From: Mycobacteriales bacterium
GTDB lineage: Bacteria > Actinomycetota > Actinomycetes > Mycobacteriales > SCTD01
Direction of reading: 5' to 3'
Assembly (NCBI GenBank): GCA_030447385.1
Contig: JAUJOY010000002.1
Coordinates: 450,081-514,080, forward strand
DNA: 64,000 nucleotides
Numbering within the stretch: the first letter of the stretch is position 1; each line of letters starts with the position of its first letter. Shown here piece after piece: positions 1-64,000 of this stretch. The notes beneath the pieces were generated by a model. That model was given only the letters and a program-made list of their open reading frames with translations. It was not told the origin of the DNA and did no database searches. The translations under genes and the position numbers were made by a program.

Positions 1-426
1 CACGACGACGACGGTGCGGTCCAGGTCCGAGAACGCGGCGCGGACCTGCCCGGGGTCGGTCGTGTCCACCACGACGAGCGGCGAGCCGGAGCTGGCGCAG
101 ATGACCTCCGGTGCGAGCGAGGAGCCACCCATCCCGCAGAGCACGACCCGCTGCACGCCCTCGCCGGCGAGCTCTTCGCGCAGCGCGAGCACCTGCGGCA
201 GCAGCTCCCGACCCGTCGCGACTGCGTCGAGCCAGCCCAGGCGGATGCCGGCTTCCGCGGCGGCGTCCGCGCCCCACAGCGTCGCGTCCCTGCCCGTCAG
301 CGCGCCGGGCAGGTCCTGCTCCGCGGCAGCGTCCAGAACGGCCCGGGCGGCGGCGACGAGGGAGGCGCCGGCCGTCCGCACGCACAGGCCCCCCGCGGCG
401 ACCTCACCGGCCTGCGGGCTGCTCAC
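1..426 (-). CDS. pgi: glucose-6-phosphate isomerase, N-terminal part (gene runs off the left edge)
   Basis: My own reverse translation from GTG 426 (GTGA overlap with the tal stop) gives ...[22 protein letters not shown]...[22 protein letters not shown]. This contains a PGI/SIS-type GMGGS motif. The gene lies directly downstream of tkt-tal. It is absent from the ORF track because it is open at the window edge. Confidence 0.65.
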
Positions 427-1592
427 TCCCCGCCGCTCTCGGGGGACGCGGCGGCCGGGCCGCTCCCCGCGGGGTCGGCGGTGCCGTCGGGCCCGATGTC
501 GGCGCCCGCCTTCTCGAGCTGCTCGGAGACCGACTTGATCAGCGAGTTCCAGGCGTCCTCGAACTTCGTCACACCCTCCCGCTCCAGGGTGTCCACGACG
601 TCGTCGTAGGAGATCCCCGCCGCGGCGAGGTCGTCGAGCACCTGCTGCGCCTCGGCGTAGGTGCCGGCCACCGCGTCGCCGCGGACCTTGCCGTGGTCGA
701 AGACGGCGTCGAGCGTGGCCTCCGGCATGGTGTTGACGGTGCCGGGCGCGACGAGGTCCACGACGTACAGCGTGTCGTCGTAGGCCGGGTCCTTGACGCC
801 GGTCGAGGCCCACAGCGGGCGCTGCGGGCGCGCGCCCGCCTGCTCCAGCGCCTTCCAGCGCTCGCCCGAGAACACCTTCTCGTAGCGGGAGTAGGCCAGT
901 CGCGCGTTGGCGATCGCCGCCTTGCCGCGCAGGTCGGAGTCCTGCCCGAGCAGCGGGTCGATGGCGCTGTCCACCCGGGAGACGAAGAACGAGGCCACCG
1001 AGCTCAGGCGGGACAGGTCGCGTCCCGCGTCGCGCGCCTGCTCCATCCCGGTCAGGAACGCCTCCATGACCGCCTCGTAGCGCTCGAGGGAGAAGATCAG
1101 CGTGACGTTGACGCTGATGCCCTCCGCCAGGGTCTTCGTGATCGCGGGCAGGCCGGCGAGGGTGGCCGGGATCTTGATGAACAGGTTGGGCCGGTCCACC
1201 AGCCACCACAGCGCCTTGGCCTCCGCGACGGTGCGCTCGGCGTCGTGCGCGATCCGGGGGTCCACCTCGATCGACACCCGGCCGTCGACCCCGTCGGTCG
1301 CGTCGTGGGCCGGCGCCAGCACGTCGCAGGCCCAGCGCACGTCGTACGTCGTGAGCGCCCGCACCGCCTCGCCGATGTCGGTGCCCCGCAGGGCGAGGTC
1401 GCGCACCTGCTCGTCGTAGGCCTCGCCCTCGGACAGCGCCTTCTGGAAGATCGACGGGTTGGTCGTGACCCCGACGACGTTCCGGTTCTGCACGAGGTCG
1501 GCGAGGTTGCCCGACTGCAGGCGCCCCCGTGACAGGTCGTCCAGCCAGACCGCGACCCCGGCGGTGGACAGGTCGGCGAGGGCGTCGGTCAC
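423..1592 (-). CDS. tal: transaldolase
   Basis: 389 aa ORF. The N-terminus is ...[14 protein letters not shown]...[13 protein letters not shown], typical of actinobacterial long transaldolases. It follows tkt. Confidence 0.95.
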
Positions 1593-1614
1593 GGGGGCTC
1601 CCAGGGTCGTTGCG

Positions 1615-3708
1615 TCAGTTGCCGCTGGAGGTCATGCCCAACTTCGACAAGGACGCACGTGCTGCTGCGGCCACACGATCGGCGGTGAGGCCGAACTGCT
1701 CGTACAGGACGTCGTAGGGGGCGCTGGCACCGAAGTGCTCGAGCGCGACGCACTCGCCGGCGTCCCCGACCCACTCGTGCCAGCCCTGGGAGACCGCAGC
1801 CTCGACCGACACGCGGGCCCGGACGGCGGAGGGGAAGACGCTCGCCTTGTAGGCCTCGTCCTGCTCCCGGAACCACTCGACGCACGGCATCGACACGACC
1901 CGGGTCGGGACCCCGTCGGCCTCGAGCACCTCCTGGGCAGCCACGCAGATCTGCACCTCGGACCCGGTGCCGACCAGCAGCACCTCTGGCTGGCCGTTGG
2001 AGGCGTCGCGCAGCACGTACGCGCCGCGCGCGGCGCCCTCCGCGGGGCGGAACACCGAGCGGTCGAACGTCGGCACGTTCTGCCGGGTCAGGCACAGTCC
2101 GGCCGGCCGGTCGGTGTGCTCGAGGATCGTGCGCCACGCGACGACGGTCTCGTTGGCGTCCGCGGGCCGCACGACGTCCAGTCCGGGCAGCGCCCGCAGC
2201 GCGGCGAGGTGCTCGATCGGCTGGTGGGTCGGCCCGTCCTCGCCGAGGCCGATCGAGTCGTGCGTCCACACGTAGATCACCGGCAGCTTCATCAGGGCGG
2301 CCAGGCGCACGGCCCCGCGCATGTAGTCGCTGAACACCAGGAAGGTGCCGCCGTAGACGCGGGTGCCGCCATGCAGGGTGATGCCGTTCATGACCGCGCC
2401 CATGGCGTGCTCGCGGATGCCGAAGTGCAGCGTGCGGCCGTAGGGGTTGGCCTCGGGTAGCGGGTTGTCCTCGGGCAGGAACGAGTCCGCGCCCTTCATC
2501 GTGGTGTTATTGCTCTCCGCGAGATCGGCCGACCCGCCCCACAGCTCGGGCAGCGGCTCGGCCAGCGCGCTGAGCACCGCACCGCTCGCCTTGCGGGTGG
2601 CGACGCCCTTCTGGTCGGCGTCGAAGGTCGGCAGCGCCTCGGTCCACCCCTCGGGCAGGCGCCGCTCGCTCATGCGGTCGTGCAGAGCCTTGGCCTCGGG
2701 GTTCTTGCTCGCCCAGGCGTCGTAGTCCTTCTGCCACGCCGCCCGCATCGCCCGACCGCGCACGACGACCTCGCGGGCGTGCGCCACGACCTCGTCGGGG
2801 GCATGGAAGTTGGTGTCCACCGGGAAGCCGATGGCCTTCTTGGTGGCGGCGACCTCGTCGGCTCCGAGGGCGGCGCCGTGCGCCTTGCCGGTGTTCTGCA
2901 GGTTGGGCGCCGGGTAGCCGATGATCGTCTTCATCGAGACGAAGGACGGCCGGTCGGTCGTCGCCTGCGCAGTGACCAGCGCGTTGTAGAGCTCCTCGAC
3001 GTCGTTTCCGTCCTCGACCCGCTGCACGTGCCAGCCGTATGCCTCGTAGCGAAGAGCCACGTTCTCGCTCAGCGCGGTCTGGGTGTCGCCCTCGATCGAG
3101 ATCTTGTTGTCGTCGTAGAGGACGACGAGGTTGCCGAGGCGCTGGTGGCCCGCGAGGGAGGAGGCCTCGCCGCTGATGCCCTCCTCGATGTCGCCGTCGG
3201 AGGCCACGCACCAGATGGTGTGGTCGAACGGGCTCTTGCCGGGGGCGGTGTCCGGGTCGAGCAGGCCGCGCTCACGGCGCGAGGCCATCGCCATGCCGAC
3301 GGCGTTGCCGATGCCCTGGCCGAGCGGTCCGGTGGTCACCTCGACGCCGGGCGTGTGGCCGTGCTCGGGGTGGCCGGGGGTCGGTGACGCCCACTGCCGA
3401 AGGTGCGACAGGTCCTCGAGGGTCAGCCCGTAGCCGGACAGGTAGAGCTGGACGTAGAGGGTGAGGCTGGTGTGCCCGCAGGACAGCACGAACCGGTCGC
3501 GACCCGTCCAGTCCGGGTCGCTGGGGTCGTGTCGCAGCAGGCGCTGGTAGAGCAGGTACGCGGCGGGAGCAAGGCTCATGGCCGTGCCGGGGTGGCCGGA
3601 GCCGGCCTGCTCGACGGCATCCATCGCGAGGGCGCGGGACACGTCGACGGCAGCACGGTCGAGGTCGCCCCAGACGAGGGCAGGAGTGGGGGTCTGCGCG
3701 TTGCTCAT
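1615..3708 (-). CDS. tkt: transketolase
   Basis: 697 aa ORF with ...[12 protein letters not shown]... and ...[19 protein letters not shown]... ThDP-binding motifs and a full-length TK architecture. Confidence 0.97.
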
Positions 3709-3855
3709 ACGGGCGGTCGCCCTCCATCGTTAGCCGGGCGTCCCGGGCGGGCCGGCGTGCGTTGCCGACCCTAGCGCCGTTACGTGTCTGCTGTGCGACC
3801 GGAGGCGCACGGATTCCGGCGGCTGCCTGGGAAGGCCCGGGCCGTGCCCGGTCGG

Positions 3856-3861
3856 TAGGCT
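3856..3861 (+). promoter_or_regulatory. -10-like hexamer TAGGCT, 6 nt upstream of the ctaB GTG (candidate leaderless promoter)
   Basis: TAGGCT fits the actinobacterial TANNNT -10 pattern. Its last T is 7 nt before the G of the start codon. The spacer (ccactc) has no SD-like purine run. Confidence 0.4.
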
Positions 3862-3867
3862 CCACTC

Positions 3868-4827
3868 GTGACGACGCTCGCGGACCCGGTTGCTGCGGCG
3901 GGGGCATCGGGTCCCGCAGCGCCCGCAGCACCGGCGCGGGCCGGACGAGCCGGTCTCCTGGCCACCGCCGGGGCCTACCTCGCGCTGACCAAGCCACGCA
4001 TCATCGAGCTGCTGCTCGTGACGACGGTGCCGACGATGATCCTCGCCGAGCGTGGGATGCCCTCGCTGGGGCTGGTCCTCGTGACGCTGCTCGGGGGGGC
4101 GCTCGCAGCGGGCAGCGCCAACGCCCTCAACTGCTACGTCGACCGCGACATCGACGAGCTCATGCACCGCACGGCCCGGCGTCCGCTGGTGCGCCACACC
4201 GTGACCCCGCGGGCCGCCCTGGCGTTCGGCCTCGTGCTCGGTGTGCTCGCGACCGCGCTGCTCGCCCTGACCACCAACCTCCTGGCGGCCACGCTGGCCG
4301 TCGCTGCGATCGCCTTCTACGTCGTCGTCTACACGATGGTGCTCAAGCGGCGGACCTCCCAGAACATCGTCTGGGGCGGCGCCGCGGGCTGCATGCCGGT
4401 GCTCATCGGCTGGGCTGCGGTGACCGGCACCCTCGGCTGGGAGCCGTGGGTGCTCTTCGCGATCATCTTCTTCTGGACGCCCCCGCACTACTGGCCGCTG
4501 GCGATGCGCTACCGCGAGGACTACGCCGCGGCGGGCGTGCCGATGCTGCCGGTCGTGGCGAGCCCCGCCGTCGTCGCCGGCCGGATCGTCGCCTACTCCT
4601 GGGCCATGGTGGCGTCCTCCTTCCTGCTGGTCGCGCCGCTCGGCGCTTCCGGCCCGCTCTACGCCGTGTCGGCGGGGATCCTGGGCGCGGTCTTCCTGCG
4701 CGAGGCCCACCTCCTGCGGGCGCGGGTGCTCACTGGCGACGAGCCGGTGCCGATGCGGCTGTTCCACTGGTCGATCACCTACCTGGCGATGCTGTTCGTG
4801 GCCGTCGCGCTCGACGCACTGCTCTGA
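3868..4827 (+). CDS. ctaB: protoheme IX farnesyltransferase (heme O synthase)
   Basis: 319 aa polytopic membrane ORF. It carries ...[20 protein letters not shown]... and ...[19 protein letters not shown]..., a UbiA-family Asp-rich motif. Confidence 0.9.
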
Positions 4828-4844
4828 CGACCGTCCGCCCCCGG

Positions 4845-5663
4845 GTGGCGCTGGCCACCGCCGCCGGCTCGTGGGGTCATGACGTGGACGGCCAGGCTCT
4901 GCTGGCCGCGCTGGACGCCCTCGACGTCGACGCGCTTCCCGTGGTCTGGGACGCCCCGGCGGACTGGGGCTCCTACGACCTGGTGGTCGTCCGCTCGACC
5001 TGGGACTACACGTCGCGGCGCGCGCAGTTCCTCGACTGGGCAGCGTCCGTGCCGCGGCTCGCCAACCCGTCCGCGACGCTCTGCTGGAACACCGACAAGC
5101 ACTACCTGAGCGCCCTCCTCGACGCGGGGGTGCCGGTCGTTCCGACGGAGTTCGTCGCCCCCGGCCAGAGCTACGAGCCGCCGGAGTACGAGCACGTCGT
5201 GAAGCCCGCCGTGTCCGCCGGCTCCCGGGACACGGTGCGCTTCTGCGCCGGGCAGGACTCCTCCGGGCATGCGGGCGGGCTGCTGGCGGCGGGACGCGCG
5301 GTGCTGGTACAGCCCTACCTGGCGCGGATCGACGAGGCAGGCGAGAGCGCGCTGCTGTTCTTCGGCGGCGCCTTCAGCCACGCCGCCCGCAAGGGACCTG
5401 TGCTCGCGCCGGGGGCCGGCCTTCCGCACGAGGTCGAGATCTCGCCCCGCCGGCCGACACCGGCCGAGCACGCCGTCGCCGCAGCGGCCCTGGCGGCCGC
5501 GCCCGGCCCCCTGCTGTACGCGCGGGTGGACCTGGCGCCGGGGCCGGACGGGGAGCCGCTGCTGATGGAGCTCGAGCTGACCGAGCCGTCGCTGTTCCTG
5601 TTCACCTCGCCCGGATCGGCGGAGCGCTGTGCCGAGGCCGTCCTGTGCCGGCTGCGGGGCTGA
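4845..5663 (+). CDS. ATP-grasp domain protein (RimK/glutathione-synthetase-like), function unknown
   Basis: This is the C-terminal part of track ORF 3762..5663. It reads ...LVVVRSTWDYTSRRAQFLDWA...NTDKHYL...EHVVKPAVSAGSRDT...LVQPYL...GESALLFFGG...LLMELELTEPSLF. The upstream part of that ORF is a shadow frame of ctaB. The start is uncertain; I chose GTG 4845. Confidence 0.55.
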   Translation: MALATAAGSWGHDVDGQALLAALDALDVDALPVVWDAPADWGSYDLVVVRSTWDYTSRRAQFLDWAASVPRLANPSATLCWNTDKHYLSALLDAGVPVVPTEFVAPGQSYEPPEYEHVVKPAVSAGSRDTVRFCAGQDSSGHAGGLLAAGRAVLVQPYLARIDEAGESALLFFGGAFSHAARKGPVLAPGAGLPHEVEISPRRPTPAEHAVAAAALAAAPGPLLYARVDLAPGPDGEPLLMELELTEPSLFLFTSPGSAERCAEAVLCRLRG

Positions 5664-6591
5664 GCTCGCGGTCGGCCGGAGCGGCCGGTGGCGGGGCGGC
5701 AGCGAGGGGGCCCCGGTCGCGAAGGGCGAGCACCGCCTGCACAGCGGCGACCAGGACAGCGCAGGCCCCGGCCAGGTGCAGCCCCACCAGGATCACCGGC
5801 AGGTCGGTGAAGTACTGCACCAGGCCGAGCAGCCCCTGTGCGAGCTCCACGCCCAGCAGGACGCCCATCGAGCGCAGCGCCGCCGGGGGAGCTCCCGTGG
5901 CCCGAAGGGCGACGAGGAAGGCCACGGTCAGCCCGATCAGCAGGAACACCAGGTCCGCGTGCACCTGGCTCACCGTCGCCGGGTCCAGACCGGTGCGTCC
6001 GGCTGCCGGGTCGCCCGAGTGGGGGCCGCTCCCCGTGACGACGGTGCCGGCCACCAGGGTCGCCGCGACGAGGGCGAGGAGCCCGTACCCGAGGCGTTGC
6101 AGGGGCGGGGGCACGAGGAGCCGCGGCGGCAGGTCGCCCTCCCCGGCGCGGGCGTGCAGGACGACCGCGAGCGCGATCAGCACCATCGACAGCAGGAAGT
6201 GGGCCATCACGGTCCACGGGTTGAGCCCGGTGAGGACGGTGACGCCGCCGAGCAGCGCCTGCGCCGGGATGCCGAGGAAGACCAGCGTGGCCAGCCGGCG
6301 CATGCCCGGGCGCACCGGGCGCTGGCGCCAGACGGCGACGAGGCAGGCGGCCACGACGGCCGTGAGCACGAAGGTGAGCAGCCGGTTGCCGAACTCGATG
6401 ACGCCGTGGACGGCGTACTCCGCGGTCGGGGTGTAGGTGGTGGTCGTGCACCGCGGCCAGGTGGGGCAGCCCAGTCCGGAGGCGGTGAGGCGCACAGCGC
6501 CGCCCGTGACGACGATGGCGCTGTTGGCGACGACGCTCGCGAGGGCCAACCGGCGCACCGTGCGCGAGGCGGGTCGGCGGAGCACGGGCAC
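5602..6591 (-). CDS. ctaA: heme A synthase (COX15/CtaA family)
   Basis: ...ANSAIVVTGGAVRLTASGLGCPTWPRC... followed by multiple TM helices. I trimmed the start to GTG 6591 so it does not run through the upstream ABC-2 permease gene; the track ORF starts at 6810. Confidence 0.8.
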   Translation of the reverse strand: MPVLRRPASRTVRRLALASVVANSAIVVTGGAVRLTASGLGCPTWPRCTTTTYTPTAEYAVHGVIEFGNRLLTFVLTAVVAACLVAVWRQRPVRPGMRRLATLVFLGIPAQALLGGVTVLTGLNPWTVMAHFLLSMVLIALAVVLHARAGEGDLPPRLLVPPPLQRLGYGLLALVAATLVAGTVVTGSGPHSGDPAAGRTGLDPATVSQVHADLVFLLIGLTVAFLVALRATGAPPAALRSMGVLLGVELAQGLLGLVQYFTDLPVILVGLHLAGACAVLVAAVQAVLALRDRGPLAAAPPPAAPADRELSPAAGTGRPRHSAPPIRAR

Positions 6592-6646
6592 GTCTTCAGG
6601 GTAGGGCGGCGGCGGGTAGGCGGCCTCCCGCCGTGCGTGATCCCCG

Positions 6647-7417
6647 CTACTCCCAGCGGAAGAGCCGGCTCGCGGCGGCGAGGGACCCGACGGCCCACAC
6701 GGCGAGCGTCGCAAGAGGCTGCAGCGGGAGCTCCCCGGCAGTGAGGACCTCGCGCAGGCCGCTGGACAGCGCAGCGCTCGGCAGGAGGGACAGGGCCGGC
6801 TCGGCGGCACCGAAGGCCGCCAGCGGGAACAGGATCCCGCCGAGGACCAGCAGCACGAACCAGACGAGGTTGGCCGCGGCCAGGGTCGTCAGCCCCCGCA
6901 GCGTCCCGCCCAGCAGCAGCCCGAGCCCGCTGAAGGCGACGGTGCCGAGCAGAACCAGAGCCACCACCGCCGCTGCCGACCCGCTGGGGTTCCAGCCGAG
7001 CAGCAGTCCGGTGAGGCAGATCAGCATCACCTGAAGCACCTCGACCGCCAGCACCGCGAGCGTCTTGGCCGCAAGCAGCACGGCTCGCGGAAGCGGGGTC
7101 GCGCCCAGCCGCTTGAGCACGCCGTACTGCCGCTCGAACCCGACTCCGATGGCCTGACCGGTGAACGCGGTGGACATGACGGCCAGCGCCAGCACCCCCG
7201 GTACGAAGAAGTCCGCCCGCTCCTGGCCGTCCACGTCGACGAACGGCACGGTGACGAGCAGGACCAGCAGTCCGAGCGGGATGACGAGGCTGAGCAGCAC
7301 CTGCTCGCCGTTGCGCAGCACGAGGGTGAGCTCGGCGCGGGTCTGGGCCCGCAGCATCCTCGGCAGCGGCGCCGCCCCCGGCTGCGGGGCGAGGGCGCCG
7401 GGGGGCCAGGCGGTCAC
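6647..7417 (-). CDS. ABC-2 type transporter permease
   Basis: This is the C-terminal 257 codons of track ORF 6647..9109. It reads [29 protein letters not shown]... with about 6 TM segments. GTG 7417 overlaps the ATPase stop (GTGA). Confidence 0.8.
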
Positions 7418-8331
7418 GCGCGCGGCTCCGGCCCGGTGAGCTCGAGGAAGACGTCCTCGAGGGTGCGGGTCTGCACCCGCAGGTCCCGCGCGAGCACCCC
7501 CCGGTCCGCGCACCAGGTGGCGACGGTCGCGAGCAGCCGCGGGTCGACGGCCCCCTCGACGAGGTAGTGGCCGGCCGGCGACTCCGTCGCCGAGCAGCCG
7601 GCCGGCAGGTCGGCCAGCAGCGCGCCGAGGTCCAGCCCCGCCGGGGCGAGGAAGCGGAGCTGACCGGCGGCGCCGGACGCTGTCAGCTCGGCGACGGTGC
7701 CGGCCGCAACGACCCGGCCCGCGTCGAGGATGACGACGTCGTCGGCGAGCCGCTCGGCCTCGTCCAGCAGGTGGGTCGTCAGCACGACCGTCACGCCGTC
7801 GGAGCGCAGCGCCTCCACCAGCTCCCATGTCGCGCGGCGGGCCTGAGGGTCGAGCCCGGCGGTGGGCTCGTCGAGGAACACCAGCTCGGGGCGCCCGACG
7901 ACGGCCAGCGCCAGCGACAGGCGCTGCTGCTGACCGCCGGACAGGCGGCGGTAGGCCGTGTCCGCGACCTCGCCGAGCCCCAGTCGGTCCAGCAGCTCGT
8001 CCGGCGGGAGGGGGTGCGCGGCGAAGGAGGCCACCAGCCGCAGCATCTCGCGGGCCCGCAGGCCCGGGTAGGCGCCGCCGGACTGCGGCATCACCCCCAC
8101 CCGCGAGCGCAGCGACCGGTCGCGGGGAGGAAGGCCGAGCACGTGGACCTCGCCGGCGTCGGCGGACCGGAAGCCCTCGCAGATCTCCACCGTGGTGGTC
8201 TTGCCTGCGCCGTTGGGGCCGAGCAGCGCGAAGACGGTGCCCGGACGCACCGAGAAGGACAGGCAGTCGACGACCGCGCGCCCCGCGTACCGCTTGGCCA
8301 GGTCCAGAACCTCGAGGGCGGCTCCGGTCAC
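7414..8331 (-). CDS. ABC transporter ATP-binding protein (DrrA-like, partner of the ABC-2 permease)
   Basis: 305 aa with Walker [10 protein letters not shown], signature LSGGQQQR and Walker B LVFLDEPT. Confidence 0.9.
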
Positions 8332-8382
8332 GGCCAGAGCCTACGAGGGGAGCCCTGGATTCGACGCCGGCCGGTATATACG

Positions 8383-8396
8383 CAACACTGTCGTTG
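8383..8396. promoter_or_regulatory. CAAC-N6-GTTG palindrome, candidate SufR operator
   Basis: CAACACTGTCGTTG is a perfect 4+4 inverted repeat. It sits just after a TATATA box (8375-8380) and abuts or overlaps the first candidate sufR start codon. Confidence 0.45.
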
Positions 8397-9166
8397 TGAA
8401 ATCCGTGGCGAACCCGGCGCGCCGGTCGCCCGCGCCCTCGACGGCGCCCTCGACGGCACAGACCCTCGCGCGCTCCTCCGCGCGCACGGTCGCGCACTCG
8501 GCGGTGGCGGAGGGCGCCGCCCAGCGCACCGCCACCCGCGAGCGCGTGCGCACCCTGCTCCTCGAGATGGGTCCCTCCACCGCCGCCGTGCTCAGCGAGC
8601 GCCTGGGCGTGAGCGCGGCCGGGGTCCGCCGGCACCTCGACGCGCTGCTGGCCGACGGAACCGTCACGACCCGCGAGCCCCGCACCCGTGGGCTGCGCGG
8701 CCGCGGCCGGCCGGCCCGCCTCTACATGCTCACCGACGCGGGGCACGCCTGCGGTCCAGCCGCCTACGACGACCTGGCCGCCAGCGCCCTGCGCTTCCTC
8801 GCGGCGAGCGGCGGCACAGCCGCGGTCGAGCGGTTCGCCCAGCAGCGGGTCGCCGAGCTCGAGGATCGCTACTCCGACCGGCTGAGCTCCGTGGCCCCCG
8901 CCGAGCGGCCCGCCGTTCTGGCCGAGGCGCTGTCGGAGGACGGCTACGCCGCGGCCACCTCCGAGCACGGCATCGGCCTGCAGCTGTGCCAGCACCACTG
9001 CCCCGTGCAGCACGTGGCTGCGGAGTTCCCGCAGCTGTGCGACGCCGAGACCGCCGCGATCAGCCGGCTGCTCGACGTGCACGTCCAACGACTCGCGACG
9101 ATCGCCCACGGCGACGGCGTGTGCACCACCTTCATCCCCACCCCGACAGTGAAGGCACCGCGATGA
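8396..9166 (+). CDS. sufR: SufR-type transcriptional regulator of the suf operon (winged-helix, Cys-containing C-terminal domain)
   Basis: ...[41 protein letters not shown]... is an ArsR/DeoR-like wHTH. ...[22 protein letters not shown]... is a cluster-ligand-like Cys motif. The gene is ATGA-coupled to sufB. The start could be GTG 8396 or GTG 8405. Confidence 0.8.
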
Positions 9167-10572
9167 CCACGACCTCTGACCAGCTCGAAGGCCTCGGCAG
9201 CTACAAGTTCGGCTGGTCGGACTCCGACGTCGCGGGCGCCGCCGCGACCCGCGGCGTCAACGAGGCGGTGGTGCGGGACATCTCGGCCAAGAAGAGCGAG
9301 CCCGACTGGATGCTCGACCTGCGGCTCAAGGGCCTCAAGCTGTTCGGCAAGAAGCCCATGCCGACCTGGGGCTCGGACCTGTCGGGCATCGACTTCGACA
9401 ACATCAAGTACTTCGTGCGGTCCTCGGAGAAGCAGGCCACCAGCTGGGAGGAGCTGCCCGAGGACATCAAGAACACCTACGACAAGCTCGGGATCCCCGA
9501 GGCGGAGAAGCAGCGCCTGGTTGCCGGTGTGGCGGCGCAGTACGAGTCCGAGGTGGTCTACCACTCGATCCGTCAGGACCTCGAGGACAAGGGCGTGCTG
9601 TTCCTCGACACCGACACCGCCCTGAAGGAGCAGCCCGAGCTGTTCCGGGAGTACTTCGGGTCCGTCATCCCGGTGGGCGACAACAAGTTCGCGGCGCTCA
9701 ACACCGCGGTCTGGTCGGGTGGCTCGTTCATCTACGTGCCGCCGGGGGTCGTGGTGGACATCCCGCTGCAGGCCTACTTCCGCATCAACACCGAGAACAT
9801 GGGCCAGTTCGAGCGCACGCTCATCATCGCCGACGAGGGCTCCTCGGTGCACTACGTCGAGGGCTGCACCGCCCCGATCTACAGCTCCGACTCGCTGCAC
9901 TCCGCGGTCGTCGAGATCATCGTGAAGAAGGACGCCCACGTCCGCTACACGACGATCCAGAACTGGTCCAACAACGTCTACAACCTCGTCACCAAGCGGA
10001 CCGCCGTGCACGAGGGCGGGCGCATGGAGTGGATCGACGGCAACATCGGCTCCAAGGTGACGATGAAGTACCCGGCCTGCTACCTGCTGGGTGAGCGCGC
10101 CTCCGGCGAGACCCTGTCGGTGGCGTTCGCGGGTGAGGGGCAGCACCAGGACGCGGGCGCGAAGATGGTGCACGCGGCGCCGCGTACGACCTCCAACATC
10201 GTGTCGAAGTCCGTCGCGCGCGGCGGCGGCCGCACGTCCTACCGCGGTCTGGTCCAGGTGCAGGAGGGCGCGACCGGCTCGAAGAGCAACGTCGTCTGCG
10301 ACGCCCTGCTCGTCGACACGATCAGCCGCAGCGACACCTACCCCTACGTCGACGTCCGCGAGGACGACGTCTCGCTCGGCCACGAGGCCACCGTGAGCAA
10401 GGTCGGCGACGACCAGCTGTTCTACCTGCGCAGCCGCGGCATGACCGAGCAGGAGGCCATGGCAATGGTGGTCCGCGGCTTCGTCGAGCCGATCGCCCGC
10501 GAGCTCCCGATGGAGTACGCGCTGGAGCTCAACCGGCTCATCGAGCTGCAGATGGAGGGCTCTGTTGGTTAG
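9163..10572 (+). CDS. sufB: Fe-S cluster assembly scaffold SufB
   Basis: This is the C-terminal 469 codons of track ORF 7567..10572. It reads [18 protein letters not shown]...[23 protein letters not shown]...[22 protein letters not shown].... Confidence 0.95.
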
Positions 10573-11821
10573 GACCGATGGGCTGGCCAGCAGTGCAGGG
10601 TCGGCCGGGTCGATGGCCGACGTGCTCGCCACCGAACGGGCGGCGCTGAAGGAGACGGGAGGCATCACCGACGGGTCCATCGCGGTGGGTGTGCGCCCCT
10701 CCACACCGCGCAGCCCCGCCGACGTACGCCCGGAGCGGCTGCGCTCCGCGGACCCGGATGCCTTCGTCCTGCCCACCGGGCGGGAGGAGGAGTGGCGCTT
10801 CACCCCGATCGACCGGGTGCGCCCGCTGCTCGACGCCGCCCCGTCCGCCGCCCACCTCTCGGTCGACAGCGAGGTGCCGCCGGGTGCAGAGCTGCTCGAG
10901 CTGCCCGCCGGTTCGGTCGACGTCCCGCTGCCGGTCGACCGGCTGGCCGCCCTCGCGCTCGCCCGCGCCGGCGACGCGCTGGTCGTGCGGGTCCCCAAGG
11001 GTGCTGAGCTCGACGCGCCGGTCGTGCTGCGGCTGACCGGCACGGGCACCGGCGAGGTGGTCTGGGGACACGTCGTCCTCGACATCGCCGAGCAGGCCCG
11101 CGCCACGGTCGTTCTCGAGCACGCCGGCAGCGCGCACTACGCGGCCTGCGTGTCGGTGCTCATCGGCGACGGGGCGCAGCTGCAGCTCGTGCAGGTGCAG
11201 GACTGGGCGCCGGACACGCTGCACGTCGCCCACGTCGCGAGCCGGCTGGGCCGCGACGCCCGGCTGCTGTCCACGCAGGTCAGCCTGGGCGGCGACCTCG
11301 TCCGCATCACCGAGACCGTCGACTTCGACGGGCCAGGAGGCGACGTCGAGCTGCGCGGGGTCTCCTTCGCCGACGGCGGGCAGCACCTGGAGCACCGCCT
11401 GCTGGTGGACCACAGCGCGCCGCACTGCCGCAGCCGGGTGACCTACAAGTCCGCACTGCAGGGCGACGAGGCCCACACGGTGTGGGTCGGGGACGTCCTG
11501 ATCCGGGCCGCGGCCGAGGGCACCGACACCTATGAGCTCAACCGCAACCTGCTGCTCACCCCGGAGGCCCGCGCCGACTCGGTGCCCAACCTCGAGATCG
11601 AGACGGGGGAGATCGCCGGCGCGGGACACGCCAGCGCCACAGGCCGCTTCGACGACGAGCAGCTGTTCTACCTTCGCGCGCGCGGCATACCGGCCGACGA
11701 CGCGCGCCGCATGGTGGTCCGGGGGTTCTTCGCCGAGGTCATCGAGTCGCTCGGTGTCCCGGCCCTGGAGGAGCGCCTGATGGCGCTCATCGAGGACGAG
11801 CTCGGCCGGGCGTTCGCATGA
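10565..11821 (+). CDS. sufD: Fe-S cluster assembly protein SufD
   Basis: 418 aa ending ...[24 protein letters not shown].... TTG 10565 is preceded by GGAGGG. ATG 10613 is an alternative start. Confidence 0.9.
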
Positions 11822-12141
11822 AGGCCGCCGGAAGAGCAGTCCGCGTCTGCGCGTTGACCCAGATACCTCAGGAAGGGTCCCTGCGGGTCGAGGTGGGCGG
11901 CCGCCCCGTCTGCATCGCCCGCTCCAACGGGGAGGTCTTCGCGATCCTCGACCGCTGCTCCCATGCCGACGTTGCCCTGTCCGAGGGCGACGTGGACAAC
12001 GGCACGATCGAGTGCTGGCTGCACGGGTCGCGCTTCGACCTGCGCACGGGGGCGCCCACCGGCCTGCCCGCCATCCGCCCCGTACCGACCTTTCCCGTGA
12101 CCGTCGAGGGCGACGACGTCCTCCTGCAGATGGAGTCCTGA
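11818..12141 (+). CDS. Rieske [2Fe-2S] ferredoxin-like protein embedded in the suf operon
   Basis: 107 aa with CSHADVALSEG...CWLHGSRF, the Rieske CxH...CxxH pattern. It has an ATGA overlap with sufD. Confidence 0.85.
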   Translation: MKAAGRAVRVCALTQIPQEGSLRVEVGGRPVCIARSNGEVFAILDRCSHADVALSEGDVDNGTIECWLHGSRFDLRTGAPTGLPAIRPVPTFPVTVEGDDVLLQMES

Positions 12142-12144
12142 CCC

Positions 12145-12984
12145 ATGACCGTTCCCACCGCCGGCGCGACCCTCGAGATCCGGGACCTGCACGTCTCGGT
12201 GGAGACCGACGGGGCCGACAAGGAGATCCTCACCGGCGTCGACCTGACCATCCGGCCGGGGGAGACCCACGCCATCATGGGCCCGAACGGCTCCGGCAAG
12301 TCCACGCTCGCGTACGCCGTCGCCGGGCACCCGAAGTACACCGTCACCGCAGGCACCGTCACGCTCGACGGCGAGGACGTCCTCGCGATGAGCATCGACG
12401 AGCGGGCGCGGGCGGGCCTCTTCCTCGCGATGCAGTACCCCGTCGAGGTCCCCGGCGTGTCGGTCTCGAACTTCCTGCGGTCCGCCGCCACCGCGATCCG
12501 CGGCGAGGCGCCCAAGCTCCGCCTGTGGGTCAAGGAGCAGAAGGAGGCGATGTCCCGCCTCGAGATGGACCCGGGCTTCTCCGAGCGCAGCGTCAACGAG
12601 GGCTTCTCCGGCGGTGAGAAGAAGCGCCACGAGATCCTCCAGCTCGAGCTGCTCCGCCCGAAGGTCGCCATCCTGGACGAGACCGACTCGGGCCTCGACG
12701 TCGACGCGCTGCGCGTGGTGTCCGAGGGCGTCAACCGCGTACGCGCCGGCGGCACGACCGGCGTGGTGCTGATCACCCACTACACCCGGATCCTCAACTA
12801 CATCAGCCCCGACTTCGTGCACGTCTTCGTCAAGGGCCGGATCGCCGAGTCCGGCGGCCCGGAGCTGGCCGACGAGCTCGAGGCGCACGGCTACGCCAAG
12901 TACGGCGTCGACGCGCTGACGCCGGCCGGCGGTCGCGGGCTGCCGACGAGCCCGGTGCTGCCAGGGGTGGTGGCCCCGGCATGA
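12145..12984 (+). CDS. sufC: Fe-S cluster assembly ATPase SufC
   Basis: Walker A GPNGSGKST, signature FSGGEKKR and Walker B ILDETDSGLD. It has about 30 extra C-terminal residues relative to what I expect for SufC. Confidence 0.95.
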   Translation: MTVPTAGATLEIRDLHVSVETDGADKEILTGVDLTIRPGETHAIMGPNGSGKSTLAYAVAGHPKYTVTAGTVTLDGEDVLAMSIDERARAGLFLAMQYPVEVPGVSVSNFLRSAATAIRGEAPKLRLWVKEQKEAMSRLEMDPGFSERSVNEGFSGGEKKRHEILQLELLRPKVAILDETDSGLDVDALRVVSEGVNRVRAGGTTGVVLITHYTRILNYISPDFVHVFVKGRIAESGGPELADELEAHGYAKYGVDALTPAGGRGLPTSPVLPGVVAPA

Positions 12985-14255
12985 CCGCCGTGGTTCTCCC
13001 GGACCTGGCTGCGGGCTACGACGTCGACGCGGTCCGGTCCGACTTCGCGGTGCTGTCCCGCCAGGTGCACGGACGCCCGCTGGTCTACCTCGACAACGCC
13101 TCCAGCTCGCACAAGCCCCGGCAGGTCCTCGACGCCGAACGCGCCTTCGTCGAGCAGCACTACAGCAACGTGCACCGGGGCGTGCACACCCTGAGCCAGG
13201 AGGCCACGGACTGCTACGAGTCCGCGCGCGCAACGGTGGCCGCCTTCCTCGGTGCGCAGCCCGACGAGGTGGTGTTCACCAAGAACGTCACCGAGTGCAT
13301 CAACCTGGTCGCCTACTCCTTCGGCAACGCCGCACCCGGCTCCCCGTTCCACCTCGGCCCCGGCGACGAGGTCTGCATCACCGAGATGGAGCACCACTCC
13401 AACCTCGTCCCGTGGCAGATGCTGTGCCAGCGGACCGGCGCGACGCTGCGCTGGATCCCGCTCGGCGACGACGGTCGGCTCGACCTGACCGACCTCGACG
13501 CCCTGGTGAACGAGCGCACCAAGGTGCTGGCCTTCGTCCACGTGAGCAACATCCTCGGGACCGCCAACCCGGTCGAGGCGCTCGTGCACCGGGCCCGCAC
13601 GGTGGGTGCGTTCACGCTGCTCGACGGCGCGCAGTCCGCACCGCACCAGCGGGTGGACGTGACGGACCTGGGGGTGGACTTCTACGTCCTGACGGGCCAC
13701 AAGATGCTGGGGCCCTCGGGTGTCGGCGTGCTCTGGGGCCGTAAGGACCTGCTCGACGCCATGCCGCCCTTCCTGGGTGGCGGCTCGATGATCGAGACCG
13801 TGCAGATGTCCGGCTCGACCTACGCGCCGGCTCCTGACCGCTTCGAGGCCGGCACCCCGGTCATCAGCCAGGCGGTGGCGCTGGCCGCCGCCTGCGACTA
13901 CCTGCAGGCGGTGGGCCTGGAGCGCATCGCGGCGCACGAGCACGCCCTCACGGCGCAGCTGCTCGACGGGCTGCGCCGCCTCGACGGCGTCCGGGTGATC
14001 GGGCCGGAGACCACCGAGATGCGCGGCGCAGCAGTGAGCTTCGCCCTCGACGGGATCCATCCCCATGACGTCGGGCAGTCCCTCGACGAGCTCGGGATCG
14101 CGGTGCGGGTCGGCCACCACTGCGCGGCGCCGGTGTGCCGTCGCTACGGCGTGGCCGCGACGACCCGCGCGTCGTCCTACCTCTACAACACCGCCGCGGA
14201 GATCGACGCCCTGCTCGAGGGCATCGTCACCGTCCAGGACTTCTGGCGGCGCTGA
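12981..14255 (+). CDS. sufS: cysteine desulfurase SufS (class V aminotransferase)
   Basis: 424 aa with ...HVSNILGT..., ...LTGHKMLGPSGVGVLWG... (PLP-Lys region) and ...RVGHHCAAP... (active-site Cys loop). Confidence 0.95.
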   Translation: MTAVVLPDLAAGYDVDAVRSDFAVLSRQVHGRPLVYLDNASSSHKPRQVLDAERAFVEQHYSNVHRGVHTLSQEATDCYESARATVAAFLGAQPDEVVFTKNVTECINLVAYSFGNAAPGSPFHLGPGDEVCITEMEHHSNLVPWQMLCQRTGATLRWIPLGDDGRLDLTDLDALVNERTKVLAFVHVSNILGTANPVEALVHRARTVGAFTLLDGAQSAPHQRVDVTDLGVDFYVLTGHKMLGPSGVGVLWGRKDLLDAMPPFLGGGSMIETVQMSGSTYAPAPDRFEAGTPVISQAVALAAACDYLQAVGLERIAAHEHALTAQLLDGLRRLDGVRVIGPETTEMRGAAVSFALDGIHPHDVGQSLDELGIAVRVGHHCAAPVCRRYGVAATTRASSYLYNTAAEIDALLEGIVTVQDFWRR

Positions 14256-14710
14256 TGTCCAACGAGTCGATGTACCAGGAGATCATCCTGGACCACTACC
14301 GCAACCCGCACCACAAGGGGCTGCGCGACCCGTACGACGTCGAGGTCCACCACGTGAACCCGACCTGCGGTGACGAGGTCACGCTGCGGGTGCGGATCGC
14401 GGGCGGCCTCGTGAGCGACGTGTCCTACGACGGGCAGGGCTGCTCCATCAGCCAGGCGAGCACGTCGGTGATGTCGGACCTCGTGATCGGCAAGGCGGTG
14501 GACGAGGCGCTGCGCACGTCGGAGGCCTTCCTCGAGCTGATGCAGAGCCGCGGGCAGCTCGAGCCGGACGAGGACGTCCTCGAGGACGGCATCGCGTTCG
14601 CCGGGGTGTCGCGTTACCCGGCGCGCGTCAAGTGCGCGCTGCTCGGGTGGATGGCGTGGAAGGACGCGACCACACAGGCGGTCGCGGCGAGCGGAGGAGG
14701 ATCGGCATGA
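14255..14710 (+). CDS. sufU: SufU/IscU-like sulfur acceptor
   Basis: MSNESMYQEIILDHYRNPHHKG...NPTCGDEV...GQGCSISQAS...RVKCALL. I moved the start to ATG 14255, which shares one nt with the sufS stop. Confidence 0.9.
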   Translation: MSNESMYQEIILDHYRNPHHKGLRDPYDVEVHHVNPTCGDEVTLRVRIAGGLVSDVSYDGQGCSISQASTSVMSDLVIGKAVDEALRTSEAFLELMQSRGQLEPDEDVLEDGIAFAGVSRYPARVKCALLGWMAWKDATTQAVAASGGGSA

Positions 14711-15195
14711 CCGAGACGACCAGCCAGCCCGAGGCGGGAGCCGAGCCGGCGGGGCCGGCGCGCTCCACGACCACCGACGTGACGATCGGCTCGGCTGCGC
14801 ACCCGCACGGGCCCTCCGCAGCACCCTCCTCCGACGGGCCCGCGAAGGTCCTCGCCACGCCGACGGCCGGCGACACCCCGCGGCCCCGGGCCAGCGAGGA
14901 CGACATCACCGAGGCGATGAAGGACGTCGTGGACCCCGAGCTCGGGATCAACGTCGTCGACCTCGGCCTGCTCTACGGCAACCAGGTCCACGAGGACAAC
15001 ACCGTGACGCTCGACATGACGCTGACCTCGGCGGCGTGCCCGCTGACCGACGTCATCGAGGACCAGACCCGCAACGCGCTGGCCCCGCTGGTGGACGACG
15101 TGCGGATCAACTGGGTCTGGATGCCGCCCTGGGGCCCCGACAAGATTACCGACGACGGCCGGGACCAGCTGAGGGCGCTCGGCTTCAACGTTTGA
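14707..15195 (+). CDS. sufT: DUF59/SufT-type Fe-S assembly protein with a low-complexity N-terminal extension
   Basis: The C-terminal domain reads ...VVDPELGINVVDLGLLYG...LDMTLTSAACPLTD.... ATG 14707 overlaps the sufU stop (ATGA). Confidence 0.85.
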   Translation: MTETTSQPEAGAEPAGPARSTTTDVTIGSAAHPHGPSAAPSSDGPAKVLATPTAGDTPRPRASEDDITEAMKDVVDPELGINVVDLGLLYGNQVHEDNTVTLDMTLTSAACPLTDVIEDQTRNALAPLVDDVRINWVWMPPWGPDKITDDGRDQLRALGFNV

Positions 15196-15356
15196 CCCGG
15201 TCTACCCGCTGATCATGGAGTTCGTGCTCACGCCTGAGCGTGCTGCGCGAGCAACCGCTCCCTGATCGGCGGAGGTCGTGGTGAGCGCCCCCGCGTGATG
15301 GTCGGCGGCACCGTCCGGCCCGCCGCAACGTCCACATCGGCGTGAGCGGACACCCA

Positions 15357-15438
15357 TGCACACATCGTGATCGTCAGCGTGCCCTGCAGTGAGGAGCGCA
15401 CGCTCAGTGGTGGCCGGAAGTGGATCACGATGTGTGCA
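15357..15438. repeat. perfect 16-bp inverted repeat with a 50-nt spacer (structured RNA, bidirectional terminator or binding site)
   Basis: TGCACACATCGTGATC (15357-15372) pairs with GATCACGATGTGTGCA (15423-15438). An inner 7-bp stem pairs AGCGTGC (15376-15382) with GCACGCT (15398-15404). The element lies in a locally AT-richer convergent intergenic region. Confidence 0.6.
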
Positions 15439-15476
15439 GACGTGTCCGCGGGAACGCAATCAGCGCTCTGGGTGCG

Positions 15477-16346
15477 TCAGACGGTGGGGACCGCGAAGGT
15501 GTCGCAGTCGGCCGGATCCCCCCCGCGCAGGCCGGCACGGAACCACTTCTGGCGCTGCTCGGCCGAGCCGTGGGTCCACGACTCGGGGTCGACCCGCCCG
15601 GTGGACTTCTCCTGGATCCGGTCGTCCCCGACCGCGGCGGCCGCGGACAGCCCCTCGCGGATGTCCGCGTCGTCGAGGCTGAGGAAGTCGCGCTGCACGG
15701 CGCTGGCCGCCCAGGCGCCGGCGAAGCAGTCGGCCTGCAGCTCCAGGCGCACCGAGCCGGACTGGGGACCCTCCTGGTCGCGGGAGCGCTGCACCCGCTG
15801 GCTCGTCCCGGTGAGGTTCTGGATGTGGTGGCCGTACTCGTGCGCGATGACGTACGCCTGGGCGAAGTCGCCGCCCGAGGCGCCGTACTGCGTCCGGAGC
15901 ACCTCGAAGAAGCCGAGGTCGAGGTAGATGCCCTGATCGGCCGGGCAGTAGAACGGGCCGACCGCGGAGGTCGCCGAGCCGCAGCCGGTGGTGGTGGCCG
16001 AGCTGAACAGCTGCGTCGTCGCCGGCTGGTAGCCGCGCACCTTGCCGGCCCAGAAGCTCTGGACGCTGTTGACGATGCCGACCACGCGGCAGTCCTCGTC
16101 GCGGTCCGCGTCGGCGCCGGTCTGGCAGCGCTGCGCCAGGTCCGAGGTGCTCACCGGGCCCGTCCCCAGCGAGTCCCCCCCTCCACCGGTGAGGTCGGCG
16201 GGGTTGACCCCGAGCACGAGCGCGATCAGCAGGCCGACGATCCCGAGCCCACCGCCGCCGAGTGCCACCCCGCGGCCACCTCCGCGCCGTCCCCGGACGT
16301 CGCTGACCTGCGAGGTGTCGAGGCGGGCGCGGTCGTTGAAGTCCAT
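15477..16346 (-). CDS. putative neutral zinc metallopeptidase (YpfJ-like), N-terminal membrane anchor
   Basis: MDFNDRARLDTSQVSDVRG... followed by a TM segment, then the ...AHEYGHHIQ... HExxH motif. ATG 16346 is preceded by AGGAG. The track ORF begins further upstream at 16496. Confidence 0.8.
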   Translation of the reverse strand: MDFNDRARLDTSQVSDVRGRRGGGRGVALGGGGLGIVGLLIALVLGVNPADLTGGGGDSLGTGPVSTSDLAQRCQTGADADRDEDCRVVGIVNSVQSFWAGKVRGYQPATTQLFSSATTTGCGSATSAVGPFYCPADQGIYLDLGFFEVLRTQYGASGGDFAQAYVIAHEYGHHIQNLTGTSQRVQRSRDQEGPQSGSVRLELQADCFAGAWAASAVQRDFLSLDDADIREGLSAAAAVGDDRIQEKSTGRVDPESWTHGSAEQRQKWFRAGLRGGDPADCDTFAVPTV

Positions 16347-16485
16347 GCTGCTCCTGAGGCTGGGCGGCCGGTATCCCAGCAGTGTGCCCGCCATCAGGCA
16401 GCGCACCGCTGTGGGGCTTCGGCGTCGCCGGAAAGCGGTTGACCGCGGGCTCCCGCCGCCGCCACGATCCCTGCGTGGGGGGATC

Positions 16486-17046
16486 GTGAGGTCCAAGGCG
16501 GGCTACTGGCTCGGCGGCGCGCTGATGGTCCTGGCGCTCGTCGGCGGGACGGTGTGGGGCCTGACCTCGGTCATGGGGCAGATCCGCGCCGAGAAGGACT
16601 ACCAGCGCGTCGACCTCCCCGGGACCGGAACCGTCGAGATGCAGGCCGGCAGCTACGTCGTCTACGTCGAGGGCCCCGGTGCCGACGTCAACCCGCCCCG
16701 GGTGAACGTCGTCATCACCGACCCGACCGACCAGACGCCGCTCGCGCTGCGGTCCTACCCGGGTTCGTACTCCTACTCCGGGACCACCACCGGCTCCGCG
16801 CTTGCTCTCGTGAGCTCCCCCCGCGCCGGCAGGTACGACGTGCGGGCCTCCAGCGACGAGGCTCTCGGGGGCTCGGCGGTGGCCTTCGGTCAGGGCGAGG
16901 GCCTACGGCTCGGCCCCATCTTCCTGGGAATCGGGATCCTGTTCGTCACCTTCTCCGCCGGCGCGGCCCTCACCCTCGCCACGCTGATCCGCCGCGCGCG
17001 CATGCACCGCCCGGCGCAGCCGCCCCCTCCGTTCGCCTGGTCCTAG
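16486..17046 (+). CDS. hypothetical membrane protein (N- and C-terminal TM helices)
   Basis: This is the C-terminal part of track ORF 16042..17046. It reads VRSKAGYWLGGALMVLALVGGTVWGL......PIFLGIGILFVTFSAGAALTLATLI. I recognised no family. Confidence 0.5.
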   Translation: MRSKAGYWLGGALMVLALVGGTVWGLTSVMGQIRAEKDYQRVDLPGTGTVEMQAGSYVVYVEGPGADVNPPRVNVVITDPTDQTPLALRSYPGSYSYSGTTTGSALALVSSPRAGRYDVRASSDEALGGSAVAFGQGEGLRLGPIFLGIGILFVTFSAGAALTLATLIRRARMHRPAQPPPPFAWS

Positions 17047-17171
17047 CCGCGTCCCAGGTCGCTGCGGCCGGCGCGGCGCCCGCCGGCGCGTACCCTGTCC
17101 TGGTGCCCTTGACGACCGACTGAGCCGGCGCGAGTCGCCGCCCGTCCCGTCGTCCGCCGAGGAGCCCCCGC

Positions 17172-18764
<1,593 letters not shown>

Positions 18765-18777
18765 CTCGGGCTGCGGC

Positions 18778-19803
18778 TCACGCCGGGAAGACCACGACCG
18801 GGCCGCGTACGCCGACCTCGACGTGCGCGCCGACCTCCGGCAGCGGATGCCCGGCCGTACGCGCGGTGGCCGTCGCGCCACCGGGCAGTGCGAGCCGCAG
18901 CAGGGCGTCGTGCCCGTAGAACTCCCGGTGCGACACGACCGCCGGCACGCACGGCAGGTCGGCCGGCGCCAGCTCGAGCTGCTCCGGGCGGATGACGACG
19001 GCGACCTGGCCGCGCAGGGCCGAGTCCGTGCGGTGGGCGCCCAGCGGTGAGCTCACCGTGCCGCCGGCCGCCTCACCGCCCAGCACGATCGTCTCCCCGA
19101 CGAAGGTCGCCACACCGAGATCGGCCGGCGCCGCGTAGACCGACCACGGGTCCGCTGCCTGCACGACGCGGCCGTCGCGGACGACCGCCACGACGTCGGC
19201 GACCGACAGCGCCTCCTGCTGGTCGTGGGTGACGAGGACAGCCGAGGCGCCCGCGGCGCGGAGCGAGGCGCGGACCTCCGCGCGGACGGCGGCCCGCAGC
19301 CCCGCGTCGAGGGCGCTGAACGGCTCGTCGAGCAGCACGAGGGAGGGCCTCGGAGCGAGCGCCCGGGCCACGGCGACTCGCTGCTGCTGGCCGCCGGACA
19401 GCTCGTGCGGCATGCGGCTGCCGAGCCCGGCGAGCCCGACCAGCTCCAGCACCTCCTCCGGGCGCAGGCCCTTGCGCTCCTGGCGCGGCAACCCGAACGC
19501 GACGTTGTCGTGCACCGACAGGTGCGGGAACAGCGCCCCCTCCTGCGGGACCACCCCCACCCGGCGGCGCTCCGGGGGCAGCACCTGACCGGGCCCCTCC
19601 ACGAGCCGGCCACCCACCTCCACGCTCCCGGCCTCGGACCGCTCGAAGCCGGCCACGATCCGCAGCAGGGTGGTCTTCCCGCAGCCCGAGGGCCCCAGCA
19701 GCGCGACCAGCGAGCCGGCGGGCACGTCCAGGTCGAGCCCGGTCAGGACCGGGGCGTCGTAGGACTTGTGCACCCCGCGCACCCGCAGGGCCGGCTCGCT
19801 CAC
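18778..19803 (-). CDS. Fe(III)-type ABC importer ATP-binding protein (FbpC/AfuC-like)
   Basis: This is the C-terminal 341 codons of track ORF 18778..20859. It has [24 protein letters not shown] and LLDEPFSALD plus a TOBE-like tail. GTG 19803 overlaps the permease stop. Confidence 0.85.
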   Translation of the reverse strand: MSEPALRVRGVHKSYDAPVLTGLDLDVPAGSLVALLGPSGCGKTTLLRIVAGFERSEAGSVEVGGRLVEGPGQVLPPERRRVGVVPQEGALFPHLSVHDNVAFGLPRQERKGLRPEEVLELVGLAGLGSRMPHELSGGQQQRVAVARALAPRPSLVLLDEPFSALDAGLRAAVRAEVRASLRAAGASAVLVTHDQQEALSVADVVAVVRDGRVVQAADPWSVYAAPADLGVATFVGETIVLGGEAAGGTVSSPLGAHRTDSALRGQVAVVIRPEQLELAPADLPCVPAVVSHREFYGHDALLRLALPGGATATARTAGHPLPEVGAHVEVGVRGPVVVFPA

Positions 19804-21422
19804 CTGCGGCCTCGGCCGTCGAAGGCTCCGGTGCGCATCCCGAGCAGGTAGGTCGGCAGGGCGGAGAGCAGGACGAGCAGGGCGGCGTACGGCGCGGCGG
19901 CGGAGTAGGCGGCCACGCCGGTCTCCGTCCACAGCTTGGTGGCCAGCGTGCCCGAGCCGAGCGGCTGCAGCAGAAGCGTCGCAGGCAGCTCCTTCATGCA
20001 GGTGAGGAAGACGAGCACGGCGCCGGCACCGATGCCGGGGGCGGCCAGGGGCAGGGTGACGCGGCGCAGCACCGCCGTGGGGCCGGCTCCGGTGCTGCGG
20101 GCCACCTCCTCGAGCCCGGGTGGCGACTGCGCCGCGGAGGCGTGCACCGCGCCGATCGCGAGCGGCAGGAACAGCACGGCGTAGGCGAGGACCAGCACCG
20201 GCGTGCGCTGGTAGAGCGGGAACGCGTAGCGGACGGACAGGAACACCAGCGAGAAGGCGACGACGATGCCAGGCAGTGCGTGCCCGGCCCACGAGGCGCG
20301 CTCGAGCAGCCGGGGGAGCCGCCCCGCCCGCCGGGCGGCGAGGACGCCGACGGGGATGGCGAGCAGGGTCGTGACGAGCGCGCCGAGCGCCGCAAAGGCC
20401 AGGGACGTCGCCGCCGCACCGCCGAGGTCGGATCCGGGCAGGCCACCGCGTACGCCCACCGCCGTCCAGTACAGCAGCGCCGCGGCGGGGAGGCCCAGCG
20501 ACAGCCCGGCCACCGTGGCGGGCAGCAGCAGGGCGGGCAGACGGCGGCGCCCGAGCCGCGACACGGCGCCCTGGCGCGCGCCACCCTGACCGACCCGGGA
20601 GTAGGACGCCCGGCCCCGGCTTCGCGCCTCGAGCCAGACGAGCACGAGCGTGACCGCGACGAGCAGCAGCCCGAGCACGGCGGCCGGCGTCCGGTCGAAG
20701 GAGGACCGGTAGGAGGTGTAGATGACCCGGGTGAAGGCGTCGAAGCGCATGATCGACACAGCCCCGAAGTCGCTGAGGGTGTAGAGCGCGACCAGCAGGC
20801 CTCCGGCGGCCAGGGCCGGCCGCAGCTGGGGGAGGGTGGCCCGGCGAAAGGCCTGCCACGGCGACAGGCCGAGCGAGCGGGCGACCTCCTCGCCGGCCGG
20901 GTCCATGCGCCGCAGGGCCGCCGCCACCGGCAGCAGGACGTACGGGTAGGAGCAGGCCGTCAGGACGACGAACGCCCCGAAGAAGCCGGCGAGGTCGGGC
21001 AGCAGCGAGATCCAGGCGAAGCCGGCGACGTAGGTGGGGATCGCCAGCGGGAGCGCCGCAAGCACCGCCCAGAACCGGCGCCCCGGCAGGTCGGAGCGCA
21101 CGGTCAGCCAGGCCAGGGCGACGCCGATCGCGAGGCAGGCGGTCGTGACCGCACCGGCCAGCAGCAGGCTGCGCAGGAGCAGCCGGGCGGTCCGCTCGCG
21201 CAGCAGGACGTCGGCCACCACGCCGGTGCCGTCCTCGAACGAGCGCACCCCGAGGTAGACCAGCGGAAGCAGCGCCACCGCTGCGGTGACCAGCCCAGGG
21301 ATGACGAGCAGCAGCGGGGGCCGGCTCCGCCGGGCTGCCCGCACCGCCCGGCGCCCCGGGAGGGCGTCCCCCTCCCGGGGCGGGCCCGGGGAGGCCGGCG
21401 GGGCGATCAGCAGCTCGGTCAT
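19800..21422 (-). CDS. Fe(III)-type ABC importer permease (duplicated FbpB/AfuB-like)
   Basis: 540 aa with about 12 TM segments and two binding-protein-dependent permease halves. Confidence 0.85.
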   Translation of the reverse strand: MTELLIAPPASPGPPREGDALPGRRAVRAARRSRPPLLLVIPGLVTAAVALLPLVYLGVRSFEDGTGVVADVLLRERTARLLLRSLLLAGAVTTACLAIGVALAWLTVRSDLPGRRFWAVLAALPLAIPTYVAGFAWISLLPDLAGFFGAFVVLTACSYPYVLLPVAAALRRMDPAGEEVARSLGLSPWQAFRRATLPQLRPALAAGGLLVALYTLSDFGAVSIMRFDAFTRVIYTSYRSSFDRTPAAVLGLLLVAVTLVLVWLEARSRGRASYSRVGQGGARQGAVSRLGRRRLPALLLPATVAGLSLGLPAAALLYWTAVGVRGGLPGSDLGGAAATSLAFAALGALVTTLLAIPVGVLAARRAGRLPRLLERASWAGHALPGIVVAFSLVFLSVRYAFPLYQRTPVLVLAYAVLFLPLAIGAVHASAAQSPPGLEEVARSTGAGPTAVLRRVTLPLAAPGIGAGAVLVFLTCMKELPATLLLQPLGSGTLATKLWTETGVAAYSAAAPYAALLVLLSALPTYLLGMRTGAFDGRGRR

Positions 21423-21429
21423 CGCCGGC

Positions 21430-22491
21430 TCAGGTCAGCCCGACGTCGTCGAGCAGCTTCAGGGTGTCCTCGAGCGAGTCGAGCTGGGAGAGGTCGATCT
21501 TCGGCCCCTGGAGCGAGGACAGCGGCGGCAGCCCGGGGATGTCGGCGTCGACCTCGTCGACCAGGGGGTACTCCTTGGTCACCTGTGCGAAGTAGGTCTG
21601 CGCCTCGTTGCCGAGCAGGTAGCCCACGAAGGACAGCGCGTTGGGGTTCGACCTGCCGGCGAGCACCGCGACGCCCGTCACGTTGACCAGGGAGCCGGGG
21701 TCGTCGCCGGGGAACAGGTAGTTGCGGGCCGTCAGCTTGTCCAGGCCGCCTGCCTCGGCGGCCTTCTCGTAGAGGTAGTAGTGGTTGACGAGGCCGTAGG
21801 GGATGGCGCCGGTGTTGACGGCGTCGACGATCGTGGCGTTGCCCTCGTACGCCTTCGGCTCGTTGGCCTTGAGCCCCTGCAGGAACGCGCGGGTGCGCTC
21901 CTCCCCGGCGGTGACGCGCATCCCGGTGACGAAGGACTGGAAGGACGCGTTCGTCGGGGCGTAGCCCACCTTGCCCTTGTACTTCGGGTCGGTGAGGTCG
22001 AAGACGCTGCGCGGCAGCTCGCCCGCCGGCACGAGGTCGGGGTTGTAGACCAGCACGCGTGAGCGGGCCGCGGTGCCGACCCACCGGCCCTCGGGTGAGC
22101 GGTACTGCTGGGGCACCTTCGCCAGCTCCGCGGCGGGCAGCGGGTCGAGCCGGCCGGCGTCCTGGAGCGCCCCGAGGGCGCCGGCGTCCTGGGAGAGGAA
22201 GACGCTCGCGGGGGAGCGGCTGCCCTCCTCGAGCAGCTGCGCGGCGAGCTCGGCGCTGCCGCCGTAGCGCGTGGCAACCGGGATCCCGGTTGCGGCGGTG
22301 AACTTCTCGAGCAGGGGACCGACGAGGTTCTCGTTGCGCCCGCTGTAGACGACCAGCGAGCCGGCCTCCGCCGCCGCGGCGAGCTCCTCGTCCTCGTCCG
22401 AGCCGGAGCCGCACGCCGTGGCGGACAGCAGGAGGGCGGTGGTGAGCAGCACCGTGCTGGCGGTGCGCCAACGGCGCGGGCGGCGTGACAC
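21430..22491 (-). CDS. Fe(III)-type ABC importer substrate-binding lipoprotein (FbpA/AfuA-like)
   Basis: VSRRPRRWRTASTVLLTTALLLSATACGSG... is a lipoprotein-like signal with a Cys. It is followed by ...LVVYSGRNENLVGPLLEKF.... GTG 22491 is preceded by GGAG. The track ORF starts further upstream. Confidence 0.8.
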   Translation of the reverse strand: MSRRPRRWRTASTVLLTTALLLSATACGSGSDEDEELAAAAEAGSLVVYSGRNENLVGPLLEKFTAATGIPVATRYGGSAELAAQLLEEGSRSPASVFLSQDAGALGALQDAGRLDPLPAAELAKVPQQYRSPEGRWVGTAARSRVLVYNPDLVPAGELPRSVFDLTDPKYKGKVGYAPTNASFQSFVTGMRVTAGEERTRAFLQGLKANEPKAYEGNATIVDAVNTGAIPYGLVNHYYLYEKAAEAGGLDKLTARNYLFPGDDPGSLVNVTGVAVLAGRSNPNALSFVGYLLGNEAQTYFAQVTKEYPLVDEVDADIPGLPPLSSLQGPKIDLSQLDSLEDTLKLLDDVGLT

Positions 22492-22540
22492 GGGGGCTCC
22501 AGGGGCAGGGTCGCGGGGTAGGTGCGTGGTAAGGGCAACC

Positions 22541-22559
22541 TTCCTAAAGGCTAACCCAC
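22541..22559. promoter_or_regulatory. weak IdeR/DtxR-like iron-box candidate upstream of the iron ABC importer
   Basis: TTCCTAAAGGCTAACCCAC matches 12 of 19 positions of the TTAGGTTAGGCTAACCTAA consensus as I recall it (hand alignment). The central AGGCTAACC is perfect. It lies 50-70 nt upstream of GTG 22491. Confidence 0.35.
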
Positions 22560-22658
22560 GGGCCGCAGGTTCTCCGGGTACCTCGTCCGCAGCGGGTTGG
22601 GGAAGATCACGGTGGGCACAGCCCCTGCCATCGGGCACGTGAGGACAGGGGCAGGACG

Positions 22659-22868
22659 TTGGCAGAGCTCAAGAAGGGCAGCCGGGTGACGGGCGGGGAC
22701 CGCGACAAGCTCGCGACCGACCTCAAGAAGCGCTACGAAGAGGGCGAGAGCATCCGCCTGCTGGCCGAGTCCTCGGGACGGTCGTACGGTTTCGTGCACC
22801 GCATCCTCAACGAGTCGGGGGCGGCGCTGCGGGGTCGTGGCGGGGCCACGCGCAGGAAGAGCTCCTGA
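22659..22868 (+). CDS. small helix-turn-helix protein (69 aa)
   Basis: ...EEGESIRLLAESSGRSYGFVHRILNESG... is HTH-like. The start is TTG. It sits near the ABC-F gene, as small HTH genes do in other actinobacteria as I recall. Confidence 0.65.
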   Translation: MAELKKGSRVTGGDRDKLATDLKKRYEEGESIRLLAESSGRSYGFVHRILNESGAALRGRGGATRRKSS

Positions 22869-22901
22869 CCTCTCGCACTGCAGGAAGGCACCGGGCACCT
22901 C

Positions 22902-24056
22902 ATGGACATGTCGCTGAGCCCTGACCAGGAGGACGTCCGCAAGGCCGTCAGGGCCTGGGTCGACGACGTCGTCGCGCCGCCCGCTCTGGAGAACGACCGC
23001 AAGGAGCGGTTCCCGCAGGAGGCGCTCGACGGCCTGCGCGAGACCGGCTTCATCGGCCTGTCGATCCCCGAGCAGTACGGCGGCGGCGGCGGCGACCCGA
23101 TGTCGTACGTGCTGTTCATCGAGGAGCTCGGGCGCGGCGATGCCAACGTCCGCTCGATCGTCAGCGTCCATCTCGGCCTGGTGGCCGGCTCGATCGAGCG
23201 CTGGGGCACCGAGGCGCAGAAGCAGCAGTGGCTCCCCTCGATGGCCACCGGCGCTGTGCTGGGCTGCTTCGGGCTGACCGAGCCCGACTACGGCAGCAAC
23301 CCGGCGGACCTGCAGGCGAGCGCGGTGAAGCAGTCCGACGGCAGCTACGTCCTCAACGGCAGCAAGATCTTCATCACCAACGGCACGATCGCAGGCGTCA
23401 CGCTGTTCATGGCGAGGACCGGTGGCCCTGGCGCGCGCGGGGTCAGCGCGTTCCTCGTGCCGAACGCCTGCCCCGGCTTCGAGGCCCGGCCCATCCACGG
23501 CAAGCTCGGCCTGCGCTCGTGCGACACCGCCGAGCTGGTCCTGCGCGACGTGCGGGTCGGTCCGGAGGCGCTGCTCGGCGGCCAGGAGGGCACGGGCATC
23601 CGGGTCGCGCTGACCGCCCTCAACGACGGGCGCATGTCGCTGGGGGCGTCGTGCACGGGCCTCGCGCAGGCCGCGCTGGACACGATGGTGAGCTACACCA
23701 AGGAGCGTCACCAGTTCGGCAAGCCGGTCGCCGCGCACCAGCTGGTGCAGGCGCTCATCGCCGACACCGCGGTCGAGGTGGACTGCGCGCGGCTGCTCAC
23801 CTACCGGGTCGCCGACCTCAAGACGCGGGGCGAGGACTACGCGCTCGCGGCCTCGAAGGCGAAGTACTACGCCTCGGAGGCCAGCGTGCGGGCGGCGAAC
23901 GCGTGCGTCCAGGCGCACGGCGGCTACGGCTACATCGACGAGTACGCCGCCGGGAAGTACCTTCGGGACGCGCGGGTTACGACGCTGTACGAAGGCACGT
24001 CCCAGATCCAGCAGCTCATCATCGGGCGGGCGCTGACCGGGCTGTCGGCCTTCTAG
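22902..24056 (+). CDS. acyl-CoA dehydrogenase
   Basis: 384 aa with ...GLTEPDYGSNPADL..., ...KIFITNG... and ...QAHGGYGYIDEYAAGKYLRDARVTTLYEGTSQIQ..., the classic ACAD C-terminal motif. Confidence 0.9.
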   Translation: MDMSLSPDQEDVRKAVRAWVDDVVAPPALENDRKERFPQEALDGLRETGFIGLSIPEQYGGGGGDPMSYVLFIEELGRGDANVRSIVSVHLGLVAGSIERWGTEAQKQQWLPSMATGAVLGCFGLTEPDYGSNPADLQASAVKQSDGSYVLNGSKIFITNGTIAGVTLFMARTGGPGARGVSAFLVPNACPGFEARPIHGKLGLRSCDTAELVLRDVRVGPEALLGGQEGTGIRVALTALNDGRMSLGASCTGLAQAALDTMVSYTKERHQFGKPVAAHQLVQALIADTAVEVDCARLLTYRVADLKTRGEDYALAASKAKYYASEASVRAANACVQAHGGYGYIDEYAAGKYLRDARVTTLYEGTSQIQQLIIGRALTGLSAF

Positions 24057-24136
24057 GAGCGACGGCGGCTTCGAGGACGACGGCTTCCCCGCAGCGCCGG
24101 CTCGTCGCCCCGAGCGGCGCGGCGAGGGAGGCCCGG

Positions 24137-26062
24137 ATGATGCACGACGTCTCCCGCCACTCCATGATGAGGTCGTTCCGCAACGACCCGGCCGTCGCGG
24201 ACGTCAAGCTGGCGCCGGGCACGGTCCGGCGCATCGTGCAGTTCGCCGCGGCCTACCGGCGCGACCTCACCGTCTTCCTGGTGCTGATCGTCGTCGCCGC
24301 CTTCGTCGCCGTGCTGAACCCGCTGATCTTCAAGAAGATCATCGACGACGGCATCGGGACTGACCCGCCGGCGACCGGCGACCCGGGGCTCGTGATCGCG
24401 CTCGCGCTCCTGGTCGCCGGGCTCGCGCTGTTCGACGGCGTGCTGCAGCTGTGGTCGAAGTGGTGCTCGACGCGGATCGGCGAGGGACTGATCTACGACA
24501 TGCGCTCGCAGGTCTACGCGCACATCGCCCGGATGCCGATCGCGTTCTTCACCCGCACGCAGACCGGCGCCCTCATCAGCCGGCTCAACAACGACGTGAT
24601 GGGGGCCCAGTCGGCCTTCACCGGCACCCTGTCCGGCGTCGTGAGCAACGTCATCGGCGTCGTCCTGACGCTGATCGCGATGCTGATCCTGTCGTGGCAG
24701 ATCACCCTGCTCTCCCTGGTGCTGCTGCCGGTGTTCATCATCCCGGCCAAGCTGATCGGCACCAGGCTGCAGGAGCTGACCCGGGAGTCCTACGCGCTCG
24801 ACGCCGCGATGACCAACGAGATGACCGAGCGCTTCAACGTGTCGGGGGCGCTGCTGGTCAAGCTGTTCGGGCGGCCGGACGTCGACGACGCGTCCTTCCG
24901 CGAGAAGGCCGGCCGGGTCCGCGACATCGGCATCACCCGCGCGATGTACGGCCGGGTCTTCTTCGTCTCCCTCACCACGGTGGCGGCGCTGGCGACCGCG
25001 ATGGTCTACGGCGTGGGCGGCGTCCTCGCAGCGAGTGGCTCGCTCGGCGTGGGGACGGTGGTGGCCCTGGCCGCCTACCTCACCCGGCTGTACGGACCGC
25101 TGACGGCCCTGTCCAACGTGCGGGTCGACGTGATGACGGCCCTGGTCAGCTTCGAGCGGGTCTTCGAGGTGCTCGACCTCGAGCCGATGGTGGTCGACCA
25201 GTCGGACGCGGTCGACATCCCGCCCGGCGCAGCCGCCATCGAGTTCGACGACGTCGTCTTCGCCTATCCGAGTGCCACAGAGGTCTCGCTCGCGTCGTTG
25301 GAGTCGGTCGCCACGCTCGACAGCGCTCCCTCGACGACAGTGCTGCGCGGCGTGTCGTTCCGGGTGGAGCCCGGCCAGCTGGTGGCGCTCGTCGGTCCAT
25401 CGGGCGCCGGCAAGACCACCATGGGCCAGCTCGTCACGCGCATGTACGACGTCACCTCCGGCTCGGTGCGCATCGGCGGGGTCGACGTGCGGGACGCCAG
25501 CATGCAGTCCCTGCGCGACGCCGTCGGGGTCGTGACCCAGGACGCGCACATGTTCCACGACACCATCCGGGCCAACCTGCTGTACGCCGCACCGCACGCG
25601 ACGGACGAGCAGCTGTGGGAGGTGCTGGACGCCGCGCAGGTCGGGACGTTCGTGCGCGGCCTGCCCGACGGGCTGGACACGCTGGTGGGGGACCGGGGCT
25701 ACCGGCTGTCCGGCGGGGAGAAGCAGCGCATGGCGATCGCCCGCCTGCTGCTGAAGGCACCCGGTGTGGTGGTCCTGGACGAGGCGACGGCGCACCTCGA
25801 CTCCGAGTCCGAGGCGGCCGTGCAGCGGGCGCTGTCGACGGCCCTCGCCGGCCGTACGTCCATGGTGATCGCGCACCGGCTCTCGACGGTCCGGCAGGCC
25901 GACGAGATCCTGGTCGTGCAGGACGGGCAGATCGTCGAGCGCGGCCGCCACGACGAGCTGCTCGAGCGGGGCGGGGTCTACACCGAGCTGTACCGCACGC
26001 AGTTCCGCCGGGACGGCCGCGCCGACGAGCCGGAGACGCGCGCGCCGCAGCCGGTCGCCTGA
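24137..26062 (+). CDS. ABC exporter, fused TMD-NBD half transporter (MsbA/MdlB-like)
   Basis: This is the C-terminal 641 codons of track ORF 23228..26062. It has a 6-TM N-domain followed by GPSGAGKTT, LSGGEKQRMAIARLL and VLDEATAHLD. ATG 24137 is preceded by GAGGGAGG. Confidence 0.9.
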   Translation: MMHDVSRHSMMRSFRNDPAVADVKLAPGTVRRIVQFAAAYRRDLTVFLVLIVVAAFVAVLNPLIFKKIIDDGIGTDPPATGDPGLVIALALLVAGLALFDGVLQLWSKWCSTRIGEGLIYDMRSQVYAHIARMPIAFFTRTQTGALISRLNNDVMGAQSAFTGTLSGVVSNVIGVVLTLIAMLILSWQITLLSLVLLPVFIIPAKLIGTRLQELTRESYALDAAMTNEMTERFNVSGALLVKLFGRPDVDDASFREKAGRVRDIGITRAMYGRVFFVSLTTVAALATAMVYGVGGVLAASGSLGVGTVVALAAYLTRLYGPLTALSNVRVDVMTALVSFERVFEVLDLEPMVVDQSDAVDIPPGAAAIEFDDVVFAYPSATEVSLASLESVATLDSAPSTTVLRGVSFRVEPGQLVALVGPSGAGKTTMGQLVTRMYDVTSGSVRIGGVDVRDASMQSLRDAVGVVTQDAHMFHDTIRANLLYAAPHATDEQLWEVLDAAQVGTFVRGLPDGLDTLVGDRGYRLSGGEKQRMAIARLLLKAPGVVVLDEATAHLDSESEAAVQRALSTALAGRTSMVIAHRLSTVRQADEILVVQDGQIVERGRHDELLERGGVYTELYRTQFRRDGRADEPETRAPQPVA

Positions 26063-26155
26063 CCAGCCGACTCCAGTGCAGCAGGTCACGCGCCGACTAG
26101 CGTGGGGCGGAGCGGTCGACGAGGCGGCGAGCACCGGAACGAGAGGGGATGCGCC

Positions 26156-26371
26156 ATGACCGAGAGCCCGAGCTTCAAGGACCTGCCGGCTGAGCCCATT
26201 CACTTCTGGATCGGCGCGCTCCTGGTCGTCACCTTCCTCGCCGCCGTCGTCTACATCGCCACCAGCGGCCCCTTGCGCGCCCGCACGAGCTGCGAGGACG
26301 GTGGCGGCGTCTACATCAGCCGTTTCGGGACGTGCGAGCAGCCGGTGCCGGGGCAGCCCCTGCCCCGGTGA
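26156..26371 (+). CDS. small hypothetical membrane protein (71 aa)
   Basis: MTESPSFKDLPAEPIHFWIGALLVVTFLAAVVYIATSG... has one TM segment, then two Cys. GAGAGGGGA precedes ATG 26156. Confidence 0.4.
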   Translation: MTESPSFKDLPAEPIHFWIGALLVVTFLAAVVYIATSGPLRARTSCEDGGGVYISRFGTCEQPVPGQPLPR

Positions 26372-26404
26372 CGGCACCCGGATCGCGCCGGCCAGCGCGC
26401 CGGC

Positions 26405-27463
26405 TCAGCCGATGTGACCGGTGACGTTGCCCTGCTGGTCACGGACGGCCGTGCGCTCCACCCGGAACACCAGCTCGGGCAGTCCCGGCACCTCGTAGGT
26501 CCCGGCGACCGGCCGGAGCGCGGCCGCGACGGCCTCAGCCTGATCGTCGGTGAGGCTGAGGTTCCACCCTCGGGGGGTCTTCATCAGGGTGTAGAAGGCG
26601 CCGGCGAACACGGTCAGCGACTCCTTCGCACCGGTGAGCATGAAGGCCCGCCCGAACGGGATGCGCAGCGGCAGCAGCAGGCACAGGCTGTCCACGACCG
26701 TCGCGGGCAAGGTCACCATCGCCGGGCGCCGCGGGAACCGGCGCTCGGCCCGGACGCTCAGGGTGCTGATGCGCAGGGCTCCCAGTGAGGAGCCGTTCTT
26801 CGTGCGCCCCTCGACGATGGCCCGGTCCACCTCCGGGTGGCTGAGCAGGGACCGGCGACCGAGGTCGGTGACCAGCAACGGCAGGTGCTCGCTCAGGATC
26901 GGCGCCACGGCGGTCGCGTCCCAGGTGCGGATGGCGGCCCGCTCGTCCTCGGTGATGCCGACGATCTGCAGGAAGCGGACGTGGCCGAACGGGCCCAGGA
27001 AGTCCTCGAGCTCTGGGTCGTTGTAGAACATCGCCGCGCGGATGGCGGTGTCCGACCCCTCCCGGATCGGGCCGAACAGGTCCATCGAGTGCCCGGGGGA
27101 GAACACGTTGCCGGTCTCGTACACGTACCGCGCGAGGTTCTGCAGCACGTTGGCCAGGAAGACGGGGGGTTCGGTCTCGGACCCGCGGCGCAGGCGTGCG
27201 GTGAGCTCGAACCCCCAGCCGCTGACCAGCGGGTCCTCGCGCTCCTTGCGGTAGAGCTCGCTCAGGCCGTAGGAGACGTAGTGCCAGTGCGGTACGGGGT
27301 CGGACCGCGCGTAGACGGAGATCCCGTCGAGCGGGTCCGGCCCACCGGCGGCCCAGCGCTGGGCGGTCCCCCAGTGCTGGACCGGCTCGCGGTTGCCGTA
27401 GACCGCCGCGAGCGCGGAGTCGACGGCCTCCCACCCCGGTGCCGGATCCTCCCTGTGGGGCAT
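26405..27463 (-). CDS. Suppressor-of-fused (SUFU)-like domain protein
   Basis: MPHREDPAPGWEAVDSALAAVYGNREPVQHWGT...PVPHWHYVSYGLSELY...GWGFELTARL... resembles bacterial SUFU-family proteins. I set the start at ATG 27463. The 205-codon upstream extension in the track ORF is Arg/Pro-rich and looks non-coding. Confidence 0.65.
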   Translation of the reverse strand: MPHREDPAPGWEAVDSALAAVYGNREPVQHWGTAQRWAAGGPDPLDGISVYARSDPVPHWHYVSYGLSELYRKEREDPLVSGWGFELTARLRRGSETEPPVFLANVLQNLARYVYETGNVFSPGHSMDLFGPIREGSDTAIRAAMFYNDPELEDFLGPFGHVRFLQIVGITEDERAAIRTWDATAVAPILSEHLPLLVTDLGRRSLLSHPEVDRAIVEGRTKNGSSLGALRISTLSVRAERRFPRRPAMVTLPATVVDSLCLLLPLRIPFGRAFMLTGAKESLTVFAGAFYTLMKTPRGWNLSLTDDQAEAVAAALRPVAGTYEVPGLPELVFRVERTAVRDQQGNVTGHIG

Positions 27464-27583
27464 GCCGGGATTCTCGCGCAGATCCGGGCCTGTTGGACAT
27501 ACCGGGTGCGGCAGCCGGCTGCCCGGCGCAAACGCCGCGCGCGCGTCGACGCCCCACGGCGGCGGCCTCCTCCAGGCTCGCGA

Positions 27584-27609
27584 GGGCGGCGGCGAAGGGC
27601 GGCGGCGAA
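27584..27609. repeat. perfect 13-bp tandem duplication GGGCGGCGGCGAA x2
   Basis: Read directly: 27584-27596 equals 27597-27609. It lies in the long non-coding stretch between the SUFU-like gene and the acidic small ORF. Confidence 0.8.
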
Positions 27610-27914
27610 GGTGCCCGCGGCCGCCGGGTCCGGGGCGCCAGGGGTCGGGCCGGGGGCTGTCGCTGATCTCGGGGCCAGCGTCGGGCTCCTGGCGGGCACT
27701 GCTGGCACCGAGTTCCGCAGCGGCGGGGCTCGGCGGAAGCAGGCGGCGAGACGCTCGTCGACATCGGGGGGCTCGTCGAGGCCGAGGGCCCCGGAGCCGG
27801 CCGACGGGGACGCAGTGGTGCCGACTCCCGCTGCTGCGGCGGGACCCCGCCCACCACCGCAACGCCGGGGAGGGCGGCAGCGACCGGTGGGCGTGCTGGG
27901 CCGCCAGGGGTCCT

Positions 27915-28085
27915 CTAGCCCGCGCCGCCCGGAGACTCGCCGCCGACACCACCGAGCAGGTGGTCGTCGTCGAAGGACGCCGGGTCGCTCGTGGCCGGGA
28001 GGTCGTCGACCTCGAGCTCGTCGGGGTCGGCGGACACGTCCGTGCCGTCCTGGATCTTCCGGGTGTCGCCCGCCGCATCGGTCAT
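27915..28085 (-). CDS. candidate small acidic protein (56 aa), not in the ORF track
   Basis: My translation is MTDAAGDTRKIQDGTDVSADPDELEVDDLPATSDPASFDDDHLLGGVGGESPGGAG*. 52 of 56 codons end in G/C (hand count), similar to bona fide genes here. GGTAGG lies about 8 nt upstream of the ATG. I recognised no family. Confidence 0.35.
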   Translation of the reverse strand: MTDAAGDTRKIQDGTDVSADPDELEVDDLPATSDPASFDDDHLLGGVGGESPGGAG

Positions 28086-28148
28086 CTCGCGTACCTACCC
28101 AGCAGAGGCCCCGCAGATGCGAGGATGCCTCCGACTTCAGGAGGCCTC

Positions 28149-29798
28149 GTGGCGACGCTCGTGCTCGGTCCGCTTCTGCGTCACGTGGACGAGACCTCCG
28201 CGACGGTGTGGGTCGAGACGGACGAGCCCTGCGAGGTAGGCGTTCTCGGCTGCACCCAGCGCACGTTCACCGTGGCCGGACACCACTTCGCCCTCGTCAT
28301 CTGTGACGGGCTGGCTCCCGGCAGCACCACCCCCTACGCCGTCGAGCTCGACGGGCGAGTGGCGTGGCCGCCGGCGGACTCGCCGTTCCCGCCGCCGGTG
28401 GTGCGCACCCGCACCGGCGAGGGTGACGAGCCGTTCCGGCTGCTCTTCGGCTCCTGCCGGGTGGCCCGCCCGCACCAGCCGCCGTACACGCTCGCGAAGG
28501 GCAAGGACGCGGTCGGCGTCGACGCGCTCCACGCGTACGCGCGCCGGATGCTGACGCAGGAGGAGCCGTCCTGGCCGGACGCCCTCCTGCTGGTGGGCGA
28601 CCAGGTCTACGCCGACGAGGTGTCACCGCAGACGCTGGCACGGATCGAGCGCACCCGCGGTACGAAGGTGCCGCCGGGGGACGGGGTCGCGAACTTCGAG
28701 GAGTACACCTGGCTCTACTCCGAGGCGTGGTCGGACCCGACGATCCGCTGGGTGCTCTCGACGCTGCCGAGCGCGATGGTCTTCGACGACCACGACGTGC
28801 ACGACGACTGGAACACCTCGGCGGTCTGGCGCCGCACGATGCAGGCCACCTCGTGGTGGCAGGACCGCATCGAGGGCGGTCTGATGAGCTACTGGATCTA
28901 CCAGCACCTGGGCAACCTGTCGCCGGCCGCCCTCGCGGAGGACGAGATGTGGGCGGCCGTGAGCGGGCACGTCGGCGACGCCGAGGACCTGCTGCGCGAC
29001 TTCGCCCGTCGCGCAGACGCCGAGGCCGACGGGGGCAAGGGCGTGCGGTGGAGCTACCGGCGGGACTACGGGGACGTCCGCCTGCTCGTGCTCGACTCAC
29101 GCGGCGGCCGGGTCCTCGACACCGGGGAGCGCTCCATGGTCGACCCGGCGGAGTGGGAGTGGATCGTCGAGCAGACCAAGGACTGCGCGTCGCACCTGCT
29201 GCTCGCCTCGTCGCTGCCGGTCCTGCTCCCGCAGGCGATCCACGGCCTGGAGGCCTGGAACGAAGCGGTCTGCGACGGCGCCTGGGGCAGCCGGTGGCGG
29301 GACTGGGGCGAGAAGATCCGCCAGGGAGCCGATCTCGAGCACTGGGCTGCCTTCCGCAAGAGCTGGGAGGCGCTGATGGGGCTGGTCGCCGAAGTCGGCG
29401 CAGGCAGGTACGGCCCGGCTCCGGCGTCGATCACCTTCCTCGGCGGTGACGTGCACTTCAGCTACCTGGCCCGCGCCCGCTTCTCGACGCAGAACGTGCA
29501 GAGCAAGGTGCACCAGGCTGTCTGCTCTCCGGTGCGCAACCCGGTGAACCGCCCGATCCAGCTCGGGGACCGCTTCGCGGGGACGTCGTTCGGCCGTGTG
29601 CTCGGTCACTGGCTTGCCGCGTCCGCGCGTGTTCCCCGTCCGCAGCTGAGCTGGCGGATCGACTACAAGCCGCGCTTCGACAACGAGATCGGCGCGATCG
29701 AGCTTGACGGCCGCGAGGCGCTGTTCCGGCTCGAGCGGGCGATCCCCGGCGACCCCGACGAGTCGCTCGAGACCGTCCTCGAGCAACGGCTGACCTAG
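28149..29798 (+). CDS. PhoD-like alkaline phosphatase / metallophosphoesterase family protein, no signal peptide seen
   Basis: This is the C-terminal 549 codons of track ORF 27462..29798. It reads ...LGPLLRHVDETSATVWVETDEP... (PhoD_N-like), ...LLLVGDQVYADE..., ...MVFDDHDVHDDWN... and ...FLGGDVHFSY.... GTG 28149 is preceded by AGGAGG at a 4-nt spacing. Confidence 0.75.
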   Translation: MATLVLGPLLRHVDETSATVWVETDEPCEVGVLGCTQRTFTVAGHHFALVICDGLAPGSTTPYAVELDGRVAWPPADSPFPPPVVRTRTGEGDEPFRLLFGSCRVARPHQPPYTLAKGKDAVGVDALHAYARRMLTQEEPSWPDALLLVGDQVYADEVSPQTLARIERTRGTKVPPGDGVANFEEYTWLYSEAWSDPTIRWVLSTLPSAMVFDDHDVHDDWNTSAVWRRTMQATSWWQDRIEGGLMSYWIYQHLGNLSPAALAEDEMWAAVSGHVGDAEDLLRDFARRADAEADGGKGVRWSYRRDYGDVRLLVLDSRGGRVLDTGERSMVDPAEWEWIVEQTKDCASHLLLASSLPVLLPQAIHGLEAWNEAVCDGAWGSRWRDWGEKIRQGADLEHWAAFRKSWEALMGLVAEVGAGRYGPAPASITFLGGDVHFSYLARARFSTQNVQSKVHQAVCSPVRNPVNRPIQLGDRFAGTSFGRVLGHWLAASARVPRPQLSWRIDYKPRFDNEIGAIELDGREALFRLERAIPGDPDESLETVLEQRLT

Positions 29799-29813
29799 CC
29801 CGGGTCCGCAGCC

Positions 29814-30557
29814 TCACAGCGCCCGGGACGCGCCGCCGTCGACCGGCACCATCACGCCGGTGAGGTAGGACGCCGCGGGGCTGAGCACGAACGCGGCCAC
29901 GCGCCCGAACTCCTCGGGGTTGCCGTAGCGGCGCAGCGGGATGCCGGCCTCGGCCCGCTCGCGCGCGGCCGGATCGGGACCGTCGAGCGAGCGCACCCGA
30001 TCGGTGTCCACCCGTCCGGGCAGCAGGCCGTTGACGCGGATGGCACGGGGGCCGAGCTCGTCGGCCATGGTCTTGGCGAGCATCGCGAGGCCCGGTCGCA
30101 GCCCGTTGCTGGCGGCCAGTCCGGCGATCGGGCCCTTGACGCTGGTGGACAGCACCAGGGCGAGGGATCCGCCCTCCTCGGGAAGGGCATCCACGACGGC
30201 CCGGCACAGGCGTACCGCTCCCAGGAACAGGCTGTCGAACGCCGTCTGCCACTGCTCGTCCGACAGCTCCAGCGCCGCTCCGGCAGGCGGCCCGCCCACG
30301 CTGATCAGCGCACCGTCCAGCCGCCCGTACGCGTCCTGCGCAGCGGCGACCAGGCGCCCCGGTGCAGCGGGGTCCGCGAGGTCAGCGACGACGCCTGTGG
30401 CTCCGAGCGCGTCCGCGGCCGAGGCCACTGCGGCCTCGGATCGCGCGCTGAGAACGACGGACGCACCCTCGCCGACGAGAGCCGTGGCTGCCGCGAGGCC
30501 AAGACCGCGCGAGCCTCCGGTGACGACGAAGGCCTTGCCGTTCAGGCCGAGATCCAT
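29814..30557 (-). CDS. short-chain dehydrogenase/reductase
   Basis: 247 aa with a VTGGSRGLG Rossmann motif and an SDR-length architecture. Confidence 0.85.
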   Translation of the reverse strand: MDLGLNGKAFVVTGGSRGLGLAAATALVGEGASVVLSARSEAAVASAADALGATGVVADLADPAAPGRLVAAAQDAYGRLDGALISVGGPPAGAALELSDEQWQTAFDSLFLGAVRLCRAVVDALPEEGGSLALVLSTSVKGPIAGLAASNGLRPGLAMLAKTMADELGPRAIRVNGLLPGRVDTDRVRSLDGPDPAARERAEAGIPLRRYGNPEEFGRVAAFVLSPAASYLTGVMVPVDGGASRAL

Positions 30558-30566
30558 TCGCTGCTC

Positions 30567-31661
30567 CTAGTGGTCCGGCGCCGCTGCGGGCACCACGATG
30601 GTCCGTGCACCGGTGCCCGCCTCCATGTCGGCGAAGGCCGCGTCGATGCCCTCCAGCCCGACCTGGGAGGAGATGAGGGCGCCGAGGTCGAGCTGTCCCT
30701 GCTGGGCGTAGGCCAGCAGCTTGGGGATGTCCGCGAGGGGGTCGGTGGAGCCGTAGACGCAGCCCTGCAGGGTCCGGGCGAAGTGGAACAGCTCCAGCGC
30801 GGTGAAGGTGACCTGCTGGTCCTTGCCCCCGATGCCCACGACGGTCGTGGTGCCGCCCCTGCGGGTGGCCGACCAGCAGGCCCGGATCGTGGCCGCGAGA
30901 CCCACGCAGTCGAAGGCGTGGTCGGCGCCCCGGCCGCCGGTGAGCGCCCGCACCTGCTTCGCCAGCTCGCCCCCGGCCTCGAGCACGTCCGTCGCGCCCA
31001 TCGTCCGGGCCAGCTCCAGCTTCTCAGGCGAGCGGTCCACGACGATCACCGACCCGGCGCCGACCAGGCGCGCGCCCTGCACGACCGACAGGCCGACACC
31101 TCCGAGCCCGACGACCAGAACCGACTGGCCGGCGGCCACGCTCGCGGTGTTGAGCACCGCGCCCACACCGGTCATCACCGCGCAGCCGACGAGAGCCGCC
31201 TGCTCCAGCGGAACCCCGTCCGGCACCGGGAGGACCGCCCGCTCCGAGACGAGCGTCTCCTCCGCGAAGCCCCCGGTGGACAGGCCCGGGTAGACGTCCT
31301 GCCCGTCGACGGTGGCGTACGGGGTGGTGGCCGCGTCCGACGAGCGCTCGCACAGCCACGGCTCACCCGCCGAGCAGAACCAGCACTGCCCGCACGGTGG
31401 CGCCCAGCACAGCACTACCCGGTCGCCCCGGCCGACGCTCGTGACGCCAGCCCCGACCGAGACGACGGTGCCGGCCGACTCGTGCCCCAGGACCACCGGC
31501 ATCGCCTGCCGCAGCGTGCCCCTCGCGAGGGACAGGTCGCTGTGGCAGACCCCGGTCGCGGCGATGCGCACGCGTACCTGTCCCGGTCCGGGCTCGGGCA
31601 GCTCCAGTTCCGCCAGGCGCAGGCTTCCGCCCGGGGAGGACAGGACGGCGGCTCGGACCAC
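30567..31661 (-). CDS. zinc-dependent alcohol dehydrogenase family oxidoreductase
   Basis: 364 aa with ...GVCHSDL..., ...GHESAGTVVSVG... and a GLGGVG NAD-binding motif. Confidence 0.9.
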   Translation of the reverse strand: MVRAAVLSSPGGSLRLAELELPEPGPGQVRVRIAATGVCHSDLSLARGTLRQAMPVVLGHESAGTVVSVGAGVTSVGRGDRVVLCWAPPCGQCWFCSAGEPWLCERSSDAATTPYATVDGQDVYPGLSTGGFAEETLVSERAVLPVPDGVPLEQAALVGCAVMTGVGAVLNTASVAAGQSVLVVGLGGVGLSVVQGARLVGAGSVIVVDRSPEKLELARTMGATDVLEAGGELAKQVRALTGGRGADHAFDCVGLAATIRACWSATRRGGTTTVVGIGGKDQQVTFTALELFHFARTLQGCVYGSTDPLADIPKLLAYAQQGQLDLGALISSQVGLEGIDAAFADMEAGTGARTIVVPAAAPDH

Positions 31662-31717
31662 GGGCTCTCCTCGGGCGCTCGGGCAGCGGACGGGCGGCGG
31701 TAGCGGGTGCGGCGGAC

Positions 31718-32059
31718 TCAGCGCACGGTAACGGCCTCGGCGCGGACCCTCACGTAGCCACCCAGCTGCTCCAGCTCGGCGCTGCCCTCGTCGGGTGCCA
31801 GGCCGACGCGCTCAGCGTAGCCAGGCTCCAGGCGCACAGCGGTCCCGACGAAGCTCAACCGGCTCCCGACGGTGATCCGCGTCGCCGACTCCCCGGCGGC
31901 CTCGAGCTCGACCCAGACGCGCTGTCCGGGGCCGGTCCCGACCCAGAAGCCCTCGTTGGCCGGGACGTCCTGCACCACGACGTCGGTGGCCTGCGCCGGC
32001 CCCGCCGGCAGTGGCCCGGCAGCGATCCCCGGCAGGACCGGCCGGTCGGCGATGAGCAA
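31718..32059 (-). CDS. hypothetical protein (113 aa, TTG start)
   Basis: ORF with good GC3. I recognised no motif, and no ATG/GTG/TTG start is available further upstream in frame. Confidence 0.4.
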   Translation of the reverse strand: MLIADRPVLPGIAAGPLPAGPAQATDVVVQDVPANEGFWVGTGPGQRVWVELEAAGESATRITVGSRLSFVGTAVRLEPGYAERVGLAPDEGSAELEQLGGYVRVRAEAVTVR

Positions 32060-32225
32060 GGTGGCCGCTGCGGCGCGGCCAGAACGAGCCGATCGCCCCG
32101 AACGACGCCGAGGAGAACCGCCAGCTCAACCGCCGCGCCGTCCTCACCGCACGTGGATAGCCCGCGCCTCGTCCACTGACCGCCCGTCGTCCGTTCCCAC
32201 ACCCCCGAGAAGAGAAGGACCCGCC

Positions 32226-32975
32226 ATGATCGCCCCTGACCAGCTCCGCCACCTCGCCGGCAAGACCGCCGTCGGACCGGGCGGAGAGAAGATCGGCAAG
32301 GTGGTCGACGTCTACGAGTCGACCGAAGGGCCGCAGGCCACGTTCGTGGCCGTCGCCACCGGCATGCTCGGATCCAGGGCCAGCTTCGTGCCGGTCGCGG
32401 AGGCTGATGTCCGCGGCGACACGCTCGTGCTCCCCTACCCCAAGCAGGTCGTCAAGGACGCGCCGCACATCGAGAACGACGAGGAGCTCACGGCGCCGGA
32501 GGAGGACCGGCTGTACACCCACTACCGGCTCGGCGGGTCGGCGCAGGCACCGGCAGCCGACCCCCGCCAGACCGTCGGCCACGACACCTTCGGACCGACG
32601 ACGGATGACGCGATGACCCGGTCCGAGGAGCACCTGCAGGTCGGCACGCAGCGGGTGGAGTCAGGCCGCGCCCGGCTGCGCAAGTACGTGACCACGCACA
32701 CCGAGACCGTGCAGGTCCCCGTGCGCCGGGAGCAGGTCACCCTCTCGCGCGAGCCGATCGACGAGACCAACGCGCCACAGGCCATGGACGGCCCCGCGAT
32801 CTCCGAGGAGGAGCACGAGATCGTGCTCACCGAGGAGCGACCGGTGGTGGCGAAGGAGGCCGTACCGGTCGAGCGCGTGCGCCTGGGCACCGAGCAGGTG
32901 ACCGAGCAGGTCACCGTCTCGGAGGATGTCCGGAAGGAGCAGATCGACATCGAGGGCGTCGTCCAGAAGGGCTGA
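32226..32975 (+). CDS. PRC-barrel plus DUF2382 (YsnF/AvaK-like) stress-associated protein
   Basis: MIAPDQLRHLAGKTAVGPGGEKIGKVVDVY... is PRC-barrel-like. ...EEHLQVGTQRVESGRARLRKYVTTHTETVQVPVRREQV...EERPVVAKEAVPVERVRL... carries DUF2382-type repeats. GAGAAGGA precedes ATG 32226. Confidence 0.75.
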   Translation: MIAPDQLRHLAGKTAVGPGGEKIGKVVDVYESTEGPQATFVAVATGMLGSRASFVPVAEADVRGDTLVLPYPKQVVKDAPHIENDEELTAPEEDRLYTHYRLGGSAQAPAADPRQTVGHDTFGPTTDDAMTRSEEHLQVGTQRVESGRARLRKYVTTHTETVQVPVRREQVTLSREPIDETNAPQAMDGPAISEEEHEIVLTEERPVVAKEAVPVERVRLGTEQVTEQVTVSEDVRKEQIDIEGVVQKG

Positions 32976-33026
32976 GCCGCTCCGAGCAGCAGCCCCGACC
33001 TCCCGTCACCCGGGCACAATGCCCGG

Positions 33027-33890
33027 GTGACGGTGGTCTGGGCCGGGGACTTCCCGGACCCGTTCGTGCTGCGGGTGGGCTCGTCCTACCTCGCCTTCGC
33101 GACCGAGACGGCAGGGATCGACGTCCAGGTGATGGCCTCACCGGACCTGCGGACGTGGACCCATCTCGGCAACGCGCTCGCCGCCGTGCCGCCATGGGCC
33201 GAGCGTGGCCACACCTGGTCGCCGGCGGTGCTCGAGCGCGCGCACGGCTTCGTCCTCTACTACGCCACGCGCCTCGCCTCCGAGGGCCGTCAGGCGCTGT
33301 CGGTCGCGGTCGCGGACCGTCCCGAGGGGCCCTACGTCGACCGCACGTCCGCCCCGCTCGTCTACCAGCGCACGCGGGGCGGCTCGATCGACCCGGACAC
33401 GTTCGTCGACGACGACGGCCGGGCGTACCTCGTCTGGAAGAGCGAGGACAACGCCTTCGGGGGCCGCACCTGGATGTGGGTGCGGGAGCTGACGCTGGAC
33501 GGGCTCGGCTTCTCGGGCCGGCCGGTGCGCATCCGTCGGCCGGCCTCGACGTGGGAGCGGACACTCGTCGAGGCGCCGTGCCTGTTCCGGGTCGGCTCGC
33601 AGGTGCACCTGCTGTTCAGCGGCGGGCGCTGGGACACCCCGGAGTACGGCGTCGGGCACGCCGTCGGGCCGGGCGCGACCGGCCCCTTCCTCGTCACCAC
33701 GCGGTCCGGTCCCTGGCTGTCCGGCCCGCACGGGCCCGGTGGCCAGTCGGTCGTCACGGACCCCTTCGGCGGCCTGCACCTGGCCTACCACGGCTGGCTG
33801 GACGGAGTGCACGGGTACGGGCGCGGGGGCGTCCGCGCGCTGCACGTCGACCCGCTCGACGTGTCCGAGGGCACCCCCCGGCTGCGCTGA
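33027..33890 (+). CDS. glycoside hydrolase family 43-like protein
   Basis: ...GDFPDPFVLRVGSSYLAFAT..., ...GGSIDPDTFVDDDGRAYLVWK... and ...VEAPCLF... match the GH43 five-bladed propeller catalytic Asp/Asp/Glu contexts. Confidence 0.7.
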   Translation: MTVVWAGDFPDPFVLRVGSSYLAFATETAGIDVQVMASPDLRTWTHLGNALAAVPPWAERGHTWSPAVLERAHGFVLYYATRLASEGRQALSVAVADRPEGPYVDRTSAPLVYQRTRGGSIDPDTFVDDDGRAYLVWKSEDNAFGGRTWMWVRELTLDGLGFSGRPVRIRRPASTWERTLVEAPCLFRVGSQVHLLFSGGRWDTPEYGVGHAVGPGATGPFLVTTRSGPWLSGPHGPGGQSVVTDPFGGLHLAYHGWLDGVHGYGRGGVRALHVDPLDVSEGTPRLR

Positions 33891-33947
33891 CCTGCGGCGG
33901 GACCGAGGCCCCTGTCGGGACGGGAAGTCACGTCGTACCGTCCATTC

Positions 33948-35483
33948 ATGAAGATTCCCTTCGGCACCAGCGACTTCCTCGAGCGGGCGGAGCAGTGCTA
34001 CCCGCACCGCACCGGCGTCGTCGACGAGCCGGCACCAGCCCAGGACGGTGGGCTCGGCCGCCTGACCTACCGCGACATGGCCGAACGCGCTCGCGCCCTG
34101 GCCGCCGGCCTGGACGCCCGCGGGATCGGCACCGGCGAGCGGGTGGCCATCGTCAGCCACAACAGCGCCCGGCTGCTCGAGTCCTTCTTCGGCGTGACGA
34201 GCTGGGGCCGGGTGCTCGTGCCGATCAATTTCCGGCTGTCGCGCGACGAGGTGGCCTACATCGTCGAGCACAGCGGGGCGCGCATGCTGCTGGTCGATCC
34301 CGAGATCGACGAGGTGCTCGCGGACGTGACCGCCGAGCACCGCCTCGTGCTCGGCAAGAGCACCGATGACGTGCTGCTGCGCCACGGCGCTGCACCGCAG
34401 CCGTGGGCGGACCCGGACGAGGACGCCACGGCGACGATCAACTACACCTCGGGGACGACCGCGCGACCCAAGGGCGTGCAGATCACGCACCGCAACATCT
34501 GGGTCGATGCGGTGACGTTCGCGCTGCACGCCGGCGTCACGGACCGGGACGTCTACCTGCACACGCTGCCGATGTTCCACGCGAACGGCTGGGGGATGCC
34601 GTTCGCCCTGACCGGCCTCGGCGTCCCCCAGGTGGTGATCCGCAAGATCGACGGCGCCGAGATCCTGCGTCGCGTGCAGGCGCACGGCGTCACGCTGCTG
34701 TGTGCGGCGCCGGCCGTGGTCGCCGCCGTCCTGGACGCGGCGCAGGGCTGGGAGGGGGAGGTCCCCGGCCGCGGCACCACCCGTGTGGTGTGCGCCGGGG
34801 CACCGCCGCCGAGCCGCACCATCGCGCGGATCGAGGCCGAGCTGGGCTGGGAGTTCCTGCAGATCTACGGGCTGACCGAGACCTCGCCGCTGCTCACGGT
34901 CAACCGCCGCCGCGCGGAGGAGGACGACCTGGAGCCCGAGGAGGCCGCCCGGCGGCTGGCCCGGGCCGGGATGCCGGCCCTCGGCACCCGCCTGGCGATC
35001 AGCGACGTGGGGGAGGTGCTGGCCCGCAGCAACGTCGTGATGGAGGGCTACTGGCGGCAGCCGGAGGCCACGGCGCAGGCGCTGGAAGGCGGCTGGTTCC
35101 ACAGCGGTGACGGCGGGACGATCGACGACGAGGGCTACCTGTCGATCAGCGACCGCAAGAAGGACGTCATCATCACCGGCGGCGAGAACGTCTCCTCCAT
35201 CGAGGTGGAGGACTGCCTGTTCAGCCACCCGGCGGTGGCCGAGGTCGCCGTCATCGGGGTCCCGAGCGAGAAGTGGGGCGAGACCGTCAAGGCCCTCGTC
35301 GTGCTGTCCGGCCCGGCCACGGAGGCCGAGCTGATCGCCCACTGCAAGAGCCGGCTCGCGGGCTACAAGGCGCCGACGTCGGTCGAGGTGCGCGACGCCA
35401 TCCCGCGTACGGCGACCGGCAAGGTGCAGAAGTTCAAGCTGCGCGAGCAGTACTGGCAGGGCAGGGACCGCCAGGTGAACTGA
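33948..35483 (+). CDS. AMP-dependent acyl-CoA synthetase/ligase
   Basis: 511 aa with ...INYTSGTTARPKGV... (AMP-binding P-loop), ...QIYGLTETS... and ...GWFHSGDGG...DRKKDVIITGGENVSS.... Confidence 0.9.
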   Translation: MKIPFGTSDFLERAEQCYPHRTGVVDEPAPAQDGGLGRLTYRDMAERARALAAGLDARGIGTGERVAIVSHNSARLLESFFGVTSWGRVLVPINFRLSRDEVAYIVEHSGARMLLVDPEIDEVLADVTAEHRLVLGKSTDDVLLRHGAAPQPWADPDEDATATINYTSGTTARPKGVQITHRNIWVDAVTFALHAGVTDRDVYLHTLPMFHANGWGMPFALTGLGVPQVVIRKIDGAEILRRVQAHGVTLLCAAPAVVAAVLDAAQGWEGEVPGRGTTRVVCAGAPPPSRTIARIEAELGWEFLQIYGLTETSPLLTVNRRRAEEDDLEPEEAARRLARAGMPALGTRLAISDVGEVLARSNVVMEGYWRQPEATAQALEGGWFHSGDGGTIDDEGYLSISDRKKDVIITGGENVSSIEVEDCLFSHPAVAEVAVIGVPSEKWGETVKALVVLSGPATEAELIAHCKSRLAGYKAPTSVEVRDAIPRTATGKVQKFKLREQYWQGRDRQVN

Positions 35484-35522
35484 CGGGCTTCGTCGGGTCG
35501 GGGGTGGGGGAGGTCCGTTGCC

Positions 35523-35822
35523 ATGACCTCACCTGGAGACAACACGCGAACGGATTCCGGCGTCGGCAGCACCGACCCCGCGACCGACCCCCAGGGCGTA
35601 CGCGGGGGCAGCGCCGACCGCATGGACCCGGGTCCGCCCGGCGGCGTGCCCTCCGGCGCGGACGGCGAGACCGGTGCGCGGGAGGAGCTGCGCAGGAAGC
35701 TCGGGGAGCGCCCGGCCGGCGCCGGCACGGAGGGCGGTGGCGACCTGGAGCAGGCCGCGGCGATCGGGGAGACCGACGACCCGCAGGGCGGCTCCATCCA
35801 GGAGCACGGCGGCAAGGGGTAG
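35523..35822 (+). CDS. small hydrophilic Gly/Asp/Pro-rich hypothetical protein (99 aa)
   Basis: High GC3 by eye across the ORF, and GGGGGAGG lies about 10 nt upstream. The protein is predicted to be disordered. I recognised no family. Confidence 0.4.
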   Translation: MTSPGDNTRTDSGVGSTDPATDPQGVRGGSADRMDPGPPGGVPSGADGETGAREELRRKLGERPAGAGTEGGGDLEQAAAIGETDDPQGGSIQEHGGKG

Positions 35823-35830
35823 GCGCGCCG

Positions 35831-36367
35831 GTGACGAGGTGGGTCGTCCTGCTGCGGGGCGTCAACGTCGGCAAGCACCACCGCATCTCGATGACCACCT
35901 TCCGCGACGTGCTCGCCTCGGTGGGCTGCACGGACGTGCGGACCTACCTGCAGAGCGGGAACGCCGTCGTCGGGTGGGAGGGCGGGGAGGACCGGCTCGC
36001 GGATGCCGTCCGCGGCGAGCTCGAGCGCTCGGCCGGCCTGTCGGTGCTCGTGATGGTGCGCAGCGGCGCGGAGCTTGCGGCCGTCGTGGAGGCCAACCCC
36101 TACGCCGCGGAGTGCTTCGACCCCAAGCTGCTGCACGTCGCCTTCCTGAGCGGGCCCCCTGACCCGCAGCGGCTGGCTGCGGTGGACCACGACGCCCTGC
36201 TGCCGGACCGCCTGGCGGTGGGGGACCGGGCCGTGTACCTGCGCTACGCGAGCGGGTCGCAGGGATCTGCGCTGGCCAGGCTCCGCCTCGGTGTGGACAC
36301 CACCGCGCGCAACTGGACGACGGTCACGGCGCTTCGCGACCTGGCCGGAGCCGCCCGCTCCGGGTGA
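35831..36367 (+). CDS. DUF1697 domain protein
   Basis: VTRWVVLLRGVNVGKHHRISMTTFRDVL...YLQSGNAV... is the characteristic DUF1697 N-terminus. GTG 35831 lies within track ORF 35273..36367. Confidence 0.7.
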   Translation: MTRWVVLLRGVNVGKHHRISMTTFRDVLASVGCTDVRTYLQSGNAVVGWEGGEDRLADAVRGELERSAGLSVLVMVRSGAELAAVVEANPYAAECFDPKLLHVAFLSGPPDPQRLAAVDHDALLPDRLAVGDRAVYLRYASGSQGSALARLRLGVDTTARNWTTVTALRDLAGAARSG

Positions 36368-36422
36368 CCGGGCCCGCCTTCCTGCGTCGCGCCGTTTCGT
36401 GTCGGGGCTCGTATCCTGTGGT

Positions 36423-37670
36423 GTGACCTCCGCGCCGGCTCTCGCGCTGCTCACGGCCCGGACCGCCCGGATCGCCGACCCGGGACCGCTGCTCGACCTG
36501 CTGCCGGACGCCGGCGCACTGGCCTGGGTCACGGGGTCCGAAGGCCTTGTCGGCTGGGGTGAGGCGGCTCGGGTCGACCTCAAGGGTCCGGACCGCTTCG
36601 CGCAGGCTGAGGTCTGGTGGCGCGACCTTCTCGAGGGCGCGGACGTCGTCGACGAGGTGGGTGTGCCGGGCTCCGGGCTGCTGGCCTTCGGGTCGTTCAC
36701 CTTCGACGCCAGCACCGGATCCTCGGTGCTGGTCGTGCCGGAGGTCGTCGTGGGGCACCGGGAGGGCACGTGGTGGCGCACGACGGTGACGGCGGACGGC
36801 GGCCCGGCGCGGCAGCCGAGCAGGTCCGAGGTGCGCCCGCCCGGGACCGTGCGGTTCGCGGACGGCGCCCTCAGCAGCGCGGCCTGGGCCCGGGTGGTCG
36901 ACGACGCCGTACGCCGCATCGCCGCCGGCCAGGTGGGCAAGGTGGTCCTGGCTCTCGACCTGGAGGCCTGCCTCGAGAAGCCGCTCGACGTGCGCTGGCC
37001 GCTGGCCCGCCTGGCGGCGGACTACCCGGGCTGCCGGACGTTCGCGGTTGAGGGGTTGCTCGGCGCTACTCCCGAGGTGCTCGTCCGGCTGGAGAAGGGC
37101 GTGGCCACCAGCCGGGTCCTCGCCGGGACGATCCGCCGCAGCGGCGACGCGGGCCGTGACGTCCTGGAGGCCGCGTCGCTGGCCCGGTCGAGCAAGGACC
37201 TCGAGGAGCACGAGTACGCCGTGCGCTCCGTGGCCGAGGCCCTCACCCGGCACTGCGGCGGATCGGTGGACGTCCCGCCGGAGCCGTTCGTGCTGCACCT
37301 GCCCAACGTCATGCACCTCGCGACGGACGTCACGGGCGCGGTGACCGATGGCTCGACCTCCCTCGGCCTGGTGTCCTCCCTGCACCCGTCGGCGGCCGTG
37401 TGCGGCACACCGACAGACGCCGCGATGGACCTGATCCGCGAGCTCGAGGGCATGGACCGCGGGCGCTACGCCGGTCCGGTCGGCTGGATCGACTCGACCG
37501 GCGACGGCGAGTGGGGGATCGCGCTGCGCTGCGCCGAGGTCGACCGGGACGACCCTCGCCGGCTGCGGCTGTTCGCCGGGTGCGGGATCGTCGCCGGCTC
37601 GAAGTCGCAGGAGGAGCTGGCGGAGAGCGTTGCCAAGCTGGTTCCGATGCGGGACGCGCTGCACTCCTGA
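36423..37670 (+). CDS. menF: isochorismate synthase
   Basis: ...AGTIRRSGD..., ...DLEEHEYAVRSV..., ...LHPSAAVCGTP... and ...RGRYAGPVGWID...GEWGIALRCA... are chorismate-binding enzyme motifs. I moved the start to GTG 36423. Confidence 0.85.
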   Translation: MTSAPALALLTARTARIADPGPLLDLLPDAGALAWVTGSEGLVGWGEAARVDLKGPDRFAQAEVWWRDLLEGADVVDEVGVPGSGLLAFGSFTFDASTGSSVLVVPEVVVGHREGTWWRTTVTADGGPARQPSRSEVRPPGTVRFADGALSSAAWARVVDDAVRRIAAGQVGKVVLALDLEACLEKPLDVRWPLARLAADYPGCRTFAVEGLLGATPEVLVRLEKGVATSRVLAGTIRRSGDAGRDVLEAASLARSSKDLEEHEYAVRSVAEALTRHCGGSVDVPPEPFVLHLPNVMHLATDVTGAVTDGSTSLGLVSSLHPSAAVCGTPTDAAMDLIRELEGMDRGRYAGPVGWIDSTGDGEWGIALRCAEVDRDDPRRLRLFAGCGIVAGSKSQEELAESVAKLVPMRDALHS

Positions 37671-37705
37671 CGGGCAGCGCCGGACGAGGCCTCCTCAGCC
37701 CGGCC

Positions 37706-39388
37706 TCACCACTGCAGCGCCTCGGCCACGGCGGCGCGCAACCGGTGGTCGAGGTCGACGGCCGCGTGGCGGTCGGTGCGCACCTCGACGACGCCCATCC
37801 CGGGGGACGGCGCCAGCGCCGCGCGCAGCTGCGGGCGGGTCTCGACCAGCGCGTGGCGGGTGCCCGTGGCGGCGCACAGGGCACCCAGGTCGACGCCGTG
37901 CGGGGTGCCGAACAGTCGCTCGAACATCGGCGCGTAGTCGACCTTGCCCGGCTCCAGCAGCCCGAAGAGGGCGCCGCCGTCGTTGTTGACCACCACGATC
38001 GTGAGGTCCGGTCGCGGTTCGTCCCGGCCGAGGACGAGGCCGTTCGCGTCGTGCAGGAAGCTCAGGTCGCCGAGCAGCGCGTAAGCGTGGCCGCCGCCGC
38101 ACGCCTGATGCGCCAGGGCCGCACCCACCGCGCTCGACACCAGCCCGTCGATGCCCGCGGCGCCGCGGTTGGCGAGCACCCTCGTACCCGGTCGGGGCCT
38201 GGCGAGGAACAGGTCGCGTACCGGCTTGGACGAGCCGACGAACAACAGGCTCGGCGCCGCCTCGACCACCTCGGTGGCGACAGCCGGTTCGGAGAGGTCA
38301 GAACCGACGACGCCGTCGACGGCGAGGCGCGCCAGCACCCCGGCCGTCTGCCAGGTGTCGAGCCAGGTGTTGTCGAACGCCCCGAACTTCCCACCCGGGA
38401 CCGGTACGCCCGGCAGCACCCTCGCCGCGGTGCGCGAGGTGTCCGGCCAGCCGTCGACGCTGCCGACGACATCCGTCGGCGAACCGGCGATCAGGGCCCC
38501 CACGGCGCGGCTGAGGGTCGGCCGTCCGACGACGAGGACGCGCTCAGGGCGGTGCGCGTCCAGGAAGCCGGGCGAGCCCAGGACGAGCTCGGGGAGGTCG
38601 ACCACGCTGTGCGCGACATGCGCGCCTGCGCTCGGCTCGCAGATGACCGGGAAGTCGCGGACATGCGCGAGCTCCAGAGCCGCGATGGCCGGCCCTGGCG
38701 GGCCGTCGCCGAGCACGACGACGGTACGCAGCGGCAGGTCGTCCGGCGGGGGAGCGACCTCGACGCTCCGGACCCGGGCTGTCCACGGCTCGCCGTCCGG
38801 CCGGCCCTCGAGGCCCTCGCACCACGGGTCGTCCGCGCCTGGTACCAGCGGCTCGCGGAACCCGAGGTTGAGGTGGACGGGCCCCGGCGCTCCGCCCAGA
38901 TCCCCCGACACCGCGGCGAGCACGCGGCAGCACAGCGACCGCCAGTACGCGTTGTCGCCGGCACGCTGCCCGGGCGTCCCCACCTCCGCGAACAGCCGCA
39001 CCGCCCCCCGGTACAGGTGGACCTGGTCGACGCTCTGGTTGGCGCCCGTCCCGCGCAGCTCGGGCGGGCGGTCGGCGGTCAGCACGAGCAGCGGGACGTG
39101 CGCGTACGACGCCTCGAGCACCGCCGGGTGGAGGTTGGCCGTCGCGGTGCCGGACGTCGTGACGACCGGCACCGGCCGGCCGGATGCCTTGGCCAGCCCG
39201 AGCGCGAGGAACGCGGCGGACCGCTCGTCGATGCGTACGTGCAGGCGAAGCCGACCGGCCCGATCCGCGGCGTGCAGCGCGAACGCGAGCGGCGCGGACC
39301 TCGAGCCGGGGGAGAGGACCGCTTCGCGTACCCCGCCGCGCACCAGCTCGTCGACCAGGACCTCGGCGAGGGCGGTGGAGGGGTTCAT
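37706..39388 (-). CDS. menD: 2-succinyl-5-enolpyruvyl-6-hydroxy-3-cyclohexene-1-carboxylate (SEPHCHC) synthase
   Basis: MNPSTALAEVLVDELVRGGVREAVLSPGSRSAPLA... is a ThDP enzyme N-terminus. ...GDLSFLHDANGL... is the ThDP-binding motif. I set the start at ATG 39388. Confidence 0.9.
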   Translation of the reverse strand: MNPSTALAEVLVDELVRGGVREAVLSPGSRSAPLAFALHAADRAGRLRLHVRIDERSAAFLALGLAKASGRPVPVVTTSGTATANLHPAVLEASYAHVPLLVLTADRPPELRGTGANQSVDQVHLYRGAVRLFAEVGTPGQRAGDNAYWRSLCCRVLAAVSGDLGGAPGPVHLNLGFREPLVPGADDPWCEGLEGRPDGEPWTARVRSVEVAPPPDDLPLRTVVVLGDGPPGPAIAALELAHVRDFPVICEPSAGAHVAHSVVDLPELVLGSPGFLDAHRPERVLVVGRPTLSRAVGALIAGSPTDVVGSVDGWPDTSRTAARVLPGVPVPGGKFGAFDNTWLDTWQTAGVLARLAVDGVVGSDLSEPAVATEVVEAAPSLLFVGSSKPVRDLFLARPRPGTRVLANRGAAGIDGLVSSAVGAALAHQACGGGHAYALLGDLSFLHDANGLVLGRDEPRPDLTIVVVNNDGGALFGLLEPGKVDYAPMFERLFGTPHGVDLGALCAATGTRHALVETRPQLRAALAPSPGMGVVEVRTDRHAAVDLDHRLRAAVAEALQW

Positions 39389-40398
39389 GCCCGCGAGTCT
39401 GTCGCAGCCGCAGCGAGAACCGCGCGGCAGCGGCGCAGCCGCTCCAGCCACCACAGCCGCCGGTCGGGCGGAGCACCGAAGGACGCCAGCAGCTCCGGGT
39501 CAGCCGCCAGCGCAGCGACCGGCATCCGGCCGTGCACCGGCAGCAGCGGTGCGCGCACGACGTCCCCCGACAGAAGGGCCGCCGTGCCGAGCCCGCAGGC
39601 GTACGGCAGGTCCGGAAGGGCTGCCGCCAGGGCGAGGCCGGCGCGGATGCCGATCGAGGTGTCGAGGGCGCTGGAGACGACGACCGGCAGGCCGCACCGC
39701 CGCGCGATGTCCAGGGCCGCCCGCACCCCGCCGAGCGGCGCCACCTTCAGCACCAGGACGTCCGCCGCCCCGGCGAGGACCACGCGCGCCGGGTCGGCTG
39801 CCTTGCGCACGCTCTCGTCGGCGGCCACGAGCACCCCCAGCCCGGCCACCAGGGTGCGCAGGGCGGCCAGCTCCTCGATGCTGGCGCAGGGCTGCTCGGC
39901 GTACTCCAGGTCGTAGGCCGCGAGGGCCGTCAGGCAGCGCAGCGCCTCCTCCACCGACCATCCGCCGTTGGCGTCGACGCGGATGCGTCCCGCCGGCCCG
40001 AGCACCGAGCGCACCTCCGACACCCTGGCCACGTCGTCGCCCAGCGTCTGACCAGGCTCGGCCACCTTCACCTTCGCGGTCGTGCAGCCGGGGAAGGCCG
40101 CCAGCACCCCTGCCACCTGTCCCGGGCCGACGGCCGGCACCGTCGCGTTCACCGCAACCGCGCTGCGCACCGCGGGCGGCCAGCCGACGAAGGCCGCCTC
40201 GACCGCGGCCCCCAGCCAGCGCGCGGACTCGCCGTCGTCGTACTCCAGGAAGGCGGAGAACTCGCCCCAGCCGGCCGGGCCGCGCAGCAGCAGGGCCTCG
40301 CGTACGAGCACCCCCCGGAAGGGGATGCGCATGGGGATGCTGACGACGTGCACGTCCGCGCGCAGCTCGTCCCACGAGGGCAGACCGGCGGCTCCCAC
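39385..40398 (-). CDS. menC: o-succinylbenzoate synthase (enolase superfamily)
   Basis: This is the C-terminal 337 codons of track ORF 39385..41412. It has ...KVKVAEPGQ..., ...RVDANGGWS..., ...LEYAEQPC... and ...ADESV... metal-ligand contexts. GTG 40398 is preceded by GAGGAGG. The stop overlaps the menD ATG. Confidence 0.85.
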   Translation of the reverse strand: MGAAGLPSWDELRADVHVVSIPMRIPFRGVLVREALLLRGPAGWGEFSAFLEYDDGESARWLGAAVEAAFVGWPPAVRSAVAVNATVPAVGPGQVAGVLAAFPGCTTAKVKVAEPGQTLGDDVARVSEVRSVLGPAGRIRVDANGGWSVEEALRCLTALAAYDLEYAEQPCASIEELAALRTLVAGLGVLVAADESVRKAADPARVVLAGAADVLVLKVAPLGGVRAALDIARRCGLPVVVSSALDTSIGIRAGLALAAALPDLPYACGLGTAALLSGDVVRAPLLPVHGRMPVAALAADPELLASFGAPPDRRLWWLERLRRCRAVLAAAATDSRA

Positions 40399-40410
40399 GG
40401 ACCTCCTCAG

Positions 40411-40416
40411 TAGGCT
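40411..40416 (+). promoter_or_regulatory. -10-like hexamer TAGGCT, 6 nt upstream of the menB ATG (candidate leaderless promoter)
   Basis: Same hexamer and same spacing as at ctaB. Only 24 bp separate the divergent menC and menB start codons, and that space also holds the menC SD. Confidence 0.4.
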
Positions 40417-40422
40417 CGAACC

Positions 40423-41346
40423 ATGCCACGCCCGCAGGTCTCCGAGCTGTTCGACGGCGCGCAGTGGCGGGAGGTGGCGGGCTTCGACCTCACCGACATC
40501 ACCTACCACCGGCACGTCGCGACCGGCCGCAAGGGCGGCGTGGTGCGGGTCGCGCTCGACCGTCCGGAGGTGCGCAACGCCTTCCGTCCCGGCACGGTCG
40601 ACGAGCTCTACCGGGTCCTGGACCACGCGCGTACGACACCCGACGTCGGCTGCGTGATCCTCACCGGAAACGGCCCGTCCGAGAAGGACGGCGGCTGGGC
40701 CTTCTGCTCCGGCGGCGACCAGCGCATCCGGGGCCGGGACGGCTACCGCTACGCCGACGGCGAGGGCCCGGAGGGCATCGACCCGGCAAGGGCCGGCCGG
40801 CTGCACATCCTCGAGGTGCAGCGGCTGATCCGGATGATGCCCAAGGTCGTGATCTGCGCGGTGCCCGGGTGGGCGGCCGGTGGCGGCCACAGCCTGCACG
40901 TCGTGTGCGACCTGACTCTCGCCAGCGACGAGCACGCGCGCTTCAAGCAGACCGACGCCGACGTGGGCAGCTTCGACGGCGGGTACGGCTCGGCCTACCT
41001 CGCGCGGCAGGTCGGCCAGAAGCTCGCCCGCGAGATCTTCTTCCTGGGTCGCACCTACACCGCCACCGACATGCACCGGATGGGGGCGGTCAACGAGGTG
41101 GTCCCGCACGCCGAGCTGGAGCCGACCGCGATCGCGTGGGCGCAGGCGATCCTCGGCAAGAGCCCGACGGCGCAGCGGATGCTGAAGTACGCCTTCAACG
41201 CCGTCGACGACGGGATGGTCGGCCAGCAGGTGTTCGCGGGGGAGGCGACCCGGCTGGCCTACATGACCGATGAGGCCGTGGAGGGACGCGACGCGTTCCT
41301 GGACAGGCGCGAGCCCGACTGGTCGCCCTATCCCTACTACTTCTGA
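40423..41346 (+). CDS. menB: 1,4-dihydroxy-2-naphthoyl-CoA synthase
   Basis: 307 aa with ...DITYHRH..., ...RPEVRNAFRPGTVDELY..., ...GGWAFCSGGDQRIRG... and ...GWAAGGGHSLHVVCDLT..., a crotonase fold with MenB-specific motifs. Confidence 0.95.
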   Translation: MPRPQVSELFDGAQWREVAGFDLTDITYHRHVATGRKGGVVRVALDRPEVRNAFRPGTVDELYRVLDHARTTPDVGCVILTGNGPSEKDGGWAFCSGGDQRIRGRDGYRYADGEGPEGIDPARAGRLHILEVQRLIRMMPKVVICAVPGWAAGGGHSLHVVCDLTLASDEHARFKQTDADVGSFDGGYGSAYLARQVGQKLAREIFFLGRTYTATDMHRMGAVNEVVPHAELEPTAIAWAQAILGKSPTAQRMLKYAFNAVDDGMVGQQVFAGEATRLAYMTDEAVEGRDAFLDRREPDWSPYPYYF

Positions 41347-41347
41347 G

Positions 41348-42490
41348 GTGCTCGCCGTCCCGGCGGACGCCCCCCACCTCCTGCCGGCGCTGGCGGCCGC
41401 GCTGGCCGGCACCGGTCCGGCCGTGCTCCCGCTCCCTGCGGAGCCGGCGCGCGTGCTGGCTGCGTGCCGGCCGGATCAGCCCCTGGAGCACGACGACGTG
41501 GCACTCCTGGTGCCGACCTCCGGCTCGACGGGCGAGCCGAAGGGGGTGCTCCTCTCCGCGGCGAACCTGAGGGCGTCCGCGCAGGGGACGGCGCGCAGGC
41601 TGGGCGGTGCCGGGCAGTGGCTGCTGGCGATCCCGCCCACCCACATCGGCGGCCTCCAGGTGCTCGTGCGCTCGCTGCTGGCCGGTCTGGCTCCGGTCGT
41701 GCTGCCCCAGGGGTCCTTCCAGGCCGCGACCTTCGTCGCGCACACCGCCCGGCTCTCCGGTTCGAGGCGCTACGTCGCCCTCGTCCCCACCCAGCTGCGC
41801 CGCCTGCTGGCCTCCGGCGACGCAGCCACCGGGGCCCTCAGGACCTACGACGCGGTCCTGATCGGCGGCGCCGCGACTGCTGCCCCGCTGCTGGCCGCTG
41901 CAGAGGCGGCGGGCATCCGGGTCGTGACGACCTACGGGATGTCCGAGACCTCCGGCGGGTGCGTCTACGACGGTGCGCCCCTCGACGGTGTCACCGCGCG
42001 GGTCGAGGACGGCCGCATCCGGCTGTCCGGCCCGGTCGTGGCCCTCGGCTACCGGCTGCGGCCCGACCTCACGGCCCGCGCCTTCCGGGACGGCTCCTTC
42101 CTCACCGGCGACCTGGGTGTCCTTCGCCCGGACGGCGGCCTGCAGGTGCTCGGCCGTGCCGACGACGTGATCGTGACCGGGGGCGAGAAGGTCAGCCCGC
42201 CCGCGGTCGAGGCGGCCCTCGCGGCCCATCCGGCGGTGGCCGAGGTCGCGGTCGTGGGCCTGCCGGACGACGAGTGGGGGGAGCGGGTCGTGGCGTTCGT
42301 CGTCCTGCGGACGCCGCTGTCGCTGGGCGGCGCGCGGGAGCACGTCGCGGCGCGGCTGCCCCGCGTGTGGGCACCGCGCGAGCTGCGCGAGGTGGACGCG
42401 CTGCCGCTGGTGGCTCCCGGCAAGATCGACCGCGCGGCTCTACGCTCGGGGACCGCCGGGGAGGTCCCGACAGCGGGAGGGAAGCCATGA
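41348..42490 (+). CDS. menE: o-succinylbenzoate-CoA ligase
   Basis: ...LLVPTSGSTGEPKGV..., ...TTYGMSETSGG... and ...FLTGDLG...GRADDVIVTGGEKVS.... GTG 41348 lies 2 nt after the menB stop. Confidence 0.85.
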   Translation: MLAVPADAPHLLPALAAALAGTGPAVLPLPAEPARVLAACRPDQPLEHDDVALLVPTSGSTGEPKGVLLSAANLRASAQGTARRLGGAGQWLLAIPPTHIGGLQVLVRSLLAGLAPVVLPQGSFQAATFVAHTARLSGSRRYVALVPTQLRRLLASGDAATGALRTYDAVLIGGAATAAPLLAAAEAAGIRVVTTYGMSETSGGCVYDGAPLDGVTARVEDGRIRLSGPVVALGYRLRPDLTARAFRDGSFLTGDLGVLRPDGGLQVLGRADDVIVTGGEKVSPPAVEAALAAHPAVAEVAVVGLPDDEWGERVVAFVVLRTPLSLGGAREHVAARLPRVWAPRELREVDALPLVAPGKIDRAALRSGTAGEVPTAGGKP

Positions 42491-43356
42491 CCAGCGCCGC
42501 CCAGTGGTTCGAGGGCGCGCGCCCGCGTACCCTGCCTGCTGCGCTCGCGCCGGTGCTGGTCGGCTCCGGCGCCGCCGCGCAGGTGGGCGCCTTCCACCCG
42601 GAGCGCGCGCTGCTGGCCCTGGTCGTCGCCCTCGCTCTTCAGGTGGGGGTCAACTACGCCAACGACTACAGCGACGGTCTGCGCGGCACCGACGCCGACC
42701 GCGTGGGACCGCTGCGCCTGGTGGGCTCGGGGACCGCCAGCCCGGCGGCGGTGCGGCGGGCCGCGCTGGTCGCGTTCGGGGCGGCCGGAGCCGCCGGGCT
42801 CGTGCTCGCGGCCCTGACGACCTGGTTGCTGCTGGGCATCGGCCTGCTGGCCTTCGCCGCTGCCTGGGGCTACACCGGTGGTGCCAAGCCCTACGGCTAC
42901 CGCGGGCTCGGCGAGGTCTCCGTCTTCGTCTTCTTCGGGCTCGTGGCCGTGCTCGGCACGACGTACGTGCAGGCCGGGCGGCTGACCTGGATCTCCCTGG
43001 CCGGCGGCATCGGCTGCGGGGCGCTCGCGTGCGCCATCCTCGTGACCAACAACCTGCGGGACATCCCGACCGACACGGTCAGCGGGAAGCGGACCCTCGC
43101 GGTGGTGCTCGGCGACCGGCGCAGCCGCCTGCTCTACCCCTCGCTGGTGGGTGCGGCCCTGCTCGTGCCGGTCGCCGTCGCTCCCGTTGCTCCCGGCGCA
43201 CTGCTCGCACTGGGTGCCGTCCCGCTCGCGCTTGGGCCGGTGCAGAGCGTCCAGCGCGGGGTGAGCGGGCGCGACCTCGTCCCCGTCCTGCAGGCCACCG
43301 GACGCCTGCAGCTGGTCTACGGGATCCTCCTCGCCGTCGGGCTGGTGCTGGGCTGA
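42487..43356 (+). CDS. menA: 1,4-dihydroxy-2-naphthoate polyprenyltransferase
   Basis: MTSAAQWFEGARPRTLPAALAPVLVGSG...NYANDYSDGLRGTD... is the UbiA-family motif. The protein is polytopic. It has an ATGA overlap with menE. Confidence 0.9.
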   Translation: MTSAAQWFEGARPRTLPAALAPVLVGSGAAAQVGAFHPERALLALVVALALQVGVNYANDYSDGLRGTDADRVGPLRLVGSGTASPAAVRRAALVAFGAAGAAGLVLAALTTWLLLGIGLLAFAAAWGYTGGAKPYGYRGLGEVSVFVFFGLVAVLGTTYVQAGRLTWISLAGGIGCGALACAILVTNNLRDIPTDTVSGKRTLAVVLGDRRSRLLYPSLVGAALLVPVAVAPVAPGALLALGAVPLALGPVQSVQRGVSGRDLVPVLQATGRLQLVYGILLAVGLVLG

Positions 43357-43742
43357 TGGAGCGCAACGTGCTGGGCGGCGAGCTGGAGGTGTGCGGCACC
43401 GACCCCATGACCGGCTGGCATCGCGACGGCACCTGCTCGACCGGACCGGACGACATCGGCAGCCACACGGTGTGCGTGGTCGCGACCGCGGAGTTCCTCG
43501 AGCACCAGCGCTCGGTCGGCAACGACCTCACGACGCCCAGGCCGGAGTACGCGTTCCCCGGCCTGCGCCCCGGCGACCGGTGGTGCGTGGTCGCGGTGCG
43601 GTGGCGGCAGGCCTACGAGGACGGGGCTGCCGCCCCGGTCGTGCTGGCCGCCACGCACGAGCGGGCCATGGAGATCGTGCCGCTCGCCCTGCTGCGGGAG
43701 CACGCGGTCGACGTACCGGATGACCCGGGCGCGCTGGGCTAG
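43356..43742 (+). CDS. DUF2237 domain protein
   Basis: MERNVLGGELEVCGTDPMTGWHRDGTCSTGPDDIGSHTVCVV...RWCVVAVRW... is the DUF2237 pattern as I recall it. The ATG shares one nt with the menA stop (TGATG). Confidence 0.7.
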   Translation: MERNVLGGELEVCGTDPMTGWHRDGTCSTGPDDIGSHTVCVVATAEFLEHQRSVGNDLTTPRPEYAFPGLRPGDRWCVVAVRWRQAYEDGAAAPVVLAATHERAMEIVPLALLREHAVDVPDDPGALG

Positions 43743-43754
43743 GGATCGGCTCGC

Positions 43755-45149
43755 TCAGCCGGCCGGGCTGCTGGTCGGGCTCGAACGTGGGGAGGTCGTC
43801 GGGGCGGCGGAGCGGAACAGCGGCGAGCTCGGGCTGGCGACCGGCACCAGCGGCGACTTCCTGGGCGTGGGCGAGCTGCTCGGGCTCGGGGTGGCGGACC
43901 GCTGGGCGGGTCCCGTGGAGGCCGTCGGGCCGGCGCTGGCGGACCCCCGAGCCGAGGCCGTGGCGGAACCGCTGGGACGAGGTGCCGCTCCCGCCGTCCT
44001 TCCGAACGTCGGGAGCTGCACAGCGACGCAGGCGATCCTGTTGGGGTCGCCGCCTGCCAGAGCCGTCACCCGCGCGGCAGCCTCGTTGAGCCGGGTCTCG
44101 GGGAGCCGGCCGGACCGGACGGCGTCCACGAGGCCGTCCCGCATGCGCTCGGCCTGGGTGCCGTCGGTGACGAGCACAGCGTCGGCACCCGCCGCCACCG
44201 CGCGTACGGCCGCCTCCGGGAAGTCCCAGCGCAGGTTGACCGCTCCCATGCCGACGCTGTCGGTCATCGCCACGCCCTCGAAGCCCATCTCCCGCAGCAG
44301 CGCGTAGGCCTTGGGACTCATCGTGGCCGGCAGGCCGCCGTCGAGAGCGGTGTAGCCGAGGTGGTTGAGCATCACCACCGGCGCCCCCGCATCGATGGCG
44401 TCCTGGAACGGCCGCAGGTCGGTCGCCTGAAGCTCCTGGAGCGTCGCCTTCACCAGGCCCCCGTCGCGGTGGGTGTCGACGGCCGAGCGGCCCTGGCCCG
44501 GGAAGTGCTTCACCGTCGGCGTGATGCCGGCATCGACCAGCCCGTTCGAGAAGGCCAGGGCGTACTCGGAGGCGATCTGCGGGTCGGCGCTGAACGACCG
44601 GTCGCCCACGATGCCGTCGGAGGGTCCGGCGTCGAGGTCGAACAGCGGGGCGAGGTCGAGGTTGACACCGACGCCGGCGAGCTCGCGGCCCAACTCCGCC
44701 GCGAAGCCGCGCACCTGCGCCGGGGGCTGCTGCCGCGCCAGGCGCCGAGGTGAAGGCCCGGGTCCGACGATCTCGCGCGTCAGCGCCACCCGGCCGGACT
44801 CCTCGTCCGTGGAGACCAGCAGCGGGCCCCGGGCCCGGGACCGCAGATCGCGAAGAAGTGCCGTCAGCTGCCGAGCCGACTCGACGTTGGCCTCCGACAG
44901 GAACAGACCCCCGACGCCGAGGTCGACCAGCGACCGGCCGAGCGCGTCCGACGCCGAGGTCACGTGCGGCATCCCGGCGATCAGCGTGGCGGCAGCGCGG
45001 CGCTCGAGCGGGGCCGGGGAGCAGGACATCGTGGGCTTGGCCTTCGTCGCCGCCTTCCGAGGTGCAGGCGCCACCGTGTCGGTGCAGCCCGCGAGCAGGA
45101 GCACCGCGGCCAGCACCAGGCCCGCGCGGCGCAAGCAGGCCCGGGGCAC
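43755..45149 (-). CDS. glycoside hydrolase family 3 lipoprotein (NagZ-like beta-N-acetylhexosaminidase) with a Ser/Pro/Thr-rich C-terminal tail
   Basis: VPRACLRRAGLVLAAVLLLAGCTD... is a lipobox. ...VKHFPGQGRSAVDTH... is the GH3 KHFPGxG motif. GTG 45149 lies 4 nt after the ydbT-like stop. The last roughly 90 aa are low-complexity. Confidence 0.8.
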   Translation of the reverse strand: MPRACLRRAGLVLAAVLLLAGCTDTVAPAPRKAATKAKPTMSCSPAPLERRAAATLIAGMPHVTSASDALGRSLVDLGVGGLFLSEANVESARQLTALLRDLRSRARGPLLVSTDEESGRVALTREIVGPGPSPRRLARQQPPAQVRGFAAELGRELAGVGVNLDLAPLFDLDAGPSDGIVGDRSFSADPQIASEYALAFSNGLVDAGITPTVKHFPGQGRSAVDTHRDGGLVKATLQELQATDLRPFQDAIDAGAPVVMLNHLGYTALDGGLPATMSPKAYALLREMGFEGVAMTDSVGMGAVNLRWDFPEAAVRAVAAGADAVLVTDGTQAERMRDGLVDAVRSGRLPETRLNEAAARVTALAGGDPNRIACVAVQLPTFGRTAGAAPRPSGSATASARGSASAGPTASTGPAQRSATPSPSSSPTPRKSPLVPVASPSSPLFRSAAPTTSPRSSPTSSPAG

Positions 45150-45153
45150 GCGA

Positions 45154-46509
45154 TCACCGTAGGTGCGCAACGCGTCGCGCGCTGCGTGCACACGCCGTGG
45201 CCTCGGCCAGCAGGTCCAGCGCCTCGTCGTCGGACCGGTGCGGTGCGATGGCGCCGGGCAGCCGCCGCCCGGCCGTGTCGATGTGCAGGCTCGTCAACCC
45301 GAGCCGCCGCTGCCAGGGCCCCTGGGTCAGCCGAAGGCTCTGCACCCGCGCCCACGGCACGATGTCGGTCGTCGTCGTGAGGATCCCGGAGGTCGCCACC
45401 AGGTGCGCCTCATCCAGCCCGACGCGCAGCCGCCGGAAGGACAGCGGCGCCCGCCACCGGGCAGCCGGCGGAGCCGGCCGGCTGACCGGCGGGGGATCCC
45501 CACCGAGGACGCGGGCCGACAGCCGCACCGCCAGATCGCGCGGGGCCACCGGGAGCAGCGCTCCTGTCGCGGCCTGCTCCTCGGCGTTCCCGCCGCTGTA
45601 GCCGGCCACGTCGACCTCGACCCGCACCCAGCCGGACGGGCGCCACAGCAGCGGCTCGCGCATCCGGATGCCCTGGACCCGGCCGGCCGGGATCGACTGG
45701 CTCCGGGTCTCGAGCAGCCCGTGCCGCAGCCGGAGCCCGTCGGCGGTCTCCGCGACGGTGAAGCCGTACTCCGCCAGCAGGCGCCGTACGGCGAAGGAAG
45801 CGACGCCGAGCAGCAGCGGCACGGCGCCCAGCACCACACCGGGGACCAGCGACAGGTCGACCACTGCGGCTCCCGTGCCGACGACCAGCAGCCCGACCCC
45901 GACGACCAGGGGTGGCCCGAGCAGCGTCGACCACACCAGCGGGCCCAGCGGGACCACGACCAGGACGTTCTCGGGTTCCACCGGCGTGTCGGCGGTCGTG
46001 CCGGCGCTGCGTCCGGAGACCAGGTCCAGCAGCCGCATGCGCAGGACCTCGGCGTCGTTCTCGGCGAGGTAGGACAGCGGGGCCTCCGCGCCACCGCTGC
46101 CGCCGACCACCTCGAGGCGCAGCTCGGCCAGACCGAGGAAGCGCGCGAACAGGGGCCGAACGACGTCCACCGACTGCACCCGGGCGAGCGGCAGTCGGCG
46201 GTTGCGCTTGGTGAGCACCCCGCTGTCGACCTGCAGCTCGGTGTCCGTGACCCGGTAGCGCATGGCCCGCCACGACACCCAGCCGAGGAGGACGGCGAGC
46301 GGGATGCCGCCCCCGAGGACGGCCAGCACAGCGGTGGTGGACGAGGTCTCACGCAGCCCCTGCTGGCCGAAGAGCGCGAGAAGCGCCAGCGCGAAGCGCC
46401 CGCCGCGCAGCAGCGGCGTGAGCGGGTGCAGGCGGGTCCAGCCCTGCTCGTCGTCGACATCGGCGCGGAGCGGGGGCCCGGCCTCGTCCGCGGCCTCCGG
46501 GAAGGTCAC
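45154..46509 (-). CDS. YdbT-like membrane protein with repeated bacterial PH (bPH_2/DUF304) domains
   Basis: 451 aa. The unit ...RYRVTDTELQVDSGVLTKRNRRLPLARVQSVDV... repeats three times, separated by TM hairpins. GTG 46509 overlaps the upstream stop (GTGA). Confidence 0.75.
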   Translation of the reverse strand: MTFPEAADEAGPPLRADVDDEQGWTRLHPLTPLLRGGRFALALLALFGQQGLRETSSTTAVLAVLGGGIPLAVLLGWVSWRAMRYRVTDTELQVDSGVLTKRNRRLPLARVQSVDVVRPLFARFLGLAELRLEVVGGSGGAEAPLSYLAENDAEVLRMRLLDLVSGRSAGTTADTPVEPENVLVVVPLGPLVWSTLLGPPLVVGVGLLVVGTGAAVVDLSLVPGVVLGAVPLLLGVASFAVRRLLAEYGFTVAETADGLRLRHGLLETRSQSIPAGRVQGIRMREPLLWRPSGWVRVEVDVAGYSGGNAEEQAATGALLPVAPRDLAVRLSARVLGGDPPPVSRPAPPAARWRAPLSFRRLRVGLDEAHLVATSGILTTTTDIVPWARVQSLRLTQGPWQRRLGLTSLHIDTAGRRLPGAIAPHRSDDEALDLLAEATACARSARRVAHLR

Positions 46510-46985
46510 ACCCCCGCCTGTCGTGCCTCGCCGAGGGCAGCGAGCCGGTCGCGCAGCCGGGCCGCCTCATCCGCGCGCAGGCCCGGCACGTAGGCGTCCG
46601 TCGCCGCCGCGGCCGTGTGCATGGTGACCGTGGCGAGCCCGTACCGGCGCTCCAGCGGCCCGGCGGTGACGTCGACGTACTGCATGCGGCCGTACGGCAC
46701 GAGGGAGGTGCGCCGGATCAGCACGCCACGACGGACCATCAGGTCGTCCTCTCGCTCGAGGTAGCCCCAGGCGGCGCATCGCCGCTCCACGGCGCCCAGC
46801 ACCAGGCTCGTGAGGCCGCCCATCAGGCCGAGCGTGGCCAGCCCGGGCACCCAGCCGCCCAGCGCGGCCACCACGACCGCGGCCACCAGGCCGAGGCCCC
46901 CGACTCCCCAGACGGCCACGCCGCGCCGCATGGTGAGCAGTGCCCTGTCGGGCCGCTGCCACCCCTCGTCAGGCTGCTCGATCAC
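46506..46985 (-). CDS. YdbS-like membrane protein with a single bacterial PH domain
   Basis: 159 aa with a TM hairpin, then ...DLMVRRGVLIRRTSLVPYGRMQYVDVTAGPLERRYGLATVTMHTA.... Confidence 0.75.
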   Translation of the reverse strand: MIEQPDEGWQRPDRALLTMRRGVAVWGVGGLGLVAAVVVAALGGWVPGLATLGLMGGLTSLVLGAVERRCAAWGYLEREDDLMVRRGVLIRRTSLVPYGRMQYVDVTAGPLERRYGLATVTMHTAAAATDAYVPGLRADEAARLRDRLAALGEARQAGV

Positions 46986-47053
46986 GCTGCTGAGGCTACG
47001 TGGGCAGGCTCTGCCGGTAGGTCGCCCGCATGCGGCGCGCCGATACTTGAGCC

Positions 47054-47452
47054 GTGGAGTCCTCCGACGCCGTTCCCTGGTGGCGCGACTCGGCCCGCCG
47101 CAACCGGGCGGTGCTGGTCGCCTTCGCGTCGCTCGCTCTCGCGGGGATCCTCTTCCCGGCCTTCACCAACTACCTGTTCGCGGGGGACCGCCGGGTGCTG
47201 GTCGTGTCGCTCGAGGAGAACGCCGGGCAGGAGCGCCGTGAGGGGCTGAAGCGGGCCTGCGGCACTCTGCCGGGCATCTCCGTGGTGGCGGACAAGGGCA
47301 ACCCCGACCCGCGGATCCAGGGCCGCTTCCCGGTCCGCTTCGACATCGCCGACACCACGACCCAGCAGGAGGCGGCGCTGCTGAAGTGCCTCAACGACAA
47401 CCGCGAGCGCTTCCAGGTGCGCGGCTACCTGCCGGAGAACGACGGCGACTGA
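47054..47452 (+). CDS. hypothetical membrane-anchored protein (132 aa)
   Basis: It has one N-terminal TM segment (AVLVAFASLALAGILFPAF) followed by a soluble domain. I recognised no family. The start is GTG. Confidence 0.45.
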   Translation: MESSDAVPWWRDSARRNRAVLVAFASLALAGILFPAFTNYLFAGDRRVLVVSLEENAGQERREGLKRACGTLPGISVVADKGNPDPRIQGRFPVRFDIADTTTQQEAALLKCLNDNRERFQVRGYLPENDGD

Positions 47453-47529
47453 ACCGGTTCCACCGTGAAGTGACAAGCGTGCCGCGCTGGGTAGTGCGCA
47501 GTTCCACGGCTGCGACGAAGGGTGCGCTC

Positions 47530-50500
47530 ATGGGGTTGACGGAGGCCTTCCTCGGTTGGCCGGTGGTCCGCCAGCTGACCGGGAACGATCCGCTGGGCCG
47601 GGGAGCCGCAGCGCAGTCGGCGCGTACGGCCGCCCTCCAGCCGCGTACCGCCACGGCCGACCGGGTGGCCCGGACGGTGTGCCCCTACTGCGCCGTCGGG
47701 TGCGGACAGCTGGCCTACGTCAAGGACGAGAAGGTCGTCCAGATCGAGGGTGACCCCGACTCCCCGATCTCCCGGGGGCGGCTGTGCCCGAAGGGGTCGG
47801 CGAGCGAGCAGCTGGTCAACAGCGACCGCCGCAAGACCACCGTCCTCTACCGGCGACCGCGCGGGACCGAGTGGGAGGAGCTCGACCTCGACACCGCGAT
47901 GTCGATGGTCGCCGACCGCGTCGCTGACGCTCGCGAGCGCACCTGGCAGGACAGCGACGAGCAGGGCCGGCCGCTGCGCCGGACCATGGGCTTCGCGAGC
48001 CTAGGCGGGGCCACCCTCGACAACGAGGAGAACTACCTCATCAAGAAGCTGTTCACCGCCCTCGGGGCGGTCCAGATCGAGAACCAGGCCCGCATATGAC
48101 ACAGCTCCACCGTCCCCAGTCTGGGGGCCTCGTTCGGGCGCGGCGGCGCCACCACTGAGCAGCAGGACCTGGCCAACGCCGACTGCATCGTCATCCAGGG
48201 CTCGAACATGGCCGAGTGCCACCCGGTCGGCTTCCAGTGGGTGATGGAGGCCAAGGCCCGGGGCGCCAAGGTCATCCACATCGACCCCCGCTTCACCCGC
48301 ACGTCGGCCGTGTCGGACGTGCACGTGCCGCTGCGGGCGGGCAGCGACATCGCCTTCCTCGGCGGAATCGTCAAGTACATCCTGGACAACGAGCTCTACT
48401 TCCGGGAGTACGTCACCGCCTACACCAACGCTGCCACGTTGATCAGCGAGGACTACCAGGACACCGAGAACCTCGACGGGCTGTTCTCCGGCTATGACGC
48501 GGCCACCGGTACGTACGACACCTCCAGCTGGGCGTACGAGGGGCACGACGGCGGCGAGAGCCGCCGCGGTGCGGTCGACGGGGCGGGTGCGACCGGCGAT
48601 GGCGAGCACGAGGCGGAGGAGCGCGAGCGCGCCGCCGGTCAGGAGCTCGGCAACCGCGGCGCCAACCTCGAGCACTCCGAGGTGGAGCGGGACGAGTCGC
48701 TGCAGCACCCGCGCTGCGTCCTGCAGGTCCTGAAGCGGCACTACGCCCGCTACACCCCCGAGGTCGTCGAGGAGGTGTGCGGCGTACCGAAGGAGCTGTT
48801 CCTGCAGGTCTGCGAGGCGGTCACGGTCAACAGCGGGCGCGAGCGCACGACGGCCTGGGTCTACTCGGTCGGCTGGACGCAGCACTCGGTCGGCGTGCAG
48901 TACATCCGCGGCTCGGCGATCATCCAGCTGCTCCTCGGCAACATGGGCCGGCCGGGCGGCGGGATCATGGCGCTGCGCGGCCACGCCAGCATCCAGGGCT
49001 CGACCGACATCCCGACGCTCTACAACATCCTGCCGGGATACCTGCCGATGCCCAGGGCCGAGCACGCGAGCCTGCGGGACTACCTCGGGTCCATCGGCAG
49101 CCCTGGCCAGAAGGGCTTCTGGACGCAGGCTCCCGCTTACACGACCAGCCTGCTCAAGGCCTGGTTCGGTGACGCCGCCACGGCGGAGAACGACTACGGC
49201 TTCGGCTGGCTGCCGCGCATCAACGGCAACCACGGCACGTACCAGACCGTGATGGACATGCTCGACGACAAGGTCGAGGGCTACTTCCTGCTCGGCCAGA
49301 ACCCCGCCGTCGGCTCCGCGCATGGACGCATGCAGCGGATGGGCATGTCGCACCTGAAGTGGCTGGTCGTGCGCGACCTGCAGCTGATCGAGTCCGCGAC
49401 GTTCTGGAAGGACGCGCCGGAGATCGCCACCGGTGAGCTGCGCACGAAGGACATCGAGACCGAGGTCTTCTTCTTCCCGGCGGCCACGCACGTCGAGAAG
49501 GAGGGCACGTTCACCCAGACGCAGCGGATGCTGCAGTGGCGCGAGAAGGCGGTGTCGCCGCCGGGTGACGCACGCAGCGAGCTGCACTTCTTCTTCCACA
49601 TGGGCCGCATGCTGCGCGAGCGCTACGAAGGATCGACGCTCGAGCGCGACCAGGGGCTGCTCAGCATGACCTGGGACTACCTCGAGCCGGGCGAGAGCGA
49701 GGAGCCGAGCGCCGACCTGGTCCTGCGCGAGGTCAACGGCTGCCACCTCGCCGGCGACGAGGCCGGTCGACCGCTGAGCACGTTCGTCGAGATGAAGGAC
49801 GACGGCACGACGTCCGGCGGGTGCTGGATCTACACCGGCGTCTACGCGAACGGGATCAACCAGGCGGCCCGGCGCACGTCCTGGCGCGAGCAGGGCGGGC
49901 CGTGGCTCGCCAGGGAGTGGGGCTGGGCCTGGCCGGCGAACCGGCGCATCCTCTACAACCGGGCGTCGGCCGACCCCGAGGGCAAGCCGTGGAGCGAGCG
50001 CAAGGCGCTGGTCTGGTGGGACGAGGAGGCCGGCCGCTGGACCGGGCACGACGTCCCCGACTTCCCGGTGACCAAGGCGCCGTCCTACCGCCCACCCGAA
50101 GGCGCATCGGGGCCGGACGGGCTCGCCGGCGACGACCCGTTCATCATGCAGGCCGACGGCAAGGGGTGGCTCTTCGCGCCCAGCGGGCTGCTGGACGGCC
50201 CGCTCCCCGCGCACTACGAGCCGCACGAGTCGCCGGTGCGCAACCCGCTGTACTCCCAGCAGAGCAACCCCACCCGGCTGAACTTCCGGCGCAAGGACAA
50301 CCTGTCCAACCCGCCCGTGACCGAGCCCGGCAACGACGTGTTCCCCTACGTCTTCACGACCTACCGGCTCACCGAGCACCACACGGCGGGCGGGATGAGC
50401 CGCTGGGTGCCCTACCTGTCGGAGCTGCAGCCGGAGTTCTTCTGCGAGGTCTCACCGGAGCTGGCCCGCGAGCGGGGTCTGGAGAACCTCGGCTGGGCGA

Positions 50501-50847
50501 CGATCGTCACCGCGCGCACCGCGGTGGAGGCGCGGGTGCTCGTGACCGACCGCGTCGTGCCGCTGGACATCGCCGGAACGGTCGTCCACCAGATCGGGCT
50601 GCCCTACCACTGGGGCGTCGGCAGCGACGCGTACGTGTCCGGCGACTCGGCGAACGACCTGTTCGCGCTGTCCCTCGACCCGAACGTGCTCATCCAGGAG
50701 TGCAAGGCCGCCACGTGCGACATCCAGCCGGGGCGACGACCGACCGGCCCGGACCTGCTGCGCTTCGTCGAGGAGTACCGCAGCCGCGCCGGCGTCACCG
50801 TCGAGACGGGCAACGCGCTGCTGACGCTTCCGGAGGCGACCGCATGA
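47530..50847 (+). CDS. fdhA: formate dehydrogenase alpha subunit (FdnG/FdoG-like, bis-MGD), selenocysteine at TGA 48097-48099
   Basis: Track ORFs 47386..48099 and 48208..50847 are in the same frame. No stop other than this TGA separates them (checked by hand). The junction reads ...AVQIENQARI-U-HSSTVPSLGASFGRGGATT..., which aligns with the E. coli FdnG ...NQARVUHGPTVASLAPTFGRGAMT... motif as I recall it. The N-terminal CPYCAVGCG is the 4Fe-4S motif. Confidence 0.9.
48100..48135 (+). promoter_or_regulatory. candidate bacterial SECIS hairpin
   Basis: Twelve nt after the UGA the sequence GUCCCC-AGUCU-GGGGGC (48112-48128) can form 6 pairs including one G-U. Its apical AGUCU loop resembles the GGUCU/AGUCU loops of E. 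coli fdhF/fdnG SECIS elements as I recall them. Confidence 0.5.
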
Positions 50848-51908
50848 GCGAGCGGGGCACCACCTCCTGGTACGGCCCGCTCGACCCGGCTCCGGACGCC
50901 GGCTGGACGGAGGCGCCGCCGAGGAAGGGGTTCTTCACCGACACGAGCATCTGCATCGGGTGCAAGGCCTGCGAGGTCGCCTGCAAGGAGTGGAACGCCG
51001 TCCCTGAGGACGGGCTGCTGATGCTCGGCTCCTCCTACGACAACACCGGCGCCCTCGGCGCGAGCACCTGGCGGCACGTGGCGTTCATCGAGCAGCCCAA
51101 GGCCCTGGGCCCCCAGGAGGCCGGGTTCGCCGGCACGGCAGCCGGTCCGCCGGGAAGCGACGTGCTGAACCGGACCGCCGACTCGGCGCTGACCGGTGAC
51201 CGCACCGCCCTCGGCACGGACTCCTCCAGGCTGGAGGTCGGGCCAGCCGGGCTCGGCGCCGTCGACCTCGGCATGCCGTCCATGACGCTGCCGGGCTCGG
51301 TGGACGGTGCGCAGCGCACGGACTTCCGCTGGCTGATGGCCTCGGACGTCTGCAAGCACTGCACCCACGCGGGGTGCCTGGACGTGTGCCCGACAGGGGC
51401 GCTGTTCCGCACCGAGTTCGGCACCGTCGTGGTGCAGGACGACATCTGCAACGGCTGCGGCTACTGCGTACCCGCCTGTCCCTTCGGCGTCATCGACCGG
51501 CGGGCGGGGGAGAAGGGGGTCACCAAGAACGCCGGGATCGCCCAGAAGTGCACGCTGTGCTACGACCGGCTCGGGGACGGGCTGCAGCCGGCCTGCGCCA
51601 AGGCCTGCCCCACGACGTCCATCCAGTTCGGCGACCTCGACGAGCTGCGGGAGCGGGCGGAGAAGCGGGTCGAGCAGATGCACGCCCAAGGCATCCCCAG
51701 CGCCCGGCTGTACGGCGAGGACCCCTGCGACGGGGTGGGCGGCGTCGGCGCGTTCTTCCTGCTGCTCGACGAGCCCGAGGTGTACGGCCTTCCGCCGGAC
51801 CCGGTCGTGACCACCAGGGACCTCCCGGCGATGTGGAAGAAGGCCGCGCTGGCGGCGGCCACGATGCTCGCCGGCGCGGTCGCGGTCTTCGTGGGCGGCG
51901 GCTCGTGA
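50844..51908 (+). CDS. fdhB: formate dehydrogenase iron-sulfur (beta) subunit, four-cluster ferredoxin with a C-terminal TM anchor
   Basis: It has CIGCKACEVACKEWN, CKHCTHAGCLDVCP, CNGCGYCVPACP and CTLCYDR...CAKACP motifs, and the C-terminus is ...AALAAATMLAGAVAVFVGG. ATG 50844 overlaps the alpha stop (ATGA). Confidence 0.9.
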   Translation: MSERGTTSWYGPLDPAPDAGWTEAPPRKGFFTDTSICIGCKACEVACKEWNAVPEDGLLMLGSSYDNTGALGASTWRHVAFIEQPKALGPQEAGFAGTAAGPPGSDVLNRTADSALTGDRTALGTDSSRLEVGPAGLGAVDLGMPSMTLPGSVDGAQRTDFRWLMASDVCKHCTHAGCLDVCPTGALFRTEFGTVVVQDDICNGCGYCVPACPFGVIDRRAGEKGVTKNAGIAQKCTLCYDRLGDGLQPACAKACPTTSIQFGDLDELRERAEKRVEQMHAQGIPSARLYGEDPCDGVGGVGAFFLLLDEPEVYGLPPDPVVTTRDLPAMWKKAALAAATMLAGAVAVFVGGGS

Positions 51909-53020
51909 ACGACCGGCCCGCCGGGGCCCTCGACGAGGGGCCTGCGACGCCGGGTGCTGCGGAGGCGGTAGGCACGTCCGACCCAGGTCCGGCCGCGACC
52001 GCGGTGGTGGGCTCCGGCGGTGGCCGCCGGCGCAAGGGCGGCCGCGGCCGCGGGGAGCGGGGCGAGCAGCCGATGGTGCCGCCGGCCGAGTTCACCTCGT
52101 ACTACGGCCGGCCGGTGGTCAAGGCCGCGCCGTGGGAGCACGACATCCCGGCCTACCTGTTCCTCGGCGGCGTGGCTGCCGGGTCCTCGCTGCTGTCCGC
52201 CGGAGCCGACCTGACCGGCCGTCCCGCACTGCGGCGCACGGGCCGGTTCGGCGCGCTCGTCGGCCTCGCTCTGAGCATGATCGCCCTGGTCCGTGACCTC
52301 GGCCGCCCCGAGCGGTTCCACCACATGCTGCGGGTGGCCAAGCCCACCTCGCCGATGTCGGTCGGCACGTGGATGCTCACCCTCTACGGACCTCTCGCCG
52401 CTCTCGCCGCCGCGGGGGAGCTGCGCCCCTTCCTGCCCCCGCGCCTGCGCGACGGGCGGCTGGGGCGGGTGCTGGGGGGCGGTGCCCGGCCGGCCGGCCT
52501 CACCGCCGCGGTGGTCGCGCCCGCGATCGCCTCCTACACCGCGGTGCTGCTGTCCAACACCGCGGCACCGACCTGGCACGCGGCCCACCGCCACCTGCCC
52601 TTCGTCTTCGTCGGGTCCGCCTCGGCGGCCTCCGGCGGCCTCGGCATGATGGCCACGCCGGTGTCCGAGGCGGGACCGGCTCGTCGGCTGGCCCTCGGCG
52701 GCGCCGTGCTCGAGCTGGCGGTCGAGCACCGGATGGAGGCGGCGATGGGCATCACGGCCGAGCCGCTGCACGCCGGCCACGCGGGGATGCTGATGAGGGC
52801 CAGCAAGGCCCTGACCGCAGCCGGCGTGGTGGGCACAGCGCTGGTCGGCTCCCGCAGCCGGGCCGGCGCCCTGGCCTCCGGCGCCGCCCTGCTCGCCGGG
52901 TCCGCCTGCCTGCGCTTCGGCGTCTTCGAGGCGGGTCAGGCGTCCGCGCGGGACCCGAAGTACACCGTCGTCCCGCAGCGCGAGCGCCTTGAGCGCGGGG
53001 GGCCTACGCGGTCGGCGTAG
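51905..53020 (+). CDS. NrfD/PsrC-family integral membrane subunit of the formate dehydrogenase
   Basis: ...YGRPVVKAAPWEHDIPAYLFLGGVAAGSSLL... is followed by about 8 TM helices. GTG 51905 overlaps the beta stop. The first roughly 55 aa are Gly/Arg-rich, so a later start (MVPPAEF) is possible. Confidence 0.75.
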   Translation: MNDRPAGALDEGPATPGAAEAVGTSDPGPAATAVVGSGGGRRRKGGRGRGERGEQPMVPPAEFTSYYGRPVVKAAPWEHDIPAYLFLGGVAAGSSLLSAGADLTGRPALRRTGRFGALVGLALSMIALVRDLGRPERFHHMLRVAKPTSPMSVGTWMLTLYGPLAALAAAGELRPFLPPRLRDGRLGRVLGGGARPAGLTAAVVAPAIASYTAVLLSNTAAPTWHAAHRHLPFVFVGSASAASGGLGMMATPVSEAGPARRLALGGAVLELAVEHRMEAAMGITAEPLHAGHAGMLMRASKALTAAGVVGTALVGSRSRAGALASGAALLAGSACLRFGVFEAGQASARDPKYTVVPQRERLERGGPTRSA

Positions 53021-53080
53021 ACCACGCTGCGCGGGGGAACACGTGCGCGAGATCGGATCCGACACCCTCCGGAGGCGAGC

Positions 53081-54373
53081 ATGGCCACCAGCACCGACGT
53101 GGCGGACAACCCGACCAAGGGCCGCTGGGGACTGGTCGCCGCCGCGCTCCTGCTGCAGTTCTCGATCGGCGCGGTCTACGCCTGGAGCGTGTTCGGCAAG
53201 GCGCTGCAGTCCCCGGACGCGTTCGGCCTGTCGAAGGTGGAGGCGTCGCTCCCCTTCACGGTGACCATCGCGATGATCTTTATCGGGGCCTACCTCGGCG
53301 GGCGCTGGCAGGACCGCAAGGGGCCGCGCACCGTCGCCCTGACCGGCGGGGTCATCTACGCGGTCGGCATCATCCTGGCGTCGTTCGTCAGCGGCGCCGA
53401 CCAGCTGTGGCTGCTCATCCTGAGCTACGGCGTCATCAGCGGGTTCGGCCTGGGCCTGGCCTACATCGTGCCCATCGCCATGCTGCTCAAGTGGTTCCCG
53501 GACAAGCGCGGCCTGATCACCGGGCTCGCCGTCGGCGGCTTCGGCTTCGGGGCGGTGCTCACCTCACCGGTGGCCCAGGCGCTGATCGAGCGCAACCGCG
53601 ACGTGCCGACGCGCGCGTTCCTCCCGCTGGGCATCGCCTACCTGATCATGTCCCTGGTCGGCGCGTCGTTCTTCCGCAATCCCCCCGCTGGCTACTCGGT
53701 CCCCGGCTGGACGCCTGCTGCCAGCACCGCGGCCAGCCGGAGCACGCACGACTACACGCAGGGCGAGGCGCTGCGTACGCCGCAGTGGTACCTGCTCACG
53801 GCGATCCTGACCCTCAACGTGGCTGCCGGCATCGCGCTCATCAGCCAGGCTGCAGCCGCGGCGGCGGACATCGCCGGCTACTCCACCGCCGCCGCGGCCT
53901 CCGTCGTCGGGATCTGGGCCATCTTCAACGGTGCGGGCCGGGTCGTGTGGGCGGCGGCCTCGGACAAGGTCGGGCGCATGCCCGCGTTCGCCGCGATGCT
54001 GGGGCTGCAGGGCGTGTGCTTCCTGCTGCTGCCGCACGCCGCCAACGCCGCCCTGTTCTTCCTGCTCGGCGCGATCATCTACCTCTGCTACGGCGGCGGC
54101 TTCGGGACGATGCCGGCCACGGCTGGGGACTTCTTCGGCGTCAAGTTCGCCGGCGCCATCTACGGCCTGATGCTCATCGGGTGGAGCCTCGGCGGGGTGC
54201 TCGGCCCGCAGCTCGCGGCGGCGCTCGCGAGCGGTGGCGCGTACACCCGGGCCTACACGGCCATCGGCGTGCTGGCCCTCGCCGCGGTGGCGCTGACGTT
54301 CCTCACCCGCGTGCCGGGCCAGCGCGAGGACGCCGCTGTCGGCGCCGGCGACCGGGTGGGGGCCCGGGCCTAG
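53081..54373 (+). CDS. MFS transporter, oxalate/formate antiporter (OFA) family-like
   Basis: 430 aa with 12 TM segments. The N-terminus ...GRWGLVAAALLLQFSIGAVYAWSVF... is typical of OFA-family MFS proteins. Confidence 0.8.
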   Translation: MATSTDVADNPTKGRWGLVAAALLLQFSIGAVYAWSVFGKALQSPDAFGLSKVEASLPFTVTIAMIFIGAYLGGRWQDRKGPRTVALTGGVIYAVGIILASFVSGADQLWLLILSYGVISGFGLGLAYIVPIAMLLKWFPDKRGLITGLAVGGFGFGAVLTSPVAQALIERNRDVPTRAFLPLGIAYLIMSLVGASFFRNPPAGYSVPGWTPAASTAASRSTHDYTQGEALRTPQWYLLTAILTLNVAAGIALISQAAAAAADIAGYSTAAAASVVGIWAIFNGAGRVVWAAASDKVGRMPAFAAMLGLQGVCFLLLPHAANAALFFLLGAIIYLCYGGGFGTMPATAGDFFGVKFAGAIYGLMLIGWSLGGVLGPQLAAALASGGAYTRAYTAIGVLALAAVALTFLTRVPGQREDAAVGAGDRVGARA

Positions 54374-54492
54374 CGTCGCCGTGCGGCCTGCCCGGACGAT
54401 CTTGCGGTTCGTGGTCCGGGCACCGACTCGCCGGGGTGTCCTGTGCGGATCCACGACTCAGAAGATCAGCGGGGCAGCGGGGCAGCGCCGGT

Positions 54493-54515
54493 CCCGGTCG
54501 CAGGAGGGAACCGGG
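54493..54515 (-). terminator. hairpin just downstream of the S8 protease stop (candidate terminator in a convergent gap)
   Basis: CCCGGT (54493-54498) pairs with ACCGGG (54510-54515) around an 11-nt loop. No U-tract follows. Confidence 0.3.
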
Positions 54516-54522
54516 CTCGGGC

Positions 54523-55611
54523 TCAGCGGCGCTTCTTGGCCGCCGGTCCGGGGGCGGCCACGGCGGCCTGGGCGTCGACGATCCCGAAGCCGTACTGCGG
54601 GGTGAAGACGCCGCGCAGGCCGGTCACGCCCTGGCGGGAGGTCGCCAGCAGGACGTCGAGGATGTTCTCGGCGCTGCGCCCCTGGGCGGCGAGCAGGGCG
54701 GCCACTCCGGCGACGTGCGGCGTGGCCATCGAGGTGCCGGCGTACTCGTCGTAGCTGTCGCCGTACCCGCACACGGCCGCGCGTCCGGTGCCCGCAGGCA
54801 CCGTGGACACGACGTCCTCACCGCAGATCGGCAGCGCCGAACCGCCCGGGGCAGCCACCGCCATGAGGTCGGGCTTGATCCCGCTGTTGCTGAAGGCCGA
54901 TGGCAGCTCGCGCCTGTCGGTCGAGGTGACGCAGAGCGCCCCGTCCTCGAAGCCCGGCGTCCCGCACAGCGGGAACTGGAAGTCGTTGCCCGCGGCCGCC
55001 ACCACGAGCACGCCCTTGCCCCGCGCGTAGCTCACGGCTTCAGCCGCCTCGGCGACCAGGCCGGTGTAGGTCAGCGCCTGCATCCCGGGCAGGTCGCCCA
55101 GGGAGAGGTTGATCACGTTCGCGCCGTGGTCCGCCGCCCAGTGGATGCCCGCAGCCACCTCCTCGAAGGAGCCGCTGCCCTCCTCGAGCACCTTCACCGG
55201 CATGATGTTCGCGTCCGGGGCCACGCCGTCGATGCCGATCCCGTTGCCGGCCACGGCGGCCGCGATGCCGGAGACGTGCGTCCCGTGCTCGTCGGAGGGG
55301 TCACCCACCCCGTTCGGGCCCTTCCAGTCGCCGTCGCCGCACGGGCCGGGCTCCCCACCGCAGGTGAAGGTCGCTCCGCGCACCAGCTTGCGGGCGAGGT
55401 CCGGGTGGCTCAGGTCGACGCCGGTGTCGACCACCGCGATCACGACCCCGGCGCCTCTGCTGGTGCCCCAAGCCTGTGGGGCACGGACCTGGTCGATCCC
55501 GTACTGCGCGTCCCGCAGGTCGGGGTGGTCCTGCGCCGGAGCTGCGGCGGCGGGCAGGACCGCCAGCGCGGTGAGCGCAGCGGCGGACACGGACAGGGCG
55601 GTGCGGTACAT
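54523..55611 (-). CDS. secreted S8 family (subtilisin-like) serine peptidase
   Basis: The signal peptide is MYRTALSVSAAALTALAVLPAAAAP. The catalytic contexts are VVDTGVD (Asp), HGTHVSG (His) and GTSMATPHVAG (Ser). Confidence 0.85.
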   Translation of the reverse strand: MYRTALSVSAAALTALAVLPAAAAPAQDHPDLRDAQYGIDQVRAPQAWGTSRGAGVVIAVVDTGVDLSHPDLARKLVRGATFTCGGEPGPCGDGDWKGPNGVGDPSDEHGTHVSGIAAAVAGNGIGIDGVAPDANIMPVKVLEEGSGSFEEVAAGIHWAADHGANVINLSLGDLPGMQALTYTGLVAEAAEAVSYARGKGVLVVAAAGNDFQFPLCGTPGFEDGALCVTSTDRRELPSAFSNSGIKPDLMAVAAPGGSALPICGEDVVSTVPAGTGRAAVCGYGDSYDEYAGTSMATPHVAGVAALLAAQGRSAENILDVLLATSRQGVTGLRGVFTPQYGFGIVDAQAAVAAPGPAAKKRR

Positions 55612-55702
55612 GCGGAGGCTCCTGGGCGCAGAGGGGCGGGGGGCTCAGCGTCGGATGGTATGCCCGAGTTTACCGGCGTTCACGTCCAGGCGCTCGACGG
55701 GG

Positions 55703-56695
55703 TCAGCGGACCTCGACCGCGGCCGAGCCGGAGGCGACGACCTCGCCGATGACCGGGTAGCCGGGGACCTCGCCGATGACGAGCAGCCCCCCGCTGGTCT
55801 GCGCGTCCGCGAGCAGCAGCAGCTCGTCCTCGCTGACCGCGGACGCCAGGTGCGGCCGCACCCAGTCGAGGTTGCGCTTCGTGCCGCCGCTGACGTAGCC
55901 GTCCCGCAGCGCCTCCCGAGCCCCCTCCAGGTAAGGCACCGCCGCGGCGTCGACCACCGCCGTGACCCCGCTGGCCCGCATCATCTTGTAGAGGTGGCCG
56001 AGCAGCCCGAACCCGGTGACGTCGGTGGCCGCCTTCGCGCCCGCGGCGAGAGCGGCCGCGCAGGCGTCGCGGTTGAGCGACGCCATGCTGGCCACGGCCT
56101 GGGCGAACACCTCACCGGTGCTCTTGTGGCGGTTGTTGAGCACCCCGACACCGAGCGGCTTGGTCAACGTGATGGGGAGCCCGGCGACCGCAGCGTCGTT
56201 GCGCAGCAACCGCTGGGGGTCGACCAGCCCCGTGACCGCCATGCCGTACTTGGGCTCGGGGTCGTCGATGCTGTGCCCGCCGGCGACGAAGCAGGCGGCC
56301 TCCCTGGCGATGTCGTAGCCACCGCGCAGCACCTCGGTGAGGACCGACTTCGGCAGCTTGTCCATCGGCCAGCCGACGAGGTTGACCGCGACGACGGGAC
56401 GGCCGCCCATCGCGTACACGTCCGACAGCGCGTTGGCCGCGGCGATCCGCCCCCAGTCGTAGGCGTCGTCCACGACGGGGGTGAAGAAGTCAGCTGTCGC
56501 GACCACCGCGGTCGAGTCGTCGACCCGCACCACCGCGGCGTCGTCCCCGTCGTCGAGGCCCACGAGCAGGTCGGGGGACACGTGGCCGGTGAGGCCGCGT
56601 ACGACCTCCTCGAGCTCACCTGGCGGGATCTTGCAGGCGCAGCCGCCGCCGGAGGCGTACTGGGTGAGGCGGAAGGTCCCGATCGTCGCGGTCAT
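55703..56695 (-). CDS. selD: selenide, water dikinase (selenophosphate synthetase), Cys form
   Basis: MTATIGTFRLTQYASGGGCACKIPPG... aligns with the E. coli RLTQYSHGAGCGCKISP region. Also present are ...DDAAVV..., ...DFFTPVVDD..., ...GGHSIDDPEPKYG... and ...DVTGFGLLGH.... The ATG overlaps the AOR stop (ATGA). Confidence 0.92.
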   Translation of the reverse strand: MTATIGTFRLTQYASGGGCACKIPPGELEEVVRGLTGHVSPDLLVGLDDGDDAAVVRVDDSTAVVATADFFTPVVDDAYDWGRIAAANALSDVYAMGGRPVVAVNLVGWPMDKLPKSVLTEVLRGGYDIAREAACFVAGGHSIDDPEPKYGMAVTGLVDPQRLLRNDAAVAGLPITLTKPLGVGVLNNRHKSTGEVFAQAVASMASLNRDACAAALAAGAKAATDVTGFGLLGHLYKMMRASGVTAVVDAAAVPYLEGAREALRDGYVSGGTKRNLDWVRPHLASAVSEDELLLLADAQTSGGLLVIGEVPGYPVIGEVVASGSAAVEVR

Positions 56696-58509
56696 GGAAC
56701 CACCGTACGTTCCGGCCGCCCATCCGCGCCGAGTCCGCGGGCGGCGTAGTAGCCCGACACCATGTCCCGCAGCCGCTCGGCTGTCAGGGCAGCGGTGCGG
56801 CCCGACCCGACCGTCAGGGTCGAGCTCAGGAAGCGCTCGGGCAGCCAGTCGTCCTCCGGCTGCCAGCCCTCACGGAGGTTGTACGCCCGCTTGGCCAGCA
56901 CGATGCGCTGCGCCGTCGCGCGCAGCTCGCCCGCGTCGAGGTCCCACCCGGTGACCAGCGACAGCAGCTGCGCCCACTGCGCGAACGGGTCGTCGAAGAC
57001 CTTGCGCAGGAACGAGCACAGGATCATCGAGTCCATCACCGCCGCGCGATCCTCGGACTCGATCGCCCCGCGCACGTGCTCGACCCCGCCGGCGAGGCGG
57101 TCCAGGTCGCCGGAGAGGTCGGCCTCGTACGCTCCGCTCCGGTTGTGGTCGGCGCCCCGCGCGTTGACGGCCATCCCGAGCGCCATCGCCTGCATGGTGC
57201 GCGGCTCGTAGCCGGGCAGCTCGAGGCCCTTCACCTGGGCGGCGAGCTCCAGGGACCCCTGCCCCACGACGCCCGCAGCGGCCCGGGAACCCCGCGCCAG
57301 CAGCGGGCCGATCCCAACGCCGGAGCCGATCTCGTCCAGTGCCCGCAGCACGGCTGCGCCGTCGCCGAAGCGCAGCCACGGCACGTCCAGCAACCCGCGC
57401 TCGACGCACTCCATCGCCCAGGCGATCGTGCCCCCGGCGGAGATCGTGTCGATGCCCAGCTCGTCGCAGCGGGCACTGGCCGCGAGCACCGCATCCGGAT
57501 CGGACACCCCGCACATCGGGCCCAGGGCGGAGACGTTCTGGTGCTCCATCCGCACCTTCCTGCCGCCCTTGTCGCGGTAGAGGTGCTCGCACCCGATGGA
57601 GCACGACGCGCACGACGACCGGGTGACGCCGCGCGCCTGCGCGAGCTCCTGCGCACCCAGCTGTGGCGCGCCCTCGAACACCGCCTCCTGGAAGTTGCGT
57701 GTGGGCAGGGTCGACAGGGCGTTGAAGGCCAGGACGTTGGCCATCGTCCCGAGCTCCCGGTACTTCGCGGTCGCCGAGCCGAGCGAGCGCGCGCGGAGGT
57801 CCTTCGCGGCCGCGAGAACCCCGGCAGGATCGGCGGGAGCCACCTTGGTGGTCGCGTGGACGGCCACGGCCTTGAGGTTCTTGCTGCCCATCACCGCGCC
57901 GAGGCCGCCCCGCCCGGCGTGCCTGCCGTCGTGCGAGATCGTGGCGTACGCGACGCCGCGCTCGCCGGCGGGGCCGATCGACGCCACCTGCCAGCCACCG
58001 CCGAGCCGCCGGCGGACCGCCGCCTCCGCGGCCGCCGCCGACGAGCCCCACTCCGCACCGGCGCTGGACAGCGTGACCTCGGAGCCGTGGATGCTGAGCA
58101 CCGACGGTCGCACGGCGCGTCCGACGAGGACGAGCGCGTCGTGGCCGGTGAGCTTGCCGCTGAGCGCGAAGTGGCTGGATGCGAGAGCATCGGTGAGCAG
58201 CCCGGTCAGCGGCGACTTGGCGAGCACCGCGAACTTGGCGCTCGTCGTCAGCGGGGTACCGACCAGCGGCGAGAAGACGAAGGCCAGCGGGGCCTCGGGG
58301 GAGAGCGGGTCGACCCCCGGCGGCCCCAGCTCGGTCAGCAGCCAGGTGCCGAGCCCGACCCCGCCGAGGTGGTCGCGCAGCACCCGCTCGGGAAGCGGCA
58401 GCACCCGCGTTGAGCCGTCGCCCACGTCGACGACGAGGGCGCGGCCGAAGTAGCCGCCGGGGACGCGGCTCCGACCCGCCTCCGGCTGCTCCACCTGCGC
58501 CTCACCCAC
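56692..58509 (-). CDS. aldehyde:ferredoxin oxidoreductase (AOR) family tungsto/molybdo-pterin enzyme
   Basis: 605 aa with ...GGYFGRALVVDVGDGS... (AOR N-domain start), ...GLGTWLL..., ...IGPAGE..., ...GRGGLGAVMGSKNLKAV... and CASCSIGC plus a later Cys (4Fe-4S ligands). GTG 58509 overlaps the upstream stop by 8 nt. GTG 58494 is an alternative start. Confidence 0.88.
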   Translation of the reverse strand: MGEAQVEQPEAGRSRVPGGYFGRALVVDVGDGSTRVLPLPERVLRDHLGGVGLGTWLLTELGPPGVDPLSPEAPLAFVFSPLVGTPLTTSAKFAVLAKSPLTGLLTDALASSHFALSGKLTGHDALVLVGRAVRPSVLSIHGSEVTLSSAGAEWGSSAAAAEAAVRRRLGGGWQVASIGPAGERGVAYATISHDGRHAGRGGLGAVMGSKNLKAVAVHATTKVAPADPAGVLAAAKDLRARSLGSATAKYRELGTMANVLAFNALSTLPTRNFQEAVFEGAPQLGAQELAQARGVTRSSCASCSIGCEHLYRDKGGRKVRMEHQNVSALGPMCGVSDPDAVLAASARCDELGIDTISAGGTIAWAMECVERGLLDVPWLRFGDGAAVLRALDEIGSGVGIGPLLARGSRAAAGVVGQGSLELAAQVKGLELPGYEPRTMQAMALGMAVNARGADHNRSGAYEADLSGDLDRLAGGVEHVRGAIESEDRAAVMDSMILCSFLRKVFDDPFAQWAQLLSLVTGWDLDAGELRATAQRIVLAKRAYNLREGWQPEDDWLPERFLSSTLTVGSGRTAALTAERLRDMVSGYYAARGLGADGRPERTVVP

Positions 58510-59344
58510 CCGCGTCCGCCGACAGGAACGCGACCACGTCGCCGCGAACGAGGGGGAGCTCGGGGTCCCGGGACATCTGGTCGCCGTTGAGGGCCGCCAG
58601 GATCTGCCGCGAGAGGGTCAGGCCCACGGCCTGCGCCGCCGCCGCCAGGGTCGCTGCTCGCGCCGCGCCACGGTCCCGGTCGCCACTGCGGGCGAGGACC
58701 CCGAACCGCTGCACGGTGACCTCCGGCGCCGGGCGATCGCGCGCCGCGGCGTAGTCCTCGGGCGAGTTGACGCCGCACACCGAGTCGAGGTCCGGGTCGA
58801 GTCTGGACAACGTCGGATCCGACAGCAGTGCGGCGTCGTCGAGCTCCACGACCACCGTGCCCTCCTGCAGGAACGCCGGCCGGAGCCGGTCCGCCGCCAC
58901 CAGCCCCCCGGCGTACCCGGCCATCGCCGTCCGATAGCAGGCGGCCAGCGGCTGGCGGTGCCCGCCGACCACGGGGAGGACGACGTCGGCCCCGTCGGCG
59001 TCCCGCGTCACCCGTCGGACGAAGGCCGGATGCAGCAGCGGCAGGTCGGTCGAGCAGACGAAGGCGGTCTCAGCCTCGTCCGCGAGCGCGGCCAGCCCCA
59101 CGGCGATCCCCTGCAGGGGACCGCGGCCCTCGGCCGGGTCGTCCAGGACCGAGATGCACGGCGGAAGCGCGGGCAGCGGCTGGCCCGGCGCCCGGACGAC
59201 GACGACCCGGCCGTCGACGCCACGGGACACGATCCCGGTGACCCGGCGAAGCAGCGTCGAGCCGTGCCACTCCAGGGCGGCTTTCGGGCTGCCCATGCGG
59301 GCCGAGCGACCACCGGCGAGCACCAGTCCGGCTGACGCGGCCAC
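58502..59344 (-). CDS. fusion protein: MobA-like molybdenum cofactor nucleotidyltransferase (N) plus MoaD/ThiS-like beta-grasp sulfur carrier ending in Gly-Gly (C)
   Basis: The N-terminus LVLAGGRSARMGSPKAAL... is the MobA LAGGxxxRMG motif. The C-terminal roughly 80 aa read ...EVTVQRFGVLAR...LVRGDVVAFLSADAGG*, which resembles MoaD ...DGDEVAFFPPVSGG*. It is a single uninterrupted high-GC3 frame (checked by hand). Confidence 0.7.
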   Translation of the reverse strand: MAASAGLVLAGGRSARMGSPKAALEWHGSTLLRRVTGIVSRGVDGRVVVVRAPGQPLPALPPCISVLDDPAEGRGPLQGIAVGLAALADEAETAFVCSTDLPLLHPAFVRRVTRDADGADVVLPVVGGHRQPLAACYRTAMAGYAGGLVAADRLRPAFLQEGTVVVELDDAALLSDPTLSRLDPDLDSVCGVNSPEDYAAARDRPAPEVTVQRFGVLARSGDRDRGAARAATLAAAAQAVGLTLSRQILAALNGDQMSRDPELPLVRGDVVAFLSADAGG

Positions 59345-59406
59345 GCCGTGCAGCGTACGTGGGCGCGTGATGGCCGCCTCCGGACGCAGGTGCGAGGATT
59401 TGCCGC

Positions 59407-59748
59407 ATGGCCTACGTGATCACCGCCACCTGCGTCGACGTCAACGACATGGCCTGCGTGGAGGAGTGCCCGGTCGACTGCATCTACGAGGGTGCGCGCA
59501 AGTCCTACATCCAGCCCTCCCAGTGCATCAACTGCGCCGCCTGCCAGCCGGTCTGCCCGGTCGACGCCATCTACTCGGCCCGCCAGCTTCCCGAGCACCT
59601 CGCTGTCGACCAGCAGGACAACCGCGCCTTCTTCGTCGAGGTCCTGCCGGGCCGGGACGCCCCTCTGGGGTCACCTGGCGGATCGCGCCGGACCGGCCCG
59701 GTCGGTGTCGACACCCCGCGCATCGCGGCGTTGCCGGCGCGGCCCTGA
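59407..59748 (+). CDS. fdxA: 7Fe-type ferredoxin (FdxA-like)
   Basis: MAYVITATCVDVNDMACVEECPVDCIY...CINCAACQPVCPVDAIY is the 3Fe-4S plus 4Fe-4S motif pattern. It is divergent from the mobA::moaD-AOR-selD operon with a 62-bp gap. Confidence 0.85.
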   Translation: MAYVITATCVDVNDMACVEECPVDCIYEGARKSYIQPSQCINCAACQPVCPVDAIYSARQLPEHLAVDQQDNRAFFVEVLPGRDAPLGSPGGSRRTGPVGVDTPRIAALPARP

Positions 59749-59764
59749 GGGCGGGGAGGCCCTC

Positions 59765-60547
59765 ATGCTCGACCTGACCGGGACGTCCTCGCTCGTCACC
59801 GGTGGCGCCTCCGGACTGGGGGAGGCCGCCGTACGGGCCCTCGCCGCCCGCGGCGCCCAGGTGGTGGTCGTCGACCTGCAGGACGACAAGGGGGAGGCGG
59901 TCGCCCGTTCCGTCGGCGGGAGCTACGTGCGCGCGGACGTCGCGGACAGCGCGCAGGTGATGGCGGCGGTCACGGCTGCGGGCGAGCTCGGTGCGCTGCG
60001 CACCCTCGTCACGGCCGCCGGCATCGGCTGGGCGAGCCGCACCGTCGGCCGGGACGGCTCGTTCGAGTCGGCCCATGACCTCGCCGTCTTCACGAAGGTC
60101 GTGGGGGTCAACCTGATCGGCACGTTCAACTGCATCCGGCTGGCGGCCACGGCCATGGGGCGCACGGTTCCCGTCGACGACGACGGCGCCCGCGGGGCGA
60201 TCGTCACGGTGGCGTCGATCGCCGCGTTCGACGGCCAGATCGGCCAGGCGGCCTACAGCGCGAGCAAGGGCGGCATCGTCGGCATGACCGTGCCGGTCGC
60301 CAGGGACCTCGCGGCGATCGGCGTACGCCTCAACTGCGTGGCGCCCGGCCTGTTCGACACCCCCATCTACGGCGAGGGCGAGGCGGCCGAGGCGTTCAAG
60401 GACAAGCTGCGTCGTGACGTGCTCTTCCCCAAGCGGCTCGGTCGGGCCGACGAGCTGGCGTCGATGGTGGTCGAGCTGCTGACCAACTCCTACGCCAACG
60501 CCGAGGTGATCCGCCTGGACGGGGGGGCGCGACTGCAGCCGAAGTAG
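59765..60547 (+). CDS. short-chain dehydrogenase/reductase (3-hydroxyacyl-CoA dehydrogenase type II-like)
   Basis: MLDLTGTSSLVTGGASGLG... with ...YSASKGGIVGMT... as the catalytic YxxxK. ATG 59765 lies within track ORF 59492..60547. Confidence 0.85.
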   Translation: MLDLTGTSSLVTGGASGLGEAAVRALAARGAQVVVVDLQDDKGEAVARSVGGSYVRADVADSAQVMAAVTAAGELGALRTLVTAAGIGWASRTVGRDGSFESAHDLAVFTKVVGVNLIGTFNCIRLAATAMGRTVPVDDDGARGAIVTVASIAAFDGQIGQAAYSASKGGIVGMTVPVARDLAAIGVRLNCVAPGLFDTPIYGEGEAAEAFKDKLRRDVLFPKRLGRADELASMVVELLTNSYANAEVIRLDGGARLQPK

Positions 60548-60553
60548 GCGCGG

Positions 60554-61300
60554 TCAGCTGTCCAGGACCGCGGTGAGGCCGGCCAGCAGCCGGTCGGCGA
60601 GCTCGGGCCGGCAGATCACGAGGTCGGGCAGCAGCGGGTCGCGCGAGTTGTAGACCAGGGCCGATCCGTCGAGGCGCGAGGTGTGCAGCCCCGCGGCCCG
60701 CGCCACGGCCACCGGTGCCGCCGAGTCCCACTCGTACATCCCGCCCGCGTGCACGTACGCGTCGGCCCGCCCCTGCAGCAGCGACATCGCCTTCGCGCCC
60801 GCCGACCCCAGCGGCACGACGTCCGCCCGGAGCCACGACGCCAGCGAGGACACGAAAGACGGCGCCCGGCTGCGACTCACGACGATCCGCAGCGGGTCGC
60901 CCGGTGGGAGGAGCGGCTCGGCGTGGGCGCTCGAGAAGGTACAGCCCTGCGCCGGGAGTGCCACCGCACCCGCGACGAGGTCCCCGGACTGCCACAGCGC
61001 CACGTGCACCGCCCAGTCCGCGCGCCCGGGCAGGGCGTACTCCTTGGTCCCGTCCAGCGGGTCGACGATCCAGACCCGCTCGCACTGCAGGCGGCGCTGG
61101 TCGTCGACGCCCTCCTCGGACAGCAGCGCGTCGTCCGGCCGGAGCTCGGCCAGGCGCGCTGCGAGCAGGTCGTGCGCACGGCGGTCACCCTCGTCACCGC
61201 GCACCTTCGGCGTCGCGTCGGCAAGCTCGGCGCGCACCTCCAGCAGCAGGCTCCCGGCAGCGGTGGCGAGCTCCGCAGCCAGCGCTGCGTCATCGGTCAC
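60554..61300 (-). CDS. cysQ: 3'(2'),5'-bisphosphate nucleotidase
   Basis: ...LSEEG..., ...WIVDPLDGTKEY... and ...WDSAAPVAVARAAG... are inositol monophosphatase family motifs. GTG 61300 lies 10 nt after the cysNC stop. The track ORF extension overlaps cysNC. Confidence 0.8.
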   Translation of the reverse strand: MTDDAALAAELATAAGSLLLEVRAELADATPKVRGDEGDRRAHDLLAARLAELRPDDALLSEEGVDDQRRLQCERVWIVDPLDGTKEYALPGRADWAVHVALWQSGDLVAGAVALPAQGCTFSSAHAEPLLPPGDPLRIVVSRSRAPSFVSSLASWLRADVVPLGSAGAKAMSLLQGRADAYVHAGGMYEWDSAAPVAVARAAGLHTSRLDGSALVYNSRDPLLPDLVICRPELADRLLAGLTAVLDS

Positions 61301-61310
61301 GCGTCGTTCG

Positions 61311-63233
61311 TCACGCGGGGCCCGGCTCGAGCCCGTCCAGGAGGCCCCGCCGCCGCAGCAGGTCGACGACCGCCTTCGCCGCCTGCTCCGGCGTCGACGC
61401 CGTGGTGTCGATGCGCAGCTCCGGGTGCTCGGGAGGCTCGTAGGGGGAGTCGATCCCGGTGAAGTCCGGCAGCTCGCCGCGCCGCGCCTTCGCATACAGC
61501 CCCTTGGTGTCCCGCGACTCCGCGACCTCCAGCGGCGCGTCGACGAACACCTCGACGAACTCGTCCGGCTCGACCAGGGCGCGCGCCGTCGCCCGCTCCG
61601 CCCGGAACGGCGAGATGAACGACGTCAGCACCACGAGGCCCGCGTCGACCATGAGCCGGCTCACCTCCCCGACCCGGCGGATGTTCTCGTGCCGGTCGCT
61701 GTTCCCGAAGCCGAGGTCGGAGTTGAGCCCGTGCCGGACGTTGTCGCCGTCGAGCAGGTAGGTGTGCACGCCGAGCGCGTGCAGCTGCTGCTCGACGAGG
61801 TCGGCGATCGTCGACTTCCCGGCTCCGGACAGCCCGGTGAACCACACGACGTACGGCCGGTGGCCCTTCAACGCCGCGTGCGCCCGCTTGTCGACCTCGA
61901 CCGCCTGCCAGTGCACGTTGTGCGAGCGGCGCAGCGGTGCGCGCAGCATGCCAGCGGCCACCGTGGCGTTGGTGAGCCGGTCGAGAACGATGAAGCCGCC
62001 CATGTCGCGGTTGTCGTCGTAGGGGTCGAAGGCGATCGCGCGGTCCAGGCGCAGGTCGCACACCCCGATCTCGTTGAGCCGCAGCGTCGTCCCTGGCGCC
62101 TGCTCGAAGGTGTTGACGTCGATGCGGAACTCCGGGCCGGACAGGGACGCGCCCACGGTCCGGGCGCCGACCTTCACCAGGTAGGCGCGCCCGGGCCGCA
62201 GCTCCTCCTCGGCCATCCACACGACGTGCGCCCGGAACTGGTCCGCGGCCGCCGCCGGCTCGTCGGCCGCGCACAGGACGTCGCCGCGGCTGCAGTCGAT
62301 CTCGTCCGCGAGGGTGAGGGTGACCGACTGCCCGGCCACGGCCGCGTCCAGGTCGCCGTCCAGGGTGACGATGCGCGCCACCGTGCTCGTGGTCCCCGCG
62401 GGCACGACCCGCACCCGGTCGCCGACGCGCACGGTTCCGCCGACGATCGGCCCCGCGAACCCGCGGAAGTCGAGGTCGGGCCGGCTGACCCACTGCACCG
62501 GCATCCGGAACGGCCCGGCCTGCCGGTCGTCGTCGACCTCGACCCCCTCGAGGTAGTCCATGAGCGTCGGCCCGGAGTACCACGGCATGTGCCCGCTGCG
62601 GGCGGTGATGTTCTCCCCGCGCAGGGCCGACATCGGGATGCAGGTGACGTCCGAGAGCCCGATCCCGGCGGCGACGTCGCGGTACTGCTCCTCGATCCGG
62701 TCAAACACGTCCTGCGAGTAGTCGACGAGGTCGAGCTTGTTGACCGCGACGGCGACCTTGCCGATGCCGAGCAGGCTGACGAGGTAGCTGTGCCGGCGGG
62801 TCTGCGTCAGCACGCCGTACCGCGCGTCGACGAGGATCACCGCGGCGTCGGCGGTCGAGGCGCCGGTGACCATGTTGCGGGTGTACTGCTCGTGGCCGGG
62901 GGTGTCGGCGACGATGAACTTGCGCGTCTCGGTGGAGAAGAAGCGGTACGCGACGTCGATCGTGATGCCCTGCTCGCGCTCCGCGCCGAGACCGTCGACG
63001 AGCAGGGCGAAGTCGAGCTCGTCCCCTTGCGTGCCGACCTTCTTCGAGTCGACCTCGAGAGCGGCCAGGTGGTCCTCGAAGACCATCTTCGACTCGTAGA
63101 GCAGTCGGCCGATCAGCGTGCTCTTGCCGTCGTCCACGCTGCCGCAGGTGAGGAAGCGCAGCAGGCTCTTGTGCTGGTGGGCGAGCAGGTAGGCGTCGAT
63201 GTCCTCGGCGATGAGGTCGGAGGTGTGGGCCAC
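61311..63233 (-). CDS. cysNC: bifunctional sulfate adenylyltransferase subunit 1 / adenylylsulfate kinase
   Basis: 640 aa. The N-terminal GTPase part has ...[21 protein letters not shown]... and ...DTPGHEQYT.... The C-terminal APS kinase part has ...[16 protein letters not shown].... Confidence 0.95.
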
Positions 63234-64000
63234 CTAGAAGTAGCCCTCCTGCTTCTTCTTCTCCATCGAGCCGGACGAGTCGTGGTCGATCGCCCGGCCC
63301 TGCCGCTCCGAGGTGGTCGCCAGGAGCATCTCCTGGATGATCGCCGGGAGCGTGTCGGCCAGGCTCTCGACGGCGCCGGTCAGCGGGTAACAGCCCAAGG
63401 TGCGAAAGCGCACGCTGCGCAGCTCGGGCCGCTCGTCCGGGCGCAGCGGCATCCGCTCGTCGTCGACCATGATCAGGACCCCGTCGCGCTCGACGACCGG
63501 CCGCTTGTCGGCGAAGTAGAGCGGGACGATGGGGATCGACTCCAGGTGGATGTACTGCCACACGTCGAGCTCGGTCCAGTTCGACAGCGGGAAGACGCGC
63601 ATGCTCTCGCCCGGGTTGCGGCGCACGTTGTAGACGCTCCACAGCTCGGGCCGCTGCAGCTTGGGGTCCCACCGGTGCTCGCGCGAGCGGATCGAGAACA
63701 CCCGCTCCTTGGCCCGCGACTTCTCCTCGTCGCGACGGGCGCCGCCGAACGCCGCGTCGAACCCGTGCAGGTCGAGCGCCTGCTTGAGGCCCTCGGTCTT
63801 CCAGATGTCGGTGTGGGCGGAGGAGCCGTGGTCGAAGGGGTTGATGCCGAGCCGCTCCGCCTCGGGGTTGCGGTGGACGAGCAGCTCGAGCCCGAGGTCG
63901 GCGACGTGCCGGTCGCGGAACTTGTACATCTCGCGGAACTTCCACGTCGTGTCGACGTGCAGCAGCGGGAACGGCGGCTTGGCCGGGAAGAACGCCTTGC
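63234..64000 (-). CDS. cysD: sulfate adenylyltransferase subunit 2 (C-terminal part; N-terminus beyond the right edge)
   Basis: ...[23 protein letters not shown]...[13 protein letters not shown]...[13 protein letters not shown]...KKKQEGYF*. The frame stays open upstream of the track's ATG through to position 64000. Confidence 0.92.

Follow-up and report, generated by a model that had tools for sequence, protein, structure and literature searches.

The locus raises the question of whether an in-frame UGA ends a truncated formate dehydrogenase protein or encodes selenocysteine (Sec). Within the 64,000-nucleotide stretch of DNA that was analysed (the window), a single TGA breaks an otherwise continuous frame of 1105 codons (Table 1), and the same TGA was the only internal stop when the longer interval 47386-50847 was translated. 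The residues flanking it read ...IENQARI*HSSTVPSLGASFGRGGATTEQQDLANADCIVIQGSNMAECHPVGFQW.... The starts of the ORFs 47386..48099 and 48208..50847 lie 822 nt (3 × 274) apart and the two therefore occupy the same frame; the sequence-only reading, which had described two ORFs in one frame split solely by the TGA, was accurate in this and in its coordinates. ATG 47530 is the plausible start codon, with the match to the family profile starting at residue 7. The most satisfactory explanation, of which we are nearly certain, is that the frame is one α-subunit gene of a three-subunit, membrane-associated formate dehydrogenase, in which the UGA at codon 190 is decoded as Sec. The read-through product would comprise 1105 residues with a computed mass of about 122 kDa, and its Sec-spanning peptide would read ...ENQARI-U-HSSTVPSLGASFGR.

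Table 1. Features of the formate dehydrogenase locus and of selD, in window coordinates.
Feature	Position	Strand	Evidence
Formate dehydrogenase α (catalytic Mo/W-bis-PGD) subunit, very probably complete when read through the UGA	47530..50847	+	NF041513.1, TIGR01553
N-terminal [4Fe-4S] domain (CxxCxxxC...C), 5′ of the UGA	47662..47823	+	PF04879 Molybdop_Fe4S4, residues 45-98, E = 1.3e-19
Ile codon ATA directly 5′ of the UGA, A/U-ending, conserved across the Sec clade	48094..48096	+	Codon counts
UGA, predicted selenocysteine codon (Mo/W ligand), followed by the catalytic His codon CAC	48097..48099	+	Aligned to Sec of 6sdr
Predicted SECIS upper hairpin, GUCCCCAGUCUGGGGGC	48112..48128	+	MFE fold, covariation, sub-threshold Rfam RF01989
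Iron-sulfur (β) subunit gene	50844..51908	+	Fer4_11 and other 4Fe-4S Pfam domains
NrfD-type integral membrane subunit gene	51905..53020	+	PF03916 NrfD, PF14589 NrfD_2; called as 371 aa
selD, selenophosphate synthetase, Cys form (GGGCACK)	55703..56695	-	TIGR00476, 393.9 bits vs cut-off 125

Coding sequence on both sides of the UGA

With the UGA translated as Cys, the read-through product scored 1940.2 bits against the NCBIfam model NF041513.1 (formate_DH_Act, cut-off 1400). The match formed one collinear stretch in which residues 7-1086 corresponded to profile positions 3-1067 of 1067; the C-terminal fragment by itself scored 1573.7 bits. The product also exceeded the cut-off of TIGR01553 (992.9 bits against 814.2), and the Pfam domains PF04879, PF00384 and PF01568 of a Mo/W-bis-PGD formate dehydrogenase were all found. 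The top matches among solved structures were Desulfovibrio vulgaris FdhA (6sdr and others, E = 1e-93), D. gigas 1h0h and Escherichia coli FdnG 1kqf. The TGA corresponded to position 186 of the NF041513 profile and was aligned with the Sec (X) of D. vulgaris FdhA in 6sdr, IEHQARIXHSPTVPAL, as well as with the Cys of the U-to-C variant 9qm0. Histidine is the next residue, giving the motif Q-A-R-[IV]-U/C-H in which the Sec/Cys ligand precedes the catalytic His. The structure alignment puts the TGA in the Sec/Cys ligand column of FdnG-type and FdhA-type enzymes, in agreement with its earlier placement in the Mo-ligand Sec/Cys region. Sec 190 would be expected to ligate Mo or W beside the catalytic histidine.

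This alignment bears on a reading of the locus as two genes, one for a small Fe-S protein and one for an 879-residue molybdopterin protein starting at ATG 48208. That ATG is present and was used as a start by the automatic call, but the 36 codons between it and the TGA specify HSSTVPSLGASFGRGGAT, the active-site segment with the highest conservation, and are collinear with the solved structures and with the family profile from position 187 onward. The DNA just upstream of 48208 is itself coding, and any Shine-Dalgarno-like motif in it is weak. Two separate genes are accordingly regarded as highly improbable.

The fragmented gene call itself had been foreseen in the sequence-only reading, and it is on record: in the sister assembly GCA_030446855.1 (99.9% identical; 21 mismatches to the window over 20,570 bases at its locus L161), the gene calls in the collection give the α gene as two fragments of 189 aa and 879 aa. 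The TGA is identical there, and the two α genes differ elsewhere at one position in 3318 nt, a number that leaves dN/dS between these assemblies without power. Against the two closest relatives, L162 and L163, dN/dS downstream of the UGA was 0.22-0.28 in a protein-guided codon alignment. These values are only moderately low; dS is depressed by the extreme codon bias, which has probably pushed them up. The comparison with L162 and L163 also contained an indel-rich segment after about residue 340.

The codon is retained well beyond the sister assembly. Among the nearest GTDB species representatives, which belong to Actinomycetota and Dormibacterota and share 72-81% identity, all 80 carried TGA at this position. 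With the loci truncated by a contig end set aside, 72 of 76 had a frame that stayed open for about 850-950 codons beyond it. Among 80 metagenome relatives, recovered in a scan seeded with a Cys-type homologue, the codon was TGA in 71, TGC in eight and TAG in one. Taken together, 151 of the 160 related loci, which span two phyla and many genera, have TGA at precisely this codon. Twenty-six database proteins terminate exactly at ...ENQARI.

A nonsense mutation in a decaying pseudogene, leaving only the 189-residue fragment, could explain why gene callers return two fragments, and pseudogenised formate dehydrogenase genes that retain SECIS have been reported from some mycobacteria (PMC13449736). 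Against such decay stand the retention of TGA across the related loci, the 915 codons downstream of the UGA with no further stop and a GC3 of 0.96, the dN/dS values past the TGA, and the intact hairpin and Sec machinery genes described below. A pseudogene is therefore considered very unlikely.

TGA is the normal stop in 23 of 28 window genes, including the α and β subunit genes themselves, and the genetic code is therefore not reassigned. UGA might otherwise have been read independently of the Sec system, as Trp or Gly under a reassigned code or by near-cognate suppression. UGA-to-Trp reassignment was recently reported for some Actinomycetota (PMC13462651), and a few database entries have W or G at the Sec column; for these entries, genes called with an alternative translation table are the simplest explanation. 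In addition to the ordinary use of TGA as a stop, the codon has its own hairpin and the genes selA, selB, selC and selD accompany it, and decoding of this codon by any route other than Sec has a very small probability.

A scan of the window for in-frame TGAs flanked by sequence of coding-like composition returned three more sites, at 12139, 22866 and 32973. The last was rejected as a recoding site, as two genes in the same frame simply adjoin there, with a hairpin resembling a terminator. The TGAs at 12139 and 22866 each lie directly before a gene start, that of sufC and that of an acyl-CoA dehydrogenase gene.

The hairpin and codon context of the UGA

The predicted minimum free energy structure downstream of the UGA was a hairpin in which 48112-48118 pair with 48122-48128 to form a stem of 7 bp, with GUC (48119-48121) as the loop. 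The stem begins 12 nt 3′ of the UGA, within the spacing of about 11-13 nt of bacterial SECIS elements. Numbered from the U of the UGA, the loop comprises G23, U24 and C25; it was invariant across all loci and presents G23 and U24 at the apex. A hairpin 12 nt past the UGA had been proposed from the sequence alone, and its position was borne out by the fold and by conservation; the five-nucleotide AGUCU loop originally drawn was not, and a GUC triloop closed by an A22-U26 pair describes it better.

Folding energy did not distinguish the hairpin from shuffled sequences, with z-scores of 0.12 (64 nt), -0.28 (40 nt) and -1.98 (23-nt core) in a sequence of 73% G+C. Folding energy was dropped as evidence and comparative counts were used instead. 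The stem was conserved in 79 of 79 distinct relatives, in which 99.8% of cells were paired. In none of 500 shuffles did the paired fraction or the covariation score come up to the observed value, and controls slid along the alignment reached paired fractions of only 28-66%. Pair 30-42 links the synonymous third position of a Val codon to that of a Gly codon; it occurred as five standard pair types in the 79 distinct sequences (CG 39, UA 23, UG 12, GU 4, GC 1) and was unpaired in none. All 154 loci have identical third bases in codons +6, +7 and +8 (Pro, Ser/Gly, Leu), while the codons around them vary freely. Judged by these sequence comparisons, the hairpin is a conserved, covarying SECIS and the predicted target of SelB.

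The only Rfam SECIS match in the window was RF01989 (SECIS_3) at 48094-48155, squarely on the UGA, with 25.1 bits and a local E of 0.00092. It fell short of the gathering threshold of 63 bits; the apical stem-loop matches and the lower-stem pairs of the family do not form. The hairpin would work like the RF01989 family but is no curated member of it. U17, rather than being bulged, is paired with G31 or A31 (UG 46, UA 32), and the stem is continuous. Other sub-threshold Rfam matches (mir-2861, Pab91, GNAS-AS1, mir-3960) were dismissed as artefacts of G+C-rich hairpins.

The Sec- and Cys-type loci differ in the same region. The eight TGC loci use GC-preferred codons, have TVAGLG in place of TVPSLG and are left with 4-6 of the 7 hairpin pairs. 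The comparison of orthologs that had been suggested as a check thus separated a large TGA group that keeps the hairpin from a TGC group that does not. It also bears on the idea that a TGC was turned into TGA by a sequencing or assembly error, for which the existence of Cys-type homologues with TGC is a general and non-specific precedent. The same codon is present in the sister assembly and in 150 other loci, and at this locus a Sec-type hairpin and a Sec-type Pro residue accompany the TGA, so that the chance of an error is negligible.

The codon directly 5′ of the UGA was unusual as well. Of the 34 Ile codons in the α gene, no other is ATA, and Ile is encoded by ATC in 279 of 281 cases in other window genes. 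Across loci, the codon before the TGA was ATT or ATA in 149 of 154, whereas the remaining Ile codons of these TGA-locus ORFs were 94.4% ATC. The third base of the preceding Arg codon was likewise shifted toward U. Conceivably, although we think it rather doubtful, the recoding signal reaches 5′ of the UGA as an undescribed context element, next to a continuous-stem SECIS variant without a bulged U17. A 5′ context of this kind could tip the competition between SelB and release factor 2 (RF2) through a wobble-paired P-site tRNA or an unpaired UGA.

Operon partners and selenocysteine machinery

The start of the β subunit gene overlaps the α stop codon (ATGA), and the gene was called as 354 aa in the sister assembly; its product scored 169 bits against TIGR01582 (FDH-beta), below the cut-off. 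The product of the NrfD-type gene that follows is probably the quinone-interacting anchor. By reading of the first 45 residues of the α subunit, MGLTEAFLGWPVVRQLTGNDPLGRGAAAQSARTAALQPRTATADR, neither an RR motif nor the hydrophobic core of a twin-arginine signal was recognised.

A selD gene had been placed about 5 kb away, and it was found 4.9 kb from the end of the α gene. Within the window, neither tRNA-Sec nor any other RNA family was detected by ARAGORN or by Rfam at the gathering threshold, and neither selA nor selB was detected by the motifs GDKLLGGPQAG and GHVDHGKT or by NCBIfam scans of the window genes. The remaining genes lie just beyond its right end, as judged from sister-assembly locus L164, which overlaps the window end with 1 mismatch in 2,445 nt. 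In L164, a tRNA-Sec gene (ARAGORN; Rfam 72.2 bits) is located about 0.8 kb past the window end, selA (422 bits) about 3.6 kb and selB (273 bits) about 4.9 kb beyond it. The same SelA protein was recorded on two contigs, the longest of 708,889 bp, and 708,889 bp is also the length recorded for the longest contig with the window's own 879-aa fragment, SelD and β subunit; it is by this agreement in length that SelA is tied to the window's own contig. The absence of selA, selB and selC, named beforehand as one part of the result that would speak against Sec, was thus not observed: all three are in the sister-assembly DNA, and together with selD they make up a predicted Sec-decoding trait in which selC, selA and selB are taken from that assembly and not from the window. 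The selC-selA-selB group is about 14 kb downstream of the operon with unrelated genes between, and an integrase fragment and an MFS gene sit between selC and selA. In many relatives, the Sec machinery genes adjoin the operon.

From these elements, we infer Sec insertion, SelB binding and enzyme activity at this locus. By analogy with E. coli, a ribosome arriving at the UGA would encounter the 7-bp hairpin 12 nt downstream, which would present its GUC loop (G23, U24) for binding by SelB-GTP carrying Sec-tRNA(Sec). The Sec-tRNA would then enter the A site, for which release factor 2 competes, and 915 more codons would be translated. Selenophosphate would be supplied by SelD, and the tRNA-Sec, SelA and SelB by the genes just past the window's right end.

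Significance and relation to known formate dehydrogenases

FdhA is the most widespread bacterial selenoprotein (PMC1794560), and actinobacterial and mycobacterial formate dehydrogenases with SECIS elements have been described (PMC13449736). A selenocysteine formate dehydrogenase with a SECIS is already known in Actinobacteria, a dedicated NCBI model (NF041513) exists for the family, and the feature is ordinary; biologically, the formate dehydrogenase locus brings nothing new. Its main value is correct annotation, as one 122-kDa selenoenzyme rather than two fragments or a pseudogene. The metabolic prediction changes with it, to formate oxidation linked to the quinone pool, dependent on selenium and on either Mo or W. 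The locus is also a clean positive control for a scan, in which an in-frame TGA, unbroken GC3 and a nearby selD flag a selenoprotein correctly.

The closest known system is the actinobacterial formate dehydrogenase of NF041513, to which the product gave a full-length collinear match above the cut-off, with the UGA at the equal column, a SECIS directly downstream and Sec genes nearby. Mycobacterial formate dehydrogenase has been described as the sole mycobacterial selenoprotein (PMC13449736), and locus L044 (Mycobacterium sp.) has the same hairpin as the window gene. Nothing essential is different from this family; here selC-selA-selB lies about 14 kb from the operon. The Cys-type homologues (e.g. 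Streptomyces P0002 and P0016) share the architecture at about 70% identity but have TGC, with Ala, Val or Ser at +6 where the Sec type has Pro.

E. coli FdnG/FdoG (1kqf) shares the Sec-His active site, the N-terminal 4Fe-4S domain and a β Fe-S subunit. The RF01989 consensus maps to E. coli fdnG/fdoG, and the fdnG SECIS has the same G23-U24-C25 loop, A22-U26 closing pair and distance from the UGA; a resemblance of the apical loop to E. coli fdh SECIS loops had been noted in the sequence-only reading. In fdnG, however, U17 is bulged, whereas in the window gene it is paired (U-G or U-A) and the 7-bp stem is continuous. FdnGHI has the cytochrome b FdnI as its third subunit and a twin-arginine signal on α; the window operon encodes an NrfD-type subunit instead, and its α subunit, by reading, is without such a motif. 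The best match to a solved structure was the W/Sec FdhAB of D. vulgaris (6sdr, 6sdv and others; E = 1e-93, residues 45-338), whose active-site segment IEHQARI-U-HSPTVPAL is nearly identical to IENQARI-U-HSSTVPSL of the window. That enzyme is periplasmic, two-subunit and deltaproteobacterial, whereas the window operon includes a membrane subunit gene and an α subunit with no recognisable export signal.

Reading frame and protein family

The ORFs 47386..48099 and 48208..50847 were found to share a frame by ORF listing, and translation across them showed one internal stop, a lone in-frame TGA whose flanks were identical to those quoted in the sequence-only reading of this DNA, as that reading had held on both counts. 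The likely start of the fdh gene is ATG 47530, which has a GAAGGG-type ribosome-binding sequence in front of it and is consistent with the point where the family profile begins. Read through the TGA, the alpha product comprises 1105 residues (~122 kDa). The N- and C-terminal fragments matched NF041513.1 (formate_DH_Act, 1067 positions), a dedicated model kept by NCBI for this family, at profile positions 3-185 and 187-1067, respectively, which places the TGA at position 186. With the stop replaced by Cys the whole protein matched NF041513.1 in a single stretch (1940 bits, cut-off 1400) and also passed TIGR01553 (FDH-N alpha; 993 vs 814 bits). The best matches among solved structures were the Sec-containing Desulfovibrio vulgaris FdhA (E = 1e-93), D. 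gigas 1h0h and E. coli FdnG 1kqf. In the D. vulgaris sequence IEHQARIXHSPTVPAL, the residue opposite the stop is Sec (printed X), in agreement with the earlier assignment of the TGA to the Sec/Cys column.

Features of the fdh locus, selD and the selenocysteine genes of the sister assembly
Feature	Position	Strand	Remarks
fdh alpha subunit gene	47530-50847	+	opens operon
Molybdop_Fe4S4 domain			N-terminal fragment of alpha subunit; domain search
Molybdopterin and MGD-binding domains			C-terminal fragment of alpha subunit; domain search
UGA	48097-48099	+	Sec column
Hairpin	48112-48128	+	
Fe-S beta subunit gene	50844-51908		start overlaps alpha stop
NrfD-type membrane subunit gene	51905-53020		
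MFS transporter gene, subtilase gene			farther downstream of fdh operon
selD	55703-56695	minus	TIGR00476, 394 bits; Cys-type motif GGGCACK
tRNA-Sec	starts ~64.8 kb window-equivalent		sister-assembly locus L164; ARAGORN; Rfam 72.2 bits
selA	starts ~67.6 kb window-equivalent		L164; 422 bits, cut-off 268
selB	starts ~68.9 kb window-equivalent		L164; 273 bits, cut-off 242

Protein-guided codon alignments with the two closest relatives (85-89% amino acid identity) gave dN/dS values after the TGA of 0.22 and 0.28, both probably too high since dS is reduced by the extreme codon bias. Ungapped codon comparison broke down owing to a charged, low-complexity, indel-rich segment of the alpha subunit at ~48540-48740 (residues ~338-400; GHDGGESRRGAVDGAGATGDGEHEAEERERAAGQELG...), the length of which differs among close relatives. 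TGA terminates 23 of the 28 window genes, including those of the alpha and beta subunits, and the genetic code is therefore standard. TGA 32973 was rejected as a recoding site, being the ordinary junction of two same-frame genes with a terminator-like hairpin; the Rfam hits of the region 32973-33033 to mir-2861 and Pab91 are spurious and stem from the perfect 14-bp inverted repeat that follows this TGA (33003-33016/33020-33033).

Conservation of the UGA and its RNA context

When one genome per species was scanned, 80 loci were obtained from Dormibacterota and numerous actinomycete genera (72-81% identity), and metagenome contigs were scanned as a control with a Cys-type homologue as the query. 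Sec versus Cys in orthologues, a comparison proposed in the sequence-only reading, came out for TGA, which occupied the Sec codon in 80/80 genome loci and, despite the Cys-type query, in 71 of the 80 metagenome loci, with a minority of eight TGC and one TAG. The frame after the TGA remained open for ~850-950 more codons in 72 of the 76 genome loci uncut by a contig end. Only ~208 open codons followed it in L007, a locus from a MAG, probably through a frameshift or assembly error, and downstream frames were short in three other loci too. The TAG occurred in L129, a metagenome contig, ~137 codons into the match and with a perfectly intact hairpin; it could represent a sequencing error, recent inactivation or something else.

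Of the proteins found by homology search, 85 had Cys at the Sec column and 26 ended exactly in ...ENQARI, the latter being relatives split at the same TGA; 25 of the 26 had 189 residues, these sharing 84-95% identity with the window's fragment. Database proteins also carried Trp (P0001, P0082), Gly (P0035), Leu (P0003) or Arg (P0022, P0075) at this column, and the Trp and Gly entries look like gene calling under alternative codes in which TGA is a sense codon.

The hairpin reported earlier, GUCCCCAGUCUGGGGGC, was present 12 nt 3′ of the UGA and folded into a 7-bp stem with a GUC loop. Its folding energy was not significantly different from shuffles in this G+C-rich DNA (~73% across the whole window; z = 0.12 for 64 nt, -0.28 for 40 nt and -1.98 for the 23-nt core), so the question of chance was settled by comparison with relatives. 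In an alignment of the window with the 80 genome loci, 99.8% of the cells of the 7-bp stem were paired, none of 500 shuffles matched the observed paired fraction or covariation score, and pairing fell to 28-66% when the 3′ partner was slid by 1-3 columns. The third bases of a Val and a Gly codon were paired as C-G (39), U-A (23), U-G (12), G-U (4) or G-C (1), with no mismatches; these changes are synonymous and are thus explicable only at the RNA level. Within the hairpin, the Pro (CCC), Ser/Gly (xGU) and Leu (xUG) codons had the same third base at all 154 TGA loci, and third positions a few codons away varied freely. The loop AGT is the sole AGT among the 26 AGY codons of the window's fdh gene.

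The eight Cys-type loci (L081-L083, L086, L088, L141, L151 and L160) encoded Ala, Val or Ser in place of Pro (TVAGLG, TVAALG, TVVGLG or TVSGLG; Sec-type, TVPSLG or TVPGLG), used the GC-preferred codons CTC and GGC, and retained 4-6 of the seven pairs. The structure therefore goes with the TGA rather than with the protein sequence. The Pro residue appears to be imposed by the SECIS and to be freed once Cys takes the place of Sec.

At the codons before the Sec codon (window 48091-48096; loci L001-L160), the one directly 5′ of the UGA was ATT or ATA in 149 of the 154 TGA loci. Other Ile codons of the same ORFs were 94.4% ATC, as were 279 of 281 in other window genes. The Arg codon before it ended in T in 47%, an excess, and GTC, GTG or ATC preceded the Cys codon in Cys-type loci. 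Judged from these codon counts, the 5′ context of the recoded stop appears to be under selection, a reading of modest probability, and recoding may require ATT or ATA before the UGA. A limited look at the mechanistic literature found no mention of such a bias.

Selenocysteine genes and gene neighbourhood

Searches for tRNAs, Rfam families, motifs and profiles found no tRNA, selA or selB within the 64-kb window. Among the related loci examined, tRNA-Sec lay ≤10 kb from the fdh gene in ~60%; in L016, one such relative, the order was fdh operon, selD, selC, selA, selB. The sister assembly GCA_030446855.1 has the window's 189-residue fragment on record, on a 487,674-bp contig whose fdh locus (L161) differed from the window at 21 of 20,570 positions; its recorded gene calls of 189 and 879 residues show the split that had been anticipated from automatic annotation. 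A second NCBI contig, 708,889 bp long, is also recorded as carrying the window's own proteins. With L016 SelA as the query, the protein P0200 was retrieved, recorded on two NCBI contigs of which the longest was 708,889 bp. Its sister-assembly locus, L164, overlaps window 61556-64000 with one mismatch and carries tRNA-Sec, selA and selB, the equivalents of which start just beyond the right end of the window. Absence of selA, selB and selC had been named as evidence against the sequence-only reading; with all three in L164, that objection falls away. In L164 (3220-7293, ~64.8-68.8 kb equivalent), a phage-integrase fragment, a 39-codon ORF and an MFS transporter gene lie, in that order, between tRNA-Sec and selA-selB; an insertion at the tRNA gene looks to have parted selC from selA.

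On the minus strand (55703-59419), selD seems to share an operon with a mobA-like gene and a gene for an aldehyde:ferredoxin oxidoreductase (AOR family), whose stop has a 4-nt overlap with the selD start. In relatives such as L016 selD faces selC-selA-selB, whereas the window selD sits instead with the mobA-like and AOR genes. The ORF adjoining the fdh gene upstream (47054-47452, +; 132 residues, GC3 0.96) had a coding-like composition and no match in Pfam or NCBIfam; L162, one of the two closest relatives, has an ORF of equal length at this position.

Comparison with known systems

When the whole window was searched against Rfam at permissive settings, there were three hits, among them RF01989 (SECIS_3) at 48094-48155, beginning 3 nt 5′ of the UGA (25.1 bits, gathering 63; E = 0.32 for the window, 0.00092 locally). 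Each of the 5426 E. coli genomes has a match to the RF01989 consensus in fdnG, and most have another elsewhere. The E. coli fdnG fold has the loop G23-U24-C25 (numbered from the U of UGA), the closing pair A22-U26 and a bulged U17. Loop, closing pair and spacing are identical in the window; the E. coli fdh-like loop had been described earlier. Unlike in fdnG, U17 is paired (with G31 or A31) and the stem is uninterrupted; this pairing and the unformed lower stem of the model account for the low score. By analogy, the window element would work like SECIS_3, yet it does not qualify as a curated member.

For this locus it is established that the metal-ligand codon is UGA, that the hairpin, whose E. 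coli-like loop lies at the canonical distance, is conserved and covaries, and that the set of Sec genes is complete. If the E. coli scheme applies, Sec-tRNA would be made from Ser-tRNA(Sec) by SelD and SelA, and SelB-GTP-Sec-tRNA(Sec) would bind the hairpin loop and deliver Sec at the UGA in competition with RF2. The membrane subunit is of the NrfD type and that of E. coli FDH-N is a cytochrome b, and no twin-arginine signal was visible at the alpha N-terminus (window 47530-47665); topology and quinone-coupling partner may differ from those of FDH-N.

The E. coli Sec-insertion system is established knowledge, outlined in PMC4513850 and PMC13449736. No bacterial selenoprotein family is larger than FdhA, and the phyla listed as containing selenoproteins include Actinobacteria (PMC1794560). 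Across mycobacteria, a 2026 study described the Sec machinery and the SECIS of formate dehydrogenase, the only selenoprotein predicted there, and standard annotation often misses such genes because UGA is the commonest actinobacterial stop codon (PMC13449736). The Sec-decoding reading of the fdh gene is correct, and the gene is of a kind already known.
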